Assembly (NCBI GenBank): GCA_017654855.1
Contig: CM030332.1
Location: 6,138,001-6,202,000, forward strand
Source of the DNA: Podospora anserina
Lineage: Eukaryota
Direction of reading: 5' to 3'
DNA length: 64,000 nt
Each line of letters starts with the position of its first letter. Position 1 is the first letter of the stretch. The notes beneath the pieces were generated by a model that ran no database searches, was not told the origin of the DNA, and saw only the letters and a program-made list of their open reading frames with translations. Of this stretch, positions 1 through 64,000 are shown in pieces. A program made the translations under genes and the position numbers.

Positions 1-241
1 CTTCGGGCACAGCGTCCACGCGCTCCCACTTTGCGCCGGCGTCGTTGGAGAGATAGACATTGCCATCATCGATATCCTGGAACAGCACTACATCCGAGTC
101 GGCAAAGTAGTTGATATTCATGGGTATATTTTCGAACTCTTTGGAGTGGAAGGTTGGGCGATCCTTCGCAGCAGCGAGGGGTGTCGCCCATAAGGCTGAG
201 GCCAGCAAGGCCGTGGCCTGCAAAGCTCTCCAAGCCTTCAT
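1..241 (-). CDS. VPS10: Vacuolar protein sorting receptor Vps10 (sortilin family), 5' end only; runs off the window edge
   Basis: Not in the ORF track. The minus strand from ATG at 241 reads MKAWRALQATALLASALWATPLAAAKDRPTFHSKEFENIPMNINYFADSDVVLFQDIDDGNVYLSNDAGAKWERVDAVPE. It has a signal peptide and an Asp-box/BNR motif (YLSNDAGAKW), matching the fungal Vps10 N-terminus as I recall it. Confidence 0.8.
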   Translation of the reverse strand, partial: MKAWRALQATALLASALWATPLAAAKDRPTFHSKEFENIPMNINYFADSDVVLFQDIDDGNVYLSNDAGAKWERVDAVPE

Positions 242-1266
242 GGTGCGTCGTTATCGAACCGGTCGTTCATCGACGAGGGAATCGATCGAGGGTGTATCAA
301 AGCTGAAGGCGCGGAAGGGGAAGGCTGACTGATGTTGGCTCGCAATGCGCAGACGAACAGGCAGCGTACAAAAGTGCCGAATGCGTGTGCGTTGCAGCAG
401 CGGGCAGCCAAGCTCGGCTCTTGGGCGTTGGACGACGATAAGATATTGGTAGGTTACGTTAGTGCCAAGCCTCGTCCTCCTCCTCGGTTGCTGCTACTGA
501 TGTTATCTTCGTTGCTAGGAGGAAATTGTGGGAAAAGGAGATAATCACGGCAAGGCTGATGAATCTGCTCGTCTATTCTAGGCTCAAGTCCAAGCTGTCT
601 TCTTCTCTGCGTGCAGTTGCAGCTGCAGCAAACCGTCCGTCACAAGCTGAGACGAAGGCTCACCAATAGCAGTTCACGCTGCCTGCCTGCGCCACAGTTG
701 GGGTTTCGGGCCGCGCGGTACTTGGAGCTTGCGCCTGTTTGCCACCTAAACGGGCGTACCTTACCCCTTATCTTATCCAGCACCTGAGTGGTTCGGGAGC
801 TCCACGATTATGAACGTGACTTTAGAGTAGACATCGAGATAAAAGAATAACAACTAATTACAAACCTAAGGAGATCTATACACAAAGGAAACAACAGTGT
901 CGACAGACAGACAGACAGACAGACAGAATATGTCACCCCCACCCACCTTACCAAAGACCCACAACATCTGACAATCTTCGAGTTCCATATAACGCCGAAA
1001 GCGCACGATATAAAAGTCCCTAACAAGTACACGGAAAGTAAGCCATCGACAGAGGCCCAACACCTGACCGGGAGGCAAAAATCCACCCTCGAGCTGCTTG
1101 CCCCTGTGACGACAGTGATTTTCCTATACCCGAACCTGTTTCGACGTAATTGAAGCAACAATAACCCATTCGACCCCATGTGAAATGACAAGTATACACA
1201 TTTAAACCGTAATATGCGATTCCAAATCCGCCACTTTCTCCTCATCCCCTACATTTCTAACGTGTA

Positions 1267-2649
1267 TTAGACCTGGAAGCTGCCGGGCTTCTTGAAAACA
1301 ATGTAAGCAGTGCCGCCAGGCTTGAGACCGACCTGTTTCATCATGTTAGCCTCTTTCGTTTTTATCAACATTAGCAGAATGATACATACGGTGCAGCCCT
1401 TGTCTTGAGAGTAAGTGCCGGCCTTGAGCCAGCAGGTACCAGAGATGTCACCCTCAACCTTGATGTCAAAGTTGAGAATGGCGTGGCTGGTAGGCAGGTT
1501 GGGGAAGACGGAAAGGAAGGTCTCGCCCGTCAAGCTCTTGCCGACACCGATGTTGGTGGGGGACCAATTGCCGGCAGAATCGGGGTACTTCTCGCTCTTC
1601 CACTTGCAGGCCTCCTGAACGGGGACACCGGCGTTGTTGACGTAGTATTGAGCCGTGGTGGGCTTGCCTTCCCACTTGTAGTAGGTCCTGGAGTCGGGGT
1701 TGGTCAAAGGATAGGTTCCGCCGGGCTGAGTATCAACGGGGATGATCATGTTCTCGTTGCCAGGATAGTCGGTACGGCAAACAGCAGCGTTGTCATCGAG
1801 CTCGTTGCGGACAAAGACACCACCGGCGCCAGCCTCGCAAAGAGTCTTGACGGAGGGGCGGGTGAGCTCCAAGAAACCATCCGCATTGCACCAAAGGCCA
1901 CCGACAGACTGGCCGGTGGCACCCTGCTCCTCGGGCCACTGGGTCTTCTGGTAACCGGGAGGGCAGGCATAAGAGCACATCATCTTGGGCCCGCAGGTGC
2001 CATCAACAGGCTGGTCAATGTTGTCAACGGCCTTGCCCTTGACCCAGTCGCCAAAGCTGGCCAAAGTGGTCCAGCCGCGAGTGGTAGACCAGGGAATCTT
2101 GACAGCACCATAGTCGGTAGGAACCTCACTGCAACGAATCTTGCCGCTGGGAAATTCGGCGTCCAGACCGGTTCCCTTGGGAACCTCGGGCTCCTCCTCC
2201 TCCTCCTCTTCCTTCTCAGGTTCCGGCTCCTCGGTAGCCTTGACCTTGGGAGCCTCTGAAGTTGTGGTGGGTTCGGGCTTGGCGCTGGTGGTCTTCTCGA
2301 AGAACTGACCACCATGCTCGGGGAGAACGATCGAGGTGGTGACGGAAGGGGGAGGGGCGCTGAAGGAAGGCTTCGACGACCCAACAACAGCGAACTGGCC
2401 GGCGGCGATACCCTCCTGAGCCTTCTCCTCGGGGATGACCTGGCCGTCAAGAACGTACTTGACAACGGTGGGGCCCTCAACAACCTCGGTGATGATGACG
2501 GTCTTGTCGGTGCGCTTCTCAAGTTCAACGGGCGACTGATTGTGCTTGCGGGCATGACGGTGGAGGTGGGCGTGACCGTGGTTATGGGGCTGAGCGACAA
2601 CGCCGGCAACAACCGCCGCGGCGACGGCAGTTTTGAAAAGTCCCTTCAT
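1267..2649 (-). CDS. SUN-family (GH132, Sim1/Uth1/Nca3/Sun4-like) secreted beta-1,3-glucanase; intron 1333-1389
   Basis: Signal peptide, His-rich propeptide ending in KR, and a Ser/Thr/Glu linker. SUN motif C-x5-C-x3-C-x24-C (CGPKMMCSYACPPG...GGLWC), plus VCRTDYPGNE and AGNWSP. The 57-nt intron is GTATGT..GCTAAC..CAG. Confidence 0.92.
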   Translation of the reverse strand: MKGLFKTAVAAAVVAGVVAQPHNHGHAHLHRHARKHNQSPVELEKRTDKTVIITEVVEGPTVVKYVLDGQVIPEEKAQEGIAAGQFAVVGSSKPSFSAPPPSVTTSIVLPEHGGQFFEKTTSAKPEPTTTSEAPKVKATEEPEPEKEEEEEEEPEVPKGTGLDAEFPSGKIRCSEVPTDYGAVKIPWSTTRGWTTLASFGDWVKGKAVDNIDQPVDGTCGPKMMCSYACPPGYQKTQWPEEQGATGQSVGGLWCNADGFLELTRPSVKTLCEAGAGGVFVRNELDDNAAVCRTDYPGNENMIIPVDTQPGGTYPLTNPDSRTYYKWEGKPTTAQYYVNNAGVPVQEACKWKSEKYPDSAGNWSPTNIGVGKSLTGETFLSVFPNLPTSHAILNFDIKVEGDISGTCWLKAGTYSQDKGCTVCIILLMLIKTKEANMMKQVGLKPGGTAYIVFKKPGSFQV

Positions 2650-5600
2650 CTTGATAGTGTGTCTGAGCGTATAGCTTTGTCGTCGTGACTATTTTTCCGT
2701 CGCAAGTGTCTGGAATGTTTCTGTTCAAGATTAACCACTGGCCTGTCGTGGCGCGCCTGGTCAAGAAAGATTGACAGCCTCCGCCTCCGCCTCCGCCTGA
2801 GCCTGAGCCTCCGCTCATCGCAAATGATGTCTCCATTATTCTGTTTACAGTACCGGGATCGTGTGGATGGCCAACATCTGGGTTCGGAGATCGGGGCTCG
2901 AAACAACGGCCAACGTAGACGAGAGCGGCGGGGTTGGAGATCGGGTCTTCGGGAACGTGGGAAACTAACCTGTTGTTTTGTTTTGATCGGATGCTACAGG
3001 TACAGTACAGTACAATCGCAAGGTTCCAAAGGAATGTGGTAGAGAGCCGAAAACTCTCTGTTGGCTGGAAGACTTGTCGCGCAAAGAGAGTGTGCGGTGA
3101 CAAGAGTGGAAAACGAGTGTGCAACAGTTCAAGGGAGTGGTGAACTGAAGAAGGAGAAATGGGGTCTCGAGCGGTGGAGCGGTCAGGGCGAGCGGCGGAT
3201 GGCCAGACTGAGTCCAAGGGGGAAAATGAGGAGGAAATGAGCGTCAACCGGGGTGCCTGAGCTTGGATGGCCGCCAAGCACTGGGCGTTGACCTTGACGG
3301 TGGGGATCCCCTTCCTTGGCGAGATTGCCCAAATTTGGGAGTGGGCGGCTACTGCAGGTACCATCGTCGCTGTGACGGCAGAGCCAGATGCCCACCGGCA
3401 CAGGACGTCAGCGCGTCGAGGGAGAACTCTGTCTGAAACAACCCATCCAACCATACCTCACGACAGCTTCAACAACATCGCAACCGTTCAAGCGGTCGTT
3501 GACTAATTCGATCGCGGAGAGGTTCGACCAAGCCTTGCCAACAACAGTGGCGCGAAATCTCACGAGAGCCAAGACTGCCAGATGGAAAGCTGCCAAGCTC
3601 GCGACGGATCAAGCTCCTTTCGTGAGGAGTTTCTCCCCGATTTTCCAGGGCCCAGACTGTTGGCCCTCCGGATAGGTTCCGGCATTTAGGTCTTGGGAAT
3701 GAGCGGTGACGCCTGGGTGTCCTCTTTTGCGCGGGAGTAGAGAAGATTGTCCTCGTTTCGAGATCCATTCGAGTTCCAATTTATTTTCTTGTCAACGCAT
3801 GGCAAAGGCGTGTTGATGAGATGATATAGTAAATTGCATTGTCGTGTCCTGTCGAGTCGAGTCCATCTGTACAACGTGCCTCGCATCGTTCCATCGGCCG
3901 CCGGCGTCGATAACTCTCAGATAGTACCTGACTAAACCCGATTAGGAACATCAACAGCCAATCCGCAACCTTTCTGCAAATCTTGGGGGAAAAAAGCAGC
4001 CACCCGACTTTATGCCGTGCCGACACTGCTGACTCGACAAAGCACGACAGGAATAGACAAAACGACGAGCTCGTTGGTCGCAACGGTCGAAACGACATGC
4101 ACCGCAACGGTGGTGTTCACCATCCTCCCGGGCTTCATCGTCTCTGGGGTTCTGAGGCGCGGTCGGTCCAAGCCGGCAGTTCTTTATTAGCGTCCCCGGA
4201 AACTTGACGATCACTCGTGTTGCGAGAGTCCACACCTGGCTAGAACTCGGCCAGGTTGTTGAGATCCGTTGATCCTTTCGCTTCTTGCCGCCTCGATGAC
4301 CTCCGCTCACGACCCGAAACAACAATATTTTTCCTGAATGGCTGACAAACAAGGCCGGCCAAGTGAAGTGTTTGTTTTCGTAGCCCGCGGGCTATCATCA
4401 CTCGTCTTTGGTGTTCAGCCGAGCTATGCCAACAAACCGACTTACACGTCAGCCACTGCGTATTGGCTACACTTCGCAATGTCGAAGAAACACAACCTGC
4501 CGTCGTGTTATCAGGCATCTGAGCACAGATCCAGATCAGGATATGCTGTGTCTGTTTGAGCAAGACACACACTCACCTATCCCACTCGCACATAGCCGAA
4601 AGACGTCAAGTTTCACAGGCACGACATCAACCGCTGACCTGGGAACTGCTGCCACGTTGTCTGCCAAAAAAGGCTTGTTAATGGGGATCCCGCATGGCTT
4701 TACTGACGCCGACTTGTGACGGCTCGGTCAAGCGGCGCAACGGCAGTTCGGTTGTCGATGGTGCACCTTTAGAGGTGGAGGGGTAGTATGCTGTGTATCC
4801 TGCCAATGTCTTGATTGCGGCGTTCTGACGAGGCCCTCAAGTAGATGAATGGTCCAGTCTATATTGGCCTTGAGTGGCTCATGCTGTATGTTGCGTGCCT
4901 TCAGTTAATATTGCTGTAAACTTTGGCCTGGTACCTATCTAGTAGGCCCTTTGGGAGCCTATGTCCTAAGAAACCTTTGACGCCAGTCTGGTCTGCCTAG
5001 CTTGCGTAGTTTATTTTTGTTCGGTTGAGAGAATTACCTTCATTGCCTCTCTAGACTTCTGGCGATGTTGTCTCACACCACACAGTATTAGCGCTCTAAA
5101 GCATTGGTCTCTTTCTCGGCTGCCTTGCGGCGGAGTTTACCTTCTTTGTATTGTTATCAGCTTAGGCATAGTCGATTCATGAATTCTGCTTCATCATGTG
5201 GCATTCAAGTACACTTCACCATCTCTAAAGGGCTATACTATGCTTCGGTGGATGGCACACTGGAGAGCGTTTTTCCTGTCCAGCATGGTGTTTTCGGTAA
5301 AAGTATGGAACGATCTACATTATTATGGGCTACCGCTTCAGGAGAGCAGAGTGGTATGAGGTGCTTCAGCAGAAGCCCATTTCTTCAAATTTTATTCATC
5401 GGTAGACACGTGAATTATGGGTGCTTTCAGGTTTGTTGAGTCTTGTTTGGTATCACTACCTGTGACTTGTGCGTCAGCTGGTCGATAGGTGATTCATCAC
5501 AATCATAAGTCACGGGTATTGATAACAAACAAGACTCTACAAACCTGAGATCAGAGTACGAGAGGTTCATCGTAGGTAGAAGGCCTCCAGCAGCGTCCTT

Positions 5601-7635
5601 CACATATGACATAACTGCGAATGTTGGTGAGCGGCACCACTATCCCACCAATCGCAAAGAAAGAGCCTCATACGATTTCTTCAGCTTTTGCAAAACCATA
5701 GCTAACTCTTAGTTTTTTAACCAATAACGCTACAAGACTGTGTTGACATGCATGTAAGCAGCTGGAAACCCATAGAAGAGAGGCAACCAGTAATCAGTCG
5801 CGAGCTCTTATTCGTCAAACTATGAAATCGACGCATTGTCCCCTCGACGTCACTCCTATGACGATCATTTTACACAAGGGCCTTCCAGCCTCGGGATGGC
5901 ACGAGAAGTTCATGCCCTCGAAACCCGGGTCTGAAGTTCTGTGTCGGAAGAAAGAAAGACTTGGGATGTTATTTCTTCCGAATTAGGAAGACCTTGGATG
6001 TGACAACCTGGGATACCGCTGGGTGATGATGCTCGGATGGCGAAGATCTTTCATGCAGGGACCATCAACTCCCCGAGTCTCTCCCTTTCTGAGGGTTTCT
6101 TGTGAGAGTGATACAGCTGCAATCACGGAGACTTAAGATGACAACAAGAGCCACCTGCTACAGAGGGCCACTTGGGCGATGTACAGTATCATCGAAAGTC
6201 GTCATTCGTCATTGACAAGATTTGTTATGGATGATGTGGCGCTGCTGAGGTCCCCTTACGGCTGAAGAAATGCAGCGGCATCGAGAGGGGTGTGGGTGGT
6301 TGCGCCACTTCTGTTAAGGAGTACCTGGAGTCAGCCTGCCGCTTGCTGACTAGCCAGCTGGCATAAACGCCTTCATCGAGTTCATCGTCATCAACAAGTC
6401 AGCACAGCCACCTATCAATCCTTCGTGTTGCGCAGTGATTGTGCCGGTACTTTTCTCTCACGGCAGCCTGCCTCAAAAGCCCCTACACTAAGTCTGATGT
6501 CGACAGCGATGGTTTTCTACCCTCATCGTAGGCTGCCGACTCTGCTATTTTGCTGTAGGACAGATTGGGCCCGAGAGGACCTGATCCGTTGTCGTGGCGT
6601 GCAGTCGATCTGCCAAGACGCCGAAAGTGTCGATGATTGCGCCTCAACACAGGCATCACAGAAGTGCCAGCCCCGTTGTTGGTGGCCGACGTCCCATTCA
6701 GGTCTCCTCTGCGCCGCAAACTGACATGCAGCCCGTGTCTTCCTTTCCCACGCCGGGCAACACACGCTGCTGGAACTGGACTGTGTGACGCCAGCTTTCT
6801 GGGGTTTTCTGCAGACTCGGCCTGCTGGTAACCCTACAGTGCCTACCTCCCCTCATCCCATCCAAACATGTCAGGTACGCTGAGAATGTGAAGAACGGGA
6901 AGGTGTGAGACAACTCATCCAACGTTAACAATTGATGAGGTTGGTGGCTTGATAGACCCCAAAACGGTTTAAGCGGCCGGTCTCCAGCCTCTCAACGACG
7001 TGGTTGCCCTCACTCAGAGCTTGGACCCTCTCTTGTACTCCTTAACAGACGTTCGGGCTTTTCCCGAACGTCGCACACGCGCTTCACAGCTGGCAGTGAC
7101 CCCACAGGTCCGGGGGGCCACAGCGCCCATTTTTCTTCCTCAAGGTCCCCATCGCCTCAGCCTTCTTTCAACACCTTGCTTGGACTTTTGAGGCTCATTC
7201 ACTTTCCCCAAGTCATCCAAGTCACACCGGATTCCAGAGACACCACCAGAGCGTCTGTTCAAAGCAAGAAACGTACGCTCCAAGGCCCCAATTGTAGTCA
7301 GACCACCGCAGACTTGTAATACCAGTAATTCTCTTCACTCCCCAATAGCCGTATCCAACGAAACCTCTGGCGGCCTTGCATCCCTCGGTCCTCGAACCCC
7401 GAAGCTCTCGCCACGATTCCCAGCTTCCCCAGCCACACCTCGACAGCCTCGAGCATTCCCATTATCACCGTCAACAACAACAGCAAATACTTGCCTCGGG
7501 CAATGCGTCTCGTCTGCCGGTGACATCCTGATTGCGACGGCATTATACTCGGGAGCCCCCAAAGTAAAAATCTGTGACTTTGGGTACCACCTATCTCCTT
7601 GAATTCCCCAACGGCAAAGCCACAGCGCGATCCTT

Positions 7636-9639
7636 ATGGCCTCGAATCGAGGACCCACCGCGACAGAAGCTCAAGCTCCTCGCGCGCCCGCGACGGCGCT
7701 CACAGCCCAGAGGTCGCTGAAGCGCGCTCGCGAGACTACCCCGACATCGCCAGAGTCTGCCCACTCGGGTGATCTCTCCCCATCCAAAATCGCTCGCCTG
7801 ATGGGGCTACATACACCCACTCTGACCGGCGCCGCCGCCCTCGAGGAGGAGAGACGACGGCGAGAGGAAGAGCATCAGCATCAGCAGCTGGCCTCGTTGG
7901 AGACGAGTGAAAACCCCAACCATAGGGCGATTGAAGAGCTCATGTCGGGCGTAGTGAACGCGTTGAGTCGGTCACACGATGCACCGGCGCCCGCCCCTCC
8001 ACCGACGGGGGTCTCAGAGATCGAGGCAGCTGCCGCCGCAGCGGCCAGGGCCTTGAGCTCAGTCACTATACCAACGGGGGAGAACCCAATCAGCGAGCTA
8101 CAAGATGTCAGCCCCCAGAGCGGGACAAGCGGAGCGAGTCTCGAGGATGCTGAAGGACAGGTTGTGCACAGCCCTGCAGCAATGGACATTGACGGGCGTG
8201 GTGATCAACGCATGTATGCGCCGCAGCCAGATGCTCAGATGGATGAAAAAACGGCCAATTCTCTTTCATACCCGGGAGTTCTCTCACCACAGGGCAACAT
8301 GCCGGCACCTGGTGCTCCCCAAAGGGGGATGAGCATGCCTATGCCACCATCCCAGGGCTCCGACATGGAGCCTCGGTCACCTGGTAACAGCAACAAGAAG
8401 CATAAATGCCCGTACTGCCAAACGGAATTTACACGTCATCATAATCTGAAGAGTCATCTTCTCACCCACAGTCAGGAGAAGCCGTTTATCTGCAGCCACT
8501 GCCAGCAACGCTTCAGACGTCTCCATGACCTTAAACGGCACGGGAAGCTACATACTGGCGAAAAGCCGCATGTTTGCCCCAAGTGCGACAGGAAATTTGC
8601 TAGGGGAGATGCCCTGGCGAGACACAGCAAAGGAGCAGGTGGCTGCGCCGGGCGAAGATCAAGCATGGCCGGCTTTGGCGAGGAAGATTACGAGGCCAGT
8701 GGTGCAGATGACTCTGCCATGTCTGGTGTTTTGTACGATGCCAATGCGAGCGGCGATATGGCGGACGATGAGCGGCGACGCTCGTTGCCTAGCATCAAGG
8801 CTCAACACGTTCCCGGACAGCCAGGCGTGGACGGCTATGCCGCGCATTCCAACACATATCCCCCGGTTGGACAGCGACCAGGTGGCTTATATCCTCCCAA
8901 CGTCGACCGTGGTTCTACAAGTTCTAATACTTCACCCACCGTTCCCAACAACCACACCCCTCACACGAGCATCTCCTCGGTGCCTTTAAGCGCTGGAGGT
9001 GCTTCTATGTATTCCCAGAGCGGCATGACGGAGAGTCCCAAACCCCTGAGCCCCGGAGCAGCACAGGCCAACCAGGGTCTTCTCCAGCGATCGCCGCACG
9101 AGACCCATCAGGCGGCTTCGGGGCTGTCTCTTCCAGCGCACGGTATGTCACCAACAGCTAAGCAAGCCTGGCTCTCCCAGTATCCCCCTGCTGACCGAGA
9201 TGCTATCAAAGGCAACACCGCGCCAACCGCTCAAGCCACGGGACGCGGTCGTGGTCGCGCTGCTAGCGGAGCGGCACCGCCAGCCCAAGGGGCACCTCCT
9301 GCAGACGGCAACCTATTTGGGGCGGAACAACAACAACCTTACTGGGTGTTGCTCCAACATTTCGACGAGCGTCTGAAACAAATGCAAGACCAAGTGGCCG
9401 CTGAGATTTCAAAGGCCAGTGCCCCGCTGTTGGAAAAGATCAATATCCAGGATCAGCACATTGCGGCTCTGTCCGCCGAGGTGGCTTCGTTACGGCAGCA
9501 GTTGCAAGGGCAACAAGAACCGCCGTTACCACAGGGGCAAGAGCAGCAAGAAGCGGAGCAGCCACAGCATCAGCAATTACAGGAGCAGCAGCCGCAGCAG
9601 CAGCCTGAGGCGCCAAATGAGGTAGCAGTGCAAGAGTAG
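7636..9639 (+). CDS. C2H2 zinc-finger transcription factor (Crz1/Prz1-like finger array)
   Basis: 667-aa ORF with CPYC..HLLTH-SQEKPF-CSHC..HGKLH-TGEKPH-CPKC..FARGDALARH, and a Q-rich, coiled-coil-like C-terminus. Confidence 0.92.
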   Translation: MASNRGPTATEAQAPRAPATALTAQRSLKRARETTPTSPESAHSGDLSPSKIARLMGLHTPTLTGAAALEEERRRREEEHQHQQLASLETSENPNHRAIEELMSGVVNALSRSHDAPAPAPPPTGVSEIEAAAAAAARALSSVTIPTGENPISELQDVSPQSGTSGASLEDAEGQVVHSPAAMDIDGRGDQRMYAPQPDAQMDEKTANSLSYPGVLSPQGNMPAPGAPQRGMSMPMPPSQGSDMEPRSPGNSNKKHKCPYCQTEFTRHHNLKSHLLTHSQEKPFICSHCQQRFRRLHDLKRHGKLHTGEKPHVCPKCDRKFARGDALARHSKGAGGCAGRRSSMAGFGEEDYEASGADDSAMSGVLYDANASGDMADDERRRSLPSIKAQHVPGQPGVDGYAAHSNTYPPVGQRPGGLYPPNVDRGSTSSNTSPTVPNNHTPHTSISSVPLSAGGASMYSQSGMTESPKPLSPGAAQANQGLLQRSPHETHQAASGLSLPAHGMSPTAKQAWLSQYPPADRDAIKGNTAPTAQATGRGRGRAASGAAPPAQGAPPADGNLFGAEQQQPYWVLLQHFDERLKQMQDQVAAEISKASAPLLEKINIQDQHIAALSAEVASLRQQLQGQQEPPLPQGQEQQEAEQPQHQQLQEQQPQQQPEAPNEVAVQE

Positions 9640-10947
9640 GAACGCTTGCAGCTGGCTTATACAGGTTCCGAAGGAAGCGATGGGGGAGCTCAAGGCTCCT
9701 TGCAGCGGATTGGGATCAATATGCGTCACGCACTGGAGGAGAGGGGGTGGACAAATAGTCCGAGTTATTCTGTGCATTTGGGGGGGTTTTGACACCCAGT
9801 CTGGTAAGGCCACCGCTACCATGCGATAGTGAAGGATAGATGGAGGGAGGGTATCCAAAGAAACAAACAATAGTGGTGTTTGGCGAGAAGAGAAGGGCGG
9901 TAGCGGCCAAACATCCCCAGGAACTGTGGGCTAAGCGCGGGGGGTTGTAACTACTACATTCTGTTTGCATCTTTGTTGCACATATTTGGAAGCTAGTTTC
10001 TAGGGCAGAAGTTTTCGGTCATCAGGGCTGGGTAATGGTGAGAACAGTTATGTTCTTGGGGCATGCCCATATAGTGACATTGTATGAGAGGGGGGTTATC
10101 CATTGGCGCTATTTAGATCAGTGTGCCTCGAGGCAATAAAAGGTCTATTTTATATGTATTGGGCGGGCGGGCGGCTGAGATTTCTCCTTCCATGATTGTA
10201 TTATATAGTGATGAGAAAGCAACAGCCTCTGGTTCTTCAATCCCGTCTGTGAATGCCTGCCCAAAAACGTGTTACATCTTTTGAGCAGGGCCAGGGGGCG
10301 GGGCTTTTGGAAAAGTCTTGGCGACAGGTGACAGCCACCGGGGGGGCGGCCCCACCGGGACGTCATCACCTGGAATGGGTTCGGCTCGGCTCTTAGCGGC
10401 ACGTAATACGGCGCAAGGTGGAAGGAAGGGCAGTAAGCTCAGGGTTCAAGTCATCTAACCATCTCATGAGGCTCTTCTCACGTTTGCTGCCATTTTCATT
10501 GAAACAAAGAAGGAGCACGACGTTTGATAATTCGAAGCTTTTTGTTATCATCAGCTCGGCGAAACTTTGTAAGTTGTGAGAACTTACATCGTAAACACGT
10601 CTTGATAAGAAGCCGAATCTCCCGATCCGTCCACCCTCCCTCCCATCGTGCACGTCCACTATCTACCTTCGACAACGCGGGTTAGAAAGTTAAACTTTGG
10701 GACCGACAGATTCCCCAATTCCAGTGCACGAATAGTGTTTTTTTTAATGGGATTAGGGATCGCGCGTCCGGAGTCTGTGTTTAGGGGGAAAGTTTGATAG
10801 GTACCTACCTCCTAGATTGGGTGTTATCCCCCCCCCCCTTTCCTTTTCTTTTGTTCTCTCTTGCTAAGGTGAGCAGTGGATTTATTCTCTTTTTGTTTCG
10901 TTCATTTTTTGGCTACTGTTGTTGTTGTTGTTGTTGTATAGTTCATC

Positions 10948-12673
10948 ATGGACCGCGAGAGCGGTTCTACGGGGACGCCCCCTGTTATCACGAAGAAGAA
11001 GGGGAAGAAAACGGCAACGAAGAATAAGGGTGTTGACGCGAATGTAGGGACTTCTAACTTGAAGGAGACGATTACGGCGGACGAGCCTGCTGCTGCGAGT
11101 TCGAGTGTTGTGAAGGAGGTGGTGGTGGTGCCGAGCACGCCAAAGAAGAGCAAGGGGAAGAAGGGGAAGAAGGGTAGTGCTGTAAGTTGACTGCTTGCCA
11201 TGGGATAGGTTGTTGGGTTGCTGACACTGGAGGTAGAGCTTGGACAGTCACATCGAGTCATCCTCTTCCAAGACACCACAGCAAGAACAACAACCCAAGA
11301 AAGCGGCCGTGATAGGCTCGAATATGGCATTGGCCGAGTCGACGGGGGATTTCTTCGAAAAGGCAGCGGATGAGCTTCCTGTCAAGACAATGGCAACGTC
11401 AAATTCCAAGGGTGTGCAAGTCAATGGTGTGAATGGCGTCCGTGGCGGCCTGGATGACGAAAAGGAAAGACCAAGCGAAAAAGAAAATAGGCTTGTCAAT
11501 GGTGAACGGAGTGGGACAGCTACTCTCACCCAACGGAAGCAGCAGAAGAGTTCCGCTCTCAAAGTCAAAGACAACGACTACCCACCGCTTTACGATGACG
11601 ACGAACGGGAGGATCGCCGACTGGACCGAATTCAGGCCTATCGAGCTGCCGGGATCCGGTTCGCGCCGTGGAATATTCCTTATCGACGCCGGATGCAGAC
11701 CGTAGCGGTTATCATCCACTGCCTTAGCATCGCGTCGACGGTGTCGTTTTTCTTTTTCCTGTGCGCCATCCCGATCTTTTGGCCGCTGATTATCCCTTAC
11801 CTGCTGCACATGTCGCTGTCCAAAAACGCCACCGACGGGAGGTTGCGGATGCGTTCTGAGCGCTGGCGAAGGCTGCCGGTTTGGAAGCTGTTTGGGGAAT
11901 ACTTCCCTGCCAAGTTGCACAAGACACACGACTTGCCCCCGACGAGGAAGTACATTTTTGGGTATCACCCCCATGGCATCATCTCCCACGGAGCGTTTGC
12001 TGCTTTTGCCACCGAGGCACTGGGGTTTTCGGAGAAGTTTCCGGGCATCACCAATTCACTGTTGACGCTAGATTCCAACTTTAGGATCCCGCTCTACAGG
12101 GATTATATCCTCGCTTTTGGGCTTCAGTCTGTCTCCAAAGAGTCGATAACCAACATCTTGACCAAGGGCGGGCCGAACAACGAGGGGATGGGCAGGGCGG
12201 TGACGATTGTGGTTGGGGGAGCTAGGGAGTCGCTCGAGGCGCAGCCGGGGGTGATGAATCTGGTGCTGGCGGACAGGAAGGGGTTTGTCAAGATGGCCAT
12301 TAGGACGGGAGCCGATCTGGTGCCGGTGCTGGCGTTTGGGGAGAATGATCTGTATGATCAGCTTAGTCCGAAGACGCACCCTTGGTTGCACAAAGCCCAG
12401 ATGTGGGTGCTGAGGACGTTGAAGTTTACGTTGCCGTTTCTGCACGGGAGGGGGATTTTCAACTATGATGTTGGACTGATGCCGTACAGGAGGAGACTGA
12501 ATATTGTGGTGGGGAGGCCGATCATGGTGGCGCAGAAGAGGGAGGGGGAGATTGAGAATGAGGAGGTGAACAGGCTGCATAGCGAGTATGTGGGGGAATT
12601 GGAGAAGATGTGGGAGAGGTATAAGGATGTGTTTGCGGCCGGCAGAAGGGGGGAGATGAATATTTTGAAGTAG
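10948..12673 (+). CDS. DGA1: Diacylglycerol O-acyltransferase, DGAT2 family; exons 10948-11181 and 11237-12673
   Basis: DGAT2 motifs YFP, FGYHPHG, VVGGARE, RKGFVKMA, LVPVLAFGENDLY and VVGRPI, with an N-terminal TM segment. The GTAAGT..CTGAC..TAG intron (11182-11236) joins exon 1 in frame. Confidence 0.93.
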
Positions 12674-13194
12674 TTTTTCCTTTTGAGGATTTTGCGAGGT
12701 TTATAGACATTTGTTTTTTTTGGTTTGGTGATTCGGGTGTGGGAGCTAGTGTGCGAGGAACGCGTTTCGAGTTGAGCTCACGTGGTTGTTTTCTTGGTTG
12801 TGTAACGTAACGAGGATGGCGGAGAGAGGGTGAGGCACGGCAGCTCGGTTTTCTAAAATGTATTAATCCTGATAACAATTCATGTATTTTCTTTGGGCAA
12901 CTGATGATTTTCATGTTCAACACCGGGTGTTTGCAGCAGCGTGACCACACCGCCTATCACAGCCAGAAGCAATGAAGGCTCCGTGCTCTCCGCTTTCCAA
13001 CCTGAGAGCAAGGCTCGGGGCAGGTGACCAAACGATGAATTTCACGACTCTGTATCACCCGTCTGAAGAAAGGCAAACGGCTTGCTCTCGGGCAGGTGAG
13101 TATGTTCAACCCTCCCAAACAGCAGGAAAATCCCGTAGATAACAAGCCGTGACAGAGTTGCTCCTTCACGGCCACCGAGGATCTGTTGTTCGCG

Positions 13195-13608
13195 ATGGCT
13201 CCTACCCCATCCATCGAGTCAGCACCCCCACCACCACCATCACCAGGCATAAAGTCTTCCATCGTACCTCCAGAGAAAGAATCGACACCTACAGAAATCA
13301 CACCTCAACCTATAACCAACCGACCAGAATCACGCACAACGACCAACAACAAAAAACAGGAACCATGTGAACCGCCCTCTAGCTGCTTCTCCTCCCCTCG
13401 GCCGTACCACCACCACCCACCACCGCAGCCGAGTTTACTTGTCACCGCGCACAAGACCCACGACTACCGCCACGAGTTGTTGCCGTTCAGAAGAGAATGG
13501 TTTATGACCCATCCCACCAAGCTGGCGATCATCACGGCTCTGGTCATTGCCCTGCAAGTGGCAGTATGGGGGTTTCTGTGGGGCGTTTTTGGTGTAGGAC
13601 CAAGTGAG
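13195..13608 (+). CDS. Putative small membrane protein, first exon; 3' end unresolved
   Basis: MAPTPSIES... Pro-rich N-terminus followed by a hydrophobic helix (LAIITALVIALQVAVWGFLWGVFG), ending at a GTGAGT donor at 13609. No recognisable family. Confidence 0.35.
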
Positions 13609-13975
13609 GTGAGTGGGTTTAATGACGTCTCTTTTACTGCAGTTGGGATGAAACACATGTGGTTTTGTTACTCGCGTTGCCTAGGTAGTGTATGCTGTGC
13701 ATGTATGTATGTGTGTGCATATGCTCGGGGTAGTCAGCAGGGGTGGTTGGTTGGTGGGTGGGGGTGGGTGTTGACAGAAGAAAAAGAGGATGGGTGAAAA
13801 AAATCGGAGCAGTTTGGTCAGAGAGTTGCTGTTATTTTGACTTATATCCGGATCTGTTGAGGTACATGGTCGTCGAGGTGGTGCTGGTGGTGGTAGTATA
13901 AACAACTGTTTTATGCCCATCCCTTGTCATTTTCAACATCTGTGGTTATACCAGTCTGCGGTATACTCAATCATT

Positions 13976-15764
13976 ATGATTTTCGCGACGTTACTGATAA
14001 TTTCCTCTTTGTTATCCCAGACCACCTCAGCGTCGTCACCACCCCCCATAGCAAACCTCACCTACGCCGCCTTCTCCGGCCTCACCCTCCCAAACTCCGT
14101 CAACCAGTTCCTCGGCCTGCCCTACGCCCAGCCCCCAATTGGACCCTTCCGCTGGCGGTCCCCCTCCCCTCCTCTTCCTTCCTCGTCAGGATCAGGCCCA
14201 ATACCAGCCACCGAGTTCAAACCCATCTGTCTTGGGACGGGGGTGGCATACCCGACTCCGGGGCAGTCGGAAGACTGTCTTTATGCCAATATTTGGGCTC
14301 CGGCGAATGCAACGAGTGAGAGCAGGTTGCCGGTGTGGGTTTTTATTCAGGGAGGGGGGTATAATGCTTTGTCGAATTACAACTGGAATGGGAGTGAGGT
14401 TGTCGAGAGGAGCGGGTACGGGGTTGTGGTGGTGAATTTTAATTATAGGGTTGGGTTGTGGGGTTTTTTGGCTGGGGGGGGAGGGGATGGAGAGATGGAG
14501 TTGAATGTTGGGTTGAGGGATCAGAGGGGGTTGTTGGGGTGGGTGCAGAGGGAGATAGTGCAGGTGAGTTTGTGAGATGTCTCTGAAAAGGGGGGAAGGC
14601 TGATGTGAAAGATAGTTTGGAGGTGATCCTGAGCATGTTGTTATGCACGGTGCGTCTGCGGGGGCTGGATCGGTAGCTATGCATCTTATTGCCAATGGGG
14701 GAAGAGATGACGGGTTGTTTCACGGGGCGATACTCGAGTCGATATTCTTTCCCGCTCAGCCGTTTGTTGGGGAACTGGGGTGGCAGTTTGAGAGGGTGTT
14801 GAATCAGACTGGTTGTAAAGGGGGGAACTCGACGGAGGGGGAGATGGATTGTTTGAGAAACACGGACGTGAAGGTGTTGCAGGAGGTGGCGAATCATGCT
14901 CAGCCTTTTCCTGGGAAGGCTGATCCGCCGTTGCCCGTTTTCTACTGGACGCCTTGTGTAGATGGGGAGTTGATTCAGGATTTTCCGTACAAGTTGTTTA
15001 AGCAAGGGAAGAATGTGAAGGTGCCGATTATGATGGGGACGGCATCGAATGGTATGTTTTTACCCCCCCTGACTCTCCGGTCTACTATCTACTAACATAT
15101 TAATGCCTGTGATGTAGAAGGGACAGTCTTCACCCCCAACATCACCACCCCCCAGCAGTTCACCACCTTCTTCTCCAACAACTACCCTCTCCTCGCTGCC
15201 ACAGATACCACCTCCGTTTTGTCGCGCTACACCCCTCCCAATTTCAACACAACCCCCTATTTCAACCCCCCTAACCGACCACCCTTCTACGGAGTCTTGG
15301 CAACCGCCTATGGAGAAAGCACATTCATCTGCCCCCAGACAAATGTCCTGAATTACCTCTCTGTTGACAACACTTCCTCCCTATGGGCATACCGGTACAA
15401 CGTCCACGACGACGAAAACACCCGCGACGGGCTGGGGGTTCCCCACCTGTGGGATGCGGGGGCGATTTGGGGACCGGGAAGTCTCAATTCTTGGGATCGG
15501 ACGGGGAGTTACAGGACGTATAACAAGGAACTGATCGAAAGGGTGAGGGGGTATTATTTTGGGTTTGTCAAGTATTTTGATCCGAATAGGGGGAGGTTGG
15601 GAACCGAGCCGGAGTGGGAGGGGTGGGTTGGGGGGAATGAGACCACAGGGAGGAGATTGCTGTTTGAGACGGAGGGGACGAGGATGGAGGTTTTGGAACA
15701 GGAAGAGAGGGAGAGATGTGGGTTTTGGTTGGGTTTGGGGGAGGGGAGGATGGAGCAGAGGTGA
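13976..15764 (+). CDS. Secreted type-B carboxylesterase/lipase (alpha/beta hydrolase); introns 14564-14615 and 15052-15117
   Basis: Signal peptide, FLGLPYAQPP, SEDCLYANIW, IQGGGY, NYRVG, nucleophile GASAG and His in GVPHLWD. Splicing restores FGGDP and NEG; spliced product about 556 aa. Confidence 0.92.
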
Positions 15765-16291
15765 TTTGAGGAAGGCGGTTTGTTGAATAGCAGCATAGCG
15801 ATAGGTTTGTATTGATACAGAGCAAGGTTACTGACTTTTGAAGTGGTGTCTGTAGAGTGTTCTTGAACGTGTTGTTCGTCGTTGTTCCTAAATAGGGGGC
15901 AGAACTCACGTTGTGTCCCTATAACCGCTCAAAACTATGACCTTAAATATGAGAAATATGCCGTGCAATTGTAAACTTGATGAGCATCACAAAAATGCCA
16001 TGATAAATCCCAATCGATATAAACAGTCAAACGCCCGTTGAAACACCATCCCAGCTGCTGGCAATAAAACACCCCGCAGTGTAACCCATGCGACCCAAAA
16101 AAAAAACACCAATAAACGCCACAGATGCCTTCCCTCAACCAAGAAACTTTCAAAACCGCAATGCATGCGTGCTCTCAGCCAATCATCACGTCATGTGTGC
16201 CATATACCCATTCTTACAACAAAACCCCAATAAACCCCATAAACTTCCCATATCTTGTTCCATCAATCTTGCAATCATTCCACTTCACTCC

Positions 16292-17417
16292 TCAAGCCGT
16301 GCCCCCAACGCTTTTACTCTGCTGCCCGGCTTGGTTCCCCTTGGAGTATATCCGAAACTGCACAAAAATGACCCCGTCCTCGACGATCGTCCCAAAACTC
16401 CCGAGTAGCCACGGTAGGGCCCTGAGGAGGTAGTCCCTGTCTTGGCTGTAACTCATCACGCTGGCTCCATAGGTGAAGTTGCCTGTTAGGGAGAGCAAAA
16501 AGAACAGCAGGGCCAAGCCTTCGCACGATTTCTCCTTGTAGTTTTTGATGATTTGGGGGATGCGCGCACTAAAACACGGGTTTTCTTTTGTTAGTGTCTG
16601 GATGTTGGGTCAGGAAAAGGAAGGCGACTCACCAGAGATAACAAACAGCCGAGATGTAGCCCAACACCATCCCGATAATCGCCTGTGGTTCAGCAGAGAT
16701 GGGATCGGTGTCGACCGGAACGTCTGGGGAGTCCCATGCACCCATCCGGTAGGAGACGAACCACCCTGCTCCGCCTACCACCCACACGGCTAGAAGGGAG
16801 AGGGCGTTGTGAAGCCATGGGTTGGAGTCAGGGGTGTCGTCCTCGCCGGTTATGATTCTAGTCAACGGGTCGAGGTTAGACGAGCGGCGGCGGCGGTGGG
16901 TGGAGTGGCGTCTGTGGGAGCCGGGCAGGAGGGTCTGGGAGTCGGACCTGGGGCGGCGGTGTTCGGTTACAAGGGGTGTTTCCTCGTTGGCCGGGGTGTC
17001 TTCCACTGCGGTGGTGTCAGAGTCGGCAGAGGGGTGGCGGTGGGAGTGCCTGCGGTGACCAGGGTGGTGGTGGTGCTGTTCGCGTGCGCGCCGGCGGGCG
17101 TTGATGGTGTTGTAGTAGGTGCACTGGGTGATGAGGATCAAGTCGGCGACACAAAAGTACATGCCGAGAGCGATCGAGGAGGGGGCGAGGGAAGTCCAGA
17201 GCGCGCCAGAGAGGTTGGCAATGTCACCGAGGAGCCAGATGAGGAGGAATTTCATGGACAGCGCGTCGGCAGATTTGGACTTGTAATTTGCGATTAATTG
17301 CGGGAGGAGGAGGCATATCCAGGCCGTCAGAGAGACGCTGCCAAAGATTCCCGACAGGGCCTCACCGGCAGTGGGCGCCTGGAGTATCGATGGGAGGCTC
17401 ATGATGAGGCTCGCCAT
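16292..17417 (-). CDS. PQ-loop vacuolar/lysosomal cationic amino-acid transporter (Ypq/PQLC2-like); intron 16569-16632
   Basis: Two PQ motifs: LLLPQLIANYKSKSADALS, and ARIPQIIKNYKEKSCEGL after splicing. Also LPWLLGSFGTIVED and multiple TM helices. Confidence 0.92.
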
Positions 17418-18553
17418 GACGCAGGTTTTGCGATCAAGGGTCAGGTAGGTGTGTTTTCGATTAAGAACGATAAGGATTGAAAGGTAAGGAAATAGTTCAG
17501 AAACAGGTCATAAGCGTCGTCGAGGCCGAGATGTTGTCGGCAGCAAAGCTTTTACACCTTGACACAGAGGATCAGGTGAGGAGGTTTGGGGAGCTGTCAC
17601 GGTCTGTGAAATCTGAGTCAAGTCTGTTAAGACCTCTCTCTGAGCGAGCTTATCGCCATGCCCTGGTCCAGTGAGATCTGCAGAGATAAGAGGGCCCCGA
17701 CCCCGGAAAGGGTTTAAAGCTCTGCGCCCCCGCCATCCCCCACGTTGGTTCTTGCGCCTCTGGTTGGACCTTTTCGGCCTTGATCTGACTGCACATTTGC
17801 ATCACCCGTCCAAGTCCCTGCAGGTATCACGCAGCTTGGACGGCGCGGCAGGCATTTTGACTTGAGCTGTGTGTGTTGTATTCCTCTCCAGACACCGCAC
17901 CAATATTTCCAATGCCATGGTCGTCACCATCAAACGGTCATCGAGGTGCACCGGAGCCCCGCCGTTTCTTGGATGCTTTTGCGGGGGAGTAGCGTGCCAA
18001 GGGGTCGATTCTGGTGAATCTGCCCAGTCATCTTCACCTATTACGCATCACTGCCTGCCGGGAGCATGGATAGCCAACTTGGCAAGCTGCCGGCACTCCG
18101 TTCAGCATCCGATGATGTAGAGGATAAGCTTCTCAATTCAATGTTAGTCGATGACAAGTGCCGATACAAATGCCATTGTAGAGGGAAAAAGACTGGTGAC
18201 CACTACAATGTCGAAGTTTGAGACTCGTGCTGTTGTGCTCAGCAATGTGGCACATGTGAGAGTTCCTCGACGTTGGACCCCTGTTGGCACCTGTTTGAAT
18301 TGATTCGCTGGGAGGGTTCCTCTGCCAACATTTGGTGTGGGCGGCTGAGGCGGTCAGCCACCCAGCGGCTGCTCTGATCGGGTGTCGGGCATATCAGATG
18401 GACTTGCCACGGTCACTCATCCACCATCATCCAAGACATCTTGTGACAGTATATCATTTTTGCTTTGTGTAGCACGTATTCTGCATTTTGTGTATCACAT
18501 TGTTTTGCTGGTATTTGCGTTCATTGCGTTGATAGAGAAGCACCACAGACACG

Positions 18554-19643
18554 ATGAGGCTATCGTCGGTTGCAGTGAGCGCTGCAGCGTTGCGGGGGGC
18601 CTTGGCGTGGGGAGGTGAGTTTGTTTACTTTTGATGTCTCCATATCATTTTCATCCATGAGATGAGATGAGATGAGATGGAAGGATGCTGATCAGATGGA
18701 CAACAGGCTTTGGTCACATTACCGTCGCCTATATCGCCTCCAACTTCGTCTCTGACTCCACCACCTCCTATCTTCAGACCCTCCTCCGCAATGACACCGG
18801 CGACTACCTCGCCGGCGTTGCTACCTGGGCAGATTCTATCCGGTACACCAAATGGGGCCGCTTCACCTCGGGCTTCCACTTCATCGACGCCCATGACAAT
18901 CCGCCGACCTACTGCGGCGTAGATTACGACCGTGACTGCAAGAAAGAAGCCGGTTGCGTGGTCAGCGCTTTGCAGAACTACACCTCCCAGCTTCTTGACA
19001 CTGAGCTTCCACTCTGGCGGCGAGCACAGGCAGCAAAGTTTGTGATTCACTTTGTTGGTGATATTCACCAACCGCTACATACCGAGGATGTGGCGAGGGG
19101 AGGCAACGGAATTCATGTTACGTTTGAAGGAAAAGAGCTGAATTTGCACCATGTGTGGGATACGAGCATTGCCGAGAAGTTGGTGGGCGGCATTCGCAGG
19201 AAGCCGTATCCGTTTGCGAAAAAATGGGCCGACGAGTTGACGGAGGAGATCAAGAGTGGGAAGTACGCGGCGGAGAGCAAGTCCGGCTGGCTAAGGGGGA
19301 CGAATATCACGGATCCGATTGCTACGGCTCTAGGGTGGGCGGTTGAGGGCAATGCGTTGGTTTGCACTACCGGTAAGTTTTTGGTAACCTTCGAAGGTCA
19401 AAGACAAAAGCTAACATGTCTCGGTCAGTATTGCCAGAAGGCGCGGAAGCCATCGAGGGCCAGGAGCTGGGAACGGACTACTACGAAAAGGCCGCTCCTG
19501 TCGTCGAGGAGCAGGTTGCAAAGGCTGGCTTCCGGCTGGCTGCTTGGTTGGACTTGATCATCTCGAGCCTCAAGACTCTTGAGCTGCCAGCCTCGTCGGA
19601 GCCAGAGCCAGATCTGGATTCGGATGTGCCAGGAGACCTCTAG
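18554..19643 (+). CDS. Secreted S1/P1 nuclease; introns 18615-18706 and 19373-19428
   Basis: Signal peptide, then the spliced mature N-terminus WGGFGH. Zn-binding S1/P1 motifs ATWAD, HFIDAHD, HFVGDIHQPLH, NLHHVWD and KAGFRLAAWL. Confidence 0.95.
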
Positions 19644-22600
19644 AAAAGTGTCTCATAGGTGGTACAACGAAGGATCCAGGATGACGGGTTAGGTGCGGTG
19701 ATCGTGGCTTCGGTAGTTGAGACGGCATATTTCTCTTATTCATGAAACGATTTGCGTTCTGTCGTCGTCGAGAATAGTTCTGCCGAGAGCAGTGATCATC
19801 GGTGATATTCATTTTTGCATGATGGAAACCGTGGCCGCTGACCATCTCCGAGAATAGCCACATGCTGTGGATGTAGGCTGTGTCTGAACGTGCCGGACAA
19901 CGTCATGACTACCCATCAATGGTTTGTCTTTGGCGTCAAGGGGAGGCAGCAGTGGGCTGTAGTCGTAGCGTAGCTAGAGCTCCCCGAGGATTCCAGCGAT
20001 TATCTGTTTCGTTTTGGTGATCTTTCGTCACGGGCCTGCGGCAATTGCGACGGGTAACGTTGAGAAACTGGATGGTGCCCTGTTGCCTCGAGGATGAGAG
20101 CTGCCGATTCATCCGCTGTGACCTTCACGGAGCGTGCTGGCCAAGTGTCGGTTGCCATCCTCCATGTTTCTGTTTGCCAACCTCCTCGCTCCTATGTGTA
20201 TGTGTCCGAGTGTCCGCTGTAGGACCGAGGCGTTGGCTCGGGGTCAGAGTTGCATCGTTTCATAGTGCACAGGCGGTGATTTCCTCCTAATGTTGCAGGC
20301 CCGGGAGATGTGAGGGGTCTTTTGTCTGTCTCATGAGGCTCAGGGGTTTGCTTCAAAAATCTTGGCACAGGGGACCCCTGTCTTTGCACAACCCCAGGTT
20401 TGTGGACACCTTTCTTATCTTATCGCGATCTTCCCGACGTCAGTCAGCGGCATCAGATCAAGATAAACGGAAGGATTGCTCTCTCCAACTTTGTACGACT
20501 TGATGATGGGAGCCACGGCCATTTATGTCCAACTCGGCCGAGTTGAAGAACGCATGGTCTGCTGTGATCCAACCTAGAGATTTGGGCTGGCTCTGAGCAT
20601 TTTCGGGTCACCTATCTTCGACGATAGGGCCCCATTTGCTTGTCATCCAAAGTTGTTCATATAGGTAGGCAAGAGAGTTGGGATGGAAGTGGGACGAAAC
20701 AAGTCGTTGGACAGGGCTTGCAAAAATAGGGTTGTTTCGATCGTGTTGCCACGGGATCTTTTTTGTCAAGGTTAGATTACAAATTTGGCCTCCCCCTTTC
20801 GCCGTGGGTGTCATTCTACAGTCGCATCAGCATCGATACCCCAGAAACCATGACTGATGAGGCAGGCACCAGGAACGACGGGGTCGGGACGGAAACAGCC
20901 TCAACGATTCAACTGTATTGAAATATGCAGGCCCACGGCTCGACACGCAGCTTATTTGCTCCAAGCTTCAACTTTGGACGAACTACCAAATGACAAGACC
21001 ATCAAAAAGGGGGTGGCCTGGAAGCAAAGCTGTGCTCATCTGTCAGGATTGCGACTGTGAGATCCTATCCAGATATTTCGCTGTGGCGCTGTGTGTCATG
21101 AAAGGATTTCCAAGCCAAGGTGCTCATTAATTAGCTGCCTTGAACTGCTGGTCTCCGGTCACGGTCTTGGGCCGACGGGGTATTTCTTTTATGTTGAAAT
21201 CTCCGTCGAATGTGACGTTGTCGATGTAATTCGTATTCTTCGGAACAGCCGTGCTGGATTTTGGTTGACCAAACGAAGCGGCTGACTTTTAGCGGTGTAA
21301 TCAGCTATCTCCTATTCCCGACAGCTACAGTGACGAGTTGATGGAGAAGCAAAACAGCTTCTGATACAGATACATATAAGCAGGGCCCCATGCGCAGAGG
21401 AAATAGATGAAGATCGCACCCTCAATCTGTACACATTCTCCGAGCGGCTGTCGGTACGCGGCGGCGGCTCCTCCCTGTGCCGGCCGGCGGCTGATGGAAG
21501 GCATCTCTGTCGGAGTCGGGAGCCCGAGAAGCGCCTTCAAGGAGAAGTGAAGAATAAGTGGGGGATGAACTGACTTACAAGGAGGAGAACTCATGCTCGC
21601 TCGCTTGCGCTTCATCCCGAGACACAAGCTGCCCGATCGCCACGAAGCGAGGGCGCTGATTGGCCAGAGGCACAAATTGACATGGATGCCATTGGCTTTC
21701 TGGGACAGAAGCCGCATCAACTTTCTCGTAGCGTTTCCCAACCGCACGCACGGCGCTCCAGATGTAGATGCAGTTGGCGCCCAGCAATTTGCTCTGCTAC
21801 ACGAAAGAAGAAAGCCAGCGCTTTGTGTCCCCTCCAAGATCCGTACGGCCGCCATTTTCGTGTCCAAGACGGCCGCTGTGGACGGCGAGCAACTGGCCCT
21901 CCCGGCACTTGAAAAATCTGGGGAGTCGATGTGCAGGCGCCTCGCTGGCCAACTGTGAAGACCGCCAAATATTCGATGAATATTGGACAATGGCATGGCA
22001 GATGAGCCAATGACAGCTGCCTTCCTGCAGTCAAGATCCTCCAAGAAGCCATATCTGCAAGGTACACTTTCCTCTTTTGTTATTGAGGGTGTGTGGGTGT
22101 GTTCCCCCCCCCCCTCCCTACCCCACGTCTGAGAGCCGCAGTTGCTGAGTACTGTTGAGGTTTGACATTTCTCCGCTCTCTTGCAGAGAGCTGTCGGATT
22201 CCATCCTTTTGTGCCACCCTCCGTCAGACGGCTCTGACATACCCCCTTGCCATCCCTTTCTCTCTCTCCCTGCGTGGTGTTTTGGAATCGCGGAGCTGCC
22301 ACCCCAGCATCCCTACCACCAAGCACCTCCTGCTCCGTCCTCCTGCCGCTCAGCTCGCCGTGCCCTCATCCTGGTCTTCCTGGTCCCGGGATGCTTGGCG
22401 GCAACGTCCCATGTCTTCTTTTTCTTCGCTGGAGACTCGCCAGGGCTCGAAACTGCTTGGCTTGCTGGGGTGTGAGAAACGTCGGCTTGGCGGTATCGTC
22501 GGATCGCCGTCGCAGCATCCACCCTCGCCAGCCATTATGCCTCTTATAATGCCCATCCGCGATTCTTTACCCCTCTGCTCCCTTCTTCTTCGACCATGTC

Positions 22601-22850
22601 CCCTTCTTGCGGCCTGTGGTGATTTGTGTGTCGTTTTACTTTCTTTCCTTCATTCGTTCCTTTCTCGCCCCTTGTGGGTTGTACATTCTCCGTCGACACT
22701 AGCTGTCGTTTACCATTCCTTAACGACTTTTCAACTTTTCTGACGGTCTGGTACCATCTGCGCTTACGATTTCCTTCCTCCTCTCGACGGTCCGCCGATC
22801 TACATATCTCTCTCTCGTTGTTAGAAAGTTCTCGACTCTCAAACGCCATC

Positions 22851-24514
22851 ATGTTGATGAAGAACGCGGTAGCGGCCCTGATGGGTTTGGCCATGGTTGC
22901 CGAGGCGGCATCAGTTCACCAGTACGGAACCCCGACAAGGACTGTAGGAAGACGGCAGTTTGGCAAGAAGAACAACTTCGGAAACCGCTTCGGTAATGGT
23001 CAGTTTGGTGGTGGCCAGAACGGCCAGAACAACAACAACAACAACAATGGCCAGAACAACAATGGCCAGAACAACAATGGCCAGAACAACAATGGCCAGA
23101 ACAACAATGGCCAGAATAACAACAACAATAACAACAACAACAACAACGGGGGGAACAACAACCAGGCGTCGGAGACTTGTCTGGCTGCGGCTGCTCTCCA
23201 GACTGGTTCTCAGTCTACCGGCCAGAACGGTGCCCAGGCTGCAGATGGTCAGGTCAACTCTGCTACGTAAGTTGTCAATGCCGACTTCATAAACTTTGTG
23301 ACCTGTTGCGAGACCTGGAGGTATATTAACAGTTGATAAATAGTGACAATGCCAACTTCATCAACTTCTGCCAGGGCAAAACATTGACCAACGGTCTGCA
23401 AAACCGGGATGGCTCCTGCAACGGTATCCGTAAGTTGCAGTCTTCTCAGCTGTGCTCCAACCTCGATCAGAACTAACACTACACAGCAATGGGTGAAATC
23501 CCCTCCGCCAACCGCATGGTCTCGACTGTCATTCTCAACCCCAAGAACGGCGATGATCTCGAGCCGCTCACGACCTTCCAGATTCAGGTCAATGTCGCCA
23601 ACATGCAGCTCGGCGCCTTCACCAATGCCACCAGCACCTACTACTCGGCTCCCCAGACCCTCAACGGAGGCGGCCAGATCATTGGTCACACTCACGTCAC
23701 TGTTCAGGACACTGGCAACACCTTGAACCCCACCCAGCCCCTGGATGCCACTGTCTTTGCCTTCTTCAAGGGTATCAACGATGCTGGTAACGGCAACGGT
23801 CAGCTCGCCGCTGAAGTCACTGGTGGTCTCCCTACTGGCTGCTACCGTGTCTGCACCATGTCCAGTGCTTCCAACCATCAGCCCGTTCTGATGCCCGTTG
23901 CCCAGCGTGGTTCCCAAGAGGACTGCCGCTACTTCTCTGTTGGTGGTGCTTGCGCCAACAACAACAACAACAACAACGGCGGTGGCAACAACAACAACAA
24001 CAACAACAACAACGGTGGCAATAACAACAACAACAACAACAATGGCGGTGACCAGGGCCAGAACAACCAGGGCCAGAACCAGGGCAACCAGGGGCAGGGT
24101 AATCAGGGGCAGCAGAACAACCAGGGCAACCAAGGTAATAACCAAGGCCAGAACAACCAGGGAAACCAAAATAATAACCAAGGCAACCAGGGCGCCGGAA
24201 ATCAGGCGGGCGGAGGTTCGGGGGCCGGAAACAACGGCAACGGCAATAATGGCGGCAACAATAACAACAACGGAGGCGGTAACGCCGGTGCCGCCATTGC
24301 CGGCATCCAGCCCCCTCCCGTGACCGACTCTGGCAACGCGGACCGCCCGTTCGCAGTCAACGGTAACACCTTTGTGACCAGGCAGGAGGCTCAGTTCCGC
24401 GCCTGCGCCATCCAGAACAACGCCTGCGCCGGCGCCGTCAACTCTGGCCAGGCTCCTGGTCGCACCGTCCCTGACTGCAATGCGCAAGAAGCGGCTTGCC
24501 GAGCGGCTGCTTAA
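22851..24514 (+). CDS. Secreted Cys-containing fungal protein with long N/Q/G low-complexity tracts; introns 23267-23343 and 23430-23486
   Basis: Signal peptide and strong C-ending codon bias. Spliced core reads NFINFCQGKTLTNGLQ..GSCNGIPMGEIP..GHTHVTVQ..FFKGINDAG..YRVCTM..NHQPVLMPVAQRG. The C-terminal Cys module is RPFAVNGNTF..RACAIQNNAC..CNAQEAAC. About 509 aa. Confidence 0.85.
23040..23114 (+). repeat. Coding minisatellite (AACAACAATGGCCAG)x5, encoding (NNNGQ)5
   Basis: Directly visible 15-bp tandem repeat flanked by (AAC)n. Confidence 0.9.
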
Positions 24515-24545
24515 GTGTGCTTTGCGCTTGTTTCTCAGCCTGGTG

Positions 24546-24572
24546 CACACACACACACACACACACACACAC
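24546..24572. repeat. (CA)n microsatellite in a 3' UTR
   Basis: Directly visible. Confidence 0.9.
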
Positions 24573-25911
24573 CACCTCCCAACCTCCCCCTCACAGCGGT
24601 CCGCTCCTTTGGGACTTGATCTCCACGAATTCGGTCCTGAACGACACTTGAGTTTTCGGAGTCTGTTTTTTATGGATGATACCCGGTTTTGTCTTGCTAG
24701 CGTCTATGCCTGCTTGCACGCCATGGAATGTCGCGGATGGAAACGTTGTGGTGGGGGATCTGGACAAAATTCAAGAGAAGGGAGTGTGTTGTGTTGTGTG
24801 TGTGTACCATATTTTTACCTTGCTTTTTTTTTGTTGGTTATTTTTTCTCCCCTCTTAATTTTTGGCCGTGGCTCTGTTGGTTATTGTTGATGATGATGAT
24901 TGCAGGCAGGCGGGCGTTGTGTTTTGTTGTTATTGAGATGGATGGATATGGAAGGATGGATGGAGGACAATCACCACCACCCCTATCGCTTAGAAAAGAT
25001 CTTTCCCATGTTTGGAGAGTCGTTTTGAAATGTTTTTTTATTTGGATATATTTTATTTCTCTTTTACATTACGGAGAACAGATGACGAAAAATGTAATTG
25101 TGATGGTAGTTTAGAGAGGTGGTAGGAGAATGTGAGCAAGCTGGAATTCTGAGGCTACCTGGTCTGTGACTGGGAGTGGAGGATGAAGAGCGAGTGAATG
25201 AGCAGGAACAGGGGATCTAACCGCGCCGCGAATAGTCAGGGGTCGGGGGGTCAGGTAGAGAAGCAAAACGAGGCCTTTTTTTTTTCTTTTTTTTTTTGCG
25301 CTCTGCAGATCTGAATTCGGGTGAGATCTTTTCCGTGAAGTGTTCCGTGTTGAAGGGTTTCATGCCTGTGTTTCGAATGGTGAGGGCTTGGGAAGGACGG
25401 GGGTGGGGTGGTGAAACGTGGGCAGGCGGGTATATAGGGGGTGACTTTAATCAGGTAAGGGGTCAGGGGCACTTGCACACATGTCTAAGCTCGTTTCCTT
25501 TTTTGGCTGCTTGGGTGAATGGGCTGCGTGTCTGAGATTCAAAGTAGTAGGTACATTGCAAGAAAGAGATGGGATGAACTGCTATGTGTTTGTGGGTATG
25601 TATTCCTCCCGAGTCGTCGTTAGTAGCTCTAACCTGGAATGCAAATAACTTCCAAGATGAGTGCTTTTGATGAATATACTTTTTATTTATTTACCATCAT
25701 TGAATTGCTCGTCACACACGCTCCTTCTATGCACACGCTGCTTCTATGTACGGTGGGTGGACGTGACTGCCTTCTGATGGAATTGCAGCACACATATTTC
25801 CCATCAGCCTTTTGAGTTTCTCTCCCAATCTTCCACCGTCCACTAACATTCTGACCTCGACCAACCGACCAGCATTTTCAAAGAATACCGCTGCCGGACA
25901 CTCCCATTGTC

Positions 25912-27476
25912 ATGCTTTTCCCTCAGAGTCTGGTTCTGCCGGTCGCCAACGCCAGCAGCATGGCGACAGCAAGCCCTCTGACATCTTTCCCACCAACCCT
26001 CAATCCAGCTATTATGTCACCCTTGACCTGGGTACGCCTCCTCAACCAATACGCCTCACGTTAGATACCAGCAGTCCAGGCCTCTAGGTCTGGCCGCCGG
26101 CCAATATTATCGACACCAGCCCCCCAGGTGGCAATGGACAGGAACAGTACCTACCCAGTCGATCGGACACGGTGGAACTAGCAAAGTCTGCCATGTTTCC
26201 CATTAGTGAAAGCCACAAGCACGTCCCAACGGGCGACCCTTTTGGCCGAGGCAATCTCAAAGTAGATGTGCAAGGCACGATTTGGAAGGACACTCTACGT
26301 ATCCCCGCCACACATGATGTATCGATTGAGGGCATGTCCATCTCAATTGGGATGCCCAGTTACAGTACTTCTTGGAATGCAGACGGCACGCCCGCTCCCA
26401 ACAAAACCGGCTTCGTACCCGGCGTGTGGGGGGATTACGGTGGTGCGGTTGGTTTTGAAAGGGGAAGCACCTATATGTAGAGGTTGTGTAAACGGAGATA
26501 TATTCAGTCGAATGTGTTTGGCCTTTTCTTTGGGGATGGCTACCAAGACCAGGGGAATTTGGTACTGGATGGCGTCGACGTGGGCAAGTTTACAGGGCCG
26601 TTGGAGTTTATTCCGACACCTGAGCTGACGGCTGCAAACAGCCCTATGGACGGAGGGTTTGACACGTACAGAGTTTGGCTGGAGTTCTTGGAGTTTGACA
26701 GTGGGGCATCTTTTGACAATGTCATGTCTGTCCACTACTTAACCGGGCCTACAGCAGACACTCGCCCGCCTTAGACTATCTTTGCAACGTCTTCAACAAA
26801 TGCCGACAGACCTGCAAAAAATAACCACACGCATGGCACTATCCTTCCAACGCCTTCAACCATCGTCTCAACACATTCAACAGATACCAGTAGGCCTATC
26901 AACAACTCACCTCACAGGTACGAGAACTCCCGTATCCCCGTGGGCCTCGAGACCTTCAACGGTTTGACCTACCTTCCCCCGGACCTGGTCAGAGCCATCT
27001 CTACTGACCTGACGACACCGTTCTGGGGGCCGGGTTATGATGGTTTGGACAGTCAGCAGCCTGCAAGGATACCATGTTCTTGGTTCCAGAAGGAACACTC
27101 GCAAGCCAAGTTTACCTTTGGGTTCAAGACGGAGGATGGTAGGAGGGAGGTGGTGAGAATTGAGGTGCCGGTCACGGACTTGACATATGTGGTGGCAGAG
27201 ACTGGGAAGAGTGAGCTGTGTGCTCTGGGAATTGTTGGCACGGATGAGCGCAATGCGGCGCTGGGGACGGGGGTGATGAAGAATGGGTGCTGGGTGTTGG
27301 ATGCGAGTGAGATGAAGGTGAGGGTTGCGAGGGGGGTGAATTGTGGGAGTGAGATTCTTCAGTGGGAGGAGGGGAAGAGATACGAGGGGAGATGTGGGGA
27401 GGGAAGGACGGTGGGCGGAGGGCCTAGGAAGAAGAATGGGGCTAAAGATGGGTATGATGGGGGGTATCATGAGTAA
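25912..27476 (+). pseudogene. Pepsin/yapsin-like (A1) aspartic protease homologue interrupted by three in-frame TAG codons and a probable 5' frameshift
   Basis: One reading frame carries YYVTLDLGTPPQPIRLTLDTSSPGL*VW, YIQSNVFGLFF..GNLVLDGVDVGKFTGPL, LETFNGLTYLPPDLV and CALGI..LGTGVMKNGCWVLD. TAGs are at 26085, 26478 and 26772. Confidence 0.8.
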
Positions 27477-28121
27477 TTCTGTTTCCTGGGATGTATGGGG
27501 ACTTTGATGTGTGTGGTGATGCTTTCAGACCTCGTTTTCTTATAAACAGGTCTTGACAGATGGTCAATAGGCTTTAAATATGGTCGACAGGTGTTGGGCG
27601 AAAGTCAAGAGGCCTCAAAACATAGCTATTGACGTCAGAGATGGTCCAAAAAGCTTTTGATTCCGTTGTCATGTCTTGAGCAAATCGTAGGTGTGTTCAA
27701 ATAGATAGGTAGACCGTAAACAGCTAGTTTGTTAGATTGATAGAGGCCTTCTTGAATCGGCATGGGGGTGGGTGGGAGAGGTGTTTGGAGGCTGTCATTC
27801 TGCACCGGGGATGACGTGGAGGAGTTGGCGAAGTTAGTATGGTTATGTTTCTTTTCACGACGTCTGTTTAGATGTATTTAGGTGTAGAAGTTTGTTATGG
27901 TCTGGAGGGATATGCTTTAGTTTGGTGGCTCTTGTAGCAATTGATCTTTGCCTCGTGAAATAACATGGTTTCTTTTAGGTGGCGGCGGTTTTGGCTTCTG
28001 GTCGTGATGTGACAATAATGAAGAAGGGAATAGGGGCTGCTTCGTTCGAGCAAGCAGTATTAGTTCTCGGTGATATGATCAATATCCTGCCACAAAATCA
28101 TCAATTCATCAATGGATTCAA

Positions 28122-28212
28122 GGGCCGCTGGTCTAGTGGTATGATTCTCGCTTAGGGTACACCCTACAGCATTGCTTGCGAGAGGTCCCGGGTTCAATCC
28201 CCGGGTGGCCCC
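28122..28212 (+). tRNA. tRNA-Pro(AGG) with a 19-nt intron (28158-28176)
   Basis: GGGCCGC/GTGGCCC acceptor stem, TGGTCTAGTGGTATGATT A-box/D arm, CTCGC-TTAGGG[intron]T-GCGAG anticodon arm, GGTTCAATCCC B-box, and a downstream T-run. Confidence 0.95.
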
Positions 28213-29143
28213 CATTCTTTTGGCAATTTTCGGTATTATGGTTGGTGGGTGGTGCTGTTTCTATTGTGTTTCTCGGTTGAGATTGTAGAGTTGCCGTCTT
28301 TTTTCGTTGGCCGACTGTGGCATCTCAGAATGAGTTCAACAATGGGACAATTTCGTGATAGCGGCTTATGTAACCACCACCGTCCACCGTTACCGTTACA
28401 CTCCCCTTGCCGCCCAGGCGACCCCTGACGGTGCAAGGGTCGCTCGGGCCGGCAGGGGTTTGGGCAAGAACATCAAGAACATCCGCGTGGGCGGATGGGG
28501 CAGGGTTCATCCCTCTCCAATCAATTGTCGCCTGATTGAGACTCGTCTTGATGGATGGAGAGTTGATGTCGAGTCACTGAAGATATTTAGGGGTTTTCGA
28601 TTCATTTGTAAGGTATTTTGGATCATTACTCCGTAGAGCAGGATTGTGGCTGGCGAGTTGTAACCGCCTGACATTTCGTCTCATCGTTTCAAGCCTGAAA
28701 CTGTCACCAGAAGTGGGAGGCCAGAACGGAACGGCCCCGCATTTCCCTTTTTTTTCCAGCGCTGTCGCATCTGAAACTCTTGGTGGCTTTTTCTGGTGGT
28801 CGGGTTGCCCTTTGGCGCCGGCGTAACCGTTCGTGTTGCCGTTGTCGCCTGACGCTTCATTCTCTTTTCCTCTCCTTCGCGTTGTCTTGGTGTCTTGGGT
28901 TTCGTTCGTGTGCTGTCTTGTCTGGACCGGTCCATTTGCTTCTCTCCCTCCCTCTCCCTTCTTCTCTTCTTTTGACGTTAGGTGATTGATCACCCGTCTC
29001 TACCTACCGGTATACCGTACACACGTTCTTTTTTTGATACTACAGCCTGGAGCTGCTTTTTTTTTTGCGAATACCCGCTCATTAATTTACGTTTACCTAA
29101 TCCGATACATACATACAAATACTTCGACGAAAAAAGAGACAAA

Positions 29144-29379
29144 ATGAAGTTCATCGCTGTTGTCATGTCGCTTTGCGTCTCCCTCGCCAGCGCGGGAGTG
29201 GTTATCATCCCCATCAAGCCGGAGCAGGTCGTTCCCAAGGCGTCGGAGGATTGTTACTTTGGGGTTGTAACGCCTATGGGGTGCGGGTATGTTGTTCCCT
29301 TTCTTTCTATTATGGGGGTCTTCTTTGGTTCTTTTGCTGACTTTGTTTGTGTTTGTGTAGACCTCTCAGGAACAACTAG
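29144..29379 (+). CDS. 53-aa small secreted peptide with two Cys; intron 29287-29360
   Basis: AAAATG start context. Spliced product is MKFIAVVMSLCVSLASA-GVVIIPIKPEQVVPKASEDCYFGVVTPMGCGPLRNN*. The intron is GTATGT..GCTGAC..TAG. Confidence 0.8.
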
Positions 29380-30161
29380 ATATCATCACCTCTCGGCACA
29401 AACATGATGTGATTGGGGACATGCTCTAGCCCAACGATGGAACCGGACAATCGATGGGAGCAAGCGCCTGCGGTGTGAAAAGAGGAGAGTTTGTCGGACT
29501 TGCACGGGATGGCTGGCTTGGGGGCTGCTCAAATGGATCGCGGAGCAACCTGTTGAACTTCAGATGGAATCGACGTCGGATAGTTTCTCGCCAACCGACA
29601 GGACTATGAGAAGGAGCCGGGGAATGCACGAGTTCAATCAGCAAAGAAGGCCGATATGCTTGTAGAGCAGCAGCGTCTGATGTATGCATCCTGCGGTTTA
29701 CATCGTTGGTCTGCTTGGATATCTGGGCTTTTACTATGTTTGGGGAGGAGGGGGTTTATGTGATGGGATATTCGATTCTTTTGATACCTCTACTTTTGAG
29801 ATGTATATTATTTCTGGGAGTATGCCTGTACATTCAAGCACCTACCCGTCTACCATCATATCCAGTTTATCGTGGTTCGGATAATGACTGCGATAAGCTC
29901 GGGCGATTCCTAGCAATTACTTTCACATGAGGATACATGTGTCTGATCCGACTCCGAATAACTCCAAGAACGTTCGAAGCTTTATTCAACATTAAGTATT
30001 TCATTGGGGATATTCATACAATATCCACACCGGCAAACGGCCCATTCCGCCTACCCCTATTTTTGCCCAACCAACTCCTATCATCAAATATTGTTCGTCG
30101 ATTACCGTATGAAGGCTGTGTGTGATATATGTACTTCCATAGCTTTGAGCTCTCCTCAGGT

Positions 30162-30754
30162 TTAGGCAGGAGGAACGGGGGCAGGAGCCTCGGTCGAGCT
30201 CCCCTGTTGAAGACCGGGAGAAGGGGGGAGGAAGAGGGGAAGGTAGGTAACGATTAGGGACATCACTAGTTACAAAAGTTAGCTTCGCTGTGCTGCGGGG
30301 GTGGCGGCATTATTGGGGGTTGAACGTACATGACATGCCCACGGCAAAGTATCCAGGGGAAGAGTTGCTCTTCTTGGTCTCTTCAGACTCTCCAAGCCAG
30401 GACTGGAGGGAGAAAGCAACAGCGGCCCTAGAGTTGAGGCGTCATGTTAGATCATGCTGAAATGTCGTGTGCGCAAAGAGATGCGACAAAGTGCTGCGGA
30501 AAAGGACAGTTGCTCACCATCCAACATAGCGGTTGCGCATGAAGATAGCCGCCATTGGTAGAGTGGAGGAGAGAGTTGAGGCAAGCTCGGGGTTGTCCCC
30601 CTTGCTGGCGGGTTCTTGAAAGGGGACAACTATTCCATCGCGAAACACATATCAGCATTAGTTGGGTCCTGTTCTTCAATTGCACCAAGTGGTTGGCTCT
30701 GATGGGGATATACGTACTCAAGTCCGGTCTGCGGGCATCTTTGGTTGAGGCCAT
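30162..30754 (-). CDS. UPF0139/Asterix (PAT complex subunit, WDR83OS-like) small ER membrane protein; introns 30630-30717, 30428-30517 and 30266-30329
   Basis: Missed as a whole by the ORF track. Three canonical introns give 116 aa: MASTKDARRPDLIVPFQEP..LSSTLPMAAIFMRNRYVGWAAVAFSLQSWLGE..PGYFAVGMSLMSLIVTYLPLFLPP. The RRPDL and VTYL motifs are typical of this family as I recall it. Confidence 0.82.
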
Positions 30755-32305
30755 TGTGAATAACTTGTATGTCTGACCTTTGCGCAACTGGGACAGCTAG
30801 CTGGTGACGATGTTGATGCGATCAGGTCCAGAGAGACGTGTTTGGAGTAGCGTGCGCTGGAGATTGATTACGTGAACCCAGACCCCCAGCCGATCTCTCG
30901 CTGGGAGTGGCTCCACAGTTAGAGATCCAGCTGGGGCGGGCTTTGCGCTAAAAGACACCCCCACTATTCACTTGCTCTGTCGTCAACGGATATTGGAGAA
31001 CTCAAGTCTTTCGGATGCGAGGGGCAAACAACCACCACCCTCATTCCATTTCCAGGTTCCGTTACGATAATCATGGAAATGGAAATCTGACCCTTCCCCC
31101 CCCCACGTTGACAGATGCTGTCCTCTGGCAGCGCAGCAGCTCAACGAGGAAGGTCAGACGACACCCGACTGGAACCTGGAATTTGGAAAGACTTCCCGTC
31201 AATATCAGACTGGCGGACTTCAACAACGGCGGCCAAATCCTAAACCGGCTGCTCAGTCGAGATCCCTCATATTTGTCCGAGAATTCAGCATCAGCTCCAG
31301 GCGAGACTAGGCGAACGTCCTGATTCGGCAGCACACAGGTGCCGTTTCTTATCATGACTAATATAGCAGAACGGGCGGAACGGTCTCTCGCCCGCGATCT
31401 GTAGCATCGGAGAGTTGATCAGCACTTGCTTGTCTCTCACAGAAGGTTGCACAGAAATCATAAACGTGTAGGGTGTACCCCACCATGATGCATACGATAT
31501 TGTTGGACATCCATGGACTCGCCTTCGCACCTAACGCACGCAAGAGCAAACACGCCGTGGGCGAAATACGAGAGGGGCTTTTTTTTTGATGGCAGTAAAC
31601 ACCTCTCTGTTCGACCGATGGGGTAAGCAGCCTCGCAGCTGCAGGCTGGCAGCTCCGTCGGGCTCCCCCGTGCAAAGTGATGGGGGTGGTGGTCATCCTC
31701 GTGCTGGAGATATGTAATTGGAGCAGCGTAATCGTAACACAGCCGACACTGGACGGTGCCCGTGGAAGAGACCTGTGAGGACACCCTTGCAGAGGCCCCA
31801 CCAACTGTCCAACTGCCCGCAACCCACAATCTGCAACCCGCAGCAGCGCTTCAGGCCAGTGAGCAGCACAGGCGCACGCCATTGCCCAGCGCTACACTAC
31901 GTTAGGCCGGTCGTGCTTCCGGGACCCGACCTCCTGTCCCACGACGACGAACATGATTGCCAACCTCAGCTCACATCTTTCCTGTGCTCCTCCAACACCC
32001 ACCTCTCATCTGTTCTCACTCTGCACACCTGGACAGACAAACACGAATTTGAACTCCTCCTCCCTCTTTTGACACACGACCGGCGACAACGTTCCTCGCC
32101 TACCCAAAGGAAGTCGGCCACATCCAACCTAGTTCCAGCTTCTCCCGAAGCCGCCCGCTGCCCCATTCGTCCATCAGATCCCGGGCAGGGGCCAGGCTCC
32201 GACCGACATCCCAGCCTACCCGTCCGAGATATCTGATCGCCGACCGACGGAGAACGTCCATCTTTTGACCTCACCTTCACCCAACACCACCAACATCGAA
32301 CGGAC

Positions 32306-32335
32306 ATGGCGCAAGTGCTGGTCCTCACGAGATGA
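32306..32335 (+). promoter_or_regulatory. 9-codon uORF (MAQVLVLTR*) whose stop overlaps the MED12 ATG
   Basis: ATG GCG CAA GTG CTG GTC CTC ACG AGA TGA. The TGA at 32333-32335 overlaps the ATG at 32332-32334. Inclusion in the mRNA is assumed. Confidence 0.5.
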
Positions 32336-35300
32336 CCTCCCGGCCCCCACTGGGCGTCCAGCAGCGACAGCCCCAGCAGCATTCGCTGGCCGGGCCAGGT
32401 TTGTCGCAACGGCCGGCAGCGCATCAGCGCGCCCTCTCACAGCAGCAGCAGTTCCTGCCGCCGTCACCCATACGAAAAGAGACAGGTTCGTTCGAATTCA
32501 CTCCGCCAGATTATAACGATGGCGCAAACACGAGGTATCCGGGCCAGCGCCGCGGCGGTTCGCGCCTCAAGCTCGAGCTGTCGCACGAGTCCCTCGAGTC
32601 CATTACCCATACCGGCATCATCGAGTCGCCCAACGCCATCGACACCTCGAAACCCTTCACTCCCTCTCGCATGATGCTCCCTACCGACTCCTCCGACCTG
32701 GGCGACATGAGCCCACACTTTTCCCATCTCCCGACCGTCGATCTGGACGCCCCTTTGCCCATGCCCCAGCGCCGGTTACGAATCACGCTTCCCCGTCGCG
32801 ACCCCCCACCGATACCTTCTACCACGACAAGAAAAGACGTGCCGCCGAAGCCATACCAAGTCGAGGTACCATCTGCTGCTCCGCGCTACTATACACATGG
32901 CAAAGTCGAAGCCCGGCCACGAAAAGGCGGCACCGCTTCTACAGCGGGACATCTGGCTCCTCCTCCGTCGATTGGCTATGCAGACTTCTATCCCTGGATG
33001 GGAAATCATCCAGAGGATCAGTTTTCCGAAAATGTTATTCGACAGGGCCACTTTGACAAGCCAGCGTTCAACCCCGATACGCAGTTGGGCAAGTACGCCA
33101 TATTCCCGTCGATGAAAGGGGCAAACAGTTCGCTCCATACACTCTCCGCCATATTTACCGCCGCTCTGGGAGCAAGAAGAAACAACGGCCAGATCGCGTC
33201 TCATTCGACCTTTAGGTACCCGCCTCGAGTGACGGTTACCGACACAAAGAGGGAATTATGGCTGAAGGATCTTGCCAATCCTGCTTCCTCCCTTCGAAGG
33301 CTTGCTCGAACCATCCCCCATGGCCTCCGAAACCAGGCCTTGCTCGAACAGTGCTTGAACAAGAGGATTCCGTTTGAGCGCGCGGTGTGGTTGATACAAT
33401 GTGTCGGTGCGAACGAGCTACGGACCTGCAAGCGGAAGGGCGTTAGTCTCGCCCAATCTTTCGCTGCTGAAGTCCGTTGGATTAAGGACTGGACGGTCTC
33501 CGTGCAGAAGTTCGTTGAAAATGTGCTCTTCTCCTTTGACGACAAGGACTGGAAAGCCAGGGTCCAGTACGTGGTTCTTCTGGCTACACACCTATACGAG
33601 CAATATTTGCTTGATCGGGAGACGTACATGGAGTGGCTTGTCTCCAGTTTCGAAAACAGCAATCAGAATCGGCTTCCCATGTGGATGCTCATCACCGAGA
33701 TATATTGGAAAGATTTACTCAAGCTCAGGAGATATGGACGGAGACTGGTCACCGCTCTTATTAGTCATCATCAGCTGGTGAGTGGCTTTGGCCTGATATA
33801 TTTCAAGACGCAACCTCCTAATCGTGATATAGGTCTTCAACCATCCGGACAGAGACATATTACAACCGCTGCTTTCAAAAACAACAACACTGCTCAATAC
33901 ACTGATACTAAGCAGTCCGGAAAACTTCGTATCGCCTTCTGTTTGGTCAAAATATCGAGACACGATCAAAGCATGCTTGCCAGTTGGTGATACAGAACGG
34001 CATGACGCCTTCGCAGCTATTGGGTCTCGAAACGAGCAGCTCATGGCATCTGGAAACAGATCACAGCCGGCCGCCCGCCACATATTAGTGCAGTGGTTGG
34101 ACAGGAACACTCAGGCACCCATGTCGGAAGAAGGGCCTGCGAATTCTTGGAACATTTCCAAGGACAAATCTGCGCTGGCAAGGGCCCTGCTGGAGTGGTG
34201 CACTTCGCTTTACCGCCCAGGAAAAACGAAAGTCTACATCGCCGGTCAGCTGTTGCAACACTGGAGCATGTTGGGCTTGGACGTCACCACCGAAATCTTG
34301 GATTTTTTAGATGCCGACCCTTGTGCGCAAAAGGAGCGCAAAGACCACCTCTATCATCTTGTCTGCGAGCTTGTTCGCTCCAACGACTTCTCTGTGCCGC
34401 GTTACATCCAATGGCTCAGCGCAAGGGGAGGTATAACTAATCCTGAGGATATTCTGCCTGATGGACCGGCATCCACGCGGCTTCTTGCAGAGATTCCTCC
34501 TTTCGGCCTGTCGAGCGAGCAGAGGAATCTTAGAAGTGGAATGCTTCGACGTGCCTCGTTCAGCGTGGACGATGAAGCACGAGACGCAGAAATGGCTCTA
34601 AAGTTAGTGAGGCAGTCCCTAGGCCTCCCCCTGGATCCAGCAGACCCCATCCGGCAGCGAAAACCACGGAGTATCAATAAAATCAGCCAGCAAATACAAA
34701 CCGCAAGTCGAGCACTCAAGGCAGAAATCGGTCGCTGGCTCCGGGATAGTGTGGCTTCCACATATGGTGGGAAGGACAAGACAGGGAGCAGTGGCCCTGG
34801 AGCATCGCCGACGTTATTTGGCAGCATTCGACAAATCCTCGAAGCTGCTGAGGATTTGTCCATGCTTGCAGACGTTCTGAGATCGCTCATCTCCAACGCT
34901 TGCGTAGAGGTACTGACCGCCATAGCGAACACGGTCAACCGACACTTCTTCATCTTCTCGGCTTTGGGTGTCTCCAAAGGACTTTTCAACGACTTGAGCA
35001 AAAAGCTCAGGGCTGTCTATCTGGAGCAGGGACCTGGAGCCCGACCACTGTTGGTCTCACTCGTCTCCCTAGCCCCGAGAATACCTGGGATGGACGAGCT
35101 GGCCACACAACTCAGGAAAGATTTGGCACTTAGCAGTCGTCAAAATCCCGTGGACGCCTGTTCGCCTGTTTCGGACAATATGATTGCTCGGCTGCAGGAT
35201 GATAGCAACGACTTGCACGAGGAGATCGAGAAGCTGCTGGCTGCCGGCACAAGCGTGGACAGGAAAACTATGGAGAACCTGTTCCAGACCATCATCCAGA

Positions 35301-37204
35301 GGCTACATCAAAGCTGGGGAGAGTCAGCCGCCAAGCAACGGGTATGCAGTGTCCTCCTTGCTCGGTTGCGTGTTTTTGACATGCCGCTCTTTGATGCCCT
35401 TATGGCAAAGTGGATTGCCTACCTGCGGACTCTGACCAATCGGCCCTCTATCGATCGCATCTTTCCTCTCCTGGTCTCGAACGGATGCCTAACGATGCCG
35501 ACGATACTCGCGTCAACATCAGACTCGTCTACACCGACACCAATCACCCGCGTCCCAACAGGCGGAGCCAGCTGGCCCCAGATTGTCCAGATCACCTACC
35601 GAACAAGGTACATGCAGGAGACGCTGAAACTGCTGATGAACCCGCTGCGGCCTGATTATGACCTGATCACGCCCGAGGAGATCTACCGCTTCACCAACCT
35701 CCAAGAGCAGGTTCTGAGGGAGAACCCCAAAGATATGCTTGCTCTCATTGGCTCAGCCATGGCCGAGTACTCCTTCGCGCGAGCTCAAAACGATACTCGG
35801 GGCCTTCCGCTCGATGACCCCATCATACAGGAACGTCTCTCGACACTGATCAAGCTCTTGGTGTTGAAAGACGCTGCTGGTGTTGGTCGTGCGTTGGCCG
35901 CCTGGGCAGCCAGAAGCCCAGATGGTTATGTTGGCAGTTGGATCGACAATATGACGACTAAACTCCTCCTTCCGTCGGCTGATAGACACACCCACATCAC
36001 CTTTGACCAAATCCTGGAGCTCACCAACGAGTTCACTTGGCCCTTTTGTCACCTCCAGCTCTTCCTCCAAACCTCGACGCCTCCAACTGACCAGAGCAAT
36101 AACCAACAAGCACCTGCAGCCGATAGGCAGCCGTCTACACTCGACTCCTTGACCAGCGCCATGGACAGGGCAATCGACAAGAAGAATCTGACCTGGGTGG
36201 GGATTGTGCTTTCGCTAAACGTGGAAGTGGTCCAGCAGCTCAAGGGCAGAGCCCAAAGCCGCTTCCTCGGGCTGATCCCATCTCCCCGGGAACCCCTTCC
36301 GGTCAACACAGCCGGCCCCGTACCGGAACAGTCGCTCCAAATGGCCGAGAACTTGCTATCTGTCATTGAAGCCCTCATGAGGGGCAGCCCACCCGGGGCA
36401 AGACAGCCGCAGCTTCCGCCAGAGGTTGTCATCAAGCTGTCTGACCTCTGGGAGCTCGTCGCCAACCCGGAGCTGGACCTCTCGGCCAAACAGCAGATCA
36501 TCACGCGGTGGCTGCCGCTGCTCCTAAACTTCATCACGCTGCACACCCAGGCCTTTGACGCGAGCAAGGCCTCTAGTGACATTCGCGCGCGACTGCTGGT
36601 TGTCTGCGCGGGTCTGATGCAGGAATTGGACGCGCTGCACGGACCGGGTGCTCATACTAGGGGGTTGGCGGCTAGGGTGTTTGACTTGGGGTGTGTGCTG
36701 AGTGATAATTTGCCCGAAGAGCAAAGGGGGCAGTGTGTGAGAGCGTTGTTTGGGACGGGGAGTGGCAATGGTGGGGGGGATGGGAGGTTGAGGTATTTGT
36801 TGAGCTGGGCGGGGAGTGGGAGCAATGGGTGTGAGGGGATTTGGGTTAGTGTTAGGGAACGGGGGAGGCAGGTGGCGATGGGGGGGCAGCAGCAGGGACA
36901 GGTGATGAAGGATGGGGTTGGCTTTGCGGTTGAGAAGTTGGCAGTTCCGGGGGGGTTATGGAGTGGGACGACGACGGCGACGCCGGGGGTGGTGGTGGGG
37001 GGGAACAATGGGGGACAACAGCAGCAACAACAGCAGCAGACTGTTGCTGGTGTTGGGGGAGGGGAGAGGTTGACGCCGTTTGGGATGAGGAAGTGGGATA
37101 TTGTTCATGTCCCTACTGGGGCGGTGGTGGAGAATGATACGGGGTTGGATTTGTCGCTTTTTGAGGCGAGGGGGCAGAAGGTTTGGCCTGCTAAACAGTT
37201 GTAG
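32332..37204 (+). CDS. MED12: Mediator kinase-module subunit Med12 (Srb8); intron 33778-33832
   Basis: Med12 N-terminal domain FRYPPRVTVTDTKRELWLKDLANP..LRRLARTIPHG..VWLIQCVGANE, plus ADFYPWMGNHPED and a C-terminal ENDTGLDLSLFEAR. The intron joins the two ORFs in frame (about 1605 aa). Confidence 0.93.
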
Positions 37205-40200
37205 TGGGGGTTGAAAGGGAAGGATATACTATACCCAATCGTGTTTTGTTCTTTTGTTTATGTTTGTTTAGGTAGTTTGGGGGGGAGAACGGGGAATGTG
37301 TTTTTTGCAAGTCCTACTTATCATGGCATGTTCTGCATGGTTGGGCGAGAGAGGATAGAAGATTTTCTGGACGGGATGGATGGTTTTATTCAGGATGGTT
37401 TAAGATAGGATGATGAAGAGGGAGAGATAGGATGGAAAGCACGAGATTCTTCTTCAACATAGCGCCGTGTATAGCAGCAAAATAAGAGGTTTGTTTCTAG
37501 TGTAGTGGAGTCTTTTGATTTGGCGGGGTTTTTTTCTTGTTCTTTTTTGACATAATATGGGAGGTTTACAGATATTCTTGGGGGAAAGGATTGGTTTGCC
37601 ATTGCTTGTTTTGTTGTGTAAAGGATTATGGAATGCGTGTATGTGGGTGTGTTGTGTTCAGAGAGATTATCCGGGTATGGGAAGGGCTGGTTAAGGGCTG
37701 GTTATGATAATGAAAGATGGATACTTTGCATAGCGAATGTTATGGACAATGGAAAGTTTGAGTTTTGTCTCGAGTTGTTGGATTGGGGTGGGATAGTGTA
37801 GTCTATGTGGTTGTGCGAGTGCCTGGATGACCGAGTCTTCTTGGCTAGGCACAATGAAGACTATCTCCGGGGCAGGAAAGTTCTTGTCATAGTTACCAGC
37901 TTGATGGGAAGGCAGAAAGTACACTATAACCAAGTTATTGGACCTGATTAGGCAGAGAGGTAATTCTGATCATTGGGTTCATCTGTTGGGCTAGAAGTAA
38001 GTAGGCGGTCATGTAGGTATGCCGCAGCGTCACCTTGCTTTGGAGTATAACCTGGCCGTACTTGATCTCACCAAGTTTCTCTGTTGTCCGCGTCTTCGAG
38101 CCACATGACGGGGTTTGCGTGTTATCTCCAGAGAGAACATAATGTATAGAGTGCCTTCACCTTTAGCAGCAAAAAAGATAACAACAAGAGGCATTCCTCT
38201 TTTGAAATACTCTATTCTTATACCATAAGCTTCAAGTTCTTCTACTAGATTTGCATTTGCTCTTTACAATTCCATTTTTCTCCACTCAAAGATGGCAGCT
38301 CTATGCATTGAACTCATATCAATTGTTGGAAAGCACCTACCTTCACCCAAAGCTAGTTGCTCTTCCTGGCTTGCACCACTTACAACTACAAAGTCAACAT
38401 TTTGCTACACTTAAGTATCAGTGGAGCAACTCAGAGTTACTTTACCAGAAACGCGATTCAGAGCAAGGCTCAAGGCAAGGGGGGCTCTCGCATCGCCAGC
38501 AATAAACTCGAACCCGCCAACAAAACCCGCCCCTACCCGCCCCTTGTCCCGTCCTTCCCGCGCCCTCCTTGTGCTGGTCCTTGTTTTTCTCACATGTTGA
38601 TGTCAGAACTTGCATTCTTCAACCCTGAAGCAGACAATATTTCCCATGTACCGCATCGCTTCGATTGTCAAGCAAAAACCTTACTGTTTAGGTTACATGT
38701 CAACAGAAGGATACCTCAGCCAAAGTCTACAGACGTCGATTTTCCCTCCAGGACAGCCTCATTTTCCCCCAGTCTACATACCCTACCATTCAGTCTCCAT
38801 CTCCTGCAAGGTATGTAAGAAAGTAGGTAGCAAACCCGTAGCTACGCCCTACCCCTACCTCTCTCCCCCCCCCCTCCTTCCCGCCCCCTGCCCCTGACAT
38901 ATCGCTGACCCGCCTTCTTGCATATCCAAAGCCCACACCGCCGTTACGGCGAAGGATTCTATATGGACAGGGGTAGGTGTGCGGATTAGCATATCAAGAG
39001 CAACCACGATGATAAACATCAAGTTCAAAAGGATGATGAGCTGGTCAGCAGCTCCGTTGTATTCATGCAGGTGGGGAGGGATGTTTGGATGTGACGTGGT
39101 GGACTTTGTGAGGACTCGGGGGTTCTGCCTGCTTAAGCTAGGTGAGAACAGCCAGCTGTTGTTGAGGTTGTGTTTGTTTACCTACCTTTGTTGTGCTGGT
39201 ACGGATGTGTGAGTTGTTTCCCTGATGCTAGTGTGCTGGCCGGCCCCCAGGCTGATAGTCAAGACTCGATGGGGTATATGGTACATCGTTACAAAGCAAG
39301 CCGGGGTTTTTATCGATCGCAAGAACGTCCAGCAGGTGCATGATGCTGTTTGAAGGTTCTTAGAATTCTTAGTAGTCACTCGGTCTCGTTCAGTAATAGA
39401 TAGGTACCGTCGAGAGAGCAGACAATCTGCTTTGGAACAGTCCCTTCAAAAATGACATCACAGAAGGGGTCCAGAGTTCATCGTAGAAAAAAAAAGGGAA
39501 CCCGACCTTGCATATCGATTGTGAAACGACCCTGAATATTCTCCTTCATCGCCCCAGAATTTCCTTCTGACAAACCAGGCGGCATGAGGAACAGGTACCT
39601 TTTTGTGCATTCAACGAGTTCTGGGCACGTCGAGGATTGTTTGCCTACCTACAGCGATAGGTAAGATGGACTGCACCCTTTAGAGAGGACAGCCACACCT
39701 ACCTAGGTGGTAGAAAGTCATAATAGCAGCCTGGTATATGGGTCCAACCTCCTCTGGCTGCAAGGACAATAGAGATAAGTCATGTAGGATGGATGGAAAA
39801 AGACAAAAAGAAACAGATGAGCCCGATCCCTCTCCGCGCCGCAATTTACCATTTGATCCCATCCTATCACCTTTTGCCTTTCCCAAACCCGCAAACCGAT
39901 GAGCAAAACCTGATCTGAATATCCAAACCTACAGCCTGAGAGCACTCTGGCCATCCGATCCAGGCTCCGGAAACCTCAACCCATCGATCTCAAGATAAAA
40001 CCTCCCCCCCAAAAAATACGAGAGGTTTGTATCTTTTTTTTTCTTGCGGTGTGTGTTTGTGTGAGATGTAAGATGAAATCTGCAGCATGTATGTATGTCT
40101 GGCCATGAGAAAAGGCCGATATAAAAAAGATGCAAACTGACGTTGACAAGAGACAAACACTCACCTTCGAAAATGCCGTGGAATCTTCGGCCCCTGACAT

Positions 40201-40468
40201 ATATCATCAAACGCTGAGGCTACAGGTATATGCATTTTAGCCATCGAAACTTTTTATGAGACTCTTTCCCCCCCTGGGATGGATTGATAATCAGTGAGTA
40301 AAAGAAAAAAAATAAAAAAGGCGAGAGACATCATCTTCTTCGTCTCAGCAATGTCCAAGACATTTAGAGACAACCACATCCCCGAACCGGCCGATACGGC
40401 ACCCAGCAAAAAACAAAACACGTTTTCTTCCTGACCGTTCGTTCGTGCCAATTCTCTGGGGCTTTCAC

Positions 40469-40469
40469 T

Positions 40470-40516
<47 letters not shown>
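40469..40516. repeat. 48-nt poly(T) tract with a single C
   Basis: Directly visible. Confidence 0.9.
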
Positions 40517-40519
<3 letters not shown>

Positions 40520-43500
40520 TTTCCTCAGAGAGAAACAGTGGCGTTTTGTTTCTTGGAAGGGGGAAAAGCAAGTGTTTGGTGATACAAGATGACGATGAAG
40601 AGAGCTGTGCTGTAGTAAGCCTTTCAGTTTAAAAGTAAACCAAGACATTACGGTGCTTCCAATGTCTTCAAAGCTGACCTCCCCCCACGAGGTTGCCGAT
40701 CGTTCCCCCCAAGAAGCCGAATATGTGTGGCGTTCTGTTCAGGCAGCATGGTCACGGTGAGAGAAAACCTTCACCGCAGCTTTGGGAATTTTTTGTCCCC
40801 CCCTCCCCCCCCCCTTCCGTGCGTTTCGTGTGTGGCTTGTCAGAATGATTCAATCAGACAGACCCTGAGTTTTGTCCTCCCCCTCATAAACGTGTCACTT
40901 GTATCACAGGCCGGTCTTCTTTGTACACAGTACTTGTGTCGAAACAGGTCCGAATTCATGAGAAGGAGAGGGCATGGCAAAAAATACAATCAAAAAATAA
41001 AATAAAAAGAAGGCTGGCTCTACACGCATATTATAGGTAAGTGAGGTATGTATGGCCTCGGGTAGCTGCATTCTCCTCCCCTGCCACACCGGGCCTCATG
41101 CTGTTGTTTCTAACCGGTCGGTGAGGCTGCTAGTTCCTCTTTCCTATCTTCATCACGGTGAGCACATCGATTGGCTAACACAAAAGAAAAAGTCGACAGC
41201 CCAATTCAAGCCACACAACGGAAGCACGCACCCCCCCCATCCTGTTGCCGGTTGCTCGACTGGAAATTGTAACGAGGACGTCATGTGCCCCCAGCGGTGG
41301 ATGACTCTCAAATCTTGAGGGGAGGGGGGGGGGGGCAATCGCCAAAGGTTCAAAAGTCTACCATGACTTTCATCTTTTCAAGGTATCATGGAGGTTGATA
41401 AAGTATTTCCCCCATTATCAGAATCTTATCAAGCCCACACCGTCCCTGTCACCTACGCCCGCTCCCGACTGTGGTATTCTACAAGGGATGCTGCTGCGGG
41501 ATATGGCAGGGAAAAGCGTGTGGTGTAACCACATCCAGTGGCTATCCTTGACCAAACAGCAGCAACGCAAACAAGGCCTGAAAGCTTCCTCAGCCAAACA
41601 TAGGTACCATAAGGCTGGAGTGCTCCCACGATAGTCTTTAAAAAAAAACATGGTGTACATCGATACTGCCTGTACCTACAGTCCCATATCGACCCTCAAT
41701 AGTATTGACATCACCATCCCAAATGAACTCCAATCTTGGCAAAATCGACCACTCCCTCCTCAGATTACGTAGCATTTTCGGCTCTCCTACCGAAAGGGAA
41801 GAATGTGATTTATCCGTAACGAGCAAGTTGTTTTTTTTTTTTTTTCAAGATGAGTTTGGGCCAGAAATAGAAGAGGCTGGCTTTCTCATAAACTCACAAA
41901 ATAACACCGTATCATCCATCCATCATGCGGTTCCCGCAGATTGATGACCCAGCCCCAAAGTAGCGCACTGACTGTGATGTAGCTCTGAGTTCATGCCTCT
42001 GGCTGATTGAGGGAGAGGTTGGCCCACTGCAGTGAAATGAAGTCTTTCTTGGAGTTGCATTTTTTCTTTTTGTCTTTATGACTGATCAAAACTGTGTTGC
42101 CTGGAATAGTTGTCCATCATCTCCAATAAACGAGAGATATCTGCTGGCGGTTGTTGCACCTATGTCGAAGCATAATGTTTCTTGAAAGGGCCAAGCGAAG
42201 CGCTCTCGGCGAGCTCCCGCTGGACCATGCAGGTTGGCGACAGGGGGCCTGGTATGTACATGATACGGGGGGTGCCTTGAGAACAACGACATATCTTTTT
42301 GAATCTCACCTGAAAATCCGAACGGATATATAAGAACCAACTCGAATTGTGGATAACCTTTACCTCATCATTTGAGACATACTTCGGATAATAATCTTCG
42401 TTGGCGTCGAGGACGGGCAAAGCTCTCGTCGTGTACGGATACTGTCGACTGCGCTTTGGGCTTGAAGAAACGGTTTGACCAGGAGTGGAAGAAGTTTCCG
42501 GAAAACCAGGTTCGCTCGCTTGCTGGGGAACTGTGCTAGGGTAATGAAAGGGGCATGGGGCGCGTCCCAGCACACATCCTTCGAGATCTCAGCGCGGGTC
42601 AGCACTGAACCCGGTGTGTGACGAGGAACATTCAGCACACACAACAGGGCGGCCGCCCACACTTTTCCGTGGTTGAGGTGAGGGGAAGACTTGTCCACAC
42701 CACCGGGGCGTGCCCCCAGATCTGCGCGCGTGATATTTCAATGCTGTGAGTGAGGAAAGATAGGTGACGAGACGCTTAGCTTCCGATTGATGGACATGAT
42801 CACTGGGTGGGGCGTGTTTGAGTTCCGGGTATGACCGGTCTCATTGGGCCATATTCTTGTCTTCTGAGGGAGAGGCCATCCTTCGAGAATGTCGACTTGA
42901 CTTCCCGCTCTGCTTGGCGTCATGGTTTGCCTCTGCTCTGCATTGCTGTCGCTGCCGGTGACAGTGCCAGGATAATTAGTGTCGATAACTTGGGAATTAG
43001 CGCCGCTTTTCCAGGGTTTGTGCAACTTGTGAAGAGCACGTCGTCCTTTCAAGATTCTCGGGAGTCGGGAGCGAGTCGGGACGAGGGCCAGGTACCGCTG
43101 TCCTTGAAGCTCTTGACAGGATCCTAAGCCAGGGACAAGAAGGGTCCAACAAGGATGGCGGCGGGGAGGAAATATTCTGTTCTTGTAACGTTTTCTTGAC
43201 TGCCGAGATACTTGGTGATAATTGCTTACAGCATGGTTGCCAGCCGAAAGGTTATTCTTGGGAGTCTCCTGTTTCGTTTCCAGTGACTGTTCAATTAATG
43301 CAAGAGAGGGCCGAGATGGGTGTGGCTTGATCGGCCCTACTTGCGTAAAGCTCGCGGTGCTGATTGGGCAAAGCAGGCGCACCAGCCACTGGTTCCCTCA
43401 ACAGGCTCAGTTTCGTCATTTCTTCAGCGTCTCATTTCCCAAGTCCCAAACTGATGGGACCATCACGTTAGACGTAGCAAAACCTAACCGCTTTCTGACT

Positions 43501-46440
43501 GGTCGGTTGCTGAGTTGGCTCACCGTGAAAAGAGAGGTCCGATAGGTGTTCACCGCTCGAGAAATTGCTTCGCTGTTCATCATCAATGATGAGCTAGGCC
43601 GAGACCAGGAATGCACCGCAACGTATCCGAGAGTCCACTTCGCCGTAGGTGGATTGGTAGGTCGGTAAGGTGGGCGGCGGGTAGCGGTGGGCGGGATATG
43701 GACCGCGGAGCTTCCGGAAGCCTGCCGGCTGTCCACCGAGAAAAAAACTGCAACTCACAGCTTCACTTTTTTCCGCGTAATTTCTTCTGAGGCAGCGGCT
43801 GCGTTTCCGCGCCTAGTTTGCACGAAGTGCTCCGTAGCTGTTGAATATCGCTCGTGTTGAGCCATCTCCTGAGCACCCAGTTTTTCTGTCGACGAACGGC
43901 ACAGCGTTTCCTCCCTCCATTCTCGGCTTCGCTGCGGCGGGAGGCGTGCATTATCATAAGACCCCCCCCCTCCCCACCATCACTCTCTGTGCGTCCCGCT
44001 GCAGCACAACTGAGCCATTTCGAAAGTGCGCCCCAAGCGCCTTGCATCTCTGCAAGAGGGATGTGCATGTCGCAAACTACATCTCTGGTGATGTACAATG
44101 TGCTCGCATGCTTTTCCCTCATCCAGGTATGCCCGTATTGACCCTATCTTTGCGCTATCACCAAGAGCCGCTTGTCATGCGCATTGCTCTGCTGTTTCGA
44201 TCATGTTTCCAGTGGAAACCGAGCGTCTGATTGGTTGGGCTGGAGGATCAGATCAGATGGCAGCCAGTTGACCGCTCCCCGACCAGAAATAGGCAGGTTG
44301 ATGACTTTTCCAGTCCGCGGAGCGAAGCCGGGCAATAGTTCAGTTCCTGGCACGCCAATCCCATCCATCCAGTCACCGTTCCCTCGGCGCGGGAAATAAC
44401 CTGGGACCTCTCTGGGCTGTCTGTCTTGTCTGTCTGTCTTCTCCAGGTCGCTCTGCGTATCATCCAGTCCTGGGTGAATTGCTCTTTATTATCCCACCAA
44501 CCGTGGTGTGTTGGTTGATGTCGGCCACCGTGGTTGTTTTATATCCAGTCACTTTTATGTACTTTGTCTTGCCCGTCGAGACAAGCTCTTGTTGCCGGAC
44601 CTCCTCCCTGCCCTCCCTGCCCACGTCAACCCGTCCAACCCGTCCCCTCGGTTCTGTGCTAAAATCCCACTCGAACCCCCCCTGCGCAGAAGAAGCCGAA
44701 GCAGCCACCAAGCCCCCCCCTCGACACACCCAATTACCACATAATCTTCCCTGCCTCCCCCAATTTTTAACCTTGTGTACCTTTTCCCCCTCCCGCCAGA
44801 TCCCAGACGGCGACCAGGGCTGTCGTCGAATGCAAGGACCGCGAGACCGGGCTTGCACAAGAGACGTCTCCAAGAACCCGAAGAAGCTCACCCCCCTAGC
44901 TTTCTGCCCCTGGTGACCACCCCTCACCACCCCATCATTGCAAGGATTCTCAGGGCACCCACGGCACCCAAGCTCCCCCCCTCGTCCCTCTCCACCCGTC
45001 TGGGCAGCCCATCTGCAACCGGCCCAACGGTCGAGAGACAACCTCATCCTTGCCCCTGCAGTCCGTCTGTTTTTCACAATTCCCATCTTCAAACCTCTCG
45101 ATCACAGTTCGCAGCCTGTTTGAAGCACTACCTACCTTCGTATATTTTTTTTGAGGGTGGGTTTTTGGCTGCTTTTGATCATTATCATCATTACCATTTT
45201 GAGAGTCACATATCCGCGAACTAGCTCAGCTCAACCTCAACGTGTCATTCTTTAGCCTTACCTTGACGGCTTTCAAGAACAACACCGCTCGAGTTGCTGG
45301 GTCAAAACAGTATCTTTACCTACTAACCGCAACATATATATCATATATCTCTATCTCTGTTAGTTGTTCAACTGTCGGTTTATTCTCGTTTGCTCTTGCC
45401 TTGTGAGGGCCTCATTCTACATGCTGCCAGTGTGCCGCAAGCCATTGTCAAACGCCACTTGCTTGGACGGGCGAAGAGCTGATCGGATATAGACTCGGAG
45501 CTTTTTTTCTCCCCGATCGCGTCCTCGTGCTCACAGCTTGATTTCTTTTTTCTGGTCAGTCCATCTCTTTCATCCTCTCCCTCACCGAGGTGTGTGTCGG
45601 TGTAGCATCGCGGCCTCGCTATTCCCCCTGTCAACATCCTCCAATCTTCCCCAAATCCTATCCAAAATTCCCGACCAGGCCGCTTCACGTGTCTGCGTGC
45701 AGCAGCGTGTCTTGTCTCCCCCCCCACACACACTGACCCCTGCATGGGTGATGACCCAAGTACCACGAAAAATAAAAGCAATTCAGCGCCTTGACGGCGG
45801 CGCTCGCCCTCTTGTCGAAAAGAACCAAGGCTTGCTTCTTGCAGGTAGCAAACCTGCGCTTACCACATTTCGCAAAAGCAAACAGTTTTTCTTTCTTTCT
45901 TTCTTGCTTTCTTTCTTCACGTTGTCGTCACTCTCACCTGCCTACCTTACATACATGTGGGCGCGACTGGGAATTACCTAACACATTGCCGTACTCGACC
46001 GTTTTTCCACCGTTGCACCTTTCGCGTCCCACGCCACTGAATCCACAGGGACGGAACACCCAGAAAACGCTTGGTTGACAATACGAAGGGGAGTAGCAGA
46101 CTACCGGTGTGTACTGCGTGTTTCGTTTCGTTTCTTTTTTACACCTTTGTCATCAGCCATCGCCTTGTGTTTCCCCGAGCCCATATCTGTGCATACCTAC
46201 AAAAGACGTCGCGTGTTGAATGGCGAGTGACGGCATGTCGATTCACCCTTTCGGATCTCTTACTGCAGGGTCTTCTTCAGTCGCTTCTGTCTCCTCTCCT
46301 CGTGGTGTCGAGGTTGGCAGGCGTGGGAAGTGTGGCCGTTAATCTGAGACCTTGCACCTCGCGCTAAGCAGTTTGTGCTGATTTTTGACTGCGGTGTAAC
46401 CCAGTGGCCGACGCGCATTTCTTCCCACCATCATCCCTGT

Positions 46441-48469
46441 TCAAATAGCAAGGTCCTGTCCAACAGGCCCCCCTTTCATCCGAACTTTTTCAAAGACGCA
46501 CACCTTCAAACCATCTCGTTGCGCGCGCGTTCCTAATACCATATCCAAAGGCCTTGTCAACCTTCGAGGTAAACTTGAGATCCGGCCGCGCCACCATCTC
46601 GACAGGAGCAACAGTCTCGAATACTCGTCTTGCGTCGCGCGCATCGCACAACACCGCAAGCTGCCGTTTGCATTGCAGAGGTGAGTTCATCGCAATACTC
46701 TCGGGTTTCCCCCATCAGCCAGAAAACCCTCCAACGACTAGGACATGCCCTGGACCGACCGAGCTCTGGATCACCACGTCCAGCCTATGTGTGTGTGTGC
46801 GGTTGTCGACATTCAGGATGACGATGCTGCCGCCCAGGGCATGGGTGCGATTCGACATGGGCTTCAATACAATTGCATCGTTGCATATGGCTAACCTCTT
46901 TGTTGAAAGGCATCCCGTTTCTCTTTTCCAAGGCAAGTTGATCTTGTGGCCGGTCCCATGTCTTCCATGCGCGCATCGGCTTGATGCTGCATCCTCGATC
47001 CCGCCAAGTGGTGTCACAAACATCACCATCGCCGACCATCTATCAACTTTCACCCGAAGGTTCAGAACATTGTCGATGGTTCCTGCCATCCGATTTTGTC
47101 GCCCTTGCTGTCACTGCACGCGCTGCCATATTGCATCATAGCATATGCTCCTTGCAGCATGGGCCTGGTTTATCCCTTCCCACAGCTGCAACGCATCGAG
47201 TCTCCTTCCATTGGATTATACGTTGACATATTCGCGGACGACGAGGCTAACAAGGCGGCAGGCGTTGCAGATCCATCGGTTCGAAAGAGACGGACGTGAG
47301 CAAGCAAGAGCAACCGCGACTTACAAGCAATTACAAAGGGTACGTCTTTGTGAGCCGGTGGGTTTTTCTTTTTATAAAGTCAAGCACGTGGTTCAAGCAC
47401 CTCAACGGTCTGAACCCGAGTGACTGGATTTGGTGGCCCGTTAGACGTCGCTTCCCCCAGCCCTTTTTTTTTCTTCCCACAACGTACACACCGTCCAACC
47501 GAAAAAGCTACCAAGCGACTGGACTTCTGGGAAACGAGGTCTAACTTTGCGCTACGCGACGTTCAGAACGCGTTATCAGGGAAATTCTATTTCGGGACAT
47601 TTGAGGTAATAGCCAAGGTACGTGCATATCACTTTTCCCCATCACCTCAGGCAGCACCCGTCGCACTTGTCGGCCATGTTTGTTCAAGGCAAATCATATT
47701 GGGCGTGCTCTGGTGCACCACCCGTTCGGAAATCGTACCAGGGTCTGGTGTCACACTCAGCGCGATCCCGTTTCAATCTCGGCAATGTTCCACCCTAGTC
47801 CCCCTTCTGTCCTTGCATGAAGCGTTGGGAAATTTTGCTACATGCGAGACCCCTTGGCTTTTGCTGCTTTTTATTTCGTTTTATATTGGTATCTTCAGGC
47901 CCAAGGGGCGCGGTGCGTTCGGATCGAGACTAACTTGCTGGCCTGTTTTTCCCCATTTCTTCTAGAACGCCGCACTGCCGACCGCCTTTCACAATCTCAA
48001 GCCCATCCTTGCCAGCAGCGCGTTTGGCCCGCACCTACTAAAAACCTCGACCTTTTCCCCAGAACATCGTGTGCTTCCCCGGCCGAACAAACAAGACCGC
48101 ACGCACCGATCCCGAGACCGCACTATCGTGGTAACGGCGCCGAATTTATCTGTGAGTAGATCTCCATTGCATCCGTCTCCCGAATCTCTATCCGCGCCTT
48201 TCTCGTGCCATGGCCAGCCACGGTCGCGTCGTTCACGGCAAGCCAGGCGGGTGCACGGGTCCCTGGCCACACAACCTGGTTTACTTGTCGCCAGTTTGGC
48301 AGGCGTTCCTGGCAGACGATCAACCCAGGTCCGCTGTGTGTTCCACAACCAGCGAGGTCATCGCGACACACGCACGCACGCACGCACACACAGAGAGAGC
48401 CGACTTGGACTAACATCTCCCCCTCCCCACAGAGAAACCCTTACAGCACTTTGAAGACGAGCATACCCT
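46441..48469 (+). other. Predicted spliced 5' leader of the downstream gene: exons ending at 46680, 47567-47617, 47966-48151 and starting at 48433
   Basis: Consecutive canonical donors GTGAGT (46681), GTACGT (47618) and GTGAGT (48152). Each pairs with a CTAAC branch plus YAG acceptor (47566, 47965, 48432). The predicted exons contain no ATG until 48470. The 5' boundary is uncertain. Confidence 0.6.
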
Positions 48470-51400
48470 ATGGGACTGATGAAGATGGCTCAGCACCGGC
48501 AGGCGCCCAGCCACTTCAAGGAAGAGCCCGGTCATGACTCGGTGAGTGCCACTTTTTTCAATCTCTGTTCGCCAATCCACCCACCACCGAGAGTGCCGCA
48601 GGCGCGCTTGCCTGCTGTTAGGTAATGTCAAGCGACAATTGTCCTCAGCGCGGCATTTACTACGTGATCTCCACCGTCGAGCGTTTTCAATAGTCGCCCG
48701 AATTTACGTTTCCTTCTCAGAGTGCGATATCAATATCCAAAAAACAAAAAAAAAAAGCCAAAAAAAAGACGCCTTCGTCCGTCGATGTAGGCGCGTCGTT
48801 GATTTCCTTGGCCAATCGAGTCGGGGTCGAGTTGTTCCAGAAAACGGCTGTGCCTGTCGCAAGCCTGACTTGGAGAAGATGAGTGGTCAGGGTTGTGTGG
48901 GAATTGCAAGGGCCCTCCTGTTTCACCACCAGCCAGGGCGTCGGTAGTATGCAACAGGGGCTTGTGCCGGCGTGCGTAGTGCGCATTTGGCCTGGACGAG
49001 ATGCGCCATCAGCACCTTTTTGTGCCATACCCTCACAGTACATCGGCACCATCCTATTCCTTTTCCACCATCCGGCCTCTCCAAATTGGCACAGGTGTGG
49101 TTGCTGGCTGTTGGCCTGAGCATGCCGCGCCGGCATTGGGTTCAACGGTGCAACTCAATTCATAGCCTACGACAAGTGACAGCTGTCCATGGAGGCCAGC
49201 GTTTGGCTTGCATGATATAGTGTGTCAGCGGTCTGGGTTCCCCAGAGTGGCGGACCGAACAGGTCATGGCCACTGTTTCCCAACGGCGGTGTGGCTGGGA
49301 TGCTGGCGCCGTACCGATGGCCTTCCCCTGTACCCCAAACCTTACCCTTCCCCCATCACCCAAGGCGTCGCAAATGCCGTATCAAAAGATCAGGGCAAAA
49401 AGAAACGGATCGAGCGATCGCGGCGCTTCACCTGGAAATCTCATGTCGGACCTGGATGGTGGCCCATTCACCGGAGTCAGGTGTGCACGCTGACGACACT
49501 CGTGCGACGGTCTCGCCATGTCCATGGTACCTCTGCTGTGTACTCGGTACATGCGCTGGGTGTTCTAGAGTCGTGGTTGGAGTCAGTCGCACCGTTGGCA
49601 AGTGGGGTTTTGGAGGCAACTCACCGTGTCCTGTGGGGCATTCTCTCAAGCGTGTGTGGTGGAGCCACCCGCTGAGTGGTTCCGCGCAGAGTGGGAGGGA
49701 GACAGGGACAACACGTTCCGCAGCACCCTCCCCCGGTGTGCCTCCGGCCAGGGTCCACACATGGGCGCAAGTTTTCTCGGAAGCATGACCTCGCTGTCTC
49801 GGCTGCAGCAAAGAAAGCTGCTGCAAATGTCATCCCAAATGACGGGACTGCGAGGTATCTCGTACCTCAGTCCGGGCATGCGTTCTGTGTCCTGCGCGGG
49901 TGCTGTGTCCCATCAGCGAGTTGCTGTGATGCCCCATGCCCAGCCCCTCCGGTGCTTACAGGCGAATCCAATGCGCAGCCCTCTGGGCTTCCCAAAGAGC
50001 GGTACGTATCGGCGACCTGCTGCGGGACTTCCATGTTCCATTGGAGTGCCGTGTTCTCGAGTGGGAGAAGAGAGCCGGCCTGCCAGTGCAGGGATTGGCC
50101 CAGGAGCCCGCTGGGGACCCGCATGTGCACACCCGCACCTCACCGCCCCTTGTCCTTGCCCCAGATGATGAAAGCGCACACACAGAAGACACGCAGAAAA
50201 GACAGAACACACGCAGAGACGGGCCTGCCAGGAAAACGAGAGCAAACCACACACTGGGCTTGCCCTTTCAGTGGCTAGCTCCGGCCTGCCAGTCCCGGTT
50301 GGGCAATAGTCATGACCCTCGGCTCTGCAGGCGTTCCGCCATTGGCCATTTCATCTAAAAATGCAGTCGTCCCCCCTGCCCGCGTTTCTTTCAAGCCCTT
50401 GTCCTACCACACAACCAAAGGAGAATTCCTTTCCTTCACTCTGGTCAGGTTCAGGGCTTTGAGGCTTCTCTTCGGTCTTCTCAGCCCCCGGTCTGGTCAG
50501 CGAGACAGAGGACGTTGAATCTCAAGCATCATTATCATTCTTGTTGCCCCCTGTTCAATCTCATCATTCTTGACCTTCTCCTGGTCCGGAGCCCCATCTT
50601 CCCATTCTCCTCCTGGCCGTCCCCAGTCGGTACATAATACAGCCATCCCCACAAAATAGCGACTCCCTTCTACACCTTCATCTCTAGTCGACCATCTCCT
50701 CTGTGGCCACGCCGCAGCACTGCATATCTGGTTAGTAGCCATCACGATCCCCCCCTTTGCTCCCCTCCATGCGGTGTTATCTTGATGGAATGCCACCATG
50801 CCATTGAGAGAACACCCAGGTGGCAATCTCGAAACCTCGGGAGGTGATTCCGAGCATTTGCTGCTCCACTAGGTGGGTAGCATTGGCCTCCCTGGCTCCT
50901 CACAGTCGGTTTGGATGCCGGATGATGGGAGCCCTGTCGTACTGTACAAATCCCACCCAAATCCCCGAGGCTAACCCGCCTCGTCCGTGGATCCCTCGTC
51001 CTTTTTTTTTCAGGGGACCGACACATCTTCCCGGCTGCCCAGACCTTGCACGCGGTTCAGGTTGAGAAAAAAAAGCACAACATTCCCAGACGCGTCTGCG
51101 GCGCTCCAGAACACACACACACACATGGTCTTTTTTTGTCTAGCAAGCAACCCTGTACCGTGAAGACTAATGGTTGTCTCCTCTATGCAGCATCACACCC
51201 ACCATCAACAACAACAGGGTCCTGTTCCTCCTCATCTGCAGCATTCTCGCCCCTCTAGCATTGTTCATCAACAGCATCACAGTCAAGCCCCAGCGCAACA
51301 ACAGCAATCCCACTCGAGCGCGTATTCGTCCGGCCACTCGGTCTATCAACCGCAGTCTCAGGCAAGCAACGCTCAAGAACATTCGCTGTCGTACTACGGA

Positions 51401-54225
51401 CACCAGCCGAGCCCGTACAGCACGCCGGGTGCGACTAGCGGGTACACTTCCGCAGGTGGGTGAAAATTTCTCGTGGGTTTGGAACTTCAACCCCAAACTC
51501 AAAACCACACGCTCGACAAACTGGCTAACGTCGACTTGTAGACACCGGAGACATGATGGCTGCAACCATGCCGAGACCACCGTATCCCCCAATGTCATCC
51601 TACCACACTCCTCAGTCCAACTCGCCCGCCTCGGTAGCATCGCCATCAGGTCATGATCAGCAGAGAAGCATGTATGGACAGCCTCCTTCGCAATTACACC
51701 AGCAGTCAATGTACTATGGCGGGCCTCAGCAACAGTACTCGTCCATGTCGGCGCAGACTGCTTCTTCCCCGTACGCTCAACACCCGCAGCAATCACACCA
51801 GTCTATGGCCTCTCAACCGAGCATGATGATGTCTCACACGGCTCCTCAGCACCAGATGAGCCACCACACCTCGCAGCACTCGCAGGCTGGCATGACGGTC
51901 AGCCCTCGGCCCGGAAAGATTGAGACTCATGGTCTCACTAACCGGATACCTGGACCCTCTGCTCCCGTCTCCATCGGTAGCGCCTCATCCACTGGTCCTC
52001 AGAATGGTGCTCCTCTTACCGCGCCAGCTGGCGGAGCTGCTGGCGTGAATCCCAACGCTGCCCCCGGACCTATCCCCGCCACCACGCCCCTTGTGGTCAG
52101 GCAAGATACCAACGGAGTACAGTGGATTGCGTTCGAGTACTCTCGTGACAGAGTCAAGATGGAGTACACGATTCGCTGCGACGTGGAATCGGTGAACCAG
52201 GATGAGCTGTCGGCCGAGTTCAAGACGGAGAACTGCGTGTATCCGCGCGCTTGCTGCCCCAAGGACCAGTACCGCGGAAACCGCCTTGTGTACGAGACCG
52301 AGTGCAACTCTGTGGGCTGGGCTTTGGCCCAACTCAACCCGCCTCTCCGCGGCAAGAGAGGTCTGATTCAGCGGGCTGTTGACAGCTGGCGCAACAGCAA
52401 CCAGGACCCGAGACTCAGAAGTCGTCGCGTCCGACGAATGGCCAAGATGAACACGCGCAACAGCAAGGCTGGTTCAACGACACCGCATGCCACCCACATT
52501 GGTACCCCAACCGGCCCAGGGATGCCCACCCCAACGGGCATGGGAGCGAGCGGCAACCCGGCGATTGGCAAGCCCGGCATGGGCGGCATGAACTCGTCGA
52601 TTCACCACCACCACGGCCAGCAGGATGGGAGTGCCCAGGGGGGAGATGAAGTCGGTATGTTTCACCAGATGGCCTGAAGCGCGCGCGTTTGTTCGTGATT
52701 AAGTGTGATACCTCTTCAAACCGCTCTGCCTTGCTCGTGTTTCTTTTTTGTTCTGTCGGTTACTGTTGCGTTATTGGGTTTTTCCGTCTTTTTTACAGGG
52801 AGTTTCTAGTCGTTTTGTTTTTCCTTTTTTACCTGTTATATACCGGCTCGGCGACATTACAAAATCTCGAGCACACCGCATCTGGGGCAACCACAGGAAC
52901 CTGGTACAAAAGAAAGATCTGTACATTACACTAGTTGCGCGTTTGCTGTTGTTGTTGTTGTTAGTTTTGTTTTTGCTGGTTTTCGGTCGTCGTCGTTTTC
53001 GTCGTCTGGCTGCTGGCACTGCACCATCACAGCATTCGCTTTGTTCACACATATCAACCAGCACCTTTTTTCATCACACACACTATACACACACACACAA
53101 CACATACATGTCAATTGCCTCACACTCTGAGCAAAACGGAGTGCCCTATCTGACGGGGCTTTGAAAACCTGTTCTGTACAAGAACGAAAAAGCACCCCCC
53201 TTGTTTGTATCCCTGCTTCTCGTTTGGAGGGTTCGCGAGTTCTTGCTGCTGTTTTCGTGGTTTGGGAAGCATCACACTTACCATGATCTGACGCGTGTCG
53301 TTTTTGATACGTGGCAGCACGTATTCTCTCCTCCCTCTCTTCTCTCTGCCTTCTCCGCGGGGGGGGGGGTTGGGGGGGTTGATTGAGGGGGAGGGGGAGA
53401 GCAAGTTGTTATGTCATTGGTTGAGAACATGTTTCACTAACGGATTTATTTTCTCATGTCTTATAGGCGACGGAGATTCCTACATGGACGAGCAACAGCA
53501 TCACCACCACCATCAACCCCCTACCCAGGCTGGATCTGCCTCGGGGTCCGAAGACCGTCCTTCTCAGGTTTTCACCGGCTACGGCTCCTACAATGGCGCG
53601 CCCACCCACGCTGGCTCGTCCAACTCGATGTCGATTCACGACCAGCTGAGCGGCTCGCCTCATGCCAGCGGCGGCGGCGGCGCGATTGCGACTCGCAGGA
53701 TGAGCGCCGGGCGTGATCCCCGGGATGACGAGCCCGAGGATTTGTTCCCCGATATCCCCGAGGCCAAGAAGCGCAAGTTTATTCTGGTCGAGGACTCCGA
53801 CAGGCAGAGCCGCCTCCGGGTGCGCGTCACGCTGGACGGCGTGGACACGCGCGAGATTCCCGATAGCTTCCGCAAGAGCAGCAGTGTTTATCCCAGGTCG
53901 TACTTCCCCCGGGAGATGCAGAGCCCGCCCCCGAGCGCGACGGGAAGCAAGTTTTTCTTGGACGACGCGAGTGATCATGACGGCAACGAGGACGATGGGA
54001 CGACCGATACCGAGGGTCGCCGTGCTGGTCGCGGCGCCAGAAGCAGAGGTCGGACCATGGTCAAGGTTCCCATGGGCGAGGGCCAGGAAGGAGAGGTGGC
54101 CATTCCGAGGATGAGGAAGGGGTTTAGGGGGAAGGAGGTGAGGCTGAATGATTTGGGGTATCGGATGGCTTGGTTGCAGAGTAGGGTTTTTGCAGGGAGG
54201 ACGGTGTTTTTGCAGCGAGCTTGTA

Positions 54226-54265
<40 letters not shown>

Positions 54266-54440
54266 GCGAAGATTATGTACTGACATGTCGGTAGTGGATT
54301 GCTACAGAAACAAGACCCGAAGCGCCATGGAGTCGGTCATGCAAGACGTCAAGACGGCGGCGCCGCACTACGAGACGCGAGTCGGCAAGAGAAAGTGGAA
54401 CGATCGGATGCGCGGGGGGGAGAAGAAGGAGGACGATTAG
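48470..54440 (+). CDS. Uncharacterised fungal protein with a Q/H/S/P-rich N-terminus and two diverged copies of one domain; predicted exons 48470-48541, 51191-51455, 51542-52654, 53467-54222 and 54295-54440
   Basis: All splice junctions are canonical and phase-compatible (about 783 aa). Domain 1 is VQWIAFEYSRDRVKMEYTIRCD..VYPRA..RGLIQRAVDSWRN; domain 2 is RVRVTLDGVD..VYPRS..VFLQRALDCYRN. The first exon is inferred, and ATG 51170 is an alternative start. Confidence 0.8.
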
Positions 54441-55073
54441 TTTCTGTCTTCCACCTTGCGCGACGTCTCTTTTTCTTGCGGAACCACTTTCATGGACAAC
54501 GACGACGACGTTTATGAGCATGAGCAATGAGCATGTGAGCTGGCCGTCTTTCTCCTGGCAGCACAATCCAAAAGTTCACGACTCTCTTGCAGAAGAGGAA
54601 AAAAAGCATCGGCATCAATCATCATTCGTCTTGTTGAGCGGGATATTGTCAAAGTTTGTTTCGCTTGTTTTTTTTTTTTTTTCAGTTTCGGCATTGGCAT
54701 TGGGGGCATTTCATGTGGTGTGGAGGAAGGGGAAGGGGAAGGGGGGTGGAAAATGGGGGGATGGTTTGGTGGCATTTGTGTTTTACAAGTTTTTGTCGTT
54801 TGGGTGTGTTTTTTGTTTTGGGGGGGAGGATGGAGTTGTTGTTGTTGTTGTTGGTATACGAAGAGACAAAAACATGGCGTATAGTTGTACCTAGATAGAT
54901 GTATGTAGTGAAGGGGGGGAAAGGGGACGTGGTTGTGTAAGAAAAGTACTTGGGGTGTGTCAGAGTGTTTGTGGGTAGACAAAAAAAATACATAAAAGTT
55001 AAATTGCAGGTCTGTTGGTTGTTGTTATTCTGTGTCGTGTGGTGGTTCGGGATTTGGGTGGTGATGTGAAAAG

Positions 55074-55074
55074 T

Positions 55075-55109
<35 letters not shown>

Positions 55110-55116
55110 TGAGTGT

Positions 55117-55155
<39 letters not shown>

Positions 55156-55171
55156 TGTGTGTGTGTGTGTG
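55074..55171. repeat. Compound (GT)n-(GA)n-(GT)n microsatellite
   Basis: Directly visible, upstream of the SnoaL-like gene. Confidence 0.9.
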
Positions 55172-55320
55172 TTGTCCCCCTTTCTCTGTGGTCGGGGAAA
55201 CGTGACGGAGGTCCGGAGTGCCCTTGTTGAACCCGACTTTCCTCTGTTATTCTTGCATCCCATCTCTGGTTTTCTATATCTTTCCCACTCGTTTCTATCC
55301 AGAGTAGATACCATCCCAAA

Positions 55321-55848
55321 ATGGCCTCCCAACAACAACCAGCAGCAGCAGCAGCAGCAGCACAGCAAAGCGAACCCCTCCGCTTCACCCCCCACGACAC
55401 CTCTCCAGAACAACCCCAGCAACAGCAAAACAAACCCCCTTTCTCCTCTGCCAGAGATCTGCTGGAGTACCTCTACGAAGACGTAACCCGCCTCTCCCAG
55501 ATCGCCACAGAGAACTGCGTCCTCCACCCGGCAGACAACTCCCTGCCCCCCTGCCTCGGAGTCGCCGCCTGCCAGGCCCACGAGGAGGAGCTGCTCAAGA
55601 CAACGAGGGGGACGCTAAAGATGAGGGTGGAGAGCATCACGCTCAGCTCCTCACACGAGTTTGGGTGCGTGATGGGCAAATTTGAGCTCGGGGGCGGGGA
55701 GGTGAAAGAGACGTTTTGTGGGGTTTGGAGGTTTGAGATGGGGACGACGGATGGGGAGGAGGTGAGGGCGGTGGAGCATTGGGAGAATCTGACTCCGGAG
55801 GGAAGGAGGAGGGTGGCTGAGTGGGTTGCGGGTGGGTTGAAAAACTGA
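55321..55848 (+). CDS. SnoaL/NTF2-like fold protein (putative)
   Basis: 175 aa with a good start context (CAAAATGG). The pattern LEYLYED..ENCVLHP..FCGVWRF..RAVEHWEN resembles NTF2-like cyclase/isomerase folds. Confidence 0.65.
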   Translation: MASQQQPAAAAAAAQQSEPLRFTPHDTSPEQPQQQQNKPPFSSARDLLEYLYEDVTRLSQIATENCVLHPADNSLPPCLGVAACQAHEEELLKTTRGTLKMRVESITLSSSHEFGCVMGKFELGGGEVKETFCGVWRFEMGTTDGEEVRAVEHWENLTPEGRRRVAEWVAGGLKN

Positions 55849-56212
55849 GGGAGTGGTGAGGAAAATAGCATGTTCCAAGTAAGGTGATATATCAACACAG
55901 AGGGCATCATCACACGGGTCAGAAACTCAACTAGCTATTCGTATGCTTATCAAAAAAAGGAAAAAAGAGAGATGGGAAAATGTACATGTTCAAGCTTATC
56001 ATGTGTGCAAACCCCAAAACCCCCTCCACATCACACACAATCTATATTTCCCACCACCCCCCACCTAAACATATTCCTTGCCCTTCCTCTTCCTACTCTT
56101 CCCCAAACCACCACTCCATCCCCTCCATGTCCTCCTCCTCCCCCTCTTCAACCTCCCCATCTTCTCCAACCACTCCCTATACCAGCTAACCTCCCCCTGA
56201 TCCAACCCCCCC

Positions 56213-56803
56213 TCAATACACACCACCAACCACAGCAGCCTTCGCCCCCAGCTCCCTCCGCAAGCCCTCCCACTCCCCCCTCTGCGCCTCGAGCAATCTC
56301 TTCCTCTCCCACATCTGCCACTGAAACATCCCACTCAGCTCAAACTCGACAAACTGGCTAAAATCCGCCAGCTCCCTCATCTGCCACTCCGTTACCTCAC
56401 CCAGATTCACATGCCTCGGCCTCCCGCTCCTTCCCACCTCCACCGCCGGCACCCCCAAGATATCAGCGATATTCCTCGCATGCCTCTGCCTCGCGGCCGC
56501 GACCTGGGCGCGGAACCTGCTGTTCAAAGCAGCAAACTGCGCGACGTGCCGCCTGTGGAGCGAGACAAGTGCTCTGGCCTGATAGGCCGTCAAGGTATTT
56601 GCAAAAGAAGAAGACGAAAGGGCAGGGTCGAGGACACCGGCGGTGCCACGGGAGTGGGATGATTGCGGTCTGGGAGGGGGGTATTTAGTCTGCTTAGTTG
56701 CCGGCGGAGGAGGGGGGATTCCGGTGTGGAAGAGCGAGGCGGTCGAGGGGTACAGCGTCTGAAAGCCCTCCTCGGTCATTCTTTTGGTAAAAAAAAGATG
56801 GCG

Positions 56804-56838
<35 letters not shown>

Positions 56839-57256
56839 ACGTGGTGATAGGATAAGGCACAAAGTCATTATCTTCGTCATCGCCGTAGTAATCATTGTCG
56901 TTGTTGTTGTCCTCATAGCCATGAGACTCGCTCCATTTTTCATACCACCTTTCCAGCTCCTCGCCCAGCTCCTCGTCCACAAACTCACCATCCTCCCAGC
57001 GCTCCATTTGATCGGTGTGGAAGCCCGAGCCCGGAGGCATTGCCAAAGGCGCAGCGGCTGCATCTAGATAACTTATGTCGAACCCAGGCTTACTGCTGCC
57101 CACTTGTCCTTGGTGCCGATTGAAAGAAACGGCATCATTGAATGCCCCAGTGGCTTGATGACGACAAGGAGCAGCCTTGGCAACAACAACAACAACAGCA
57201 ACAACCACCACCAGCCCAGCCACCACTTGAAGCAATCGTACGTGGAGGTTCGGCAT
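56213..57256 (-). CDS. Hypothetical, possibly secreted or membrane-anchored low-complexity protein
   Basis: 347-aa ORF with a Val-rich hydrophobic N-terminus, acidic and poly-N tracts, a helical C-terminus and a G-rich 3' end like neighbouring genes. No recognised family. Confidence 0.55.
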
Positions 57257-58361
57257 AATCCCCTCCAGTAAAGCTACCTATCTCACGCCTCGATATGGCA
57301 ACCCGACAAGACCATGAGGTTCTGACAGCGACGGTGATAATCCACAAGAGGGCCGTTGGTACAACGAACAACAAATGCGTGTGTTTTCAGGTCAAAGAAA
57401 TAATGATACAAAAGAAACACAAATACAGAGAAGCGGCTATGCTGGCGAGAAGCAGATAGACAGTACTTGAGAGAAACTTCTCCTTCATATTCCGACAAAG
57501 CGGTGGCCGCGAGTAAGAGCTAGGAACCGAGGAACCGAGGAGGTGAAGGGTGTTTGTTGATCGAGTCTGCGGACATCCCCATGGGGATATCAAAAGAAAA
57601 GATGTTATCACGGTCCCAAGAACTTGTGAAGTGAGGTACACCAGCCAAAAGATAAAGCAAGGGATAGGGGGCGCTCCGCTTGGAGCTAGGCCATGGTCTG
57701 AAGGCTTGCGGGAGCTTCCCCGGATGCCTGAGTCGAAGATCAGTGATGGCGATTCTGGTTGACGCGAATACTGGGGGCGGTGAGATGTGTTATATGCTAC
57801 AGGAGAAGTAGTGTAATCTAGACGACGGAAGATTCTCAGATTCGAACCTGAACGAGCCGGGGGTGCTGGTGCGCCAGACTAAAGCAGAATGAGTAGGTAT
57901 CTGCAAAAGACGATGCAGCGAGAGAAAAGCTCAACGGGTCGTGCTTCGGAGACAAGCAAGTGGGTGTGCCGCTCTTGGCCGAATGAGCCAGTGGCCTATC
58001 CTCGGAAACCTTGGGGAAGGAGGAGTCTTCAACCCAACTCGACACCTACGCTAAAACCAACGTTAAACCGACTGCTCATGCCTGTGTTGTTCAATCCAAG
58101 ATCGAGGATTTATAAGAGATCACAAGACGATGATGCCTGACTCACAGACAAGACACATGTTAACAACCAAAACAGATCTTTATGTTAACCTTTCCAAACA
58201 GCGCTTTTGCCTCCTACCAATCCGTTCCAATTCAGTCCATCTATATTAGACCCAAATCCCAAACCCCGCTCAGCCAAACAAAACGTATATTCAAACACAT
58301 GGAAAGAAATTGTCAGAACTTCATGCCATCATCACACTCATCATCATCATCATCACCACTC

Positions 58362-61169
58362 CTAGTCCCTCCTCTCCCGATAAGACCTCCTCGACTTGCC
58401 ACCATACTCCTCGTCATCATCTGACTCGTACTTGTGGCTACGATGTCTGTCCCCCCTCTCCCGGCGGTCATCGTCATCCCGGTCCCGTCTGCTGTGCTGA
58501 CGGTGCCTCCTCTTCTTGTCGTCATCCTCCTCCCTGTCATCGTCTTTTCCCTTCTCAGCTTCATACTCTTTCCGACGACGCTCTATGATTTCAAAATCCT
58601 CTGTCAGCAAACTACTCTCACTGTAATTATCACTGTCTGAATCATCATCGAAGGGGTAGTAGGTACCTCTCAGAGTAGCCGTGGCGTCGGCGTACGCCTG
58701 AATCTCCTCCTTGCTCAGCACCCTCAGCACAATGACGAAGTCGTCTCTAACTTCGAATCGCTCTTTGCCAATGGTGAGAGCCTCGGGATTGACCATCTTC
58801 CTGCTGATCTTGGTCCACCTGGCTCCAGGAGGCACGTTGGCCTTGGTCTTGTCATCCTTGTGAGGCGCAACGCCCTCCCGGACCGGGTTGGGTTCTTCCG
58901 GGAACTTGGGCTTGGGCTGCTTGAGAATGCCCTTGATGGGCTTCTTCTCTGGCTCCTTCTCCTTGGGAGGGTCGACGACACGGACAGTTCTGTCGGTCGA
59001 GGAAGGGGGTGTGATCTCGCCGCTGCTGCTGCGGCTTCCGACTCTGCTGGAGTCTTCCTTGACAACCATGGCCGAGTCGTCCTGGCGGTCACGCTTGTCG
59101 ACAGGGGAAGGTCTGCGCTCGGGAGAGGGCTCCCTCACGGCGGGAATTTCCGGCTTGAACGAGCTGGCCTTGTTCTTTTCTTCAGTCTCGGCCAACTTGG
59201 CCTTGAGTTCAGCCAAACCAGCTGTGTCGTTGGGGTTGAAGGCCGACGAAGCAGCTCTTGGCCGGCGACGAATTGGTCTGCTCTTGCCGTCCTCTTCCCG
59301 GTCTGCCGGGACGGGCACGTTATCGGCATTGGCCTTGGAATCATTCTCCGGCCTCTTGCGGTCGGGCTCAATTTGTGCCGGTGGCTCATTGCGAGCAGTC
59401 TTTTCGCGTTCCTTTTCACGCTCCCTCTCGCGATCTCTATCACGCTCTCTATCACGCTCTCTCTCTCGCTCCCTCTCCCTTTCCCGTTCCCTCTCGCGAT
59501 CTCTCTCTCGCTCCCTTTCTCTGTCCCTCTCACGATCCCGTTCACGATCTCTGTCACGATCACGGTCCGTCGGATGCTCTACAATCTCAAAGTCCTCATC
59601 GCCGAGAAGTGGCTCCTTACGAGGAGGCCTAGAGTAAGCAGACTCAGAGTCACCGTATCTCCGGCGGTCGTCCTCTTCATCTCTGTATCTCCTGGATGGC
59701 GAATCGTTCTTTTCATCTTTTCTGCCCTGCAAAGCAGCCCCGATGCCGAGGGACGCAGCGGCAATGCCAATGCCAGCAGCGAGTGGGTCAACCTTGGCCT
59801 TTCGGCCATCACGATCACGTTCGTCCTCCGAAGGCGGTGACCTGTTGTGCCTCCTTCTGTCTCGGTCGTAGTCGTCATCGATGGCGTACTCGTGGTCACG
59901 ATCACGGCGCTCCCTCCGCTCTCGATCATCGTGATCGCGACGGATGACTTCCAAATCGTCGTCTGATCTCCTCCTCACCTCGCGATCTCCATAGTCCCGG
60001 CGTGGTTCCCGGCGTCGGTCGTCATGGTAGATCCGGTCAGGGGGCCGGCGGGGTTCGTCGAGGGCCGATTCCACGCGGAGGCCAAACCCTCGACTGGCGA
60101 CATCGTCTTGTAAGTATCCCCGATCACGGTCAAAGTCGTCATAGTAGTCATCATAGTGGCCGGCGCGTGGCGGGCCATTTTCGAGGAGATTTAGTGGGCG
60201 AGTGCTGGGAATGCCGTGTGGTTCCGACATGGGGCTGCCAGGCGGGCCTTCGATGGCCAGGCCAGATCGCCTGGCGTCCGGTGCACCAGGCATGCGTACA
60301 CCAGCACCATCGTAGATGCCACCAGCCGCTGGCATTGTCGGAGCTCGGTTGATCTTGTCGAGACCCCAGGTGGTAGGCGGTGGTCCTTGACGAACCCGCC
60401 TCCCTTCATTTTGTTCGTATGGGCGGCCCATGGCCAGGTCGGTGCTGACACTGACGGTAGGGCGGTAGTATCGATCCAGACTCTCTCGTCGTCTGCGCGG
60501 TCGGTCGTGCTCGAGATCGTAGCGAGCAAGCTCACTTGGCTTAGTATACTCGAAGCCATCGTCCTCGTAGTCGACCGTGTTGGAGCGAGGGGGCCCGGTG
60601 TAGACGGGGCGAGTTCGGTATGGATCTCCCCCGCCGCGTGGGAGCCTGTCGGTTTCTGTCCTCTCCTTCAGCCGCCGATACTCGTCGTCATCCATGGCGG
60701 CGCTGAAGGGAGCAGGGCCTCCGGGTGTGCGGCCTCGGTTGGCCGAGACGGCGGGCTGGGTGTAATACTGCCCCTCGTCGCTTGATCGGTAGGGGTCACG
60801 AGAGTCACGCGAGGGGCTGTTGGACCTGGGAGCGGCGGGTGGGTGCTTGGTGGTAACAATGATCGGCCGCTTGTTTGCAGAGTCGATGATGCGATCACGA
60901 GGGCCGTCCTTGACGCTGGTGCTTCTCGCAACGGGCTCTTTTCTCACGGCGTATGAAGTAGCGCTGACAGGAACGGCAGTAGGACGGTAGTCGTCGGATG
61001 GTCTCGTCAAACCCTCATGGAGGGATGCTGTCATGTTATGGATATCGCCGCTGTAGAGAGGATAGCCGGGACTGTGTGTCACGGGCAACGAAGCTCGTGC
61101 TGGATTATAGATGGGAGGGGACCGTCTTCCCACGGCCCCCGAGTATCGGTATCTGGCTGGGTCGGCCAT
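58362..61169 (-). CDS. R/D/E-rich fungal protein with a conserved-looking C-terminal domain; probable intron 58583-58666
   Basis: 935-codon ORF with an (RD/RE)n tract and the C-terminal block KGILKQP..FPEEPNPVREGVAP..ARWTKISRKMVNPEAL..ERFE..VIVLRVLSKEEIQAYA. The 84-nt intron is GTACCT..GCTGAC..TAG. Confidence 0.85.
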   Translation of the reverse strand: MADPARYRYSGAVGRRSPPIYNPARASLPVTHSPGYPLYSGDIHNMTASLHEGLTRPSDDYRPTAVPVSATSYAVRKEPVARSTSVKDGPRDRIIDSANKRPIIVTTKHPPAAPRSNSPSRDSRDPYRSSDEGQYYTQPAVSANRGRTPGGPAPFSAAMDDDEYRRLKERTETDRLPRGGGDPYRTRPVYTGPPRSNTVDYEDDGFEYTKPSELARYDLEHDRPRRRRESLDRYYRPTVSVSTDLAMGRPYEQNEGRRVRQGPPPTTWGLDKINRAPTMPAAGGIYDGAGVRMPGAPDARRSGLAIEGPPGSPMSEPHGIPSTRPLNLLENGPPRAGHYDDYYDDFDRDRGYLQDDVASRGFGLRVESALDEPRRPPDRIYHDDRRREPRRDYGDREVRRRSDDDLEVIRRDHDDRERRERRDRDHEYAIDDDYDRDRRRHNRSPPSEDERDRDGRKAKVDPLAAGIGIAAASLGIGAALQGRKDEKNDSPSRRYRDEEDDRRRYGDSESAYSRPPRKEPLLGDEDFEIVEHPTDRDRDRDRERDRERDRERERERDRERERERERERERERDRERDRDREREREKEREKTARNEPPAQIEPDRKRPENDSKANADNVPVPADREEDGKSRPIRRRPRAASSAFNPNDTAGLAELKAKLAETEEKNKASSFKPEIPAVREPSPERRPSPVDKRDRQDDSAMVVKEDSSRVGSRSSSGEITPPSSTDRTVRVVDPPKEKEPEKKPIKGILKQPKPKFPEEPNPVREGVAPHKDDKTKANVPPGARWTKISRKMVNPEALTIGKERFEVRDDFVIVLRVLSKEEIQAYADATATLRGTYYPFDDDSDSDNYSESSLLTEDFEIIERRRKEYEAEKGKDDDREEDDDKKRRHRQHSRRDRDDDDRRERGDRHRSHKYESDDDEEYGGKSRRSYRERRD

Positions 61170-64000
61170 TTTATTGTTGCTAGTAGCTAGAATCCCACCA
61201 GCAACGGACGAACGTGAGGCGATTGAGTCAACGAGGGATATCTCAACAAGCGGCCAGAAAGAGCTCTAGCAAAAAGCGGTGGGATAAGTGAGGGGAAGGT
61301 GAGAAGAAACAGGCAAGGTAGGTCAACGGAGGTGCGGTATAAGGTGTGTGTGGCCGTCTCTCTCTCCCCAGGCTGCCCGTCGGGGGCGCAGCGTAAGCTG
61401 GTTGGAAGGAGATGGAGACCTCCGTCGGAGGTGTGCGCAGGCGGGGTTATTGCTCAGAAAGTTCGGGTGTGTGTGAGAGAGTGATGGCGGGGCTCCCTCT
61501 CGTTGACGATGTAAGCCTGCCTTGCCCCTCCTACTTATTCAGAAACACCCCGGCCCTGGTCGGCAGCACAACGCAGCTTTGCTTCCACAAATGCTGATGG
61601 AAGGCTCGAGTTCGATCAAAATGCGGATTTCTGCTGATTGGGTCGCAGGGAGGAGACGGTGAGAAAAAGAGGGCGGACGAGTGGTGTTCCGGCGCCGTGG
61701 GGTCGCAGTACAGGCCTTTGAGGAAAGCAGTCCGTGGGGTAATCAATTCGATTCGACTGTTTGACGGGACGAGCTGTGAGCGGTCGGTTGGTGTTTTTGT
61801 GCGTGCGTGTGTGGTGTCGTGTGGAGGAATTGATCGAATAAAAGACGCTTCCGTTATATGACCCGGGTCATCTGTGTCTTCTTTGCTGTGTGCTTCCAGG
61901 GAATGCGACCAAGGTGGGGTGCCGTGTCCGCCTGATGCCCAATCCTCCGTCCTCTCCCTTTACAGGCCGAGTTGCCTCCCTTGGTCACCTTTGTCTTGCC
62001 CCACACCTACCACTATGTACTGGACTGTGTGTACCTTTCTCGATCTTCAGTCTCCCGGCAGGAGACGATAGGACAAGGCTGTGACGGATGTGACAGCCTA
62101 CACAAGCGACACAGAACGAGCTGAAGCTGGGCTGCAGGTGTTGTGTATAGTGAGACGATAGTCAATATTCGCAATCAGCCGTGGGACGAGGCAATATGGC
62201 AACTTGTCAGTAGCCGGGCACGCAGGGAGGAGATGCCGGCTGCCGTGGACGAGGAACTTCCAGCTTGGGAACAGGTCCCGGTTGGCTTGTAGGCTGTCTC
62301 ACGCATAGCTAGCCTCTGTTGTTGCAGAGTTGCCCGGTTCTCCTTTGCCTTTGGGACTACGAGGTATACTATACCTTCAAATCTCTCTAGGTGCAGTAGA
62401 TGGCGCATTCTCCCCCTTTGGACACGGCCTGATGTGATTTCGTCGTGGAAATGTCTCGCCGGCAGGGCACCGACGAGGGTTTCGGAGTGGTTTGCCTGCC
62501 CTATGTGTGGACCCGACCGGGGGTCAACCCACCAGCGCCAATGAGAGTGGAGATCCGGCTTTGCGGGCTGTTATTCTGGACAGTCGGCGATTGGTCAGGC
62601 TATCATCAGGTGGTCATAGCTTTCAAGGTGAAGAGATGACGTCCGTCGTCGACAGCAACGTCTCGTGGTCGATGGACCCTAAGATTGATTGTTTCTTTGC
62701 ATCACGAGCGCTTGTGATTACATGAGAATTATTCTAGGCTGCTTGTTTTTTTTTTGCCGCATCTATTTGAATATCACCATGACGCACCTAGGGTCCAGCG
62801 ATCCTCCGATCGTACGGAGTACACGACACACAAATGCTTCTTAGCATCTTCACCATCCACACCGTTGACCTCACCTTGGAGTCCAAAATCTCGCAAACGG
62901 GAATGCTAAACACCTCGTGTGGACAGGATGCCATGAATACACACAGCTGGACTTACGGTAACCACCTCCATTGCCCGCCGATGCTATGAATCCCACAGCC
63001 AAGCACACCACTTGCGTTGCAAAAGTGCACGAGTGGCAAACTTTTATACAGCCTCTGGTGACGAGTTATGCAGTAGTACCCAGCTCTGTTTCACAGCAGT
63101 CCATTAGCACCAGTTGTTTCTGCACAGCACACAACTCAAGATGCAGAAATTCCGGATTTTCTGCTCCTTCTTTTTATTTTTTGCTAACATTATCGAGCAG
63201 ATCGTGCCGACCCGACAGCCGACAACCGATAATCGTCAGCGATCGATTAGTCAATCGCTGGCCTCTCTCTCACACCCTCTACTCAGGTACCAAGTGTTGG
63301 ACTTTGTTCCCGAACGAGACATGGCACGCATGGTCGTCTTCAAGCACCATCAAGCATCAGAGTCAAGGTAACATCTGAAGATGTTGCTCTCCCCCACCAC
63401 AACAGCCAGTAATTCCACACCAAAGTTGGCTGGGGGGGCATTGGGCATCTACGACACACGCATGCGGTCCCATTTCCATTTCAACCCAACCCAATTAGTT
63501 AATCTTGATGAGTCCCGTGATGCTCTCAACTGGCTCCTCCGTTCCATCCCGTCCCGTCCCTCAGGGGCCTCTAACGATGCTCTCAAGCAGGAAAGTATCG
63601 CTTGCTCTGGTCCGATTGGCATAATGGTACGCGATTGCAGCGCGGGAGGGAGCGCTCTCTCCACTCACACGTGGAAGGGTGATGGTGCTCTTGACTAATG
63701 TCAGTGATTCTCCCAACGTTCCAGCAATTCAGAGCTCTCAGACCGCGGGAAGCGGGGAGATGGGACGACGGGAGTGAGGAGGGGTGGAGGAGGCCCAAGT
63801 TGGTGGTGAACGCGGAGGGAGCATTCACTCCCCTTGCCCATACCCCTTTCTTTCCACACACCCGTCCGCTGTTGCATACATTGAAGCGCGGTATACCCGC
63901 CTGGGCAACGGCATGTCGTTCTTGGCAAGTCGTCTGGCAGTTGAGTGGGGGGGTTGCCCGGCACGGGATGTTTATATCAAGAGTCTCTTGCTGAGTCTGT

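Follow-up and report, generated by a model that had tools for sequence, protein, structure and literature searches.

The feature studied in the window, a 64,000-nt stretch of Podospora anserina DNA, is very probably best explained, taken as a whole, as the 5′ half of one protein-coding gene, Pa_1_16970. This architecture is genuine, and uncommon among fungi. In genomic distance, the first AUG lies 2-3 kb or more downstream of the transcript starts, and splicing takes five or six introns out of the leader, including one of the GC-AG type.

Splicing of the leader

RNA joints were taken from contigs of four coded public runs (X10, X14, X16 and X2), one study each, placed on 44500-54700. The runs carry the label 'RNA? 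(a guess)' and their RNA nature rests on the GT-AG joints themselves; contigs of this kind cannot give transcript starts, ends or levels. Contig coverage extended overall from 45493 to 54694, in line with the transcription unit of at least 8 kb that a first-pass annotation had proposed, and the spliced contigs bore out its suggestion that an apparent gene desert is a multi-intron 5′ leader, namely the front end of Pa_1_16970. Six leader joints were found in the contigs, four of them in three or four runs from different studies. A 1,988-nt contig of X14 connects 47966-48151, 48433-48541, 51191-51455 and 51542-52655 in one piece.

All exons and introns of the gene lie on the + strand. The most upstream leader exon, 45493-46106, reaches at least 45493 and was seen in one run only, where X2 contig 17 spans 45493-46105 and continues, across a joint, in 46404-46678. 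It is followed by a leader intron of 298 nt (46107-46404, GTGTGT..CAG; joint 46105>46404, cut +1, X2 only). In at least one run the leader begins upstream of 46441, the start assigned to it earlier. The next leader exon, 46405-46680, contains no ATG, and its donor at 46681 was used in all four runs. Some transcripts probably begin within or just before this exon; by an approximate offset, the starts of published transcripts fall near 46366 and 46556. A spliced antisense transcript (45809-46304, − strand; X10 contig 1, CT..AC joint) runs over the first leader exon and intron and has its own intron at 46134-46196; it was found as one contig in one run.

A single intron had been proposed at 46681-47566. 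Its donor and acceptor are indeed used, but the joint 46680^47567 occurred in none of the four runs, whereas the joints 46680^46910, 46932^47262 and 47339^47567 were present in all four. The proposed first intron is therefore three introns: 46681-46909 (229 nt, GTGAGT..AAG, seven ATG; joint 46678>46908, cut +2, in X10, X14, X16 and X2), 46933-47261 (329 nt) and 47340-47566 (227 nt, GTACGT..CAG; joint 47338>47566, cut +1, four of four runs). The acceptor of the last of these is the one named in the first-pass annotation. Between them lie a 23-nt micro-exon, 46910-46932, whose flanking joints occur in all four runs, and a 78-nt leader exon without ATG, 47262-47339, placed by RNA joints and sequence. 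The middle intron is the GC-AG intron, with the donor GCAAGT, the acceptor CAG and CTAAC 15 nt before the acceptor; its joint, 46930>47260 (four of four runs), has four ambiguous letters, and a shift of +2 gives GC..AG.

Further downstream, the introns 47618-47965 (348 nt) and 48152-48432 (281 nt) were recovered exactly as predicted, with the joints 47615>47964 and 48151>48433 each in X10, X14 and X2. They follow a 51-nt leader exon, 47567-47617, and a 186-nt leader exon without ATG, 47966-48151, which is covered by X14 contig 6. An alternative donor after 47605 is joined as 47605^48063 (joint 47603>48061) in X10, X16 and X2 and gives an alternative form of the 348-nt intron, 47606-48062. The junctions that had been named as a check, 47617^47966, 48151^48433 and 48541^51191, were each found in X10, X14 and X2. 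By sequence inspection, all four predicted donor, branch and acceptor sets are in place: donors GTGAGT at 46681, GTACGT at 47618, GTGAGT at 48152 and GTGAGT at 48542, acceptors CAG at 47566, TAG at 47965, CAG at 48432 and CAG at 51190, and CTAAC or CTAAT 15-36 nt upstream of each of the four acceptors.

The spliced leader from 46405 to 48469 comprises 651 nt and has no ATG, the sole one of the 64 trinucleotides missing from it. Shuffled 651-nt leaders contained 7.2 ATG on average, and 0.02% of 5,000 shuffles contained none. The five introns between these leader exons total 1,414 nt with 18 ATG; 41 occur in the large intron 48542-51190. The claim that the leader exons lack ATG while the introns are rich in it stands for 46405-48469 and fails for exon 45493-46106, which has three (45744, 45751 and 45955); the longest transcripts are therefore not AUG-free. 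An AUG-free leader would let scanning ribosomes reach the AUG at 48470.

A translated mRNA needs a leader without ATG and an interfering RNA does not, which bears on a different reading of the locus, namely that the leader represents an independent, non-coding regulatory transcript which interferes with the real promoter and is connected to the coding exons through occasional read-through. The several transcript starts and the antisense spliced contig would suit such a transcript, as would the scant conservation of exon sequence: by blastn the leader exons were unaligned save for one match to a metagenome locus (L006, 46342-46443), which overlaps the start of exon 46405-46680. We consider this reading highly unlikely, given that a single X14 contig spans leader and coding exons and that conservation of the 24-codon exon at the protein level extends across classes and includes an in-phase donor.

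First coding exon and the 2,649-nt intron

The first coding exon, 48433-48541, was placed by RNA joints, sequence and a conserved peptide. As the first-pass annotation had stated, it is coding and ends in phase 0: the ATG at 48470 opens 24 codons, MGLMKMAQHRQAPSHFKEEPGHDS, which are joined in frame at 51191. Further in-frame ATGs stand at 48479 and 48485, and an in-frame stop at 48452. The intron behind it, 48542-51190 (2,649 nt, GTGAGT..CAG, CTAAT 24 nt before the acceptor), is spliced as predicted, the joint 48540>51190 (cut +1) giving 48541^51191 in X10, X14 and X2. In the 2008 annotation of P. anserina the mean intron is 79.3 nt and the longest 2,503 nt (PMC2441463).

The spliced coding sequence encodes 783 aa. 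Exon 48433-48541 is followed by the second coding exon, 51191-51455 (HHTHHQQQQ...; RNA joints, spliced CDS), an ordinary 86-nt intron, 51456-51541 (joint in four of four runs), the third coding exon, 51542-52654, which carries the first DUF8032 domain (RNA joints, domain match), and an 812-nt intron, 52655-53466 (joint in X14 and X16). By RNA joints the remainder, 53467-54440, is made up of two final coding exons, 53467-54222 and 54295-54440, which a 72-nt intron separates; the stop codon is at 54438-54440. The donor of the 812-nt intron is read through by contigs of X10, X2 and X14; read-through at 52655 gives ...GGDEVGMFHQMA up to a stop at 52675-52677 and corresponds to the annotated form of 473 aa.

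The apparent start of the downstream frame, ATG 51170, chosen by the majority of gene finders, lies inside a splice site, as had been recognised from the sequence: it overlaps the CTAAT branch site (51167-51171). Together, the 'start' ATGs 51170 and 51185 overlap branch site, pyrimidine tract and CAG acceptor, 51185 standing directly before the CAG. X16 contig 13 is unspliced from 51056 through the acceptor and lacks the following intron, and an X2 contig spans 50701-51219; some mature RNA therefore retains ATG 51170. Two overlapping units are a rather improbable alternative: the main mRNA would come from a proximal promoter in the large intron near 51056 and be translated from 51170 or 51185 (MVVSSMQHH...), and the distal leader form would be a condition-specific isoform with another N-terminus. 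X16, whose contig begins at 51056, has no joint 48541^51191, invariant blocks lie immediately upstream of 51056, ATG 51185 is retained in most Sordariomycete and Helotiales loci, and 99 of 120 annotations begin next to the acceptor. However, annotations are predictions and not evidence, and in a single contig a transcript start looks the same as intron retention. Moreover, the ATG is missing in five other lineages that retain the acceptor, none of 11 intron-less metagenome contigs judged cDNA-like runs unspliced through the acceptor, and a short upstream frame, beginning with the conserved ATG 51116, would precede 51170.

Within the single gene read from exon 48433-48541, which we favour, the acceptor at 51190 is also used by a second donor. 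An alternative donor GTTAGT (50731-50736) gives 50730^51191 in X10 and X2 (joint 50729>51190, cut +1), and X2 contig 18 is continuous from 48512 to 50730. The exon before this donor has a stop at 50635-50637 and then no in-frame ATG. Transcripts whose first exon ends at 50730, or in which the donor at 48542 is skipped, would have no productive long frame, because the frame closes after 51 codons; they would either yield shorter proteins or prove unproductive. Expression would accordingly depend on the choice of promoter and of splice sites.

Conservation in other fungi

Sequence comparison shows the same arrangement, a short exon with an in-phase GTRAGT donor, a long intron, and a branch site with a YAG acceptor, in other Sordariomycetes, Helotiales-like fungi and a lichen-like fungus. 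The 24-codon peptide is present in annotated proteins of N. tetrasperma (EGZ77853.1), Pyricularia, Xylariaceae, F. oxysporum and four Dothideomycetes, and the tBLASTn-type search recommended in the first-pass annotation was positive both there and upstream of orthologues in metagenome contigs. In four intron-less metagenome contigs (L014, L029, L033 and L060) the peptide is joined directly to HHPHH, and L029 has a 343-nt leader without ATG. Exon and in-phase donor were found in 12 of the 16 genomic loci that have the acceptor and at least 5 kb upstream; L043 also has the exon, despite just 2.5 kb upstream. Homologous introns that could be measured, in exon-bearing loci and the weaker matches L050 and L044/L042, are 921-2,624 nt long. 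Profile HMM E-values are partly circular because nine loci were themselves seeds; L026, found independently, scored E = 1.2e-8. A CTRAY branch site and a YAG acceptor were present in every genomic locus in which the site was located. The sequence TATGCAG before the acceptor is conserved in most Sordariomycete and Helotiales loci, and its ATG could also be used as a start; this ATG is absent in L026, L037, L042/L044, L050 and L052/54/55/63, where the acceptor is kept.

Conserved blocks were observed inside the introns. The last 380 nt of the large intron (50807-51190) contain invariant blocks of 10-25 nt in blastn and in a nine-row alignment, which includes the conserved ATG at 51116; by blastn this part is 67-79% identical to eight loci (L002-L005, L006, L008, L011, L019), with shorter matches in L015. 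The invariant blocks here and at 50.1-50.4 kb are putative regulatory DNA, probably internal promoters or enhancers. The large intron would stay long because of regulatory DNA inside it. The leader intron 47618-47965 holds a 42-nt core (47762-47803), identical in 40 of 42 columns across all six aligned loci and 76-94% identical by blastn. An invariant intronic core, in leader introns three to four times the genome mean of 79 nt (PMC2441463), would suit a snoRNA host gene, whose small RNAs would explain both the core and intron sizes of 230-350 nt. This is extremely unlikely: up to E = 1, a chance viral pseudoknot was the sole Rfam match of the leader introns, a simple scan covering box C/D (not H/ACA) found nothing on the + strand, and the consensus fold of the core is weak, with no covariation or structure support.

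The conserved elements of Pa_1_16970 may be read jointly, although we hold this reading to be speculative and more doubtful than not. The intron of 2-2.6 kb behind an exon of 20-24 codons would then be ancient and conserved in length in Sordariomycetes, Helotiales and lichen-like fungi, kept for one or more internal promoters and for invariant control elements. Such a multi-promoter unit would make N-terminally different telomere-repeat-binding proteins, and the 42-nt core, which has one TAGGGT unit, might be a site of self-control by the protein.

Protein family, annotation and known systems

Pa_1_16970 is the orthologue of N. crassa NCU02644 and encodes a His- and Gln-rich protein with a DUF8032 domain. 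The 90% cluster containing NCU02644 is 79% identical to the third coding exon over 97% of the query, full-length and collinear; PF26087 (DUF8032) is precomputed for all 120 listed protein matches, and Atlas features and structure neighbours of the protein are DUF8032 throughout. The Neurospora protein binds double-stranded TTAGGG repeats in vitro, the single tested property of the family (PMC4650311). Binding of such repeats by the Podospora protein is putative, the in vitro result being for the Neurospora protein only. The label of a developmental gene in the first-pass annotation found no support. Few TTAGGG binders lack a known DNA-binding domain, and the gene product would be one of them. 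Some databases label it ribosomal protein eL24 (PMC12506109), for which the sequence gives no support. Orthology to the developmental regulators MedA / Acr1 / Ren1 / ACON-3 was rejected: the Neurospora member of the cluster is NCU02644, under other accessions, N. crassa ACON-3 being GenBank ADL28820.1 (PMC3503810). Among the members listed, 15 for the Fusarium cluster and 15 for the Pyricularia cluster, none bears the name Ren1 or Acr1.

The first coding exon had been called hidden. It is real, but the word overstates the case because the curated P. comata record VBB73241.1 (780 aa) already carries it, with the same gene, upstream exon, 2.65-kb intron and downstream exons as in the window; the structure is thus recorded in curated annotation and is not new. 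From residue 4 of the 783-aa product, only 2 of 780 residues differ from that record. Translation in the P. comata model begins with the second ATG (MKMAQ...); MGL... is retained in records for Neurospora and Pyricularia, which favours the start at 48470. Neurospora records also share the read-through form (470 aa, ending MFHQMA). GenBank records for P. anserina comprise a 467-aa partial sequence beginning exactly at 51191 and the 473-aa form (MVVSS...). A 2022 supplement lists Pa_1_16970 with 8 transcripts, 5′UTRs of 485-3,780 nt and 3 alternative 5′ splice sites, and its coding span of 5,973 nt fits 48470-54440 (5,971 nt), not 51170-54440 (3,271 nt) (PMC9801653). Literature searches found no text describing the architecture of the gene, and the deep conservation of the long intron and the invariant intronic blocks are apparently undescribed.

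Elsewhere, automated annotation does truncate the gene, as had been anticipated: of 120 representative orthologues, 99 begin with the ATG(s) next to the acceptor and 6 have the upstream peptide. The Cadophora malorum model lacks the first exon; metagenome locus L031, 99% identical to that model's protein, has it 2.4 kb upstream. Most public models of this conserved gene thus lack the true first exon, and N-terminal tags, knock-outs and promoter fusions built on them would leave out the actual start and promoter. An intron of 1-2.6 kb kept across fungal classes, with invariant blocks inside, is also a tractable case for the roles of long introns in compact genomes.

RNA-seq has identified 923 P. 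anserina genes with 5′UTR introns (PMC9801653), which likewise have introns upstream of the start codon, seen in RNA. Pa_1_16970 differs from these in its leader introns of 227-348 nt, five or six in number, and in the 2,649-nt intron that follows its 24-codon exon.

The brlA alpha/beta locus of Aspergillus nidulans comprises overlapping transcription units, the shorter of which starts inside an intron of the longer; one protein exceeds the other by some 23 residues at the N-terminus, and the beta leader has an upstream ORF. The 24-codon exon and possible proximal start of Pa_1_16970 are brlA-like. In contrast to brlA beta, the Pa_1_16970 leader from 46405 is without ATG; the proteins are unrelated, and the second start inside the intron is here only a candidate.

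Spliced transcripts across the leader and the large intron

Eighteen candidate sequencing runs were considered; their RNA status was only guessed, no run being recorded as RNA. Contigs of four public runs (X2, X10, X14 and X16), each belonging to a separate study, were compared with 44500-54700; they carry GT-AG joints, and spliced RNA is therefore present in these runs. Stretches left uncovered in single runs (e.g. 50638-50978 in X16 and 50297-50978 in X14) were excluded as evidence, and isoforms were not ranked by contig depth. Joints are written as last exon base ^ first base of the next exon, and all lie on the + strand. The first-pass annotation had proposed four successive introns in front of the downstream reading frame, and the donor, branch and acceptor sets of all four are present in the sequence exactly where it placed them. 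Three of its junctions, 47617^47966, 48151^48433 and 48541^51191, are base-exact in contigs, each in X10, X14 and X2. Its first intron, 46681-47566, did not stand: junction 46680^47567 was found in none of the four runs and is replaced in all four by three introns. Every run contains the joint 46680^46910, a micro-exon of 23 nt (46910-46932), a GC-AG intron with donor GCAAGT (46932^47262), a leader exon of 78 nt (47262-47339) and the joint 47339^47567.

Further variation was seen on both sides of the first coding exon. X2 has an extra upstream intron (46107-46404), the preceding exon extending back to at least 45493. An alternative joint pair, 47605^48063, occurs in three runs, and an alternative donor at 50731 is spliced to the acceptor at 51190 in two; one X2 contig is uninterrupted from 48512 to 50730. 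A single X14 contig of 1,988 nt spans 47966-48151, 48433-48541, 51191-51455 and 51542-52655, and hence leader and coding region are part of one molecule. The first leader exon and intron are also overlapped on the minus strand by a spliced antisense transcript, found in one X10 contig (45809-46304) with a CT..AC joint and an intron at 46134-46196. Compared to the window, contigs carry small insertions (AA, CCCCC, A) in the large intron, at 48738-48770, 49349 and 50416; the runs therefore come from a slightly different strain. An A-rich run near 48756 is the point where contigs break.

Within the coding region two introns are of ordinary size (86 and 72 nt; + strand, from contigs). A third, of 812 nt (52655-53466, + strand), has been spliced out in X14 and X16, and its donor is read through in contigs from X10, X2 and X14. 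Reading through this donor (52655-52677) adds MFHQMA and a stop codon, a tail that annotated proteins of 470-474 aa from Neurospora, Triangularia and Podospora also have. A conserved short isoform without the C-terminal half is likely. In the metagenome locus L001, the contig has lost the first small coding-region intron and kept the long one, as would be expected of a read-through transcript, encoding the short isoform, from a Chaetomiaceae-like relative.

Gene identity and the first coding exon

The protein of the downstream frame contains DUF8032 (PF26087, precomputed), and its best matches are Podospora proteins. A short model that begins at ATG 51170, ends with the stop at 52677 and has one intron spliced out agrees with CDP24071.1 of P. 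anserina S mat+ at 473 of 473 residues. The complete spliced model, which begins at ATG 48470, encodes 783 aa and, from residue 4 onward, differs at two of 780 residues from P. comata VBB73241.1. As both models match these records, the window derives from P. anserina or a species very near to it, and the gene is Pa_1_16970. The predicted N-terminus is MGLMKMAQHRQAPSHFK... from the upstream start; from the proximal ATG it would be MVVSSMQHH.... The coding exon 48433-48541 postulated from sequence is borne out.

By protein cluster membership the Neurospora orthologue is NCU02644. MedA/acon-3, the identity first considered, was dropped since the cluster member is not ACON-3 (accessions for comparison from the part of PMC3503810 available). 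In the accessible portions of the respective articles, the NCU02644 protein binds double-stranded TTAGGG repeats directly (PMC4650311), and NCU02644 is termed a predicted eL24 gene (PMC12506109).

The leader had been described as free of ATG in its exons and rich in ATG in its introns, and the revised structure keeps this contrast. The leader exons between 46405 and 48469 contain no ATG in 651 nt, versus 18 in the 1,414 nt of the five intervening introns and 41 in the large intron. ATG is the sole trinucleotide absent from these exons, and shuffled leaders (n = 5,000) had a mean of 7.2 ATG, only 0.02% being without any. The most upstream exon (45493-46106) contains three. Upstream, the frame is closed by a stop at 48452, so translation of mRNAs carrying the 46405-48469 leader can start at ATG 48470 at the earliest. 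Two further ATGs, at 48479 and 48485, are in the same frame, and where the donor at 48542 is unused the frame ends after 51 codons.

Conservation of the exon, the acceptor and intronic DNA

Annotated starts of 120 representative orthologues were compared: 42 start with MQHH, 57 with M, two to six residues and (M/I/L)QHH, 15 otherwise, and six with a peptide like that of the window. Further records with the peptide lie inside 90% clusters (P. comata, N. tetrasperma, several Pyricularia, one F. oxysporum). The P. comata record reads MKMAQHRQAPSHFKEEPGHDS|HH and the N. tetrasperma record MGLSMAHRQAPGQYKEEPGHDS|HH, the upstream peptide being joined to HH in both. A protein-collection search with residues 1-40 of the query P0121 gave four candidates and one match; variant N-termini sit within 90% clusters.

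A metagenome scan yielded 240 relatives, and 80 loci were retained from these. Eleven are intron-less and in this sense cDNA-like, as judged from match span versus residues matched. The peptide is fused directly to HHPHH in four (L014, L029, L033, L060), six join a different 5' exon at the same point (L012, L018, L027, L028, L049, L059), and L001 begins right at the junction. Alternative first exons thus seem common in this gene family, six loci joining other 5' exons to the same acceptor. Four of these six exons end in ...GAG, and those of L027 and L059 are shared. The 343-nt leader of L029 contains no ATG. L064, which has the peptide and is apparently rearranged, was excluded from the counts.

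In sixteen genomic loci an acceptor could be recognised and 5 kb or more of upstream sequence was available; in 12 of them the exon is present with an in-phase GTRAGT donor. The HMM E-values of nine loci are circular, as these loci were HMM seeds, themselves first found by a regex built from annotated proteins; L026 was found independently. Matches were weak in L050 (E = 0.008) and in L044 and L042 (E = 0.56), L050 and L044 being among the 16. The HMM search gave no upstream-exon match in L052, L054, L055 and L063 (one sequence type; L052 and L055 are among the 16) or in L080. The homologous introns measure 2,486, 2,511, 2,624, 2,575, 2,569, 2,347, 2,442, 1,869, 1,828, 1,963, 1,653 and 921 nt, that of the window 2,649 nt. 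The nearest annotated proteins to the loci belong to Sordariales (Echria, Corynascus, Thermothielavioides), Diaporthales (Cytospora), Xylariales (Xylaria) and Helotiales (Cadophora, Tricladium), plus the lichen-like Thelocarpon.

The apparent start of the downstream frame, GACTAATGGTTGTCTCCTCTATGCAG, had been read as branch point, pyrimidine tract and acceptor. In every genomic locus with a located site (that of L016 was not located by the script), a branch site (CTRAY), a tract rich in pyrimidines and YAG lie within 30 nt before CAYCAY, and this splice reading is therefore right. A real proximal isoform starting at ATG 51170 or 51185 may also exist: an X16 contig extends from 51056 across the acceptor and has the following intron removed, and TATGCAG is conserved in most Sordariomycete and Helotiales loci. 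However, the ATG beside the acceptor is absent in five sequence types, none of the 11 cDNA-like contigs from other fungi passes the acceptor unspliced, and ATG 51116, itself conserved, would start a short frame (end 51161-51163) before 51170. We regard such an isoform as less likely than not.

Conserved non-coding DNA was analyzed by blastn of 44001-51300 against the relatives. The sole aligned piece overlapping a leader exon was an L006 match (46342-46443). Other aligned stretches were the coding exon with its donor, 47726-47820 in a leader intron and, in the large intron, 48823-48984, 50131-50160, 50233-50409 and the last 380 nt (50807-51190). Within the leader intron, a 42-nt core (47762-47803) has 40 columns identical across all six loci; RNAalifold gave it no structure support and Rfam no match. 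Overall, Rfam returned only a chance viral pseudoknot (26.8 bits, gathering threshold 50), a box C/D scan found none on the + strand and a single weak candidate on the minus strand, and a repeat search found low-complexity runs only. The core contains a single TAGGGT unit, which lies on the minus strand; enrichment of TAGGGT was not supported (16 observed, 18.3 expected). The last 380 nt consist of invariant blocks of 10-25 nt with variable spacers, a sequence pattern that would suit protein-binding sites rather than coding or structured RNA.

Relation to published gene models

The supplement of Lelandais et al. 2022 (PMC9801653), in the part available, records eight transcripts for Pa_1_16970, their 5'UTRs ranging from 485 to 3,780 nt, along with three alternative 5' splice sites and a coding span of 5,973 nt, consistent with translation starting in exon 48433-48541; published coordinates transfer to the window to about 10 nt (ATG 38594 versus 38588 predicted; contig indels). 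The same source counts 5'UTR introns in 923 P. anserina genes. Espagne et al. 2008 (PMC2441463), as far as available, give a mean intron of 79.3 nt and a maximum of 2,503 nt, so the 2,649-nt intron lies above that maximum. Literature searched by gene identifiers and DUF8032 yielded no text on the architecture of Pa_1_16970.

The interpretation as a multi-intron leader with a hidden first coding exon is supported, and this instance is already in a curated annotation and the published supplement (PMC9801653). Three points seem undescribed: that the long intron and the short first exon are conserved across classes, that public models of the gene are widely truncated, and that the introns contain invariant blocks. 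The structure of Pa_1_16970 is unusual among filamentous ascomycetes, yet architectures of this kind are known.
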